Assembly: GCA_024137785.1 (NCBI GenBank)
Contig: JAHRHZ010000056.1
Coordinates: 15,314,409-15,378,408, forward strand
Source of the DNA: Ginglymostoma cirratum
Lineage: Eukaryota
Direction: 5' to 3'
DNA: 64,000 bases
This document shows, one piece after another, positions 1 through 64,000 of the stretch (the stretch's first letter is position 1; the number at the start of each line of letters is the position of its first letter). The translations under genes and the position numbers were made by a program. The notes under the pieces are model-generated. The model was given only the letters and a program-made list of their open reading frames with translations, did no database searches and had not been told where the DNA came from.

Positions 1-149
1 TGCTCTTTGAGGGTGTAGGGCCATTGAGATGCCATCTCCCAGGTACAGCAACTTCAGCAATGGCCATAACTAGCAATATCTCCCAGTGTATCATTAAACT
101 ACAATTATCTCCTATGTTGCCAATAGTAAAATGTCTGCAACCTGCATCA

Positions 150-365
150 GATTCAAAAAATCTTCATTTGGTCCAACGACTGGTTAGGATTTGGAATGCA
201 ATGCCTGATAGGTATCAAATTTCAGATTCATTGGTAGCTTGTGAAAGGAAATTGAATAAATACTTGCAGGGAATTTGGGGAAGATTAGAGGTGTGAAACT
301 AATTGGATTATTTCCAGAATAGACTTGATGGGCTGAATATCCTCTTTTTGAGTTGTTCAATTCTA
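150..365 (+). mobile_element. Old CR1-type LINE 3' end fragment
   Basis: Translates LVQRLVRIWNAMP...KLNKYLQ, resembling the CR1 ORF2 C-terminus, followed by a 3' UTR-like 'gacttgatgggctgaatatcctc'. Boundaries approximate. Confidence 0.55.
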
Positions 366-1402
366 CAGTGTCTCTCATGGGCTTCTATTGTTTCACTCAT
401 ACATCAGTTCTTTCCAAAGTTATAATACTTTATTTCAACAGCATGGTCTCACACTATTCTATTTACTGAATGAATTGCAGCCAGGAATATTAAGTTACTG
501 ATTTCCCACTTCTTTCAGCCCGTTCTCTGTTGCTGGCACCATATAAATATTCCAGTACAGTTATTAGTGCCAAAAGTGCACAATCCTTATTTGCGGTGCA
601 TTTGCCTAGATGCACTCCGAAATTCATTTTAGACTGCTTCACATATCCCTGCTCCTGTCTGATTCCTCGCTTTTCTAAATTATTTTATTCTATAGTTCCA
701 TTGTCGCCAATGCCACCGTTGATTGAAACACCATGCATGCACAAGCAAGATCAGAGCGTAGCTCTTAAACTCTGAGTTAGCAGCAATATGAACTATGTTA
801 TAAATAAATGCATATAAAGTCACCCAGGCCAAAAATCTGCATCATTATGGAGCTGTCTTTTTTGTCCTGTATATTCTCAACCTCAACACTTTCCTCCTAA
901 CGTTCTGGCAGAAGGCTACTTTTAATTGTGTTGATATCGGTTTGATCATATTTATATCGTCAGCATGAAAATATATAAGCTTTTTAGAGATAATGGCTGT
1001 ACATTGTTTGCAATGTTTAAAATTGCGTCAAAAGCTTTGTTGCTTTTTCACAAAAGGCTCCGTTTCACTACATGAGCGATGTCATGGGTATGACTGCACC
1101 TATGCAAAGGAATCATGGCGTCCATTTTAGTGTTTGCACCCCATCTGGTGTTGGGAACACACACTGTTATTCTACTGCTATTTTCTTCATGCCCTTTGTT
1201 CACATAATTTATCTTTACATCCCTACATGCTTCATTACCAACTCCATGACTTGCCATTGATTCAAACCTTGACAGTTTATGAATCTTTGTTAAGGGGATT
1301 TTCAAGAGACAGGTTAAAAAACATATGATAGGCAGTGGTTATGTATCGTTCCAGAGACTCCATCAGTTTGTTTCCAGACCAGCTATTTTGTAGGGCTCGT
1401 AC

Positions 1403-1446
1403 CTTGTGCACATTTTCTTGGTGTGTTCTGAAATGACTCCACATTG
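1403..1446 (-). CDS. ATXN7L3: ATXN7L3 coding exon 10 (start of SCA7 zinc finger)
   Basis: ccag|CAA TGT GGA... translates QCGVISEHTKKMCT(R); donor AG|gtacga; 44 nt. Confidence 0.95.
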
Positions 1447-1612
1447 CTGGGAAAAGAAAGAGACAGATTTACTGAGAACATCTGAAGGAATCTGGTTTAA
1501 AAAACAAACAACTCACAAGCAACTATGGGCATTGAAATTCTCGTTGCTGTACTTCAAGGGCTGTCCAGTTTTCTAACATCATTCGTTCTTTTCTCTGTCA
1601 TTTAACACTCAC

Positions 1613-1681
1613 CGTTGTAAGCAACGAACGCAACTCTTCAGGACCCAGGCTTTCATAGTTGATGCCAGAATTATTACTGTA
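1613..1681 (-). CDS. ATXN7L3: ATXN7L3 coding exon 9
   Basis: acag|YSNNSGINYESLGPEELRSLLTT|gtgagt; 69 nt, phase 0/0. Confidence 0.95.
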
Positions 1682-3799
1682 CTGTGTTAAAGAATAGAAA
1701 CAAGTATCATTGTCAAGACCAAGAGTTTATTTCAGTCTTTTCTTGTACTAAATGACCCATTGTCCTGTTCAATGCATCAAGGAAACACACAACTTGTCAA
1801 CTGATTGGATCTCATCATGCTATTCAGGGATTTCTGCACGGGGGTGAAGGAGTGGAGAGATTATGATGCCTGTAAAAGTAAACCAAGAGCAGACAGGCTA
1901 ACGGTATGGGAAAGAATATCAATAATTTCACTGACTTATTTTCTACCACCAACACAAAAAGTGTACTCATTTTGAGGTGGTCCTGAGAAACGGGCCATAA
2001 GGGATTTTACCTGGCTCCTCTCTATGCAGATGGCTGAAGAAAACCAGAACACCAAAATAAGGCAAATTCATTTCCTTTCATGTGTGCAGGCAGGTGCAAA
2101 AGCAGGTAAAATCATGGAGATGGAAATGAACTAGCTTTGTGAACCAATGGTTGGAAGCTCACCTCAGGTTTAAATATGACATCAAGGTTCTAACAATCTG
2201 GTTGAGCTCCAGACATGTGATGAGGGTAGAATAGATAGCTGGAAACAGTGTTCGTAGCTTAAGAGAATTAGTATTGATTGAGAACATACCGGTTCCTCAC
2301 CCTATCAGGGCGGTGCAAACCACTGATTCTATCATTCTCATAACAACAGAAAGATCTAGGTAGTTATCACAAACTGGATCATTCTTTCAAAGAGCTCTGA
2401 GCCAAAGTGTCCCCTACTACTTTCGGGTTCCACGTTTCGATATCAAAAGACTTTAATCTCTTCATGCCATATTCTCCAGTCAAAATCGCCTTTTAGCAAA
2501 TGGTTACAGGTCTTAAGGTGACCAAGATTAAACAGTCATTTCAAAAGACCATAATCTCATTTCTGAAACAAGTTAATATTGCAAGTGTAGGGCATGGACT
2601 TGGCAGAACTATAAGCTAAAACAATGTCTTAGACAGCAAACAGAACTTCCCAATTTGTCAGCATACAGGCAATCTAGATTTGACGGATTCTCAGGACTTG
2701 AGGATCGGCCTCTACGAAGTGTTTACTAAACATGGTTTCATTTGATAATCTTAGTCACAACTGTTTTTCTGAATTGAAACTATATTTGGATTGAGTCAGC
2801 ATGTCTAAAATTCCCGACAAATTGCCGCAGAATGCTAATTACCACCTCTAGGTTGATTATGGAAAAAAGCATTTGGGAAAATCTATTTTAAGCAATGCTG
2901 GTAGTATCCAAGTGGTGTTGTACTACATAGGCTTTTAAAGGATTTATTTCCAGGTGACAAACTTTTGTCTTGCAGATGTCTTTCTAACCATGGGTAACAT
3001 GAAAAATTCCCACTTCAGGTACAATGTCAATTTCCTTCTATTTCACTTTCATCAATTCAGAACAAAAAACACTTCAAATGCAGATACCCCTTAATGGGTG
3101 CAAATGATACACACAAGAAAGTAAGCACATGCTACTTAAATAAAACATGAGGCCACCTCAAACAGAACTACTAATACCATTGATAAGCAGTCTTTTCAAA
3201 GATAACTTCAAAGCATAAGCAGAGAACCTTCGATAGCATCAACTTGTACCCACATAGCTCTTTTATCAGAAAGGAAGTCCGACAGTGCATAAGTATAAAA
3301 CATAACATTACACTAAGCTGCACAAGGAGATACCAGGTCAGATGACAAAAAGGTAGATTTTAAGTAGTATCATGAAAGGAGGAAAGTGAGACAGAATAAG
3401 TGAAGAGGCACAAAGATACTACAAAACAGCTCAGGGCATGGGCAACTGAAGGCACAGTTACTAATGGGGAAGCCATTGCTACCAGTTGTTTAAGGAGCTA
3501 GAATTAGAGAAGCACATAGCTTGGATTACTGGAGGAGATTACAGGGACGGGGAGGGGAAAGGTTATGGAGATAACTGAAAATGGATGAAAATTAGTAACA
3601 AACCCAATTGCCTAACTGACGTTGTTAGTAGACAATACTCAAACAATGCAAAATGTTTAATACAAAAGTAAAACTGTGGCAAACTAAGGATTGAGTGATT
3701 ATTTTGACAATACAGAAACCTAATTGCAATGACAGGCATTTAACTAGAAAAGCAGTATTTCATATTTGCTGGTTGGGTCACCTAATAGGACATTACTCA

Positions 3800-4017
3800 T
3801 TCGTCAGTGTGGAGCTGGAGGAACGCAGCAAGTAAGGCAGCATCAGAGGAGCAGGAAAGTCGACGTTTCGGGTCGAAACCCTTCATCAGGAAGGAAGAAG
3901 GGTCCTGACCCGAAACGTCAATTCTTCCGCTCCTCTGATGCTGCCTGACCTGCTGTGTTCCTCCAGCTCCACATTGTATTGACTGTGACTCCAGCATTCG
4001 CAGTTCTTGTTATCTCC
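3800..4017. mobile_element. Palindromic Penelope-derived non-autonomous repeat with hammerhead core
   Basis: Inverted arms of about 85 bp centred near 3890 (gtggagctggaggaac.../...gttcctccagctccac); the minus strand reads CTGATGA-agggtttcgaccc-GAAA-CGTC at 3889-3862. Confidence 0.8.
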
Positions 4018-4117
4018 ACCACTCAGTCCTATGCACTAATTTACAAATCAAATAAACACAATAAATTGTGGATCATACACACAACCATATAAGCAACGCA
4101 AAAGTGAGTATTATTAC

Positions 4118-4149
4118 CTTATATGGATCAGAGTTTCCACTGAGTTCTC
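4118..4149 (-). CDS. ATXN7L3: ATXN7L3 coding exon 8
   Basis: ttttgcag|(G)ELSGNSDPYK|gtaata; 32 nt; compare human GELSNSDPFK. Confidence 0.93.
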
Positions 4150-4213
4150 CTGCAAAACAAAAAAGCAATAAATAATTTAATACAAAGCTCTCTCATCTAC
4201 TTCAAGGTCTTGC

Positions 4214-4531
4214 CTAGAAATTAGAATTCCTACAGTGTGGAAACAGGTCCTTCGGCCCAACAAGTCCACACATACCCTTGGAGGATCCCACCGAGACCCA
4301 TCCCCCTATAACCCACAAACCCCTGAACACTATGGGCAATTTAGCATGGCCAATCCACCTAAACTGCACATCTTTGGACTGTGGGAGGAAACCGGAGCAC
4401 CCGGAGGAAACCCACGCAGACACAGGGAGAATGTCTGTGTGGAGTTTGCACAGTCACCTGCGGCTGGAATCGAACCCGGGTCCCTGGCGCTGTGAGGCTG
4501 CAGTGCTAACCACTGAACCACCGTGCCGCCC
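4214..4531 (-). mobile_element. HE1-type tRNA-derived SINE, full length
   Basis: Minus strand has A box TGGTTCAGTGG, B box GGTTCGATTCC, core gggtttcctccgggtgctccggtttcctcccacagtccaaaga and a CR1-like tail; similar to the copy at 56661-57001. Confidence 0.9.
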
Positions 4532-5702
4532 GGAGAGTAAGGAGAGCTTCATTTCCTGATTAGAAAGTGTACCTCAGTTTCACACAGTATTTAAAAACAA
4601 AACACTTTCTTTTTCCTCTTCCCCACGATTTCTATAGGTCTAAGCAGCTATCTGGTGCTTTTCTCGTGTAGTCGTTCATCATGGATGAACCTAGAGAGTG
4701 AATGTTAGCAACCTATACACGTGATACTACTAAAGCTTGCTATTATCCACAGGCACATCCAGTAGTGAGAGTCACAGCACTTAGGAATAGAAACCATGGT
4801 GAAATTTTCCTAATGTGCCCACTGGCATGAAACGAAATTAACCATCTCCACCTTCCACTCTACTGAAATTACAGTCAACACTGATCAGGTATCAAACATG
4901 AAGCCTATGCCTCAGTGCCGTACTTCAATAAATTTACCTAATAAATTATTTGGGGTTCACGATGCACTTCTGCAAAGCCACAACGATGCCGTTAAATTGA
5001 GAATTATTAAACACTAAATATTTTCAATATTGATGATTCCCTTCCCCATTTGATACTGTTCAACTGCCTCCAGTGGTTACAGTTCTGAAATTCATGTTTC
5101 CTGAACTTTGTCCTCAGCAAGTAGGACCGGCTGACCTTAGAATTGGATTACCATTTCAATTTTTTGCATTCTGTGACAGAAATTAAAAACATACCCAGTT
5201 ATCACCTGTATCCTATAAAGCAACAAAAAGTTCAAAGAGAAACATGACTTATAAGTTGAAAGTTGCTACATGTTGAAAATATGAGTTCTTCACAAAGTTT
5301 GAATTGCAAGAAGAGTGCTTTGACGATCAGCTTGCATTTTTGGCTGCTAGGTTCATGTATGTGGTTGATCCTTGTGTTCTAGTGTTTTGGGTCTCTGGTA
5401 TTTCATTATTTAGGAAATAAATAAATAGACAAATAGATAAAACAAACCAAAACAGAAGCAACCTAATTGATTTTCTTAATGCAGCATTGTATTCATCCAA
5501 CTACTCGATGCTAAGCAGGGAGCAGGAATCAAACCAGGAATAAACCGCAACTTATACGCTCTAGGTATAGACAGCATTAAAGTGCTGAATCACTGGGAGA
5601 GTTCTCTCTACCTAGAGGCTTTAAGTGAAAAGTAAAGGCACCAGATTTGCATTAGTGTACATTCGATGAAATGACAGAAGCAGCTCTGCAAAACAAACTC
5701 AC

Positions 5703-5748
5703 CATTTTTATGTTTGAGAGATTTGGATCTCCGTGGTGAATTGGGATT
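5703..5748 (-). CDS. ATXN7L3: ATXN7L3 coding exon 7
   Basis: ttcag|NPNSPRRSKSLKHKN(G)|gtgagt; 46 nt. Confidence 0.96.
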
Positions 5749-5864
5749 CTGAAAGACAGAAACAATTCTTTAAGCAGCAGCAGTGGTTAGTTGTACCTAC
5801 CACTGAGGCAAAAAACAGGAGCTTCTCTCTCCTGAAATACAAGTAACTCTAGGCAGGTACATAC

Positions 5865-5887
5865 CTTATCAGATTTTCTTTTCTTGG
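5865..5887 (-). CDS. ATXN7L3: ATXN7L3 coding microexon 6
   Basis: ttag|(A)KKRKSDK|gtatgt; 23 nt; keeps the frame between exons 5 and 7. Confidence 0.94.
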
Positions 5888-6133
5888 CTAAATGAAGTAA
5901 CAGAAGAAAAAGAAAGTGTTAACTAGCAGCAAAAATAGTTTCAAAAAATGTAGTGCCCACAAGGGGCATAAATGAATACAACCATCAAGTGAAAACCTAT
6001 TTTGGGTTACACCAAACTAGTCTAGCAAGCATTTAAGACAAAAACAGAAAAATATCACCAGTAAACTTGAGGTGCTACACTGCATATGCATATTGAATAT
6101 ATTTTGATCCAAGGGCCAAGGATAATAATTTAC

Positions 6134-6231
6134 CTTTTTTTTCAGATCCATACGACCAGTCATTATCATTGATGTCATCATTATCCTCTTGGTCACTTTC
6201 AGATTTGCTGAGGTTGTTGCTACTGGCTATT
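6134..6231 (-). CDS. ATXN7L3: ATXN7L3 coding exon 5
   Basis: gtag|(R)IASSNNLSKSESDQEDNDDINDNDWSYGSEKK|gtaaat; 98 nt. Confidence 0.97.
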
Positions 6232-6529
6232 CTACAACATAAAATGAAATACACATCACCCCTATTACATTCATGCTCCATGGCTAAAATGACGCCAGTG
6301 GTTATAATCATAGCACCTATTCACAAACATGTAAATTTACAGAAGGTGGCTAAATACACAATTCAAAGCATATCTTGGAGTGAGGACATTTAGCAATTTG
6401 GCAAAGTTTGATAGGTTTGCCACTAAATTCTTCCATCTACTAGACTCTATGGAAATTATTAACTGTATTCAGACGGAGGGCATTAACTGGCAATTCACAT
6501 ATATTTCTATGTACAGTAGAGTGAAGGAT

Positions 6530-6960
6530 CGTGTGGTGCAGTGGCAGTATATTTATCTGGGCCAGTAGGTGACAGGAGTATCATGCAATTCTGAAAAGTT
6601 TAATTTAAAATAACAAAAGCAGACTGAAGGGTCTTCAGTGCAGTGGTAGGGTCCTTACCTTGAGGACAGAAGGTCCTAGTTCAAATCCATCTTAGGATGA
6701 GATGGCCATGGAGATGTGTCATAACACATCCAAACCGGTTGGTTAAAAACAAAACACGTTATTAAGGGTTTTGCAGTTCAGTGGTAGTGTCCCTACCTCT
6801 GGTTCAAGCTACAGCTGCTTCAAAGGCATGTCACAACACGTCCGAAGAGGTTAATTAAAAATATCCAGAATCTGACTGACCATAAGGCCAGGGTTCAAGT
6901 TCCAGTTGGCCTGGGTGCGTTTAATAATATGTCCAACAGATTGATGAAAATATCCAGGAG
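6530..6960 (+). repeat. Tandem array of about 4 degenerate short tRNA-derived SINE units
   Basis: Repeated 'gtgcagtggtag(t)gtcc(c)tacct', 'g(g)ttcaa(a/g)tcc' and an end motif like 'ggttaattaaaaatatcc'. Confidence 0.65.
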
Positions 6961-7101
6961 TAGACTAAAACTCTGCCTATTGAATTTGAAGATGCATAGT
7001 ACCACATCTCTCTGTAAATAAAAGCTTTTTTTAATGTATGCTTCAAGGGCTTTATTTATGCCACAAAAAATGATGCTGGGTCCACTGTAGTTTTGCTATT
7101 T

Positions 7102-8004
7102 ATATAAGTGATTTGATTTGGATGTGATTATAGGGGGAATGGTTAGTAAGTCTGCAGATGACACCAAAATTAGCAGTGTAGTGGACAGTGAAGAAGGTTA
7201 TTTCTGAGTACAGCAGGACCTTGATCAGATGGGCTGAGGAGTGGCAGATCAGGGCAGGACTTACATACTTAATGTTAGTGCCCTGGGAGCGTTGCCGAAC
7301 ACACAAACCTTGGGATGCAGGTTCCTAGTTCCTTGAAAGTGGAGTCACAGGTAGATAGGATAGTGAAGGCAGCATCTGGTACACTTGCCTTTATTGGTCA
7401 GTGCACTGAGTATCGGAGTTGGGAGATCATATTGTGGCTGTACAGGGCATTTGGTTAGGCCACTTTTGGAATACTACATTCAGTTCTAGCCTCTCGGCTA
7501 TAGGAAAGATGTTGTTATACTTGAAAGCGTTCAGAAAAGATTTACAAGGATTTTGACAGGGTTGGAGGGTTTGACCTATAGGCAGAGGTTGAATAGATTG
7601 GGGCTATTTTCCTTGGAGTGTCAGAAGCTGAGGGGTGACCTTGTAGAGGTTTATAAAATCATGAGGGGCATGGATATGGTGAATAGCCAAGGTCTTTCTT
7701 CCAGGGTAGGGGAGTCCAAAACTATAGAGGCCACAGGTTTACGATGAGGGGGAAAAAGATACAAAAGGCACCTAACGGGCAACTTTTTCATGCAGACAGT
7801 GGGGCATTCACGTAACGAGCTGCCAGAGAAAGTAGTGGAGGCTGCTACAATGACGACACTTTAAAAGCATTTGGAGGATTACACGAATAGGAAAGGTTTA
7901 GAGAAATATGGGCCAAATGGGACAAGATTAATTTAGGATATCTGGTCGGCACGGACAAGTTGGACCGAAGAGTGTGATTTCATGCTGTAGAGTTCTATGA
8001 TTCC
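7102..8004 (+). mobile_element. CR1/HER1-type LINE, 5'-truncated
   Basis: Translates (K)SADDTKI and LNRLGLFSLE...LRGDLVEVYKIMRG; 3' tail gttggaccgaag...ttctatgattc. Confidence 0.9.
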
Positions 8005-8024
8005 AAAGAGAACCTTAGCTCAGG

Positions 8025-8236
8025 TACAAACACAGGGAATGCTGGAGAAACTCAGCAGGTTTGACAGAAGCTGTGGAGAGAAACAGTTGATGTTTCAAGT
8101 TGAATATGACTCTTTTTCAGTTCTAAAGATGAGTCACACCAGACGCAAAATGTTAACTCTGATTCTCACTCCACAGATGCTGCCAGACCTGTTGAGTTTC
8201 TCTAGCATTCTCTGCGCTGGTTTTAGATTTCCATCA
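8025..8236. mobile_element. Palindromic Penelope-derived repeat (older subfamily, degenerate hammerheads)
   Basis: Inverted arms gctggagaaactcagcagg/cctgttgagtttctctagc around a centre near 8110. Confidence 0.75.
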
Positions 8237-8273
8237 CTATAGCAATTTGTCTTCGTTCAGGCAGTTAGCTGAC

Positions 8274-8445
8274 CTCCTGTTAGCAATCCGACTACTGTTG
8301 CGTCCCATTCCCAAGCACTTTTCCAGATGGGGAGCAAAGCGGGAGGCAGCAATACTTCGACTGCAGTTCGGACATTCACACTCCTTGTTCTTCCACTGGT
8401 TGTAGACTTGACCGAAAATGTCCACACCTGGCTGGTCCACAATTT
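8274..8445 (-). CDS. ATXN7L3: ATXN7L3 coding exon 4 (Sgf11 zinc finger)
   Basis: [57 protein letters not shown]; cag acceptor, gtcagc donor; 172 nt. Confidence 0.98.
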
Positions 8446-10922
8446 CTGAAATACATGTGAATGTCACTAATTAGTTTATTGAAAAATGTTGCCAACGTGG
8501 TTATACTTCCCTCACTCTGCTATAATTCACAAGCTGCTCAAAATCTGTGCTGTATTTGTGCCAGCAGCAAATTTTGATACAGAATCTGAACAACAGTCTT
8601 CAAGTCCAATAGTTGTCTTCAATCCCCACTTTAAAATGCACTCTTCAAACCTATGAGTATGTCCTGTTCCCTTGCCCTCAAATACAATTCCTAATTATCC
8701 TAATCCTTCTGCTTACAGCATTCGGATAAAGAATGGAGATCAGAGATATGTACCATTTCCTTTCAGGTAGGCTTCACAGTTGCCCCCACTGCTGCAAGAT
8801 GCATTGACTGCTCCATTTATTGGCATTCCTACAGCAAATGAAGTATTTTAATATACATATGATCCGCTATAAAAGAAACAGTGGATGGATAAAAATTACA
8901 CAGTCTTGTCCTGACACAGATGAATTTACTCTTTGATTTGGCTCAAGGATAGTCACATGTTTCCTCCTCTTACAAGAGGTGATGGAACACCTCTCACTTA
9001 AAAAGGAAAGACAGAGTAAATGCTGTGAGGATGCTGAGGAAACCCCAAAATTCTTTTACAAAGTATTATACCCAGTTTGCTTTTAGAATATATTTGAATA
9101 TAATGCCTGATAACCTGTGAATTTAACGTATTTGTTGCTTTAAGGAAGACTTGAAACTTTGAAAAGCTCCACTCACTAATTTATCATACTCCTCTGAAAA
9201 CATGAAATCATTTCACTGTTCTAGGGACTCCAAATTACCAGATCTCACTGAGATAGAACTTTTCATAATTCCAGCAAGAGGGTTAAGTGTGTGCAGTACA
9301 TTGGAAATGCATCAACTTGTTCTATATGAAAGCGTTTAAAGATGGAATGCAATGCTTGGGGGGCAGGGGTGAGAGGTATCACCAATCTGTCCCCTCTACT
9401 GTACAGTTCAAACCTGATGATTTGGCACAATTTTTGGCAGCACCTGTCATTGGATTAAAAATGTTGGTCTCTCTTCAGGATGAAGGAAAGCAGAGGCTGT
9501 GGAAATGGATATTTAAATATGCTACTTAATAACCACAGTCAACTTATTTTCAGATAAAAACCCAAGAAGATTTTGAAAAATGGTTCTAAATTAGTGATAG
9601 AATAAAACAAAGTCCTGTAAAGACGGATTTTCATAGCCCGTTCTGAATCCAACCAAAGCAATAATCTTTTGGACTGTTAGTTAACCACTGATCATATATG
9701 CATACTGCTAGTGCCCAGAATCCACAGTGGAGGATCAGTTTCACCTTCATTTATTCAATTCAGGCAAGACCTCCCAAGTATAGTTCTGGGTAATGTTGTA
9801 TCAAATGGAGCATCTGTCTTATTCCTTTGGTAAAGTTTCAAAAATAATTTCAGGGTTTTGCAGTCCACATATTGCAAAATTTCTAAATGTGGATTTTCTA
9901 ACAAGTCGTTAGATCTTTGTAAGTGGACAAGATTTGCAGCATTGCAGATCAAATGCTACAGCTTAGATTACGACTGTGGCAAACAACACAAACCCCCACC
10001 CCACTCCGCCGCATCAGTTCTAACCAAAGTTAGCAGTTTAACTTTTCTCAAAAAGGTAGAAGAAACAGTCAGAATAAGCTTAAAAGTTGGCAGAGAGTTT
10101 TAAATGGTCAGGAACCAAATTAACCAAACAGGACAAAGAAGTGAAACCCAGGATGAAGAAACACACTGTGGGAAAAGGGGCACGCTTGATAATAAAATGC
10201 AAAAAAAAAAATTGATACAAAATAATTCTTCTAAATCTCTTCTTGATAATTTAAGCCTAACATGCTGCACATGGAAGATAACAATGAAGAATCTGAAATT
10301 ATCTTCATTTAAGATAATTGGCAATGCCTATATAAACGATCAATTTCTTGCCAAAAACAACAGCTACTGCTCAACTAAAATGGCAGAAACATTCATAGGA
10401 ACTGCAGGGCAAGATGTTGCTCTGAACAGAATGCAGTATTTGCTCATCTAGTCTCTGAAATTCTCTAAAAGAAAATATCATCGACTCAATTTTTTCCCTC
10501 TCCTGAGGTTTGGTCACCCCAGCTCAATTTGATAGATGCTACTTCTCAAGCAGCCAACTTTCAATTTTAAAATCTGCTTGTGAGTGTTAGCCTGCCATTC
10601 TGGCGTAGCTCAACCAAACACACAGTCTTTCAAGCTTGTGTCACTTTGGGACCATTAGCTGATTTTTCTCCACCCTACCCTGGAGGGTTCTGCAACTATC
10701 GACATTGTCCCATCCGCCATCCTGACCACACTGACCGAGACTTGAACCTGGGACATCCCCAATCTTTATAGTTTGGCACCAGAATGGGGTATTGCCTTTC
10801 TTCACAAACCCTGTCCATAAACCATTCTCTACTTTTGCTCCCAACTATTGCCAAAAGATGATAAACACAAAATAATGCCTCATTAGTTATCCAAGGCAAG
10901 CACCTATTCCAAATACACTTAC

Positions 10923-11055
10923 CAAAATCCTTCATGCTGTCTGGGTCCGTCTCATCCAAAAAGAAATAACCACACTTTACAGCTCGATGCACCTCAAAAC
11001 AAAGTCCCAGACACGCATCATCTACGAGATCAGAATAGATCTCATGAGCTACGGC
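10923..11055 (-). CDS. ATXN7L3: ATXN7L3 coding exon 3
   Basis: ttcag|[44 protein letters not shown]|gtaagt; 133 nt. Confidence 0.98.
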
Positions 11056-12039
11056 CTGAAACACAAAGCTCACAGGTAAATGGAAAGAGATTCAGAAAAA
11101 GAAACACCGAGGCAGTTAACTGATTTGGCCTCAAACACATCAAAGGAAGCTCCTCGCTTCACATATGCTTCCTTACTGAGGAAGCCGGTTTTAAAACAGT
11201 TCCCAAAATTTTATTAATAATCATCACAAAACAAGAAGCAACTTTCAGAAAAATAATGAGCTATTTAAATTGTTAGAATTATTAGTGTTATGTTGGCCTG
11301 ACAAGGAGAGTAGCGAAATACCACGTCAGCAACCTTAAGCAGGGTAGTCTTGGGCATTTAACCATTTACAAGCTTGTACTGACCTCTTAATCCCAAACTA
11401 AATTGGTCCATGCTTCACCCTACTGGCTTCTACTGGACCCAGCATCAAGTTGCAACATATTCCAATAGGTCTTCTGCAGAAAAGAGCAGCAAACCACATG
11501 CTGTACACAGAAATAATAATGTGATGTCACACAAGCATGAATGGTGAGGGTGAAACTCGATGGCACGTGAGATACAGATTTACCATTTTGCTCTTGAATC
11601 TGCTAATCTACTCAGGATAACAACAGATGGCAGTCAGGCTAATGGCATGTATGACCCAAAAGGTTCAAGTTTGCTGCCAGCAATCCTTCTATTTAAACCA
11701 TATAGATACTGATTACGACTTTCAAAGCTCTGTTGATTATATCTCAGCACTTCAGATCATGCTTTTAAATGCCTGGGTGACGTCAGCCATTGCTTACCCA
11801 CCTCTTCCCACTTTGACAATAAAGTCAAGTACACAGGGAAGCTGACTGATGAGAGCAACTTTCTGTGAAACAAACTGTGGTTTATTCCTCATTATTCAGC
11901 AGAACAATTCTGAGACCCAATGGAAATGCCACAAGGAAAGATCAACTGCCAATAAACACAGGCAATGCCCATGCAGGATATATTGTGAACTTGAGGCTCA
12001 ATGCCTGGAAATTGGGAGCCAGATGTGATGGAATGATGA

Positions 12040-12330
12040 GAACATAAGAAACAGGAGGAGAAAGGTACATGCTCCCTTCAAGCCTGCTCCACCATTCAAT
12101 AAAATCATGAGCTCAATGTAGAAATTCAGCCATGTTTTTAATTCATCCCCATATCCCTTGATTCCCTTAGTTGCCTAGGTGCTATTATCAGAGTATGGAA
12201 TATATTCAATGACTGAACAACCATAGCCACCTGCGTAGAAATTCAAAAGAATTGCAAGAGTATGGAGATTTTTCCCCATTTCAGTCCAAAATAACTAACC
12301 CCTTATCCTGAGACAATGTACCCTTGTAAC
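12040..12330 (-). mobile_element. CR1-type LINE 3' end fragment
   Basis: Plus strand 'gaacataagaaacaggag...cccttcaagcctgctccaccattcaataaaatcatg' is the reverse complement of a typical CR1 3' tail. Confidence 0.65.
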
Positions 12331-12444
12331 AATGGTGGCAATGCCTCTTAAGGGGCTTAACCTTGTGGCAATCTCTTGGTAAACAATCAGGTGCTACCAT
12401 TTTAAAAAAAAACTGCAAAAAGATGAAGCAACAGAATACACAGA

Positions 12445-12800
12445 TATCCAGCATTGAAGACAGAACGTTTATTCAGTCAACAAACCAAAAATGCATCCTC
12501 AACATAAAGAAGCATGTGATAAACATCAAAAGAATTCAACACTGGGACAATGAGTTATGTAACCTGGTGACAAGAACAGAAGAGGGTGTTGTGGTACTGG
12601 CCTGCTCTGTGGAACTTTCAGGGGTAGCATCAAAATCCATGGCCTGGTCACTGTGCTCTCTGCTCATCTGTCTCTGGTCTCGTTTTAGCTGCCGCCAGTA
12701 TTTCTGTTTCTTCTCTGACGATACCCTCTTCAGTTTGGGCATGGCTGCAGAGTTTGCACAAAACGACCTTCTTATGAATTGACTTCTCTCGTCATCTGTT
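12445..12800 (-). other. Candidate alternative terminal exon in ATXN7L3 intron 2 with a 68-aa ORF (12742-12536)
   Basis: Acceptor tctgctctctaacctaacag, gcagccATG, stop at 12536, AATAAA at 12473-12468, then a GU/U-rich tract. No expression evidence. Confidence 0.35.
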
Positions 12801-14680
12801 CTGTTAGGTTAGAGAGCAGAAATTTAGGCCCATCTAAATGATGCCGAGAAGCTGAGCAAAATTGTTCCAAGTTTAGTCAGTGCGAGTGGTCCACATGGAC
12901 AGATTCAATTCCCAGTGACTGGCACGCACCCAGTGACCGGCACGCACTTTGGAAACACTGACTAAAAGTAAAAGTTGGAATCAGTTAACGTACTCACCAG
13001 CAAATCTGAAGCCACTCTATTCACTTTTCATATTGAGGAGCTGTCAGGTCTCTGGATGACAACGTTCACTTGTGGCCAAAGAATAATCTCCTTCAAAGTT
13101 CAAGATTTGATCAAAAGTATTCTTTCCTTTGACTCTAGAATGCTCTAAAATATAAAAAGACGGTGCTGTCCCATTGATCTCCTGCCAGTGGATTGGCAGA
13201 GTACAAGCTCACTTTGAAATTATCCGTCATCATTGGAGACTATGTTCAACTCGAAGAGACCAAGAATCTGTACACTCAGTTACAGAGAACATCAGATATC
13301 TGTGAGTGAGCTTCACAGGAGAAGATCAAATGCCTGGGACTGAACAAAGATGGCTGGTCAGGTGAAAGAGTTCAATGTATCCCTCAATTAATTGCAGAAA
13401 ATGGTATCATTGCAACATTAAATGTTGGACAAACCTGCTGTTAGGAGTTTTCACGCATACAGCTTCGCAAATAAATGGACAAAACGAATTCTCATTGAAT
13501 CTCGCAGAGCGAATCCAAACAGTTATCCATGTCAGTTTTTCAGAACACCAAAGTTTAGAAGATGAGGAAAAAGTGCTCCTTAGACAAAGGAAGTAGACGC
13601 CTTGCTTGTTTTTCCTCTGCATCATGGCTGTCGTAGCATCAATCCAAGCTTTTTGCTTGACAGTGTGGGTCAGGAGACCACAGCAAATAAAGAGCTTTCC
13701 ACGTGAAGAAGCACATGTTGAAATTGGGAAATAAGAAGCAACTGGGAAATATCCAAGAGTAGTCAGCCAATGGGATGAACATGAAAATAAAAAGCATACT
13801 CCCGCTACATGTTCCACTTCAGGCATCAGAATGAGAGTGGCAACATGGTCAGAGACTAAAGTTGATTCTGTCGTGGGAGAAAAATGGTTATTTCGCTATT
13901 GTAGTTAACCAACAGCAGGAACACCATGTTTATAGGTACCAATGGGACCTGTAAAATTGGCGCCCTGGTGAAGAAGCTCAGCTTCCCAGCAGGTAATTCA
14001 GCTATATCTGACCAAACAATTTCATTTGATTACTGCCTCAAACATGAAACCAGTACCTTGAATATGTCCTTAGAAACACATGACCAGATAAAGGGAGGTC
14101 ATCTATGAGTGCATGAAAAGCACAGAGAGAAATGGGGTCAACTGTAGACACAGAGTGGCAGACAGACTCAAACTGAGCAAAACAGACACACACGAAGAGA
14201 TGGCCGGATGTGTGTTCAAAGACTGTAATAAAACTAAGGGGCATCAAAGAGGTCATCAATGACAAGAAGTTGGGAGAAGATTGCAGTCATAAGAAAAGCC
14301 CAAAACACACCCCAAACCCATAACAGAAATAAAACACAAGATGATCACTAATAAACTGCCAGACTCAATTCTATAATAGGCAACGCAAAGCAATGGTTGT
14401 GGCTTAAGAGATCCTAAGGTAACCCGTACATTGACTATTTTGAATCCACTATTCTGTGTCATAAGCACACATATCATATGCAACACATACACCTTCACAG
14501 AGCATAACTATATTTGTTTTCACAGCATCCAATCCTAGTAAGTGCATATTCTCTCTCTCAGCACATGCATCACCGCTCACTGGATATACAGTATATTCAT
14601 GCCCCCATTAAAGTCAAGCAAGTATGTACAACCAGAACACAGTTATCAAAAAAAAAATTCCCAAATCTCCAGCCCCTTAC

Positions 14681-14731
14681 CTCAGATTTGCTGTTCTCCG
14701 GGCCAGATAATGACATTTCCTCCATTTTCAT
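14681..14731 (-). CDS. ATXN7L3: ATXN7L3 first coding exon (exon 2; the exon probably begins at 14783)
   Basis: MKMEEMSLSGPENSKSE|gtaagg; 51 nt; acceptor cttttcgctttctcaatattcag ending at 14784. Confidence 0.95.
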
Positions 14732-16519
14732 TGGCGATTAGTATTCTGCAGTTTTTCGTTTATACATAGTAACAAGGTGATCACTGAATATTGAGAAAGC
14801 GAAAAGTAATAACCTGTTAGGAATCTGCTGGGAAGTTAAACTGTTAGTTGTCTTCTCAAAGGCATTGCTAAAAACTCCACTGGCTGCTATTTCTTTGCGC
14901 TGATATTAATTACAACTACAAAATAAACTGACAGTGTTTATGATGGAGATGATGCTGACAACATTTGGCTTCAAGCATATTAAAATATCAGCAATCCACA
15001 AAATTAACATTTAACACATTGTACCAGACTTGACATAAATGTGCTTACATGTTCATCACAAGAGAACTGATTCACCATTAAGTGCATCGCCTGGCAATCT
15101 TCTGTTGCAAGCTTAACGCTCCTTCACAAATAGGGCCCGAAGAGTTAGACATAGAACTGAGACCCGAGATTTTTTGCAGGTAATAATTCAAGCGAACATC
15201 TAAAATTGAAAAATGATCCTAGATGCAGAAGGTGTGGAAAACATATCAGTAGCCTGCTAGTAGTTGAATATGAGACCCCAAAGTCATGCCTTGTGCCGAA
15301 ACAGAAACTCCAACAGTTGGAGCTTAGAGACTCTTGAACCTAAGTGATGGCTTTTCATGCACGTTATGTAAATAAAAAAACCTTCAGGATTGAACATTCT
15401 GTGGAATACAAAACAGTTCAATTCCCTTTACATTGCGAAGAAACAAAGTTTTTCTGCCACATTTTTAACGTACCAATCACAAACCACTTCTTTAGAAAGG
15501 ATCTGCTGTGTTTGCATTCTATGTTTAGGTAGAGATTTTTTAATTGGATCAAAACATTTTTCCCCTTGGTTTGATGGTCTTCTCCTTTAGGCTATGACTG
15601 CATATCCAACTCTGAAGCTATTCCAACAGATGTTTCCCAGGCAATAAACGCAGTGATACTTTCCTAGACTGTATCCTCACTGCTCACATGCAGATTCATC
15701 ATCCAGACTAGACCTTTGGGATCTCTCTGCATCTCAGTATTTGCAACATCATTTTCACAGATTCCAGATCCTGATTTGGGGCAGTGCTGCAGAGCTAAAC
15801 CTCCCTAGACAATGACTAAAGACACTCTCAGACCCTCAGGGTGCTCTCCTGCATCAGACTGTCCCAGTCCTCGGTACAGGGGTATGCTCTATGCTGGGGT
15901 TGGAATTTTTCCTCTCTGGGGTTGTGGGGCAGGGGAGGCAGGGCTGGTGTCCTATCAGTCCAAGACCTTTGGGGGTGGGGGAAGAAAGGAAGAAGGTCAC
16001 CTCTGACCTTGGGCCCCTGTGTTCTCAACCTGCTGTAGTGGGGAGGTGGTGTGTTGGGTTACTCCTCTTGCCCACCTGTAGGGGGGGTGTGAGTTACCCT
16101 TTCACAGCACCTCTCCCCCACATCCTGCAACCCTGGTGCATTACCTCTCTACAACTTCCTGGAGATGAGTAGCCCTCTACAACCCTCGGGATGGCGGGGG
16201 GAGATGAAGGTTGGGGTTAATTCTCTATGACCACGATAGGAGGTGGTTTACCTCTCTACGATCTGGGGGTGGGGGTTAACACTACCGCCTCCACACTCGG
16301 GGGAGGAGGTGGTTTTAAACATTATGGCGCTCACGGTGCAGAGGGTCAACACTACACCATCCAGGTTGGGGGGGTGGGGTTAGTGGTGCACCAACTGGGG
16401 GGGGGGGGGGGGGGAGTGGTTTAATAATCCACCAAGCGGGTGGGGGGGGTACTCACCCCACACCAATCGGGGGGGGTTTAACACCATCAACCAGTGGTGG
16501 TGGTTTCCTCTCTGTATTC

Positions 16520-17190
16520 CCGGGTCCACCCCTTCCCGGGGGCCGGGCTCTTACCTGCAGATGCCTATTTAGCACAGCCGCTTCCGGAGTAATTAATCCC
16601 GGACGGTGCAGTTCCGCAGGCCGGCAGCGCCCCCGGCCGCAGGGCCGTCCTGCATTTCGCTCCGTGCCCGGACTGAGTGATTTCCGAATCGGCGCCGGGC
16701 GCGGCCCCTCCTCCTCCTGCTGTGACCCGCGGGCTCCGGGCGCAGGCGCACTTCAAGCCCGAGCTGCCATTTTGCAGAACGACGGCGACGGCTCCCCCTC
16801 CCCCCAAACGCCGAGCCGTCACGGTGCTGCTGGGGGCGTTGCGATGGCGGCTACCGCCAATTCCCCGCCCTCTGCTGTATTGTGTTCTCCTGTCCTCTCC
16901 AGGGCCGGGCCTAGCGGGCTCCTACCCTTTCCTCGCCCGGCTCCGCCGCCGCTGGCCCTTGGCCTCTTCTCGCTCCGGCCCCAGGCCGCGTGCAGCCAAA
17001 CCTGAGAACGGAAGCGCGTCGCCCCTAACCTACCCCAACAGGGCCGGAGATTGACAGCCGCATTCACCAATGGCAGGCAGTCTTCGCCGCCGCCGGGCCA
17101 ATCGCCTGGAGAGAGGGGCGGTGCTATCGGTCTCCCAGGGAGAAGGGGGAAGAGAGACCGTCACAAGTTTGGTTGCACGACTGTAGAGCG
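16520..17190 (-). promoter_or_regulatory. CpG island promoter of ATXN7L3
   Basis: Very high GC/CpG density; CCAAT boxes at 16857, 17067 and 17098 (last two 31 bp apart, NF-Y-like spacing); GC boxes near 16863 and 17114. Confidence 0.85.
16555..16800 (-). other. ATXN7L3: Probable non-coding exon 1 of ATXN7L3 (5' end uncertain)
   Basis: Strong donor CAG|gtaaga at 16555/16554 at the edge of the CpG island; YY1-like AAAATGGCAGC near 16770. Confidence 0.65.
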
Positions 17191-17273
17191 AATCCTCAGG
17201 CAGGCTACAGAGAGAGAGCCAGAGCCCCCTGTACCTCACTGCTCCCTGAGACAGGCTGCAGAGAGAGAGAGAG

Positions 17274-17673
17274 NNNNNNNNNNNNNNNNNNNNNNNNNNN
17301 NNNNNNNNNNNNNNNNNNNNNNNNNNNNNNNNNNNNNNNNNNNNNNNNNNNNNNNNNNNNNNNNNNNNNNNNNNNNNNNNNNNNNNNNNNNNNNNNNNNN
17401 NNNNNNNNNNNNNNNNNNNNNNNNNNNNNNNNNNNNNNNNNNNNNNNNNNNNNNNNNNNNNNNNNNNNNNNNNNNNNNNNNNNNNNNNNNNNNNNNNNNN
17501 NNNNNNNNNNNNNNNNNNNNNNNNNNNNNNNNNNNNNNNNNNNNNNNNNNNNNNNNNNNNNNNNNNNNNNNNNNNNNNNNNNNNNNNNNNNNNNNNNNNN
17601 NNNNNNNNNNNNNNNNNNNNNNNNNNNNNNNNNNNNNNNNNNNNNNNNNNNNNNNNNNNNNNNNNNNNNNNNN
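17274..17673. other. Assembly gap (400 N)
   Basis: Run of Ns flanked by (GA)n on the left and a palindromic repeat on the right. Confidence 0.99.
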
Positions 17674-17842
17674 CCAAGCAGCATCATAGGAGCAGGAAGG
17701 CTTGACGTTTCGGGCCTAGACCCTTCATCAGAAAAAAGGGTCTAGGGACCCTTCTGATGAAGGGTCTAGGCCCGAAACGTCAAGTTTTCCTGCTCCTATG
17801 ATGCTGCTTGACCTGCTGTGTTCATCCAGCCCCATGCTTGTT
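17674..17842. mobile_element. Young palindromic Penelope-derived repeat with two intact hammerhead cores
   Basis: CTGATGA-agggtctaggccc-GAAA-CGTC on + (17754-17781) and the identical sequence on - (17731-17704). Confidence 0.85.
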
Positions 17843-19519
17843 AGCTAGGGGAGCAGTGCTGCTTTCAGGGCAGCCTGTAGAGAGAAAGCCCTCACTGCCC
17901 CAGGGCATGCTGCAGTGAGACTCTTCACAGGGCTATGGGAGTAATGCTGCTTCAAGGGCAGACTGCAGAGAGACGCCCACAAACTCTGCACCCAGTTCCC
18001 TGGGATCCCAAACAGCCCTCAGTGGACCAAGAGAGTTCTTTCCAAAAACAAGCTGCACTTGCAACATAGGCATCTCCTCCCAAATGGGAATGTCTGTCAC
18101 TTGCTGCATAGTGGCCACTCTTCCCAGACGGGGACAGGAGCAATTGAAACATTTCACTGCAATCGATGCAAGTTGAATCTGCAACGAGAAATGTCCCAAT
18201 TCCAGCCCCCACCCTAGCGCTGCATCTTGCAGGTATTTAAAATGCGCGTATTTGTCGCGAATGCACTTATATCCACGTGAAAGACAAAACACAAGTATTA
18301 CATCCGCCGTGTAATACAACGCTGGTAACTTATCCCTCGAATTCCGAAGGACGTGGCATGGCTAGTTTCGGCGTAAGAGATCCAACACAGCGTTCACATC
18401 GGAACAAAGAAAAAGCGTTGCAGACCCCGCAAAAGTAAGATTTCCTGCGTTCTCCTAACTCCAAGCAAACAATCACAATTCCAGGTTTCATTTGCGTTTT
18501 CTTAGGACTATTCACGCCTACATTCTTCCAGAAAGTAAAATACTCCAGTCGTTTTAGTACGTATTATGCAGTTCTTGTAAATAATACTAACAACTATCCA
18601 CAAATAACTTCGCTATTTGATGCATTTGAAATTACTTGACTGCTGCGGCTAATATGCAACCTTAGGAAGTGCCTGTACAAAGTATTTTATTCAAATACAA
18701 TGAATGTAATATTGTGAACAAATGTTCCAAATCCGAGGGAAGCACGGGATAGAGTAAAGCTATGATTTTTTTGCTACATTTCTTACTGCCAGAAAGCACA
18801 ACATTTGGCACAATCTGTCTGAGGTTAGCAATTCACTAGAACACTTGTTGAGCAGAATAGTTGAAGAGAAGTCAAGACATCCGTGCATTGTTTTAAACAC
18901 ACTAGATCTTTGAAAGGAGCCAAGCCCGATTTCACTCGTCATCCGCAATGGGCCCTTGCTGCAAGGAGCATAATGGGCCAAGGTCGATTTGTGTTGAACT
19001 GGAGCCTGGATAACTTTTTTGAGTAACTCCGCTAAAAGCTGAAAATCATCATCATTCATATGAATGACCATGTTATACTCCAGTGTGATTATCGAGCAAA
19101 TAAAAAGCGAGTTTCTGATCACAAATACAGCATTTTCACCGACCTCTATGAATGGTATCCGTTGCTTTGCAGACTTGTACTTTGAGCTTGATACAAAGCA
19201 ATTAATTATAACTTCTAGGGCCTTACTATGTAAACCACAAAGCTGCACACAGATCAATTTGAGACTGGTCTCATACCTTGCCTTTATCTTCGCTAACAGT
19301 TTAGTGTTTATAATTACTAAAGTGAACTTTACTTTTTAACAGTACTAGTCTGTAAAGAATGGGCTCAACTGAAAGACCTTAAAGAGACAGCACCTGGCTG
19401 CAGACCTGTTATCCCGAGCAATAAAGAAGGCAAACCGAAACTAATACTAAAAGTGACTGTGATGTGAAGATACTAAGCTTTTGTCTGCTAGGTTTCAGAT
19501 TGCGTGAATTTGGCTGGAA

Positions 19520-19825
19520 ATTTCTACTACACTACTGGAGAAGTTCTGCTTGATCGCTGTCTGGCATCCTAGACGCTGATATCCTGTTATTCTCAGTTTC
19601 CCTCCTGGGTGCGGGTAGTTTCCTATGACATCAAATCCTTTTACATTTCAGATAATGGAGCGCACCCCCTGATTAAGCTGTATGCAACCGATTTGCGATG
19701 TAATTTAAAACAAAGAAGTGCAGATGGTGGAGAACAGAAACAAAAACAATTTGCTTGCGAAACTGAGCTGGACCAGCAGCTCTATGGGGAAAAAGCAGAG
19801 TTAACGTATCGAGTAACTCATTAGA
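19520..19825 (+). repeat. Local duplication, copy A (partner at about 20697-21012)
   Basis: Shared colinear blocks tttccctcctgg, catcaaatccttttac(a/g)tttcagataatggagc(g/c)caccccct, gaaacaaaaacaa, agtaactcat. Confidence 0.8.
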
Positions 19826-20049
19826 ACCACCCCCGTTAAATTATCTGTCTTTCCAATAATAAAGGGGATAGGAACAATAGCTGGAGGCACTTCGGGCTGT
19901 CTTTTAGCGTTTTATTAAAGTTGTCATTCAAATGGCTCACGGATTTTGGAGTTTGTCAACTGATTTAATGTAACTGATATTTGTTTGACGTACTGTCGTG
20001 GCACACTTAGCAAACTGCAGAGAAAAATCGAAATCGTTCCCTGAGTGTA

Positions 20050-20505
20050 AATTGAGAGGGTGCAGGGACTTGGAGGGTTTTAGTTAAAGGAACGGCTGAA
20101 GAGACTAGGGCCTTTCCCAGCTGGTGTAGCAGGGCTTGAGGAGTGTCCTTATAGAGGTTCGTAAAATCATGAGGGGGCATGGACAGAGTGAATAACCTAG
20201 GTCTTTTTCCCTCGGCTAAGGGAGTCCAAAAACTGGAGGTCACCAATTTAAGGTGAGAGGGGAAAGACTTTTAAAAAAGGATGTTAGGGGTAATTTTTTT
20301 CCACACAGAAGGTGGTACATGTATGGAAAGAGGTGCCAGAGGAAGTGGAGGCTTAAATGTTGTAATTGTATCAAAGGCAAAGGCATCTGGATAGGTATAC
20401 GAGTAGGAAAGGTTTAGAGGGATACGAACCAAATGCTAGCAAATGGGACTAGGTCAGTACAGATGAGTTGGACCAAAAGGGTCTGTTTCTGTATGTCTGA
20501 CTCTT
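20050..20505 (+). mobile_element. CR1/HER1-type LINE 3' fragment
   Basis: cttatagaggttcgtaaaatcatgagggg (LIEVRKIMRG) and tail gagttggaccaaaagggtctgtttc; similar to 7550-8000. Confidence 0.85.
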
Positions 20506-20696
20506 AAGTGCATGCAGCTATAGGAACAGCTCTCACTTCTGCTTCACCATTCCATGATATAGTAGATGTTCTCCTTATCTTCATATTTCAATAACCTAGA
20601 GCCCCCCAAACATCCTATTTCAATAATCTTACCTAACAAAAATCAAAAGCTAATTGTTGCAACATCATCAACCTTTAAGGAGAAACAAAATTCAAT

Positions 20697-21012
20697 ATTT
20701 CTACTAGTCCAGTGTATAAGTGCTAGCTGATCTCCCTCTGGAATCCAAGACTCTAATACCATCTTATTTTTGGTTTCCCTCCTGGACCGAGGTTTTCTTG
20801 CTCCATCAAATCCTTTTACGTTTCAGATAATGGAGCCCACCCCCTCAATCTTCTATACTTATAAGCTTTACCAATCTGATCTGCAATTTAATATATAAAC
20901 CAAGAATGGCAGATGCTGCAGAATAGAAACAAAAACAAATTGCTGATGAAACTGAGGACTGGCAACGCTAGGGGAAGAAAGCAGAGAGTTAACTTATCTA
21001 GTAACTCATCAG
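20697..21012 (+). repeat. Local duplication, copy B
   Basis: Colinear similarity to 19520-19825. Confidence 0.8.
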
Positions 21013-22029
21013 ATCTCATTTTAAATTTAAGTCTTTCTAATCACAGCAAAAAGGCAATAATAATCTTTTCAGAATTCCAGCCCATTTTGTGGAATATCGC
21101 AAATGTGATCTAAGTGTTAATTCCCAGCGCAATGAAAGTTCAACTCTTTACTGCTTTCACCAGTCTGCAATGTTTGATGATGATTTTGTAGCTTAGATAG
21201 ATAAAATTGGAATTGGAGCCAAGACCAGATATTTCCACTCAGTTGCAATAGAATGGGTTCAAAACCCACCCTAAAAGCTGTCAGGAGCAAAGATGATACC
21301 CTAGAATACAAATCAGCTGCTTATAAAAACAGGAGACCAAGGAAAACCAGATTCCTATTCTTAGACTCACATCCCACCCCAAAAGACAATCAAAATCTGT
21401 GAACTTCTTCAAACAGTAGCCATGTTAGGGATAAGATTAATTTTTGCTTTACATCTAAATTATACTTCACTACATTTGATCAAAAGTCAAACTTATTGTC
21501 TATTCCATATTTGTGCACACAAAACAGAGGAGTGCCTGCCTTTGATTTTCCAAATTGTTCAAGAGTTTAGATTCTTATTGATGGTTGAGAGATCTTAAGT
21601 CAATCTTTGTGTTGAGTTTTTTTTTAAAAATTGACAATATAGTTATATCCTCAAGAGTGTTTACTCCTGCTTCAAATTAGGGAAAAAATTCTCAACTGTT
21701 TCAAATCTATTATTAGAGCACATGGAATGATAAAATACTCATGATGCTCTATGACCGGTTTTCATTCTTTTCCCACCATGTCTCATCTTTAATAATTATC
21801 ATTAATTAATCGTGCTTTGAACCCCAATCACTAATCAATCTCCTGCTCTGCAGTGAAGCTGCCATTGATGTGGGTTTCTTTCGAGATGAAGAATAATTCA
21901 ACATATTTAGATGCTTGATTTTTTGTTTTGCTGTCTGAATTATCCACAGGGATAGATTCCCTTCTTCCTCACAGTAGGTTGTAAAGGAGTTATCTTACCA
22001 TAGTTCAACAGCAACAGCTCAATGGATAG

Positions 22030-22380
22030 CACTGTAATATATAATGAACTACCAGATGTCAGCTTTGGCACTTGGTAGCACTCATCTGAGTCAGGTGGTC
22101 ATGATTGAAGTTCTACTTGAGATCGAGTACATAATCTGTACTGACAACTGTTTTTCAAATGAGCTGTTGAAGGCGTCTACTGACTTCTTAGGTGGACATT
22201 GCACTACTCGAAGAGTTGTTTCATAACCAATATTTGTTCCTCAACATGTTTCAAACCACTCATCTGATCATTTATTGCACTTTGGCAGACATTGCTATAT
22301 ATCAAGTGGCATTATCCTTTCCTTACATTTGAAGTGTAATTGCAGTGCCAATGTAATTTGTTTTGAGATGTTGCCATTAA
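22030..22380 (+). mobile_element. Degenerate Deu-domain SINE (SacSINE1/AmnSINE-like)
   Basis: ttggtagcactc...ctgagtcag...cactactcgaagag...ccaatattt; resembles the element at 52800-53170. Confidence 0.5.
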
Positions 22381-22749
22381 AAAGGTGCCCACATGTGCAA
22401 CTTTATTCTTTGATGAACAATAGTCATCTTGAGATAGTGTTCTTACACTCTGAAAGTGTTGCACAGTATTGCAGTATTGTCTTGGAAAATACCCTGTAAA
22501 ATGTACAATTGAAATATACACCACCTTTACGAGACACCCATTCCTTAAGTTCTCCCTTAAAAATTCTCAGCAAGAGAAATTGTACAGTGTATTTTGGGAA
22601 TTTGAACGTCAGTCTCCATTTAGAGTAATCACCATAAGGAAAATGGTGGCAGTTAGAAATGAAGCATGGTTGCATTTTACTGCTACACTTCATTACAATG
22701 GCCAAAATCCTATGTAATTATCCTATGTATTAAATAATTGTATTCATAA

Positions 22750-25077
22750 AGCAACCATGTTTTCATATTTTTAATGGTTGCTTATAACCACTTGAACAAA
22801 AGGAACGCTTTCCCTATAAAATGTTTCAGAAGTTCCAACATCAAATTACAAGAATCAGCAAATACAAATCAGTGAGGCATTCTCTCTACAAAACAATCTT
22901 TAAATATTAGAAAAATTCCCAAAAGATCACAGAAGCTAAAAGTAACATGGTACGTATGGGTTACTAGCACAATTTCACATTGAGTGCAAAAATGCACTCA
23001 TTTCACCTCTTACAGTACACACGCCCAGTGCTCCTGACCTTACTGTAAGAATCAAAATAAAATGGAAAGTAAAGCTGCAAAATACAAACGACATTATATA
23101 CAGATACCATACATCCTCATTCAAACCCAACAAGTACAACAAAGTGCCTCTTTCAGTACCCTTTAAAAAGACATCCACCCCACTCTGAAACCGGGCACAA
23201 GCTGACAAGGTATTCAAATCATGATCCGGAGTTTAAGCAAAGCTGCAGTCAGTAAAAGGCTCAGTCACTTTGGGTTCTCCCCTCCTTTCCCTCTCATGAC
23301 AATGTCTCAAGTTGACAACTTTGAGAAAATAATAGAGGGCATGGTTTAGCTGTTGAGACTTCAAATTCTGATTCTGCCTCTTTCTTAATGAGCTAGAACT
23401 TGGAAACTTATTCACATCACTTCCCATGCTGGGAAGAGAGATTCTTTTTCAATCCCTGAAATTTGTAATTATTCCTTAATTCTGATGTGCAAAGAAATGA
23501 CAAACACAACATAGTCTCATTATGAGTTATGCAAAAGAAAGTGCTGAGCTTGTCTGTAAAAGAGATGTCAGTACTGTAGTGTTCCAAACTCAAGGGAGCT
23601 ATGTACAGGACCTGACTCCAGCAGCTCTGTGCAGTCTCTTGTGAAAAAGGACTCCGGCAGTACAATCTTTCAACTCTACAATTCAAAGGAGGATGAAACT
23701 GTTCGTTAAAACTTCTCACAATATACTTTGCATTTGGTTTGATGACCAGAGAGCTAATGTACATTCCATTCAGAAGTGACAAAACAGAATTTGAAAAATA
23801 CAAAAATGCTATTTGCAGTTTCTGCTGCAAGCTTTAAACTGCATCTAGAACATCAAGATCAACTCCCACCAATATTATGACTCTTCAAAAATCAGATTGA
23901 CAGACTAAAATGATACAAAATACTTGGGCTTCTCTGCAGTAATGCAGTCACATCCTCCAGAAGGAAACACATTAAGGAAAGACTACACATGCAGAAAAAC
24001 AAAGTTTTAAGTAACCAGAAAGATGTGGCTTGTAAGGACAACAGATTCCTTTGCAATTTTGAAGGGCGTGGGGCAACACAGGAGCTTATTTCTATCCTCT
24101 GCTGTTAAAATAAGTGAGCACTTGCTTTGGTGCAGGCCACTCAACGACTTCGTTCATATTACAAAGGAGAGATTTAAGTCACAAAATAGTGAATCTGAAA
24201 TCTCCCTCAAAAAACATCCATCGTATTTACAAACTGCAACATCACAAGGTACTCTTCACTGAATTAGACCAGCCTGTGCTTAATACACAGGGTCTGATCC
24301 TGGCCATTCCCACTGACAGGCCCACACTTTGCCCTTGAAAAGCACCTCCCCCTCCCACCCCTTCCCAACGTAAAAGACCAGGACACCCCACTTATGGAAA
24401 TACTAAAGAATTGGAGGCTTCGATACTTGCTATCTAGCCACCCCGATATCTCGGTTCTGCTTTAACGGGAAACAAACTCGACAGTGGACCAGAACTGGTA
24501 GCAGGTAAACGAGGCAGGATCCAACTTCAGTCACCATATTTTTGTTAAAAAAAATTAAAAATCCAAAAGCATTGCAATGCAAGTATGAATGACCTGATAA
24601 ACCCAAACACCAACTTTAAATGCAGTAAGTGAATTCACACTCAAAACACACAAATGCCTTGAGATCTTGTGTGTCTGTATTTCTGATTACATAAGATGTA
24701 CTCGAAACCATACCAGGGAATTGTTATGCCAGGTTTTTAAAAAGTTGAGCCCTGAATGTCACTCAGCAGTACATGGATGGAGAGTAATTTCAGAATGATT
24801 GTAACAGGGATTGTTCTAGTGGAAAAGGAAAACTGCCTACAAATTCTCCATTTGGTCCATTCTTACTTGCATCACTAGTGGTTTTCAATGAGTTGAAAGC
24901 AACTCAGGAAAGCCCAGTCAATTTGCCCGTGGAACTGACTGGACAATGATGGCTGGATCACATCAGATTTTAGAACGTCTGCTTCTGTCAATTGTCTCAA
25001 AACAGTCCTGGTAGCAGGCATGAGGGCTCTTTAGGCTGATAGTTTTAGTACTGCCTGGAAGATCAAAGCAGAGCACT
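22750..25077 (-). other. UBTF: Probable UBTF 3' UTR (end uncertain)
   Basis: Repeat-poor, U-rich on the minus strand, directly after the stop; ATTAAA near 22770, alternative AATAAA at about 22402. Confidence 0.5.
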
Positions 25078-25182
25078 TCAGTCAGAGTCCGAGTCAGAGG
25101 ACTCTTCTGATGAAGAACTGCTGCTGCTGTCAGACTGATTTTCTTCATCATCTTCACCTTCGTCGTCGTCATCATCAGCATT
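25078..25182 (-). CDS. UBTF: UBTF last coding exon (acidic/Ser tail)
   Basis: tctag|NADDDDDEGEDDEENQSDSSSSSSSEESSDSDSD*; 105 nt. Confidence 0.95.
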   Translation of the reverse strand, partial: NADDDDDEGEDDEENQSDSSSSSSSEESSDSDSD

Positions 25183-25699
25183 CTAGAAAGAAAAACCACA
25201 GTAAATGTTTGTTAAGAAAGAGTGGCTAGCACCGCACATTTTTATCATTAAAAATGAACACTAAGGGGGAACCTGGCAAGATTATGGGCTTCAACTGAAA
25301 AATAAAAAGTTACTGCAATTTCTAAGTCAAGTCTAGCTGAAACAAAGCTCATTTAGATGCAGAATCACTTACAGATCTAGGCAGAGATCATTATGGAAAA
25401 AAAAAAAGACAAATTATACCTGCCAGATCAAGGTTTTTCTGCCAGTTGAAATGGGATTGAGGAGTTAACTATGTAAATACAAGCATTTAATTCACATGTA
25501 TACATTTACTGAGGTTCACATGTTTCTGCTGTGGGCCTTAAGGAGCAGGATTCTTGACCTGCAGATCTTTATGCACGTGCAGCAAGTCAACTTGAGACAG
25601 TGGAATCGGACAGAAGGATTTGCTCCATTTTCTTTCTTTCCATGTTGCTGTTCTGCCTTATCATTTAAGTATTTGGACTCAAAGCATGACACAACTTGA

Positions 25700-26060
25700 C
25701 GGACAACTTGTCACCATTTTAAATAATTGGCAGCAAGCTCCTCCCACTCATTAGGGTTAATGCTGCAGTGCTTCAAGGAGAGCTTCAGAGAGCGTGTATT
25801 TACAGCATTTACCTTGTCCTCAACTGGAACAATGGTCATTTGAGAGTTGAGCAAATAGGAGCATGCTGGGAAAATGCTTTTCAGTCCAGTGGGGTTGATT
25901 TTGCCAGAGATTTGCCTGAAATTTTGTGGGGCTGACTTCAAGAAGGACACTCGCATTTGTTTGATGGCAATCCCACTGAATCTGATGATTGTGATGCAGG
26001 CATTGCAGGTGGAATCTCTCTCACGCTCTTCCATTTTGCCGAGGACAGTGCAGGTTAAAC
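25700..26060 (-). mobile_element. RTE-clade LINE ORF C-terminal fragment
   Basis: LKLSLKHCSINPNEWEELAANYLKW resembles the RTE/BovB C-terminal motif LKxSLKxCxIxxxxWExLAxxRxxW. Confidence 0.7.
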
Positions 26061-26109
26061 AGCAATACAGGAATACGTTGATGATACCGAAAACAACAAA
26101 TACTAGCAA

Positions 26110-26410
26110 CAGCAAGAACTGCAGATGCTGGAAGTCAGAGTTGATACAGCATGGAGCTGAAGGAACCCAGCAGGTCAGGCAGTATGAGGAGGAGGAGGAA
26201 GAAAGTCGATATTTCAGGTCAGCACTCTTCACTAGTCCTGAAGAAGAGTGTTGACTTGAAATGTTGACTTTCCTGCTCCTCGGATATTGCCTGACCTGCT
26301 GGGTTCCTCCAACTCCACACTATCGAAATGCTGGAGATCACAGCAGGTCAGGCGGCATCCATGGACAGACAGTAAGCTAACATTTTGGGTCTACAGGACT
26401 CTTCAGAGTG
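26110..26410. mobile_element. Palindromic Penelope-derived repeat plus an adjacent half copy
   Basis: Inverted arms around about 26233; plus strand agtc-CTGAAGA-agagtgttgactt-GAAA-TGTT-gact. Confidence 0.8.
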
Positions 26411-26835
26411 ATGATAAATGTGGCGATAATGATGCCAACTGCTCTGAACAGAGGATGTTTATCGAATTGTAGACATCTTTCATTTGTTGAATCATAAGAA
26501 CATATAGAAATATTCCAGTCTTTTCTTCAAGATACACAGGAGGCAGACTTACCAGGTTTGGATTGATACAGTTTTGTTTTGGTAGCATTTACGGACTGAG
26601 CGAGTTTCTCGTATGCAGAATCGACAAGACTGAAAGAGGCTTGCTAATCTGGTGCACAATAAGCAACAACACAGCAGCGATCTGCATATCGCAAACTGGT
26701 GGTCAGTTTAACCTCAGTTACCTCTGTGTCAAAACTAAACAGTTTTCCATCTAGGTGGCATTTCAAAGTCAGAAGCTCAACTGCTCCCTGGTCTATGGCA
26801 AATTACCAGTGTCAGGTAGATTGTAAATAGGTTAA

Positions 26836-26992
26836 GTGGATTGGCCATGTTAAATTGCCCCGTAGTATCTAGGGATGTGTAGGCTAGATGGATTAACCAT
26901 AGTAAGTGAAGGGTTACAACGATAAGAAAGGTCAGTGAGAACTTGATGGACCGAACGGCCTCTTTCCACACTGCAGGGATTCTGAGATTCTA
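26836..26992 (+). mobile_element. HE1-type SINE, 3' half
   Basis: gtggattggccatgttaaattgcccc...ttccacactgcagggattct matches the other HE1 copies. Confidence 0.75.
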
Positions 26993-27639
26993 TTGATAGC
27001 ATGGGAACTCCTTGCTTGACTCAGTCCAGATATCGAATACCTGTTTCAAACATTCCAATAAAAAAAAAGTTGCAGTCATATCATTACAAAGCAGTTGCAG
27101 GATTGTGATGAAGCAGCTTCCTTTATTTCAGGATTTGGACGTTGATGCGCAGGGACGCGCGATTTACCAAATGAAATTCTTCAGTTAGATTGATTAATGT
27201 GATGATGGTTTCTTGGAGAGTTGCTGCCTTGCCGATAGAAAATTTGTCTGCTGCTTGCTCCTTCTGCTGGCCTGCACCAGGAAGGTGGTCTCAATCAGGG
27301 CAGCGACATCAATTGGGAATCTTGATCGTCCACAGGATGAAACTGCAGTTCTTATTCCCAGACACACAGTCTTGAGATTATCCCTGTATTCCAACATTCT
27401 AGGTGGCAAAATTCAGAACTTCCTCTCTTAGGCCACGAAAGATGGTGATTCCACAGCATCGGCCTCTCCAGCCAGAAGAAAGTGGGACAGCTTATTTTTT
27501 GGGCATTTTTCTATCAAGCCCTTTCCCATTTTGGGTGAGCAGAGGTTATCTTCAAGTCATAGATACTGCTGTCTAAAAATATCTCTGAACCAGGACATGT
27601 GTCTAATGAACTTCAACTTGCGCAGGGCTTTATTAAGAT

Positions 27640-28185
27640 GACACCTCAAATAACGTGTCTCGTTTCAGTTTCCATATTTATGGAGCAATATGCTCGCACT
27701 AGAGGTAATATTGGTTCATTAATTAGACTCTGGGATGAGAAAGTTGTCCATTGATGACAGGCCGAGTAAATTAGGTATCTATTCTTTGGAATTGCGAATA
27801 AGGGGGTGATCTTATGAAAAATACAGGATTCAGAAGGAACCTGATAGGGTGGGTCACCAACTGAAGAATCCAGAACATGGAGCAACATCTGCTGGATGAT
27901 GGCAGACCATGTTGGAGTGAGGAAAAATTTCTTTACTCAAAGCAGTGAGTGTCTTTGGAATTCTGTGCCTCAGAAGTGTTGTAGGTGCTCCATCATTGAA
28001 TCTATTTACAGCTAAAATTGATGGATTTTTGGTCATCTTTCTAACTGTCACTCTTGAGATTCAACAAGTCAAGGGAAATGGGCAGTGAAAGGGAAAGTGG
28101 AGTTGAAGCTCAGGACCAGTCATTATTTTACTGAATGGCAGAGCAGACTTAACTGGCCAAATGGACAACTCTTGCTGTTTATGAT
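27640..28185 (+). mobile_element. Old CR1-type LINE 3' fragment
   Basis: ataaggggtgatcttatgaaaaatacaggattc (RGDL..KI) and tttactcaaagcagtgagtgtctttggaattctgtgcc. Confidence 0.65.
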
Positions 28186-28880
28186 TTTAAGACCTCACGA
28201 GCCATTCATTGATAAAAATGCTCAATTGGTGAGATGGCTTCAGTCTGATTGACATATTAGGCAGCAAGACACTGGAGAACATCTAGCCTGGATTGAAAAG
28301 TTTTTAACATACCTAGGTCAAAACAGTTTGAAATGGAAACATCTTCCATATTTTACACAGGCCATAAATGGAAAGGAGAGATGAAACAAAGTATTAACAT
28401 CCAAGCCAATTTGAATTGTGACCTTAGGTGTTAAGTTCTCTGTCCTCTGCCTTATTAAAAAAGTGGCTAAACTTGACTGCCAACTCTCAATAGTTAAGAG
28501 AAATGCTGCACAGACTATTGAAACTATTGTTCAAAACTTCCAGCAGATATATTTACTGAGATAAACTTCTTTCCAGCCTGTCTTATTCCACGTAAATGTA
28601 ATTTATGCCCTCTCTCCGATTATCATCAGCCAACCTCTTGTTTCTGAATTAAATAACTATTCCCTGTTGAGTTCTGAAGATCATTTTATTTGTTCAGGAA
28701 ATAGATTTAGATTTCAGGCAGGAGAACCATTAAAACTAAGAGAGGGAACTTTCAGCCCAGCAAAAACAATTTTATTAAAAGTTCTTGAGGTGGAGGAAGT
28801 AGTGAGGCAGAAAATGTTCATTAATGTTCCATCCAATCCTCCTGAAAAGCCCATTGCAAAAGTTAAGCAATTTATTTTAC

Positions 28881-29024
28881 CTCATCTGCATCATCCTCTT
28901 CCTCACTTTCTTCATCACTGTCTGAACCTGAGGAGTCATCAGAATCTGAAGAATTGGCCTTTTCTTCATCATCGTCGTCATCATCATCTTCATCATCATC
29001 ATCTTCATCAGAATCCTCAGTTTC
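28881..29024 (-). CDS. UBTF: UBTF exon 20 equivalent (acidic tail)
   Basis: gcag|ETEDSDEDDDDEDDDDDDDEEKANSSDSDDSSGSDSDEESEEEDDADE|gtaaaa; 144 nt. Confidence 0.93.
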
Positions 29025-29439
29025 CTGCAGAAATCAGTAGGAACTCTGAATACTGGAACTCGAGCTAATTTCTCCTTTAACAAGATACGATGCATAAAAT
29101 CCATGTTGAAGACTAAAGATCAAACATTTGAATATGTTAATTTCATCATTTATGAATGGTTCAGACGTCGATGCTCAAAAAAATGTTTTCTTGCAGCTCC
29201 CAAAAACAAAATCAGAAATGATCACTCCAGTACAAATACTAAAGAGCGCAAAATTATTGCTACAAACTCTGAACCTGATGTGTTACTAAAAAATGAAGGT
29301 TAACTGCCACTGGCCCAAGTCGAGACAAAGTTGTTGTCCTGGTCAACATGCTTACTTCAGCAAATAGCAATAAAAATAAAAAACAATGTGAGTGCTTGCT
29401 GATTTTTCCCATGTATGGATCTGTCTGAACGGGGTGGCA

Positions 29440-29757
29440 AAGACCTAGACATTATTAGATTAGAAATCCAGAGACACACAGGTTCTGGGGACGTGCCTTT
29501 GCCATATCAGATGGTAGAATTCAAATTCTACCATGAGTCAAGTAACGACGAGTCTTACCATTGTCAATTGTGGGGGAAAACCCAATTGGTTCACAAATGT
29601 CCTTTAGGGAAGGTATTTGCTGTCCTTACCTGGTCTGGCCCACATGGGACTCGAGTTACAGCAATGTTTTTGACTCTCATCCCTATTTGCTCTGAGGGCA
29701 GTTAAGTGACAACTGCTAGCTCAGCTAGTGACACCTACTTCCATTAATGAATAAAAA
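29440..29757 (+). mobile_element. tRNA-derived SINE (second family)
   Basis: Similar to 30817-31000 and 59590-60030; core ggttcacaaatgtcctttagggaagg...ccttacctggtctggcc; tail gagggcagttaag...aatgaataaaaa. Confidence 0.7.
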
Positions 29758-30059
29758 GTTCAATTATGAATAATCTAACTGTAGGACCTTTTTGTCTATT
29801 TCAACTGATTCAATGTCAAGCAACTACATGTGCCACATTTCTTCTTTGATTAACACAATACGCTTGCAGGTGGTGCATTTAATCATCAAGGCTTGCACTC
29901 ATCTATAGGACTTTGTCAAAAAATTTCCTGTGGTCAGTTCCACAGCACACATTCAGTCAAACATAGAACTGCGGTAGGAGTAAAATTTAAGCATACAACA
30001 GCTACCCTTCACTAGGAAGAACATTACCAGTATCACACACTGATTGGCAGAATGTGACA

Positions 30060-30710
30060 CATGGTGTCATCACTGAATCTCATCCACGAACCTAACATTG
30101 CACCACATGAATCGATGACCTAGACAGTGAGATGTCTTTTTCAAATTTACAACAAACCCCAAATTGAAAAGGCATGGAGGCTGTGTAGATGAACACTGGA
30201 AGCTATAGAGTTTGTCATGGAAAGGCTGTGAATGGCCAAAACCGTAACAATTGGAGTTCAAAGTGGGAAGTGCAAGGACGTTCACTTTGGATTAAAGACA
30301 CACAAATTGGAAGGTGGAAATTGATAAGAAGCAAAGGGGTTTAGGTGCCCAAGTACATAAACCACTGAAATCCTCGTGCATGCTCATGGAAAGTCGTACT
30401 TAGTGTTCGCTGTAGCTCAGTTATGCTTCAGGTCATCAAACTCTATCTGGAAATTGGGTTCAGTTTTGGACACTAAGTCAGGAAGGATTATTCCAGCTTT
30501 GGAGGTATTGGACAACGATGAACACTTAAAGCAATTAATAAGGACAGATTATATAATCACACAGTGCATCTCCTTAGATTTAGAAGGTCAATCCGTGATT
30601 TAATTGAGTGTATTAACATGTTAAAAAGATTCGACAAACTAGATATAGAGAACATATTTCCCTGAGATGAAGCAAGGGTACACAACTTTAAAATTTAAAG
30701 TTAGGCCATT
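30060..30710 (+). mobile_element. Old CR1-type LINE fragment
   Basis: aggttcgtggatga (minus reading near 30090), gttcaaagtgggaagtgc, tttaggtgcccaagtacataaaccactgaa, gtgatttaattgagtgtattaacatgttaaaa resemble decayed CR1 ORF2. Confidence 0.5.
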
Positions 30711-30816
30711 CAGAGCAATAATATATTATAAAGGTTTTCTCTATGCATCAAATTTAAAAGGTAAGCACACCTGTATTATCTGACTGATGCTACTGCACTT
30801 GAAACTGCATTGCCAG

Positions 30817-31000
30817 GCAATGGCTTAGTGGTATTATCACTAGACTATTAATCAAGACATTCAGCCAATATTCTGGGGACTTGGATTCAAATCTTGCCAA
30901 GGCAGAGGGTAGGATTTAAATTTAAAAAAACAACGGGATTTAAAATTACCCCCAACGGTCATGACGTAAACTCTGTTGCACATGGTAACCATTTTGGAAA
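30817..31000 (+). mobile_element. tRNA-derived SINE, 5' part (second family)
   Basis: A box TGGCTTAGTGG and B box GGATTCAAATC. Confidence 0.65.
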
Positions 31001-31135
31001 AAAAACGCACTGCATTTCACCTGTTTGCAACATTTCCTATTTCCTGTCTTGGATCTCTAACAAATTAGCTCAGCCACAAGAATACACGAGCTGCTTTTGT
31101 CAAATCAAAGCTGCAGTAACTTCATAGATACTTAC

Positions 31136-31210
31136 ACTTGCACTCTGTGTTTGTAGTGCAATTTTCATTTTGGGATTTGGACTAGCTGCTTTTGTAGCAC
31201 TTTTGCGTTT
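31136..31210 (-). CDS. UBTF: UBTF exon 19 equivalent
   Basis: acag|KRKSATKAASPNPKMKIALQTQSAS|gtaagt; 75 nt. Confidence 0.9.
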
Positions 31211-31596
31211 CTGTCAAAGACAATACAGAAAGGGCATCAAAATATTAAAAATCTGCAATCATATGTTTTCATTGAGAATTGTCCTGCAACCACCACCCCA
31301 TCTCATTCACCACCATCACCCAGCTAAACAAACAAAAGCTACTATTTCAAATATCAGGCTTATAAGCCAAGTACTTTATTTTCAAGTATAACTTGGTCAT
31401 TAAGTCAAGATTTAGAGCAGGTATTAGTTCACAGGTCATTAGGGTGGTATCATCTAGTGTATAATAGCTAGTCAATAGAAAACAATATTTCTCTTTCAAA
31501 ATGAAGTCAAAATACTGAGAGCTCGCAAAAGTATATTTCTAACTGAGCTTTGAATACAACGATTGCCAAAATCTAGTCGTCGGTCAATCGACTTAC

Positions 31597-31644
31597 ATTT
31601 GTAGTGTATTCCTTGTACATGGCTCTCTCTTGAGGCGATAAGCT
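31597..31644 (-). CDS. UBTF: UBTF exon 18 equivalent
   Basis: atag|SLSPQERAMYKEYTTN|gtaagt; 48 nt. Confidence 0.95.
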
Positions 31645-34114
31645 CTATGAAAATAATGTTCATAATTAAATATTGCTCTTGTCCAATTCAAATTTAAAAG
31701 CAACTACAATAACAAGGCTGTCATTAGCTCAGACCATGTAATCCCCATTAACAGACAGTTCCTTTTCAAGCAATATGCATTGGAGCTGACTTAAATGTTG
31801 GATTATAAATCAGCAAGCAGTTACAAGGTGGCAGGAAAAAAAAAACTATTGTCTGCCTGTCAAAGAAAAACAAAACTTTTCAGCTGTATAGAAAAGATTA
31901 GAACACGGAAAACTTGCTGAAGTCCACAAGAATTAGGATAGAACAGGATGATAAAAAAATGTGGACTTAAGGGCAAAATGATTAAAAGCGCAGCTTGGAT
32001 ACTGAGTTTGTGATGATGTGTGAACAAGATCATCACAGGGATCAGTGATTAGATTTCAAATCTGTAAAATGCAGATACCAACTGTAAGCTCAACACTCTT
32101 ACAGATGGCACGAAACAGTGAGATAAGGATGGACACCATAGTTAATACTTCAAACCGTTCTGAATCTTTCTGCCAAACCTTAACAGCTGAACAGCAAACA
32201 TTTGTCACCACTGCACTTTGAAATATTGTATATTTAAAGAATGAAAACAGCACAGATAAACTTTTCAAAATTAATGACTGCGGTGGATACGTTTCTTTCA
32301 ATATGGAAAAAAGGCTGAATGTTTAACTAGAACCACAAGAGGTTATGTCAGGCTTGATGATACACCGACCATCTCATATTAGAATGTGGTTCAATATTGG
32401 TCACTGAAAGTCAGGACACTTACGTACTTTGGAGAATTCTTATAGGAAAGATCACCCAAATGAGAAAAACCCTTAGAAGGTGCATTAGGAGGAGTTAGTG
32501 AGGGACAGCCTCAGGTGAGGCACAGCATGGCATGGCAATAGCAATAGCAAAGACAAGATGAATGCTATTGGAGCTCTGAAGAAACATTCCAGACTCTGAA
32601 ACATTCACTGTTTTTCTTGCCCCATGTAGGGGTGATCTGTACCTTGCCATGTAAACTGCCTGTACCTGTTTACAAGATGGCAGACAGAAGCTAAGCAAAA
32701 CTAAGCAGCCTGCTCAGTGAAATACAATGGTAACTTTGAACAGAACTGCTGGAAGGTCAGTAAAAGAATGCTGTATGTTCCCATCCGAGACAGTTCTGAT
32801 AAAAGGATGCCTTAGGACAAATAAATGACCAATTCCAGCTTTATTAATGAAAGGGTGATTGTCCCAGGGAATGAATGTCAGGTGCTAGATTAGGTCCTCA
32901 AGCAGCTGCAAGGATAACAACTAAATTTTTTTCATAGTAAATAATTGCCTCTTTGAAGCTACCAGCAATATTAAATAGCTTCTAGCTAAAAATACTCTAA
33001 TCAAAGAAGTTGGTTTCAATACATAACCAGTATGTAGCACAAGCCTTAAAAAAAAACAAACATTTAAGCTTAGATGTAAAGATTAACTATCCTCAGAAGG
33101 TACCTTCTCTTGTGCCCTAAACAAGATAGATCGATCACAATCCATAAATTACAAAATGCTGACAGTAGTAGTTATATGATGTTACACATTATAATTAACT
33201 TTATAACAGGAGTTAGTTTTAACTAATTGCTATAAAGTTAACTAACTTTTTATTTTTACATTACGTAATTGGGACAGTGGGGAAAAAAGGAGTAACTGAA
33301 TGTGGTAAGAGAGAGCACCAAAACACAATGGGCTATAGAATTCATGCTGTCCTTACAGATAAACAAGCCTGAGAAAGACCCAAAGGAGTACAGCCATTAA
33401 ACTTTCAGAATGCGAATGAGTAGGATGCATGGGAAGATCCCAAGGCCTAGCGATTACAATGTCTAGCTAATACCATAAGATCATGGGAACCTGGGGCTGT
33501 CAATGGAAATGCCCATCACTGATTAGGGTCCCACAGGATCGGGTGTTTGAATTAAGGGGAAGGACTATAACTAAATTGTATTTGATTACTGTAACAAAAT
33601 GTATAAAAATGCTGTATTTCTTTGTAAAAGCAGAGGGTATGTCATTGATCTATCTTCTGAAGTCAGATTCGGGGGATTTGCCGGGGGGGGGGGTGGTGGT
33701 GGAAAGAGAGAGGTTGGAGATGCTTTGGCCCTCGCCCGGCATAAACCTGCTTCTGCTTGAATAAATATCTTCCACTTGCCTGAATCCTGCCTGCCTCCCG
33801 AGTCGGAAAAAAACGCTCCCACACCCCAGATGCTGCCAGACCTGTTCAGTTTTTCCAGCAGTATTTTTATTTTCAATTCAGTATGACATTGGGTTAATAA
33901 GTGGTAAAAGATGATGACCAAAGGCTGGCCAAATGGAGATAACTAACGCATGCCATCAGGTCAATGACTGAATGTAGAAGCCAGTTCACCTCAAATCTAC
34001 TCAGTCAGAAGCCCAGTCACAGACTGGTGAAAGAAAAATCCTCAACTGGTAATGGATCCAAACTCTCCAACTATAACTGCCTCCTACTTTCAGTCAATAG
34101 TGCAGGCTACCTAC

Positions 34115-34304
34115 CTTAAGCCAGGCTTCCAGGTTGATTTTGTATTGGCTTTGCTGTTCTTCCGCCATCTTCTTATAACGGTCCTTCTGAGCCTGGGTGA
34201 CTTTCCGCCATCTTTTCCCAATCTCTACCATCCGATCCTTCAGATTCAGGTGGTTCAACTCACCACCTGTGAGGAGTTCCTGAGAAAATTTCTGGTAACC
34301 ATTC
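34115..34304 (-). CDS. UBTF: UBTF exon 17 equivalent (last HMG box)
   Basis: [63 protein letters not shown]; 190 nt; AG/GT ends. Confidence 0.97.
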
Positions 34305-34898
34305 CTGAAATGGCAGTCATTATAAACCTTCCTCAGCACAACCGACCAATATAAACTCATAAGGGTGAGCATTTTAGATAAATTATATCTTGGCAAGCAG
34401 AAGAGAGTTTTGTGAAACCCTTCTGTCATTCTTCCCTCGCACACTGATAAATCAGTGAAGCAACAGTTTAAAATCAGTTACCACATACATCAGAATTTCT
34501 GCAAAATATATAATACCGCATTTTCTGAAACTTTATTTAAATCCAACAGCATTTAAAGCAGAATTAGTAAAGTGATCGGCAAAACTTTGAGGCTCCCAAG
34601 TGATGCAGGAAAAGAATTTGCTAAATCACACTACCAACTAATCCCTTCAGCAATGCCCCAATTCCCTGTATACTCTCGTTCTGACCATAAAACAACCCTC
34701 CCACATGCCACTTCTGATTCTACTCTATTACAACGTTTGTTTGTAAAGAATACAACTATCCAACATAAAGTTTGGAATTTATCATTGTAATTGAGTTAAT
34801 TAGAGGCATGCCACAAAAAGTTGGAAAATATTTCAGGGTTTAAGTCTAATTCTCACCCAATCATTGTAAACATTTGGATACTAAAAGGTGGTACATAC

Positions 34899-34981
34899 AT
34901 GGGTGGCTTTTTTGGTTCCCCTTCAAATTTCATTTTCTTGTTTGTGTTTGTTGCTGGTGTTCGGATTTCACTTAATTCCTT
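34899..34981 (-). CDS. UBTF: UBTF exon 16 equivalent
   Basis: ttcag|KELSEIRTPATNTNKKMKFEGEPKKPP(M)|gtatgt; 83 nt. Confidence 0.96.
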
Positions 34982-35419
34982 CTGAAATGGAAAATAATAA
35001 TTTATGAAACAGAAGGCATCAGTAGTAAAAGTCATAGACAGTGAGCACTTCATTTTTTTTTTAAAAAATGTTTTGGCCATTGCTCAAAACATCTTTTCCC
35101 ACAGCACAACAATATCTGGGTGCAGTAAAAGAAATGGCACAGCAGCAATTCTGAAACATTGGCTCGAGCAAGTTTGGGTAAGGGAGAAGGGGAGAAACGT
35201 AAAAATGGAAAATACAATCCAAGTGCTTTTACTGCTGATTATCATCAAACAAGAGCGTCAAAAAGTGCACAAAAACAGGAACTTGGGCATAGATGCGATA
35301 GTTCTTGCAATCACTTTTAAACTGCCATCCAACCCTATGCTGGGATGTAGATGGTAGATAAATGGTCTTTCTGCTATGGAGTGCTTCTTGAGGGCCAATC
35401 CTGTCCTAATCCAAGTTTG

Positions 35420-35930
35420 CACAGAGTCACACAGCATGGAAACATACCCTTCAATCCAACCAATCTATGCCAAACATAATCCCAACTAAACTAGTCCCAT
35501 CTGCCTGCTCTTGGCCCATATCCCTCCAAATCTTTCCTATTCGTGTACTTAGCCAAAGGTCTTCCAAATGTTGTAAATTTTACCCACATCCACCACTTCC
35601 TCAGGAAGTTCACTCCACACATGAACCATCCTGTGTAAAAAATTTGCCCCTCGTCTTTTTTTAAATCTCTCCCCTCTCACCTTAAAGATATGCCCCCTAG
35701 CTTTGAACTCTCCCACCTCAGGGAAAAGACCCTTGCTATTCACCTTATCCGTGACCCTTATGATTTTCTGAACCTCTACAACATCACCCTTCATCCTTGT
35801 ACACTCCAGTGAAAAGAAGTTTCAGCTTATCCAGCCTTTCCTTATAACTCAAACCTTCCACACCTGGTAAATCTCTTCTGAACCCTCTCCAGTTTAATAT
35901 CCTTCCTATAACTGAATGACCAGAACACTC
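35420..35930 (-). mobile_element. CR1/HER1-type LINE 3' fragment
   Basis: ORF track KGDVVEVQKIIRVTDKVNSKGLFP...RGHIFKVRGERFK...RMVHVWSELP; tail cagcatggaaacatacccttc on +. Confidence 0.9.
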
Positions 35931-38025
35931 AGTGCTACTGTATTTTCAGTACAACTTTGACCTTGTGGGAAAAAATGCTTAAAAAAAGTACTCCCTTTTT
36001 CAATCAATTGCAATCCCTAGAGAGGCAAGGTATCCCAGTATGGAGGACATTTCCACATGATGCATTCAGCAGCACATGCAGGAAATTTACCCACACTTTG
36101 TTAATGAGGCTTAAGCCAAAAGACACCTTTCTTGTATTTGTACAATGCATCAGCTGCCCGGACCAGTCAAACTTGTTGCCTGAGCAACTCAGACAAATAG
36201 TTAGGGACGCTGCTCCAATCACTCTTTTGGTGTTATAATATTATGAAGGATAGAAGAATGCAGATTGTTGTTATTGAAATGTATATGAAATTAACCCTAG
36301 TGAGAAACCTAGTGAGGCCAAGTAAGTTTTGCATCCAAAATATAGTGGCATGATGGTCATTACCATCTATTATGTTATATGGATTAATCTCACTCAAATA
36401 CATCTTTGACACCATCTTCAGGCCAGAAATGCTCTCCACATCATTGAGCATATTACTTGACACCACTAAACTTGTAATATATTAGATTTGTATTAGTGTC
36501 TTACAAGTTAATTGCAAGGAGAAATGCAGATTAGCAGCAGTACCAAGATATTATAAAGGTCGAGCAATATATCGTGCGATCACATTTTTCTTTCCAAGTG
36601 GCAAAAGAACATTAACACTGCTAGATTTCATCTCATGTGAAATCACAAGAGTCCACCTCTTCCCAATCCTCGGTGGCTTGTCTGACATTACTGAGTCAAG
36701 CATTGGTGTTTCTGAGATGTTAGTTTTATATTGCTGTCAATCAAAATAATAACCAAGACAGTATTAGTGGCAATTTAGTCAAAAATATTTTTAACATGCT
36801 TCCCTTGTAGCCTGCTCCACTTCTCCATAATACAATATTGCAGTGGTATCAGATTGCTCCAAGTAAAAATAAACCGACCCACATTATGCCCCTATAATCT
36901 CAGTTCTGTGGCTGATACAGAGTAGATATCTCCTTTAACTGACAACACTACTTTGTGGAACCAACCAAATGCTGCCAGTACTGCTTTAGGATGAAGACAG
37001 TGTGGAAAAGTAGGACCAGGCTCCAAAGCATGATTTGACATTTTCTCCCTCCTTGAATTTGCCGCTAGATTGCAAACATACGGACAAGAATATAGACAAA
37101 TGATACTTGAAACACACAAGCAAGTCGAAACCATAATCGTTTAAAAAATAGTTCCAAGTCAATAGTACCTTAATGAGTCAATTGATATGCAACCTCTAAA
37201 TGAACACTGTCACTTGACATTGAATACAAATGGCACTCCATTCGTCTGCCCTGATGTTCACTCATGCTGATGGTGTCATGCCTCAAGTAATCACTTGAGG
37301 GTCCTCAGACAGACAGACAGACCTTTCAGTATGCTGCACAGTTCATTGGAGCAACTCTTTTGATTATTATTTTGGCACCTTCTACTGCCTTAACTTCAGT
37401 TAATAAATGAACTCAATTAAGAAGAGTAGTCTTTTTCTCCTTATCCTACGTATAATACCAGAACTGAAATGCTTCTTATACTAAAATCGTTGATAAGCTA
37501 GCTTTTCTTTGGAAAACTGTTACCAAAACATCCAGAGCATTTCTTCACTACTGTCAAGTATTCGAGTTAAAAGTGAGGTTGCCGATCAGTTGCAGAGTAA
37601 AACTCTTCATGACCCAACGAATTGAAGCTCCTATTTCAGTAGCATCTGTCCACTGCACTGTGTGCATACATTGGCATCCATGTGGCTGGAGACTACACAC
37701 TTTAAAGCATAAAAGGTACTGAGACGGCTCCATCTGATTTCATTCATGATGCTTAAGAGTGCCCCATCAATGTTAAAACTTTCAGCCTATGGTGAAGTGC
37801 TTTTTTTGAACTGAGTATACAAGAGGTGATATTGTAGAGCAGGGGCACTTCATATTCACTTCACTGAACGTGGCACAATGTACTTATTGCAGAAATACAA
37901 GCATCCAAGTTAGCAACTTGCTACTAAACTGGTTGATGCATGGCCAAAAGTTCAAATTTTAGGTCAGTCAAGAGCAAGTCTTCTGGTACTGAACTTGCTG
38001 TTAAAAGGAACAGAGATGAGAGTAC

Positions 38026-38136
38026 CTCATATCGCTTTTGATCCTCAGCTGCTTTTTTAATCCACATTAATTTCTCCTTTTTCTCCATTGCACTCCAAGT
38101 AGCCTCCATCGCTCTGACAGCCTTACTGCGGTCATT
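38026..38136 (-). CDS. UBTF: UBTF exon 15 equivalent
   Basis: ttag|[37 protein letters not shown]|gtactc; 111 nt. Confidence 0.97.
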
Positions 38137-41100
38137 CTAAATAAAAACAAAACAAAAAAAAAAAACACACACCGTGAAGCCCAGCATTTCTGCATTGTCA
38201 AGACTCATTCAGATTATAATCAATCTGACAGCGTGCGCTACTAAACATGTGTGCAATGCTCCACCTCCATCAGTTCTCTGGAGTACAGATTAAACAAATC
38301 CCAAAAGAATTTATTGGGCATAACCGGTGTGCCAATAAAAAAAAAGGAGGGTGAGACATTAACCCTCAAGAACACTGGCTGAGGCTGGAAGGGACTGCAA
38401 CTATGCAAAGTGCACAGAAGGCAGCATCGTCAATCGTACAAATGCTGGGTAGGTCAGACACAAAGATGTGCGATCATGCACGTCATATTGATGACATCTG
38501 ATGTCCTGGTCTGCAGGCTGACCAGTTCCAATTGCAAGAACAGCTGTAGAGGAAAACAAGAAATCAGACTTAAGCATCTGATATACTGGTAAAGAAATCA
38601 ATCGTTTTCAGTCTCTGGTCACAAGTCTTCCAGGACGCTGGTTCACCTGGTGTTTGTGGTGAAAAAAAAAACTTTTATGAAACGCATAACCTCATTTGTA
38701 AGCAACATGTTACAAATGTGTGGGTCCAAATTGAAGTATTGTTCTTCAGATTGAACAGTTTGTCGGAGTCAAAAGCAGATTTAAGGAAGTAAAAAAGCTT
38801 TGGCTTCTGCCAAACAATGTTCATTGGTACGTAGGTCGTTGACACGAATTCCACAAGTCTAGCTCATCGTGATAGTAAATGGAACATTAAAAAAAATAAT
38901 CAAGAGATCAGCTTCAGGCTCGGCTGTGATTATTCACCTTTGAATATCTAAGTAGATCTGATACAGGGCGCAAACCTGGTATGTAGCCAAGAATCTAAGA
39001 ACTAGAGACGTCACAAATAGGTACCGTAACCCACGTTTCATTTACTGTCCCTACTCAGATGAGCATGACTACAGCAGCGCGCGCACAAAAAAAAATGGCA
39101 GAGATTGGGTTTGCTACAATTTGTTTTATGATTAACAACCTTTGAAAAAATAACCAAATTGCAATTTACATCAAAGCAGCACCATGTAACTTAAGTTACG
39201 CGACTGAACAATCACACGGTCAGACAACTGCTGCTTACTGTTAACCTGTAGATAATAAAACAAACTCAAGTTGAGGTTGGAAGGCAAGACCTAACCCAGA
39301 AGGGCAGTTTAGTTTCTGACAGTCTCCAGATCAACAGAGCTGGAAAGATGTCTTAATCCATTTTAGCAGCCTCAACTTATTCAAAGGCAGAAAATTCAAT
39401 GAACTATCCTTTCTGTACGTAGAGACAAACAGAATCACATCTGCTGAACGTGCAGAAAGTTGCTGAAATGAAACACTTGAGATCTCATTCAGTCAACTAA
39501 GATGTTTTAAAGTGAAGACAGGAGTGGCACTTCACTGGGGTTGTATCTCTAAAGAACATTTCTAGGAAAATGCTGAATTTTTCACTTGCAATTTATGATA
39601 AAATTTTTCAAAATGTTCTTAAATGAATTTATTTGCAATATAATGCTTTGACAGACCACCACAGTAATCAAATTGCAAAATCAAAATCTTATAGTCAATC
39701 AAGCCAGGTTTCACTTTGAAATATGACTTGCCCAGTATTACATCGGGTGAAATTTTCTTGCAAAACATCATACCACTGCTGGAAATGGAAATTAATCCAA
39801 TAATTCCTAAGACAGAACTTCATATAAACATCAGGGAAATAATACAGCTTTTTACAAAATGCTGGCATTACAGAAGATGGATGAGGTACTTGCTCGAGTT
39901 ATGTTACAATATAATCAAATGCTGGGTTCAGTTAACTAAACAAAACACATTGCGTTAGCAGTTCAGCAGGCTACAATTTATAGGTCTGACGTAGATAATT
40001 GAGTCTAAGCAACTTGAATCAAATTATTTTAAGAAAACCATGGCAGATGCTCAGGTCCCTTCAGAAACTCAACAGGAGTCCTGTAGGTGCTTTTACATTA
40101 AAGGCAAAACTGCCAGCCAATCCCAGGCTGTTGCTGCTCCAGAATCAATTCATGGCAGAACGTGAATATAATGACACTTTCTTCAGCCCTTCCCGTGATC
40201 AGTGTGCTTTTTCAGGTCTAAGGCGCATTTTGAACAGATGCGGAATTGTAACCATTGTTTCCAGTTTCCTGGGTCGTTGCAGATCTAGAGCTAGCTACTG
40301 ATAACACTAAGAACCAGAATTAGAAGACACTTCACTCAAACATTCAAAGGTGGACATCATGACCCTAAAAATCTCCACATAACCAATCAGTTGTTCACAT
40401 TGCTGAGTTTGGGAATGTGTTTAAATCATATTGACAGACCGTTGAAGAATTCAAGACCTGTTGAAACATTTTACAGAAAATAGTCTGCAATGCTGGTTAC
40501 TGGACATGAATTCAAGAAACACTCTTGCCCAGGCCAAATTAATTGCCTTAGTAGTCAGGAAAAGCTTCAATCATTGGAACTTATGTAGATGACAGGAAAC
40601 AACAAGCCAGGTAGGAGTACATTCTGGTGCTGAGGAGGAATGTGGATAAGCAAAAGTTACACTGGCCTAGCAAAAAAACAAAAAAAACTGCACCTGAAAA
40701 GGGATTTTGCCCCATTTGACAGTAGAGATTTATACACAAAGGTTGAACAAGGTAGTTTCAGAAATGAAAACAAAAACTTTGCTTATCAGCTGCCAAACCT
40801 TAAAAAGCAAATTTAAAGACTTTGTCAGTTTTCATTCAGAAGTTAAGATGACAGCAAGAATAAACAAAGTCACCACGAATCAAAGGGTACAGACTACATA
40901 GCACAGAACTTATACGGTGCTCATTAATCCTTAAGTATTGTGTAAACTTACAGAAATCAGTTTTGATGTGTTCGTGAAAATGCTGAAGCTCTAGAGCTTG
41001 GATTTCTAGACAATTTTGCATAACATGTGGCGCTTGACGTAGGGAAGAGGAGAAAGAGGAAGACAAAAAAAAAACCCCACAGGATAGAACATACTGCTGT

Positions 41101-41415
41101 GGGTCGATCTCCTCTGGGTGTACAAAAAAAACAGATGGAACACATCAAGCAAAGCTAATGCAGCCACTTTAATATTTGAAGTCAGTATTCACAATAGCAA
41201 AAAAAAAATTCTTACATGTTGGAGGACAGATGCGCAACCAAAAATTGCACCATTTGAAAGGCAAGCACTCTGAATATCTCATACCATTGACAGAATATCT
41301 GCAATTCTCACAATCCTATCCTTGTGGAGCTTGACAGGCAGCCTAAATCTTATCCTATCTCATCTCCTCCATTCCAAGTGGTCATTTCCTCTCTTTCAAC
41401 TACCCCAGTGCATAC

Positions 41416-41589
41416 CCTGTACTTGGCCAGATAATCTCCAATCACATTCTGCTGCCAGATCTCTTCTGCAGTCTTGGGCGGCTCAGGCAGCTTTCCTCGG
41501 ATAGCAGAGCCTTTTCCGTCTTTTCCATAGCCCTGTTTTTTCTGTTCCGATTCAGCCTTTGCCGCTGCTTCCATGCGCCGATACTTCTC
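41416..41589 (-). CDS. UBTF: UBTF exon 14 equivalent
   Basis: acag|EKYRRMEAAAKAESEQKKQGYGKDGKGSAIRGKLPEPPKTAEEIWQQNVIGDYLAKYR|gtatgc; 174 nt. Confidence 0.95.
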
Positions 41590-44467
41590 CTGTTGCAGCA
41601 AAAACATCATTTTAGATCCTTCAAAATACAACGCCTTCCATTAAAACAACCCAACCAGGCCACCGAATACAACGCAATCTACTGTTAGATCAGAGCTACC
41701 ATCTGCTGGAAGGTTAAAGTTGTGACTGCAATATGGTCCTATTTCTTCAAATAACATTCAATCTCCACAAATAAGTATTCAAATAGTCCTACTAGTGAAG
41801 AATTCTATGTTCCTACAATGCCTTTGGCAAAAGAATACCATGTATGTAGATAGAAGCTTAGATTCCATCATTGCACCAATTCTTTCCAGAATACACACAT
41901 ATAGCCTTTGCCTCAAACGAACTGAAGTGAAAACTTTTAATGTATTCTTCAAAAGCAAGGTATGATCATTACTGCAAGATTTAGACAATACTTATAACTT
42001 GACAACTAGAAACAAGACTTGGAAAGTGATGAGGCCTGGTTGAGTCATAGTATTTTTGAAAACGCGTCAGGCTGAACCATCAAAACAGCCAGGCAGGGTA
42101 GAGGTTTAAGTGCAGATAGCATTGAGATTTACCATGCTAAAGATCCGAGTAAACAATATCACAACTAAAAATCACCATTCCCAACATCTGCTGACACAAG
42201 AGGAGAGAAAGGTGAGAGAAAAAGATATGCAGGATTAATTTTAATACCAGCTTCAAGCACGAAAGCACCTATACACCCATCACTTGGGGTAAACTGAACT
42301 TCCTCAAGGCTGCTGCATGGCAGATGAGATTGAAGGATGTTTGCACAATCTACTCTTTAGCCACATTACCACAGCAAATAAGTCTGAATGCTCTTTGGTA
42401 TGTTAGAATTCAAAACGCTCATCTATCTGTGTACGGCTGTCTGGTTACAGAGACAGACACAACATGGAACCACGTCAGAAGTGTCTCTCACTTTCACAAG
42501 AACTGAAATCCATGTAATAGCTTCAGGGGTAAGAATCATCCCATCAGCAGAAAAAGATCAAATGCAAAAAGATGCTTCAAATCACAAGCCGCTGACTGAA
42601 TGGCTTTCTATTCCAGGTATCGTCTCAAAACGTTGATGACGGACTTCAGTTAATGGCTTCCATTGACTATGGTGGCAACCTCAATCTATAGGGAAGATAT
42701 TGTAACAAAAATGAAGGCAGCTGAATGGGCCGCTTAACAGGAATTCTGCTCATCACCATGGCTCCGCAAGAAGCAAATCTTCCACTTCCCTATCATATAG
42801 AGAAAGGCCAGCAACCAAAAAAAAAAAAAAATCCTCTCACAGCTCTCGCTAACATTTTAGGTCAGGGGGTGTTGAATGATAATCTGACACAATCTAAGTC
42901 ATAAAGCTGTAAGGTGGTTTTCACATGACCCTAGCATTTCAATTTCTATATAAGCATTTACAGAAAGGATAGCTGGAAATATATCAGAAACCAAAATTTA
43001 ATATTTCCTGCTCCACGTCACAAACACCAAGTGCAATGCAATGCTTCACATTAGCAAATGCAGAACCTTATCAAGATCAGTCAAACCTTAGCACACATTA
43101 CACTCACTCCACTGATCTACCGCAGGAACCTGGCACTAAGCTGCGAGCTGCAGAATACCTCCAAGGCCAATTATGGTTGTGGCCAATATCAGCTCGGATG
43201 AAATAAAAGTACTGTTTCTCTAAAACAAAACCCTGAACACTTGGATGTTTCACAATGCTTGTCAACTGCACGTAGTCAAAAACTGTAAACTAAACTTGAC
43301 TAACAGTGTATGTTGTGACATGACTAAGAGTTATGCAATATCACACAACAGGCAGGGATATAAAGGTGTTGCAAAGTCTAAGCTTTTTAAGTGAAGGAAG
43401 AACATACAATTCCCACTGTTTGGGCATGACGACTCCTCAGGTGAAGGAAGACAGTGTAGCATGAAGAGCAATCATCAAAGGGTGCTCAGGCAAATTTGCA
43501 TACGATTAAGAGAGCTGAACAGAGAGACTGGATCGAAGAGGAAAATAGAGGAAGAACAAAACATCATAGTGCTTCAATTCCTATACAGGAATATAATTGC
43601 TGTCCTCCCCAAGGCTGATGCATTGAACACTTATCTTCCCTGGTAAGGAAGGATATGGAAACTATCCACACAGAGAAAGTAATTCATTGAGAATGGCCCT
43701 CTGATGTCTTTAAATGCCTATGCACCAGTTTATTTTTGAGATACTCTAGATTAAAGCTGCAGTCATAAGTAGTAGTACGAAGTCTTGCTCCAAGACACAA
43801 CATTGAAAATGTACAGCAGCTCCATAAAGGAGCAAGTATCCATAGAAAGAATCTAACTGTCTTCCTTTTAAAGTTGGTCAGGAAGAATGGAACAGAATTG
43901 CAAGAGATTCTTCCTTCATTCCAGAGCTAAGGTTCTGATTTCGAGTAAAACACGGGAAGATGATTTTCAGTTCACCACTGACTGTCAACTTCAAACCACA
44001 GTACCATTTGCTGATGCTACAAATTTAGGTCTGACCTACAGATCACAAATGTAAAGCATTAGTTTTGGAACAGGCTGCAAAAATTATGGAATTAACCAAC
44101 TCCACATTCAGATACAGAACTTTTGGTTCACACACCACTTAAAGGGCTCCAAACGCAACTGTGCTGCTTCAATCCATTCAAGCAGTGTGTCCAAAACACC
44201 AGTGGATTCTGCCTTCCAAAAAGTCAACCTGCACCCATTGCCTTTTAAAAACCAGGGCCATGAATTTCAAAGTCTAGAAAGAACTAACACACACAACTCA
44301 AAAACATTTTGTTCTTTCATTACTGTACCGACTAAACTCTTTCACCGTCCAAGTACTTAATGGTCTGTATTCCAGTCTCAGTACAAATATTAGACTGGTA
44401 AATATTATATTGTAGCCTGCCCTTGCCTAGATCCTCTTATGGTAGCTATCAGCCAAATAATTTTTAC

Positions 44468-44623
44468 CTTTTTCTTCTCAGACAGCTCAGTCCACATCCT
44501 GGCCAATTTTCTTGTCAGTTCGCTCTCCGACAGCTCTGGCTCCTCCTCCTGCATCTTCTTGCGCTTCTCTTCCGAGAAAATGAACATGGCAGAGATCGGA
44601 CGCTTTGGTTTGTCAGAAGTAGT
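44468..44623 (-). CDS. UBTF: UBTF exon 13 equivalent (HMG box 4)
   Basis: tcag|TTSDKPKRPISAMFIFSEEKRKKMQEEEPELSESELTRKLARMWTELSEKKK|gtaaaa; 156 nt. Confidence 0.97.
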
Positions 44624-46659
44624 CTGATAATAAATGTGAGAAGAGACCCTTTAACCATTTGCTTATTCTGGCAGCCGGTCTTCCACTTCCTTTACCATTC
44701 TACCTTCAAGCTGCCAGGCTTTACAATCCTTGCACCTGAAACCCCTTTCTCAGCAAAGGGTCCCATGATGTCAAACGTTTACCTCCACTTCTGATGCACA
44801 ATAAGAATGCATTGAGACCCTCCCCCAAGTGCTTAAAAGTAATTTTCTGTGCAGCTTCAAGATTTCCTGTTGTCATTTGTCCCCTCGCCAATTTGACTCA
44901 ATTCACTGTAAGACGGGAAAGTGTTATGCAAAACTACTTTCACTCTCTCCCTTCGGTTGCCTCGAGACTTTTTTTTAAAAATAATAAAAAAACAATACAT
45001 AGAACTTTACATCAAACAACATCATGAAGCTTTGGACACCCAAAGGAATTCCTTCCAAAACGACAGGTACATCGGGCTGTAGAAATCCTAACCAAATCCT
45101 GTAAAGCCATAACGGTGCAGTGAGAGGCAGACTCGCTGTCACAACGGAGTGCACCGTGTCAAATTGTCACACATATACGCCGATCAATGACCCCCTCCCA
45201 ACTATGGTTCCATAACTTTCCCACTTGAAGGCAACAATATCCAGCCAACGCTTCAGCACACAAACTGTTGGGGTAAGGACAAGATCATTCAGTACATTAG
45301 AGACCACACCACAGAAATAAATCACACATTTACCAAATTGTTTGGGTACTTATTTATTCAGGCTCTTCAGATATTTCTTCAGCTGAACATTGAACCATAA
45401 TACAAGAGAGGCAGCGACCTCTTGGGTGACCAGAGAAGCGCTCAGTTCATTCCAATTACTTGCAACTTCTCAGCCATTACAGTAGATTGATATTTTTAAA
45501 ACATTTTCCTAGTCACTTATCAATGGATGCAATCCCTCAAGCTTGGAGATGTGCCAGTGAAAAGACATTCTGACCCATGATACAACATCTCATTAATCTG
45601 GAATTAACACCATTGAAGGCAGTGAGAAAAACGAAAAATAACACTCAAAAATACAGCAGATAAATTGAAAGGCAGCAGTTTTCAGTAAGCCAACAAAATG
45701 CAATTGGACTTGAATGCTATCCCACCCAATGGCCTTTCTTTAAAAAATAAAACAGCAATGGGTGCAAGTATCATCCACTGACATTTGGTTGGTACAAGAT
45801 GTACCAAGTTGCTACACAGCAGTCTGTAAAACTTACTACTTCCCATTGCTCCTGCTCCTGATGCCCTTGCTTTAAGCATTGTCAAACGTGAAGATGATAA
45901 GATTGACAAGAATTTGACATACAGATTGCAGAATACCTAAAGCATGATTTTAGGAATGGAATATGAGCCAGCATATTGTCCTCAGTCTGCAGCACACACC
46001 AGAACCTGATGTTCATAAATGCGTATCTAAAAGCATCTTTAAAGCATCTAGAAAAGAGCTATCCTCAGTATAATAAATGCATATCTATAATAACCATTTT
46101 GAAATTATTTTCCAAAAAATTTTTGAAGACCACACGACCAGGATCATCATACTATGAGCTACGAGATGTAGATGAGAGCCAGACATGAATGTAATCTACA
46201 GGTGGATCTCTTTGTCAAATATCTTTAAAGCCGTTTTAAAATTGGGACTCCTGAACAAACAGCATAAGGTTTCTGTTCAATCACCCCGGGCCAAAGACGT
46301 ATAATTGCCAGAAGAACTTTGTGTACACCACCAGAGAAGGACAAAGTCCCAGAGATGATCTGAGAGATTCCCCGTACACCTGAAGACGAAGGCATCATCT
46401 CCAAACTGAAGACAGCATCTGTAGTAATGTTGAAACGTCCAATTGAACCTTCAGTTCCACAAGACTCCTAATTTCCATGCTAAGGATAACACAGCTCCCT
46501 AAACATTGCAGAGCCTGCTTACTGGAAAGCATGTTACGCCAAAGCAAGTGCAGCAAAGTGCCAGCAATAGGTCCACAATAGGAAGAAGAGATTTGCCAAC
46601 ACCAAAAGAAAAGCCTTCGTACTGAAAGGTCTAGACTACAGGCAAGCATTTTCTTTTCA

Positions 46660-46825
46660 TAAAAACAAAATACTGAGTACGTTGGAAACCTGAAACAGAT
46701 ACAGATACAGAAAATGCTGGAGAAACACAGCAGGTCTGGCAACATATCTGGAAACGGAAAAGTTAAAAAAAAAAGTTCCACTTTATGGACACTGCCAGGA
46801 ATGCAGAGTTTCTCTAGCATTTATT
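46660..46825. mobile_element. Degenerate palindromic Penelope-derived repeat (centre deleted)
   Basis: aaatgctggagaaacacagcaggtctggc ... gagtttctctagcattt. Confidence 0.65.
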
Positions 46826-48939
46826 CTAAGCCCAACAGTGATGCATAAACCGTATGTTCTCCATCATCATTGGCTTGTAACTGAAATTGTAAACTCACGG
46901 CCTTTCCCCAAAATTGTATTAAGAATGTCTTCCATATTGTTGACTGTATATTAATGGATATATATGCACAGATATTTTGAGCTTGAAGAACCACACTTTA
47001 AAGCAGTCACTTAAAGGCTCCAAACTTCACAAGTCAGAAAGGATACCAAGTAAGGAAGTTGACAATCAAATATGAACACTCACAGTTAAATGGCTCAGAC
47101 AGAAAACAGCAGCTCAGACTGTTACTCAAATAATCAGAATATGAATTTTGTGCAGGAAGAGGGCAAAGGTGAGAACAGCAGTGTCAATAAGCTGGCTATG
47201 ACAGATGTACAGAAACGAAGGAAGGAATGTATGATGTTACAAGAACAGCTGGTGAGGGAAAAGTCACTGAACAGAATTCTGTGGGAGTGATCAGCTCCTT
47301 TATGACACAGATCGGAGAATCTGCAGCATCACAACAAATACAGAAAACCTGAAAAAGAAGCCGATACAATCCACATACTTTTCAATATACATGTTGTTAA
47401 AGCCAATAATAAAAAGCTATTTCAACACATTTAAAAGGTGCAAGCGCAGACTTTCAATCAGATAATACAAACAAACTCAGCCAAGTGTCAGCTACAGACA
47501 TCATTTGGAGCATTTTCACATTTCATCTCTTTCAAATGTGTTGGGGTCTGATAGTAAATGACTAAAAGCTTCCAGCACTCATGCAGGGCACAATAGTCAG
47601 CCTTTGCACACTGAATTAAACTTTACAAGACTCACATTCTTGCCACAAACACTTCCCTTAGATGAGCTATTCAGAGGAGCTAATGCAGCTTGTCATCCAG
47701 TTTAAACACTAACACCCCAGTGCGTCACCACCTAGAATTGACAGTGACCTCCCATTATCAATGTAGGCCATATCCAGAAACCTCCCACACGAGTAAAGCC
47801 ACTGAAAACATCCTAAATGCAGTTAGCTATCTATTCAGAGAAATTATGCATGGCAGGAAAAGATGCCATTTAGTGAGGGATTTCACACGGTAAAGAATCT
47901 GAAGCAATGAAAGTCACCTACTGACAAAAAGGTAAAAATACAGAAATCCAGAACAGGAGGAGTTTCAAAAGCCGATATGTTAAAGCCTGCCAAAAATAAA
48001 AGATCCATAGCAACAGATTCTTCCCCTACTCCTCTGTTCATGCCCCTCCTAAAAAAAATTCTGAACTGCTGACATAGCCATTGGAATTAGCTGCCAATTC
48101 AATAACAAATACAAGACAAAGATACAGAAGCCAGTTGTGAAACTTTATCCACTTACTGCAACGGAAAATAGGTCAGAAGCAACCAGAATCAACAGATCAA
48201 ACAAATCAAGCCCGTTGGTATTTAAAATGCTGACGACCACATTAAAAACTGTATAAATTGCAGGGAGTGCCTCCAGAAAAATGTTAAAACCACACTGCAA
48301 TTCCAAAAAAGATTATTTACCAAATTTTAGACAAACATCCTTATGGTGAGTGCGTACCAGAGTGATTCACTGGTTCTGTAAACATTTGCATCATTTGATG
48401 GTGTGGGACCAGTTAATCACAATCCAAGATCAGGCCTGATTCAATGTGACACCAAGTTCAAACCAATTAAAGCAGTGTCACAAATGGAACTGAACTCCTG
48501 GGTGCTTGCAGACCCCTTTCAATGTGTACAAATGGTGCCAAGGATGTGTTCAACTTTGGTGGTCAATTCCTTATACCATAACTTGCTGACACTCAATAGC
48601 ACAGGAGTGACAGGATTCTTAGGACTATAACCAAGCATTGGTGTTTTGGACAGTATGGGAGTAACGATTGACTCAATGTTGTCAGCACTGCTATAACTGG
48701 TGATTTGAGTGGCACATACGTGAATTTTCCTTTTGCACCAACAGAAACAACCTTAATGTCTGCACCTTTAGAATCGTTGAACTCATGGAAAGTGCAAAAA
48801 AAAGTACGTGTATTGCTCACTTATAGACTGATCCATTGTTGTGTGCAAGATTGTTTGCATTATTCTGAAAAAAGAAATTCATATACTTATCTCCGACATA
48901 AACCAACTTATTGAAACAAGGAAATTACTGAAAACACAC

Positions 48940-49071
48940 CTTTGAGGCATCTGAAGGGGGCGATGGGATGCCTTTAACTCCCCCCTGTTTCAAGGTGCTT
49001 GAAGCTCTTTTGTTCATTCCAATCATCTTTTCTTCAGAAAGGACTCTTTGTTGCTCGTGCTCAGGGAGGCT
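48940..49071 (-). CDS. UBTF: UBTF exon 12 equivalent
   Basis: gcag|SLPEHEQQRVLSEEKMIGMNKRASSTLKQGGVKGIPSPPSDASK|gtgtgt; 132 nt. Confidence 0.9.
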
Positions 49072-49264
49072 CTGCCATAGGATAGGACGAAATTCTTAAG
49101 GTTTTCAAAGTGAAAAATCATAACTCAGTACAGAAAGGGGGCAAGCCCACAATCTACCATTTGAATCACACCACTGAAAAAGAACAGATTAGGATCTAGA
49201 ATCCATTCTTGGTACCTTCCAATTACAGTCACATGACATAAGAGAATTAGAGAATGGCACCTAC

Positions 49265-49306
49265 CATCAAAAACCGATGTAGATTAATTTCGTACTCTTT
49301 CTTTTT
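49265..49306 (-). CDS. UBTF: UBTF exon 11 equivalent
   Basis: acag|KKKEYEINLHRFLM|gtaggt; 42 nt. Confidence 0.93.
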
Positions 49307-49666
49307 CTGTGGGTAGGCAACAAGACAAATCAAAGAATCAACATTTGATAATTTCATAGCCTCAACTGTTCCTAATCTACTGCAAATCCAAGTTAAGGCA
49401 GCAGTAAACAATTTTAAAACAAGCCCTCTCGCAACAGCTCAGATGCTCTTTGAACAGTGAGGAACCAACAAGCAGAGGTATAAAATTTGTTTCACTATCA
49501 CCAAAGAAGCCAATTTCACTAGAACAGCGAATTGTTACAAATAGGAAGCAAATGAAAACAAGACGGAAAATGAAGCAATACTCAGTGACCACATTTGATT
49601 TAAAAGGGTTAAAAGTTTTGAACACTTGGAAGAGAACTTTCTCATTTAAATTGCCAAAATTCTTAC

Positions 49667-49808
49667 TTGTTCACATCGTTTCTGATATGCATCCTTCTCT
49701 TTCTGAGACAACATCTTCCACTGCTTGCTGCACAGTACCATACGTTCTGTGCTGGGAATATCTTTCATGTTGGACATTAGCTCAGCACAATAGAGAGAAT
49801 AGCCATTC
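49667..49808 (-). CDS. UBTF: UBTF exon 10 equivalent (HMG box 3)
   Basis: [47 protein letters not shown]|gtaaga; 142 nt. Confidence 0.97.
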
Positions 49809-50099
49809 CTGAAACAGAATGGAGAACGAGATGAGGTGTTGTTTTGTGCAGCTGTTTAGAATATTCCCATCTCAGTAATGGTACCAGAGGTTATACCCAT
49901 AAACTCAACTGCTTTGGAGTCAAGATAGACCCAAGATGACATGCCTAAGAATAAGCGCTTAGGATAAACCAATCACAAGGGTACATGATTTTCCCCTTAG
50001 GCCTGAGAATGGTGTAGAGAAAGTCAGTACATATTTATAAAAAGTTGCTTTTCTTGAGGAAATAACTGAAGTTGTACAACAGGAAAACATTCTATTGAA

Positions 50100-51100
50100 A
50101 AGTAGAAGACCACAGATGCTGGAAACCCAAAACACAATCTGAAAGTGCTAGAAATATCTTGGGCAGCATCGGTGCAAACAGACAGTATTAACACTTCCAG
50201 TTTTTGATTTTTCATCAGAACTGGGAAGGGTTAAAATGAATCAGGTTTTGGACAAGGAGAAAGGTAGGTCTGTGATAGACAAGAGAGACTGAATGTCAGA
50301 AGAATTAGACTTCCCAGAGAAAAGGAAACAGTGATGGAGCCAGAAAAGAAACAAATGTGCTTAAAGCATCTGCACTGCTGAATGAAAGCAACAAAAAAAA
50401 AAAACAAAAAAAACTTGAAACAAGAAACATGTGTTGCTGTTTATGATGTCAAATGGCTGATCTCAATTTTTGAATGGTGTAAAGATGAACAAAGAGGCTG
50501 GTGCTCCACCCTAAGTTGTACTGCAGTAAGCCAAGAAGAGAGATTTCATCATGACCAGATGGTGGAGAATTAAAAAAGACAGGCCACAAGAAGCTGACGG
50601 CCAACCTCGTCGATTTGTGCAAAGCAGACACTCAAACTGAGTGTGGCCTCCCCAGTGATCTCATAAGGCAGCAAATATAGAGAATTAGGGTGAAAGCAGG
50701 AAAACATGACATCATTTGGACAAGTGCTTGGGCTTTCGATGGTGAAGAACTAAAAAGGCAAGCACTACATCTTGTGTTTGCAGAGATTGATGCCATGGGA
50801 AGGCGACAGGGATGTTGGGGGGTAATATAGGAGTGGATCAAAACTGGAGGGAAATGTCCATTCATAATGCTTAAAAGGGAAAGGAGGGGAAGGTGCATTT
50901 GGTGGCAGCATCATGCCGAACATGGCGGAGGATGGAAGTTGATTCCATGGTTATGAAGGTTGGTGGGAGGCTGGTGAAGGCATGGGAACCTTATCATGGT
51001 TCAAGGTGAGGGCAAAGTACAGGAAACATGAAAGAGTCAAGGGTGATATTAACGATGGTGAAATTCATGAAACTGAAGGCAAACTTATCAAACCGCTTAG
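50100..51100 (-). mobile_element. Degenerate Penelope-like element, 3' portion
   Basis: Begins with the half-palindrome terminus (cagatgctggaaa...ttcatcagaac) and shares blocks with 61000-61900, e.g. ggtctgtgatag and aaaagggaaggaggggaagg. Confidence 0.6.
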
Positions 51101-51134
51101 AAGAGCAGTTAGGCAGTAGAAGAAAAAGAGGGAT

Positions 51135-52230
51135 TTTTAAAAATACTATTGGGATTCAGGCATCGCTGGCTGTGTCAACCTTTACTGTCCAGCCTTAGTT
51201 GCCCTTGAGGGTGGCTGGTTGTGAGCTGCCATCTTGACACACTGCAGTCCAGTTGGCTATGATACTGTTGGTGAGGGAGTTCCAGCATTTTGACCCAATG
51301 TCATTGAAGTAACGGCGATATATTTCCAAGTCCGGATGAATGTGGCTTGGAGGAGAACTTGCACATGGTGATGCTCCCATGTATTGGATGCCCTTACCCT
51401 TCTAGACAGTAGCGTTTGTAGGTTTGGAAGGTGCTGCTTAAGGGACCTGGATAAATTTCTGCAGTTTGTCTTACGGACGATATAAATTGCTGTGACTGAC
51501 GATCGGCAATGGAGGGAGTGGATGCTGGTGAATGTGATGCCAAACCAGCAGGCTGCTTTGTCCTGGATTGTATCAAGCTTGAACTTTTTTGCAGCTGCAC
51601 TCATCCAGGCAACTGAGGAGTATTCCATCACACTCCTGACTTGTGCTTTGTAGAGGGTGGACAGGCTTTGGGGAGTGAGGTGGTGAGTTACTCGCTGTTG
51701 TATTCCTACCCACTGACCTGCTCTTGCAGCCACTGCGTTTATACGGTTCGTCCAGTTGAGTTTCTGATCAATGGTAACCCCAAGATGTAGAGGGTGGTGG
51801 ACTCAGAGTTCGTAATGCCACTGAATGGCAAACAGCAGTGGTTAACTTCTCTCTTGGAAATAGTCATTGCTGGCATTTTTGTGTGGAATGAATATTACTT
51901 GCCATATGTTAGCCCAACCCTAGACATGAACTACTTCAGTTTCTGACTCACATGGTGCTGAACACTGTTCACTGGTAACTGTGCATCCGTGCTTCTGACC
52001 TTATGACGGAGAGAAGGTCACTGAAGCAGCCGAAGACGGTTGAGCCTAAGACACTGCCCTGAGGAAATCCTGGAGGTGCTCTGAAGCTGAAATGACAGAC
52101 CTCCAACAACCATAACCATCTTTTGTGCCGGGTATGACTTCAACCAGTAGGGTTTTCCTTCTGAATCACACTGACTTCAGTTTTGCATGGGCTCCTGGAT
52201 GCCACAGTCAGTCAAATGCAGCCTTGATGG
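51135..52230 (-). mobile_element. CR1/L2-group LINE 3' fragment (RT C-terminus)
   Basis: HHLTPQSLSTLYKAQVRSVMEYSSVAWMSAA...KLDTIQDKAA...SIHSLH; broken frames; tail resembles the second SINE family. Confidence 0.85.
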
Positions 52231-52790
52231 AATAATAAATTGGGAAGAAGCGACTACTGCTGCCCCAAAAAGACTTGCGTTATGGTCTCAAATACTCAGC
52301 ATGCTTATTTACCACATTAAAACACAACAGAAGTTTATCCCCAAGTTTGCCGATATCACAAAAGGTTGGTTGTATGATGAGCAATGTAGACAGGAGAATA
52401 AAACTGTTGATTGATAGATGAAGCCAGTGAGCAAGACTATGGCAGAGGGATTCCAGTGCAGACACAACAACAACACGGTCATTTTAGACCATAACAGGAT
52501 AGATCCCATTAGGAAAAGTAGAGCTCCAAAGAGATTTCGGGCTGGACACTTCCACGTACAGATCTGAAAACGTAGTCAGGTAGAAAAATCAAGGAGGCTA
52601 ACGGAATGTTTGCTGTTATAATTAGGGGGTCAGATTTTACTACAGCTGTGTGAAGCCCTGGTTAGAATACATCTGGAGTGCTGTGTGTAGTTCTGAGCAC
52701 CATACCTTAAAGTTTATATTGGCTTCAGTAAGTGCACAGTGCAGATTCACAAGAACGTTACAGGGATCCACGAGTTAGGAGGGGTAAAAA
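52230..52790 (+). mobile_element. Old CR1-type LINE RT fragment
   Basis: IPKFADITK motif; ctgtgtgaagccctggttagaatacatctggagtgctgtgtgtagttctgagcacc (LCEALVRIHLECCV*F*AP). Confidence 0.7.
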
Positions 52791-52799
52791 AGGACAGAT

Positions 52800-53170
52800 G
52801 CTTTCACGATTAAACCTCACAAAGTATTTTGCGGATAACGAAGAGCTTTTGAAATGTAGTCAGTGCTGTAATTTGGAACATGTGGCAAACAGCAATATAT
52901 GATCGTAACCAGGCAAACGTGTTTGTGGATTGAGGGATAAATGTTTAACCGAACATTTGGGAAAACTCTCCTGCTGCGCATCAAAGTGTTGACATGGGAT
53001 CTTTTACATCCACCCAATTGGACAAATGGGGCCTTGGTTTAAACAGTTCACCCAAAGACAGCAGTTCCAGGGGGTGCTGTACTCCCTTCATAGTGACGTG
53101 ATTTTTGCATTCAGGTCCTGGAGTGGGACTTGAACTTGGAACTTTAACTCAGAGCTGAAGCACAGCTGAC
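52800..53170 (-). mobile_element. Deu-domain SINE (SacSINE1/AmnSINE-like)
   Basis: Minus strand: gttcaagtcccactccag...gctgtctttgggtgaactgtttaaaccaaggcccc...ggatgtaaaagatcccatg. Confidence 0.75.
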
Positions 53171-53681
53171 ACCAGAGAATTTAAGTCAACCAGACTTGAA
53201 TGCCATGGAACATGGAAAGTTTTAGGTTTTTGCACCCTAGCAACCACTAGAAATCAAATAGAAAATGAATGCGTCAGACGGAATTCTTCTGTCCTCTTTG
53301 GATTGAAGATGGCCAGAGAAGAAATGTTGCCCATTTTGGTAGCTCAGAGAGATGTGAGAAGAGACAGCTACTCCCAGTGAAAAGGACTACCTTCACCCAT
53401 TCTTCTATTCAAAGCGAACACCCTCCCCTAAAGGGATAGCCACAGAGATCTGCATCTCCATTCCTTCATCAAATCCGGAACCAGTAAACTGTTCTCAATT
53501 TTTACCGGGTCTATGTCTTTTTTGCTTCTGTAGTGTATGCACCATATCCAAACTGCCAAATAAATTATTTTAAAAAATCAATTATGGTTTCAACTCTCTT
53601 TTTGAGGCACCTGTAATTCTGGGTTCAAAACCTAGAGGAATCATGGCTCTCTCTTCACACACATTTAGGGTGGATACTTAC

Positions 53682-53815
53682 GGCGGTGGCTTTGTGGGTC
53701 GACCATCAAACTTGTCCTTGAGCTGTCGCTCAGCTTTAGTCAGAGTATTTTTGGTCAAATCATCCAGATTGATACTTTGCTCTGGGTGACGTATAACATA
53801 ATCTCTCATCGCCTC
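53682..53815 (-). CDS. UBTF: UBTF exon 9 equivalent
   Basis: acag|[44 protein letters not shown](P)|gtaagt; 134 nt. Confidence 0.97.
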
Positions 53816-53921
53816 CTGTGAACAGAAGGTAGTCCACGTTGAAATTTATTCAGTAATCCATGTCACTATTTCCCCTCATATAACAGATCTTAAACATTGC
53901 CCGTAACTCTTCAGTATTAGT

Positions 53922-54065
53922 CAGGGTCATAGAGGTTTACAGCATGGAAACGGGCCTTTTGGCCCAACTGTCCACCCTGCCCAGTTTTCACAATTAAACT
54001 TGTCCCATTTGCCCAAGTTTGGCACATATCCCTCCATATCTATCTCATTCATGTACCAGTCCAAA
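53922..54065 (-). mobile_element. CR1/HER1-type LINE 3' tail
   Basis: gtcatagaggtttacagcatggaaacgggccttttggcccaac...gtcccatttgcc. Confidence 0.75.
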
Positions 54066-55084
54066 ATTAGTATTATTTACAAAACAGATTGAGTCTCTTT
54101 AAAGAGACTAATTCTTACAGCGAGCTGGTGCAGACACAATAGGCCAAATAGCCTCTTGCTGCACTGGAACATTGGGGTCTGCTTCAAATTCACTTCTACG
54201 GCAGGTTTCCATAGCCTTCCTGCGATCCACCCAAATGGCTGTTCGGTATACATTTGCTCAGACAGTGAGGGTTTCATTCTATTGCAATAGATAGAACCAC
54301 ATGCTATAGGTCGCCTTTGCCAGGTTCTTGAAAGAAGCAGCCCAAATGCACTGCTTTCTCTCTCCCCCAATCACCACCACGGGCCTGCAAAGTTGCCTAT
54401 TTTAAGTAAAGATCTAATTTCCTAAATTACAACTTCTACCATCCGTTCAGACTGTCATTCTTCCAAGGGAAGCAAAAGTCTCATCTTCCTTAGACTTCAG
54501 TCAATCATTTTAAACTGCATTCTTCTGCTCAACGACATTCCTACATGAAGCTTTTTACTAAACTTTGCACTTCTCTGCATCAAGCTTCATTTGCCACCTG
54601 TCATTTATTCATTCCTGAAGTTTGCCATTTTCCTTACTGTTTACTACATTTCCAAGTTGTCATCTGCAAACTTTGAGACTGTATCTCCCGAAGAGAACTG
54701 AAACGAGAACCATTTCATGCTCCACAGATACCACCTGTTTTCAATATTTCCAGCAGTTTCAATTATTAGTTCATTAGTACACTTCTGTTGCGTCACACAC
54801 CCCGCTTCCCATTCTCCTTTTCTTTAATCCTTTAAATTTTGCTGAAATATCTATAACGTGGCACTTTTAAATCAAACAACAATTTGGAAGTAGACAGATC
54901 TAACATCATCAGCACTACCTTCATCAACCCTCCTCAGTACTGAATTGAAGTTGTCAAATCAGGCTAGTCAGACACAATCTGCCTTAAACCCAGGTAGGCG
55001 GTCATTAAAACCCTTTCACCCAAGTGACAACAGATAAGGCACGGATTCTGGGGTCTGCATTCCCCTATCAACATTAAACTGACT

Positions 55085-55230
55085 GACCTGCAAGATCTGT
55101 GGAGAGAGAAACAGTGTTAATATTTTGGAGTCCAATATTACTCTCCTTCAGAACAGATGCTGACATACGTGTGAGTTCCTCCAACACTTATTTGTCAGAT
55201 TTCCAGCATCTCAGTACTTTGCTTTTACAC
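55085..55230. mobile_element. Degenerate palindromic Penelope-derived repeat
   Basis: tctgtggagagagaaacagtgttaa...cttcagaac, then cagatgctg...cagatttccagcatctcagtacttt. Confidence 0.65.
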
Positions 55231-56282
55231 ATTAGGCAGTTTTCCTATGTCTTATTCTGCACAAGAAGATTTCTTCTTCGATTCTTAACCAATGCCATCT
55301 CTCATTTGATTAACTACTTATAAAAGGCTCGAGAGTTCCCTCAAAAGGTTACCCACTCTTGTTTTCTCGTCTCATTTCTCTAACAATCAAGTTAAATTTG
55401 CCCCATTCTTTTCCCGACTACAGCCCAGCTTTGTGAATAGCAACAAAGGAACATAACACACGATTGATTTCCAACAGCAAATTTAATTTGTATTTAATAT
55501 ACAAGGTTATCCTGTGTAATCTGGGCTTCTAATATTCCTTTTATGAATTTCATACAGCAACCATGCTAGATAGCCAGCTTATTCCACACTGCTTGGAATT
55601 TTCTACAATTAAAAGGGGTAATACAAACAGGTATTGATGGGCTTCTAATCGTTAAAGTATGGAGCAGTGGCCCAGAGCAGTCACCTGCCTATTTTCCTTC
55701 CCAAAACACCTTGCCTAAGCATGGCACACTCTACTCCAATTAGACTGAACAACAGAACCATAAAACTCAGGTACAACATGCACTAAATTATGACTGTTTG
55801 GGCATTCAACAATTATCATTAAACTCTTATTCTTTTCTTTTCTTTATTTATTTCACAGGATGTGGCTGACACTGAAAAGGCCAATATCTGACACCCACCT
55901 CGAGTGCTCTCAAACAGAATAGCCTTGCCAGACCATTCAGAGATACTTGCTTGTTCCATCATGAGGAATCTCACGCAGTGGAGACCCACATCTCGATCAG
56001 ACAGGCAAGTACTAAAGGACAGATTTAATTAAATTATTTAAATTCCAACACGGAGGGCACCTTGCAGTCTTCTCTCTATAGCATTAGCCTGGGCCTCTGC
56101 ATTTCTCACACAATGATGTTGCAGCTAGACTGTCTCCTCTGTATTAAACCAGAAGAACAAGCCTTTAGAGAAAGCTGCAAAAAGATCTTTCAAACAGACC
56201 CATCCTCATCAGACTGCCTTACATAATTAAGCCGGTAGGTTTATGAGCCGGGCAACACGGCTGTAAGTCAGTATCTACTTGC

Positions 56283-56393
56283 CTCATACAGCTCACGCTG
56301 TTCCAAGCTTTTGCCAATCCATTTGAGTCGTTTCTTGTCAGATAGCTGGGACCACTGCTTTCCCAGTGCCTCTTTAACATCCTTCATAGTTGC
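56283..56393 (-). CDS. UBTF: UBTF exon 8 equivalent (111-nt UBF1-specific cassette in HMG box 2), GC donor
   Basis: ccag|[37 protein letters not shown]|gcaagt; 37 codons, phase 0/0. Confidence 0.95.
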
Positions 56394-56660
56394 CTGGGGA
56401 AACAAACGAGTTTTACTGATACATGGTTTCTAACCTCAGATAGATCATTCGACTAACTTTCACAACACAACTTGACTTTTAGCAATCATAATTTGGACTG
56501 GTTGTCATTCTTGTTGCAGTGGTCAATTAATACGAGACTGAACCATAATTATCGCACTCCAACAGCAAGTCAACGTTCAGGGGAATGATTCAAACTTTAA
56601 AGTCAGTGTGGCCATTTATCAAAAGTCAACATCAAATGTCATTCATTAATTGTCAGATAT

Positions 56661-57001
56661 GGCAGCACGGTGGCTCAGTGGTTAGCAATGCTGCCTCACA
56701 GCGCCAGGGACCCGGGTTCAATTCCACCCTTGGGCAGGCAACTGTCTGTGCGGAGTTTGCACATTCTCCCCATGTCTGTGTGGGCTTCCTCCAGGTGCTC
56801 CGGTTTCCTCCCACAGTCCAAAAGATGTGCAAGCTATGTGGATTGTACATGACAAATTGCCCATAGTGTTCAGGGATGTGTAGATTAGGCGGGTTGGACA
56901 TGGGGAAATGCAGGGGCAGGGGAATGAGTCAGGGTGGGAGGTCTTCAGTGTGGACTTGTTGGGCCAAATGGCCTGTTTCCACATTGTAGGGATTCTATGA
57001 T
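56661..57001 (+). mobile_element. HE1-type tRNA-derived SINE, full length
   Basis: A box TGGCTCAGTGG, B box GGTTCAATTCC, conserved core, CR1-like tail gggattctatgat. Confidence 0.9.
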
Positions 57002-58508
57002 GCTCACATTAAAAGTGCCATTAGCAAGGTATTCAGGCAGATAACAGACATAAAACATAAAGAGGCCTCCTGGTAAACAAAGGCCTGAATCATTAAATAT
57101 GTTTCCCTCTTAGGAGCTGTTGTCTGACCCTGATTTTCTGTTCATATCATCAGAATGCATAGTTGGCTTCAAGATGTATTGCTATGGGGAGCTAAGCAGT
57201 GCTGGTAAGAACCAAATGTTATGAAAACAATTTAAGAGTCTAGTTGAAAGCAAAATAGCGTGGATCAGATTAGTTGAACAAATCTGCTGCAGTATGAGAT
57301 GAAATATCCTCAAAAATTGCTGATACAACTAACTTCTCTAGAAGGTATTAAGGTGCAAAACATTTACCCAAAATTGCCCAAGGATATATTCAGTTTGAAT
57401 CATGCCCCTTCCATTATCAACTGAATGTCTTGGATGCTGAGGGTAATAGAGCTTAAAAAAAAAAAATCAACTGAATGTCTCTTAACACCCAAGAAAGTGA
57501 CATTACGAAAGTTTGAGTCAAATATTTCTTCAGCTTAATTGACATCAGCAGTTAGCTCAAGTTACAAGCTTCTGAAGACCCCAGTTGCGTCCCATGAAAT
57601 CCACAGAACTGGGTTAGGATCTTGACTACAAACAAGGCACAAGTGCCATAGATTAGTGAGCACCATCAACATCAATCCCTGCATCCACCAACTGACTCAG
57701 TGATTCTGATGTAAGGATTTCAAGTGCCTTACCGGATGCAGATACTCAAAAAGATGAACAACGACCATTTTTAAAAAACTGTCAATTCAGTAGCAATAAC
57801 GAATTCAGAAGGAGAAGTAAAACTGCAAACTAGTAAATGTTTGAGAAGCATTTGAGGAACGTTTGCTCATCATGGAGCACCACTACAGCCTATAAAATCA
57901 AAGGAGGCTGGAGAGGGAATGGAGTGTTCTTGAATTTCCAAAATGGAGAGCAATTGTACTTAATCATGGAATACTGTGCACGCGCACACAGCAACACTTC
58001 AGCACGATTAATAAAATGTAAAGGGGAGGCTGGTGCAGAAGAGAAAAAAGTGAGGGATTAGCAGCAAGCCAACAATTTACTAAATCAGATAATCCACCAT
58101 CATCACATCACCCCCACCCCATTTCTTGTTGATATGGGGTAGCCTTACTATTTGGTTGGCACTGATAAGCAAGTGTTTTCTTCATGTGAGAGTCACAGAT
58201 GCCCAAGTCCTTTAAGCAAAGGGGTGTTTGAGTTTTTAATAGGAATTAAGCAAATATCCACAAAAGACATTTGAAAAATTGATTGTTTACACAGCAAAAT
58301 TGAATTGATAACTATTGTTAATTCACTATAGTCCTACCAGACCATAGGGTTGCTCTCTCATTACAGAAAGATGACTGGTGGTGCCGAGATTAACAAAACC
58401 ACCACAGGAAGCAAGATTGAAGGACAGAAAATCCGTGCTTTATAGAAAAATTACCTAATTATTCATTTCCAACTAGCAGGTTGGAAAGAGAATAATCAAG
58501 TCCGTTAC

Positions 58509-58629
58509 CTGTGGATGCAGCTTCATGAAAGCCTTCTTCTCATGAAGATACCAGAGTTGTTGGGGTGTTTTAGGTTTCTCTGGAACATCTGTTCTCTTCA
58601 CACTCTCCAACAGTTCTGGATGGTCCTCT
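58509..58629 (-). CDS. UBTF: UBTF exon 7 equivalent
   Basis: acag|(R)[40 protein letters not shown]|gtaacg; 121 nt. Confidence 0.97.
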
Positions 58630-59132
58630 CTGTGGAAGAGCAAAAAAGAAATGCAGCAGCCAACATAGCTGACACTACGCCTTACAATTTGATGAGCTAA
58701 AGCTACACATATGCATATCTCAAGTCAAATCTCAGGGTCAAGTGACGAATTCATTTTGATTAAAACAGCTCTAGGTTCCAATGTCAGGAGCCACCACTTC
58801 ATCCCATCCATTAAATTTTACAGCAACATGGTTATCCGAACTTCTGGTAAATGGCTCAGTTCAATTTTATCTTGCACCCTTTCTACCGTCGCCACCTCCC
58901 CACTCAATATCCATCTTATAGGCATGGACTTTAATGTCTTGCCCATCCTCTAGCTCCATTTAATACCTTATAAAACATGTATTTAACCCACACATACACA
59001 GCTGAGCCTACTGTAAAGGCAAATGAACTGAGTGGAACATTAAGCTTTGCAGTTTTCAAAAAAATGTTAAAGAGATGGATGAAAGGTGAAACTCAAAACG
59101 TAAATGCACAAATTCAATTATTTGGAAGTTAC

Positions 59133-59197
59133 CTGAATCTGACCATATTACGCTCAAAATCTTCTTTTTCCTTCTGAAACTCCTGAATATATTTCAT
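59133..59197 (-). CDS. UBTF: UBTF exon 6 equivalent
   Basis: gtag|MKYIQEFQKEKEDFERNMVRF(R)|gtaact; 65 nt. Confidence 0.97.
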
Positions 59198-59347
59198 CTA
59201 CAGCAACAACAAGAAAAGAATATTTGCATCCAAGGAGATAACTGTGTCCAAATATATTTTGGCTTGCTTTTCTATTCTTAATAGCGACATATTTGAAGTT
59301 CTTCTCTCAATTTAAGCACCAATGTTGGCACACAGGCCTACACTAAC

Positions 59348-59503
59348 CTTTTTCTTTTCTGGCAGCTCCTTATATTTCTTGGAGAGAATTTTAGTCAGAT
59401 CCAAGTTGCTCATTTCAGGGTGAAGCTTTGCATATTTTGCCCTTTTCTCCATAAAGAATCGAAAATAAGGCGTGAGGGGCTTCTTGGGAAAATCAGGATG
59501 TTT
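59348..59503 (-). CDS. UBTF: UBTF exon 5 equivalent (HMG box 1)
   Basis: acag|[52 protein letters not shown]|gttagt; 156 nt; matches the human sequence as recalled. Confidence 0.98.
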
Positions 59504-59589
59504 CTGTAAATAATGGAAGAGACAAATCACTTCACACCAGCTTACAGAATGCTTTCATCTGCAAAGATGCCACAAAGCTACAGGCAGGA

Positions 59590-60030
59590 GATGGTAGTGG
59601 CAAATAGTTAATATTGCTGGGTTAATGGTTCAGAGGTCCAGCTAATGCTTTTAGGACATGGACCCAAATTCCACCACAGCAGTTGGAGACACTTTAATGA
59701 ACAAATTGAATTTAAATAAAAGTAACTGAAAGCTAGTCTCAGTTATGGTAACTGAGTTATAATAACTTAAGTGCTGTAAAAAACCCTTCTCATTCCCTAA
59801 TGTTCTTTATGGAATGAAACCTGCCACCCTTATCTGGACTGTGCTACAGAAAACTCCAGACCCACAGCATTCTTAAAGCTGTGTGAAGAGGCCCGGTAAG
59901 CCAGTTGTACCAAGTCCTACAGAAAGGCTCAGCTGCAGCAGTTCAAAGCAGTAGCTTAGCACCATCCAGACAATTAGGGTTCAATTAGAGATGCTGGTCT
60001 TAAACAGTGACAGCCACATCTCATGATTAA
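59590..60030 (+). mobile_element. tRNA-derived SINE (second family), degenerate
   Basis: ctaatgttctttatggaatgaaacctgccacccttatctggact...ctccagacccacagca; tail cagcagttcaaagcagtagc...caattaggg...gacagccacatc. Confidence 0.7.
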
Positions 60031-60944
60031 ATATTTAAAACAAAAAAATCAGTGTAAAGTTCTTAATAGTTCAAGCAGAATGGCAAAAATTGAACATGGT
60101 CACAGCAGGATGTTAAATATATTCCTTAATTATTTTTTTCTCCTTCCCTACTATGGTGGCTTGATTAAAACACATTTCAAAGCTCCTCGATACCTTTCAT
60201 TCAATATCTTTTGTGGACTACAGTTGAAAGGTTTGGTGGCTTTAGCACTCCACCCCTACATGCAGAAGTTCTACCAGGTATTTTCATTTTATCTATTCGC
60301 TCACTGATTTTTCAGAGCATGAAATATTTGCCGCCCCAGCCGCTCTGCATCTGTTTATCCACACTCATTCCATTCAGTGCTCATGTCCACTGCTCATTTT
60401 ACCTTCCAAAGTTTTAGAATGTGAGGAAAAGTTTGAAGTAAACATTTATTTTGTAGATTCTAGAGGTCTTAAACAAAATGGCTGCTACAAGTGGATAGAA
60501 TCTGCAAGACAATCCAAACTTATAGTGGCTGTGTTATGATTACAGTGGTTAAAGAATACCTACAATTTCAAGGTAACTCGGTTGTGATTTGGCAGAGTTG
60601 GCTAAGAGATGGATTGAGCTCCTTGTGATTACTACACCAAAGAAAGGCTTAAAAAAAATTGAAGTAGCAGCAAGTGTGCTGCCAATTCAGATTTTGCATT
60701 TAGACGCAGAGTAATGCACGCAACAAAACTATTGTACGTTGCAATTGAGAACATCCCAACCTTCTCCCTACATCAGATGCATCTGCTGACTGCACTAACA
60801 ACTCCTCATTCTCCACACACTCTAATATTTTTAAAACTTTAAATCGACAATTCCTATTGGAAACGAGGCATGTTTTCAGCTTGGAATTCAAAGAGATTTA
60901 GTTGAAAAGCAGATTGTTTCAGATTTCCAGCTTCTGCAGTAAAC

Positions 60945-63560
60945 AAAAAAACCAAGTAATATTGAAATACTCAATCAACACCAATAGGAGTAACAAAAAT
61001 AAAACAGGCATTTTAGATCAATGACCTTTCTTGCATCAGAACTCCGAAAAGTTAACTACGTAATGTTTTCAGCAAGGAGTGGGCGTGACAAAGTCAAAGG
61101 AAGGTCTGTGATAGGGTGGAGGTCACGAGAGTCAATGATAAAGCTGAAGGGAAGTTTTGATGGGTAAAACGAGAAACAAGAGATGTGCAAACAGGAGCAC
61201 TATACCTGAAACCAAAATAAAAATGAAAAACTGAAGCATGCAAAAGGAGATGAAGGAAAACAGAGTTTATGCTCTGAAACCGGAGTCCAGGGGGCTGTAA
61301 AAACCACAGTCGAAAAAGGAAGGTGCTGTGCCTCAAGTTTATTGGGGGCTTCGCGGGACAACAGCAGAGATGTCAATATGAGAACAAGATGGAAACCTGA
61401 AAGATCAGATCACTAGAGGCTTGGGGTCATGCATGTAGACTGATCCATGGATCACGAAGAGTCAGCCAGTCAGCATTTAGTTTTTTGAACGTAGAAGAGA
61501 TCACATTGTGAGCAGCGGCTTCAAGAGATTAGATTGTACATACAGGTAAATCACTGCTTCATTTGAAAGGAATACTGGGGACCTTGAATGGTGGAAGTAA
61601 AGGGCAAGTGTTACATTCCCATACAATTGCATGGAAAGATGCTGTAGGAAGAACTGATTGTGCTGATCTCCTCCTCAAAAAGGGAAAAGTCCTGTGGAAA
61701 AGCCCCTTTGGGGTTCTGAAAAGGGAAGGCAGAAGGACATTGTGCATGATGGTTGCATTATGCTGGAGATTGGAAACTGACCTGTTGATATGGAGACGGG
61801 CGGTGGAAAGGAAGGAAGGGGAAACCACATTATGGCTGTGGGAGAGATGCGGGAAACGTGGTGGACACAATTGAGGAATACAGCAACCCTGGCGGTTGGA
61901 CGGAGGGCGAGATCCCTCGGCTGAAGATAAAAGACAGCATTCTCCGAAACGGTGTGTAGGGATGTATCATCAGAATAGTTGTAACTGAGTTGGAGGAACT
62001 CAGTAGAATAGAAGCCTTACCATATATTTATGAGGCAGTATATTCAAGGTGACTGTGGGAGTCAGTGGGCTACATAACTAATGATACATGAATCATGGGA
62101 AAAGGAGTCAGAGACACCAAGGAGAGGTGCAGATGGCCCATGAGAAACTAAGGGAGGGTGGAATTTGAAAGCAAAATTTTCCAATTCAAGGCAATATAGT
62201 CAAGAACGCACTGAAGACCGAGAGCTCAGAAGAGAAGTAAAACTAGAACAAGGAATGCTCCATGTAGCCCAATAAAAAGACAAGCATAGCTAGGACCCAT
62301 AAGGGGACCCACAAAAAGTGAGAATGAGAGACAATCTGGAAGAAGTGAGTTGAATCAAAAAGAGAAAGGGTTCAAAAAGAGAGCAAGCCCAGAAAAGCAG
62401 AGGAGAGTTGTCAACAGAAACAGATTGCCACTTAATGAAGAGGACAGCCTTCCCAGGTAACTTTGGCAGGGGAGAGAGATTGGACATCCATGATAAAGAG
62501 GTGGAACTTGGGGACATGACACTGGCAACTTCTAAAGTGATGGAGGGCATCAGAAGAGTAACCCAATGTAAGTTGGTGAGTGGGGGAGGACAGAAGAGCA
62601 CAGAAGCTTGGAAGATTGGACAAAGGGAAGAAAAAAAACTGAAGAAAAGGTAGGAAGACTTCAGTTCAGTCGAACAGGCATAAGCTAAAGGGAAAGGTGA
62701 AGCAGAACAGTCTTGTCTAGTGATCGCAACAAGGAGGTAGAAGTTAAGTTGTACAGGTTGAGGTGGGAAGCCATAGACGGAAAATCAACTGACAGGGTAA
62801 GATCAGTGACTCTCCAGGAAGCAACAATTTGACATTTAGTACTAGGACACTGGTCTGGGGAAAGTAAGAAAGTGTCAGAATTAGGGTTCATGCCTTTGCC
62901 AAGTAGAGGTCAGTCAAAATAACAGTAGCTTCCAATTGTCAGCAGACTTAATTACAAAAATGTTTGGTTCCAACTCAGAGAATGGAACGCAGCTTGTTCA
63001 GAATGAGACAGGTGAGAGAGTGAAGGGAGCAGAGAAATTGAGGACTGCGATGTCATTCCAACACCTCTCAATGAAAGTTCAGCCAGATTGAGGGACCCGG
63101 GTGAAGGTTAAACATTGGAAATGTTCACTGAGCACAAGAGCAGTTTCTGATCAAATGGGAATATCGTCATGTTAAACTCAAAACTTCATTATGGTAGAGA
63201 TGCAAGGAGATAAAAAGTAGAGATCTTTGCTTATGACAGATCAAGTGTTAGACAGGGAAAGGTCATGAATGAAGGGGAAGGGAGTGAGGGGGAAGGGAGG
63301 GATGGGGGAGGAGGGGTGTAGATTCCCGTGAGTTGCTGGAATTTATCGTTCTTAACACTAAAGAAACACTTTTTTTGTTAAAGCACAGAGGAGTCAAAGG
63401 ACAAAATTAAAATGCCGGAGGAAGACAGGACAGAGAGCGCATCAATGCTGCTGAAATAGGAGGTGAAGTTGCTCATGCGGCTGTATGCGGAGTGCGGACT
63501 TCCGACTACTGCTCTTGCTGCATCCTAAGGAAAATTGAAGATACCTGTGTTCAAGGAGGA
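60945..63560 (-). mobile_element. Near full-length decayed Penelope-like retroelement (RT + GIY-YIG endonuclease)
   Basis: Minus-strand remnants: FIMDVQSL (about 62495), MGPSYACLFIG (about 62300), SFQMKQ*FTC..NLIS*SRCSQCDLFYVQKTK (about 61570-61475, GIY-YIG); degenerate hammerhead-like end at 61039-61011; many stops and frameshifts. Confidence 0.85.
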
Positions 63561-64000
63561 TACTGGAGAAATTGCTGGACTCCCACTGTATAATTGGCAC
63601 AACTAGATGGTCTGTGCCCAAGTCATTTCATACCAGGCCTTAAGGGCAGGAGCTGACCTCACCAGATACAGGGGAAAGGCCATTTAATCAGATATTGATT
63701 AAAACTACTTGTGGCTCAAAAGAGTTGTGTGCTGCTATTTCTCCATTTTATTATTTAAAACGAACACTGGTATGTTTCAACCAGATCAAGGGCTGTGCTG
63801 CAATTGCCTGACTTTGATCTAAGCAACAAAAACAAAATGTTTCCAGCTGCTGTAGCTAGACAGTCTGGAAGTGCAATAAAAAGAAAGAATGAGATGTTGC
63901 AAACCAGCACTAATTCAACAGTTATTATACAAAAGAATATGTTTCAAATACTACCTCTCACCTTCAATTGATGAAGGCGATCATTAAAAATGCTAAGCAG

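Follow-up and report, generated by a model that had tools for sequence, protein, structure and literature searches.

Back-to-back hammerhead motifs in a shark genome: a probable head-to-head insertion of a Penelope-like retroelement end, with likely twin priming and predicted inactivity of both ribozymes

In this study, we relate a pair of back-to-back hammerhead motifs in the shark Ginglymostoma cirratum to the retroelement from which it derives. The pair lies in the window, by which we mean the whole stretch of 64,000 nucleotides that was analysed. We consider it likely to be a single 5′-truncated insertion in which the hammerhead-bearing end of an autonomous Penelope-like retroelement (PLE) is present twice, head to head, formed probably by twin priming and carrying two ribozymes that are predicted to be inactive in place. 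That the feature is an inverted PLE stub is, in our assessment, close to certain.

Two identical 28-nt hammerhead cores lie on opposite strands, at 17754-17781 (plus) and 17731-17704 (minus), as the initial annotation had described; none would be expected by shuffling. They point away from one another and are embedded in inverted repeat arms of 59 nt (17675-17733 and 17752-17810) that are 97% complementary. Throughout the arms, positions are numbered with the C of CUGAUGA as +1. The features in and next to the insertion are as follows.

16555..17145, minus strand: 5′ exon in a CpG island, belonging to the Sgf11-domain gene, whose assembled transcripts extend no further than 17145
17274..17673, no strand: assembly gap of 400 N, hiding the remaining left arm and the left target duplication
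17674..17737, minus strand: left arm, a reversed PLE end, visible from about -3/-6 to +58 and cut by the gap
17704..17731, minus strand: first minimal hammerhead core, lacking helix III; cleavage predicted 3′ of 17704 (minus strand)
17732..17753, no strand: junction of 22 nt, in which an A-run is joined by two snippets of the core, one sense (+7..+17) and one antisense (+13..+7)
17752..17843, plus strand: right arm, a PLE end from about -2 to +90, with the family's short 3′ end and without the 30-35-nt tail
17754..17781, plus strand: second minimal hammerhead core; cleavage predicted 3′ of 17781

The sense and antisense snippets of the junction form a perfect 7-bp hairpin with a 4-nt loop at 17736-17753. 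This hairpin had been noticed before and taken for a third partial copy of stem II, a reading that we replace with that of a templated junction insert, of a type seen at many back-to-back junctions. The junction also contributes the first base, C, of 'CUU' in the proposed helix I, where family copies read UUU. The two arms mismatch at +32, +33 and +58; two of these are subfamily-diagnostic sites, and +58 adjoins the gap. To the right, the arm is bounded at 17843, past which reads from other copies diverge. To the left, position 17674, from which the feature had been annotated, is the edge of the gap, and the arm breaks off there at +58. Because the left arm runs into the 400 N, its end and its target duplication are invisible, and for the window locus the pairing of a long with a short end and the duplication rest on other loci. 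From the long-plus-short rule, the left arm is predicted to be the long-tail arm, extending to about +125.

Given this position, one might ask whether mis-assembly at the gap edge created the central junction. It adjoins the gap, no contig piece spans it among the pieces listed (a minority of all pieces), and at other loci (L007/L008) the assembler duplicates such palindromes across gaps. We nevertheless judge an artefact very improbable, as the make-up of the junction matches that of gap-free loci with clean target duplications and the window arms differ at three sites. In the assembly, some palindromic insertions indeed appear once on each side of a 400-N gap, in opposing orientations (L007/L008, G000:C1:427124-428135 and others), and copy counts are inflated as a result. 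Degenerate repeat units of 35-53 nt occur on either side of gap and insertion (window 17194-17269 and 17864-17976), which points to a minisatellite-like tract as the insertion site and to a true gap that may be far below 400. Elsewhere in the window, introns hold two back-to-back hammerhead insertions that are older, more diverged and from related families (3810-4017, with an apparently short left end and a long right end, and 26148-26317), and decayed single tail fragments of related families are found at 8169-8206, 26330-26405, 33829-33859 and 46716-46764.

The gene neighbourhood agrees with that first described: by the domains of their exons, the neighbours are a multi-HMG-box gene, which we take to be UBTF, and the Sgf11-domain gene, presumably ATXN7L3, both on the minus strand. 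RNA coverage on either side of the insertion is too low, and apparently unstranded, to give a direction of transcription. The locus as such is ordinary: the insertion, a few hundred bases from a housekeeping promoter on its upstream side, is probably neutral.

At the level of sequence, the motif conforms to the minimal type-I hammerhead that had been proposed, with a conserved core and stem II, a palindromic 15.2-16.2 and no helix III. Among 131 arms chosen regardless of the core, variation amounts to 1.5% in non-CpG core columns, 7.6% in the flanks and 17% at N7 and loop II, such that the preferential conservation of core over flanks foreseen in the initial annotation is borne out; the other core columns that vary are CpG sites. 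Changes between subfamilies affect N7, loop II and one G-U/A-U pair; they spare the catalytic bases and leave stem II intact. The low core variation and the spared catalytic bases together argue that the motif is maintained in source elements. A hammerhead model search, likewise suggested at the outset, gave no such support, with Rfam returning no hammerhead family and only four matches, all short of the gathering score and two of them to miRNA hairpin models.

Folding of the transcripts favours a hairpin over the ribozymes, at -131.9 kcal/mol vs -76.4 with the hammerhead forced for the plus strand and -128.7 kcal/mol vs -74.5 for the minus strand. In either strand's transcript the pairing probability of stem II and helix I is 0.0 against the hairpin, and the predicted fold of a transcript beginning in the junction buries the hammerhead too. 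Two same-sense monomers fold more favourably as a non-catalytic duplex (-33.8) than with helix III formed (-13.3, a value that leaves out helix I), and energy by itself therefore gives no prediction of dimer activity. On these models, mutual pairing in the hairpin would keep the window ribozymes inactive, and by analogy their cleavage would need a same-sense partner, helix III being absent. No clear build-up of copy ends is apparent at the cut site: 5′ ends fall at +9..+29 in 2/81 arms and at +30..+44 in 12/81, with no sharp peak, and in a second listing, scored by eye (96 distinct of 100 rows listed, four assembly duplicates having been dropped), none ends at +29 and 16 end at +30..+36. The idea of intact ribozymes acting on passing RNA therefore finds little room here: with no helix III and a hairpin lock, action on UBTF read-through or ATXN7L3 promoter-antisense RNA appears unlikely, and we think it highly probable that the feature has no function at the window locus.

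The parent of the arms is a PLE with about 100,000 end-copies. Genome-wide, the exact core occurs 22,605 times, a looser core pattern 92,235 times and a 33-nt piece of the downstream tail in 101,033 exact copies. Long copies carry reverse transcriptase (RT) and GIY-YIG frames upstream of the same core, which supports the Penelope origin proposed initially. In the near-complete copy L209, two hammerhead ends lie 3,546 bp apart and enclose an 827-aa RT frame and a 315-aa GIY-YIG frame, with one frameshift in the coding part and an 11-bp target duplication; matches to GIY-YIG and, at E 1.5e-6 and narrowly below the curated cut-off, to RVT_1 were obtained in both L209 and L031. The order of an RT followed by a C-terminal GIY-YIG endonuclease is that of an EN+ PLE, and the L209 translations contain the DKG motif and, within the GIY-YIG domain, the CCHH finger, following the definitions in the available part of PMC8557442. 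Pseudo-LTRs with a hammerhead (two copies in L209) and a partial tandem (L040) are also present, and inverted 5′-truncated copies with a tail on one arm make up 42/50 and 31/33 pairs in two sets, a rule shown at the window locus by the short right arm alone since the left end is hidden by the gap. The linker ahead of the endonuclease reads CX4CxxC in L209, within the CX2-5CxxC pattern that the accessible text of PMC8557442 gives for Neptune/Nematis, and by its motifs (DKG, CCHH, CX4CxxC) the parent would be classed with this type. With RT and GIY-YIG, the parent is autonomous, and the window feature is thus a stub of such an element. In L209 (minus strand), the first Met of the long RT frame lies 166 nt past the hammerhead start, after short upstream frames, and the N-terminal part of the frame contains an Ala/Thr/Pro-rich repeat. 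Also common in the same genome is another hammerhead family, in which the stem II/loop is longer and the cut position is a U (L040:5173, L224).

In the initial annotation, the feature had been placed in a MITE-like or retrozyme-like non-autonomous family moving as a palindromic unit, with ribozymes that could process UBTF read-through or promoter-antisense RNA. Similar short palindromes do exist in thousands (3,841 by a wider pattern, and 1,099 places with back-to-back cores at most 30 nt apart for one allele class, some assembly duplicates being included in both counts), some short forms of the junction are seen more than once (in as many as 4 of the 50 loci listed, by eye), and flank RNA coverage is low. 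Multiplicity holds for palindromes in general but fails for the window junction itself, whose 25-mer occurs once in 4.36 Gb. About 39 distinct junction forms, composed of short templated snippets, are seen by eye among the 50 loci listed, arm lengths range from tens of nt to >1,700, and the many copies of one fixed internal structure that mark a MITE are lacking. So, too, are equal terminal inverted repeats with a fixed short duplication: target duplications do accompany 34 of 50 sampled pairs, but they vary from 7 to 17 bp and the ends are unequal. Tandem same-sense units are absent as well, whereas a non-LTR retrozyme has at least two consecutive same-sense hammerhead units by the criterion in the portion of bioRxiv 10.64898/2026.07.22.740005 available to us, and the ribozymes are buried inside a hairpin. 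The unique junction, varying junction forms, unequal ends and variable duplications rule out a MITE family, and with an autonomous PLE as parent we regard the MITE-like or retrozyme-like reading as extremely improbable overall and as already contradicted for the window locus.

The insertions sampled elsewhere in the genome follow a common set of rules. For 5′ ends, 103 tail-anchored arms on one contig were used, of which 81 could be scored after 22 gap-cut arms had been dropped; 25 start at -7..-1, 16 at +1..+8, 2 at +9..+29, 12 at +30..+44 and 26 further upstream (five ends at -247 reflect an indel in the reference copy and are artefactual). Hence 41/81 begin within -7..+8, a tendency to stop at the 5′ edge of the ribozyme. 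The 3′ ends form two classes, a short one (53/102, mostly +81 to +100, where +81 is a subfamily alignment stop) and one at about +125 (49/102). Both outer ends were available in 50 of the 53 inverted pairs of a first set, which comprised 42 long+short, 4 long+long, 3 short+short and 1 long+shorter pairs (P ~2e-7 for 42/49 at even odds). A second set of 34 loci, two of them common to the first and 20 picked for discordance at +58, gave 31 long+short and 2 short+short among 33 resolved. Target duplications of at least 7 bp flank 34/50 pairs of the first set, vs 8/600 shuffled pairs (mostly 13-17 bp; none was found in the other 16), and 27/33 of the second; duplications of single arms (39/207) contain false self-matches and were excluded from use. 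Alleles are largely shared between arms: at +13, pairs were C/C in 811 cases, T/T in 1,194 and mixed in 75 of 2,080, vs ~1,005 mixed expected if independent, and at +58 the arms of 210/3,841 palindromes were discordant, these pair and palindrome counts containing some assembly duplicates across gaps. Across diagnostic sites in the 53 sampled pairs, 35/187 comparisons were discordant, above the genome-wide counts. Scored by eye in 42 long+short pairs, the arm with the greater 5′ extent was the short-end one in 20 and the long-end one in 18, and 4 were ties; neither arm is thus a simple copy of its partner. As arms end short or long about equally often and the non-inverted L209 ends short, both ends are likely priming sites.

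To account for the window insertion, we lean slightly towards twin priming on one RNA. The endonuclease would cut the target as a staggered double-strand break, leaving two free 3′ ends, each of which would prime reverse transcription at one of two internal sites ~30-35 nt apart. Both sites would lie in the 5′ hammerhead copy of one RNA, and the second reaction would displace the first cDNA. Both cDNAs would then run off the RNA 5′ end, 3-4 nt ahead of the core, which would account for the 5′ stops near the ribozyme edge, and host end-joining would fuse the two cDNA ends, inserting templated snippets. At -4 there is an initiator-like sequence. Priming at two sites on one RNA would explain the long+short pairing, the target duplications and the shared alleles together. 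Some observations sit less well with it. The window arms mismatch at +32, +33 and +58, including two diagnostic sites, which is a misfit with a single RNA template; a minority of pairs may stem from two templates or later conversion. The 5′ copy of L209 begins at -27, not -4, and no RNA start at the element was seen in the RNA data examined, so that an RNA 5′ end at -4 is something we infer.

The mechanism for which these results must also be weighed is fold-back or self-priming, put forward for head-to-head PLE palindromes in the part of PMC3846280 available to us, in which a single cDNA snaps back at its end and copies itself, endonuclease resolution sets the short end, and later deletions or repair reshape the centre. 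It predicts shared alleles, as well as perfectly symmetric centres, which exist. Yet about half of all arms end short while short+short pairs number only 3/50 and 2/33, and the short-end arm often has 5′ sequence missing from the long-end arm (for example -807 vs -155 in L011); in a single case, L248, the arm from which a telomere-type tract continues is the short-end one of a long+short pair. Fold-back would need extra steps to reach the long+short pairing and the 5′ reach, steps that later central deletions could provide: reciprocal arms could arise by central deletion of a fold-back palindrome, and shared alleles by conversion between arms. On balance, we find it rather unlikely. Less probable still is twin priming on two separate RNAs, held by protein or a ribozyme dimer and chosen independently. 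The difference of the window arms at two diagnostic sites, the ~4-5% of discordant pairs and the predicted dimer of the anole protein (PMC11167929, in the portion available) speak for it, but independent templates would yield ~1,005 mixed pairs at +13, where 75 were found, and a 1:2:1 mix of end classes, where 42/50 were mixed. This allele sharing (75/2,080 discordant) rules out an independent RNA per arm for most pairs; two RNAs from the same source copy are possible.

Extended to the family, twin priming would make the mini-palindromes a record of how PLE inverted ends form, by a 13-17-nt staggered cut, priming by both strands at two fixed sites on one RNA starting 3-4 nt before the hammerhead, host joining and sometimes the addition of telomere-type repeats, a broader claim to which we give about even weight. 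TTAGGG tracts of two to three units were noted exactly at the central junction in 4 of ~85 inverted insertions (L031:3155, L229:1542, L245:1561 and L248:1575, the last continuing from the short-end arm of its long+short pair), three of these loci belonging to the 20 picked for discordant arms, and within an arm at L032:2307. The other 12 TTAGGG places in ~1 Mb of loci lie elsewhere than junctions, and the reference element has 0. Tracts of this kind suggest that free ends at the centre were extended by a telomerase-like addition.

Published PLE insertions already include head-to-head cases that have a tail on one side and a target duplication (PMC3846280 and PMC8557442, as far as their available text goes), and the latter, in the same text, terms the origin of PLE tandem and inverted structures undefined. 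In the literature searched, we found no statement of twin priming for PLE inversions; subscription papers (e.g. Arkhipova 2006) and supplements lay outside its scope and may have one. What is new here is the measured rule set, namely the 5′ stop at the ribozyme edge, the long+short ends and the shared haplotype. If true, twin priming on one RNA would supplant the published self-priming proposal and account for the one-sided tail. With thousands of events, the family is a test bed in which stop point, long+short pairing, haplotype and duplication length separate twin priming from fold-back, and the rule set yields direct predictions for the existing in vitro (anole) system.

In L1 twin priming, both target strands prime on the RNA and an inversion results. 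The mechanism favoured here shares this both-strand priming, but where L1 uses different RNA stretches, the same stretch would be copied twice. Among PLEs, the closest parallels are the EN+ insertions with an inverted pLTR, one-sided tail and target duplication described for Pen2a_Av and others in the available part of PMC3846280, for which that of PMC8557442 gives a general scheme. As there, the shark insertions have head-to-head arms, a palindromic junction, a 30-40-bp tail on one arm only, a target duplication and assembly gaps at the insertion sites. Unlike Pen2a_Av, however, the shark arms are cut to ~90-130 nt with no ORF left, the duplications are mostly 13-17 bp rather than the 8-10 bp given for rotifer cases, and the genome holds thousands, which can be counted. 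The promoter context of Penelope is treated in PMC2377424.

The hammerhead resembles those of PMC4209133, in its accessible text, in lacking helix III and in having a palindromic 15.2-16.2, an extra base between 9 and 10.1 and a G10.1-C11.1 pair. That text reports PLE minimal hammerheads to be inactive as monomers and to cleave weakly as same-sense dimers, and dual motifs on opposite strands 100-700 bp apart in Schistosoma; the shark motif, known from sequence alone, differs in its 22-nt spacer and 3-bp helix I. Similarly, the available part of PMC11167929 shows the anole PLE (Poseidon, PAc) to cut and extend both strands in vitro, starting at two internal sites downstream of the hammerhead that bound the tail. 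The shark element would agree with the anole one in two internal starts that define the tail, and both show no clear sign of ends at the ribozyme cut site, but the shark parent has the CX4CxxC linker (Neptune/Nematis type in the available PMC8557442 text), and the ATG within its hammerhead opens only 14 codons, whereas the PAc ORF starts at stem II. Finally, the shark feature is PLE-derived, hammerhead-bearing and non-coding like the non-LTR retrozymes of bioRxiv 10.64898/2026.07.22.740005, but whereas these, in the part available, are same-sense tandems of at least two consecutive hammerheads, the shark feature is an inverted pair.
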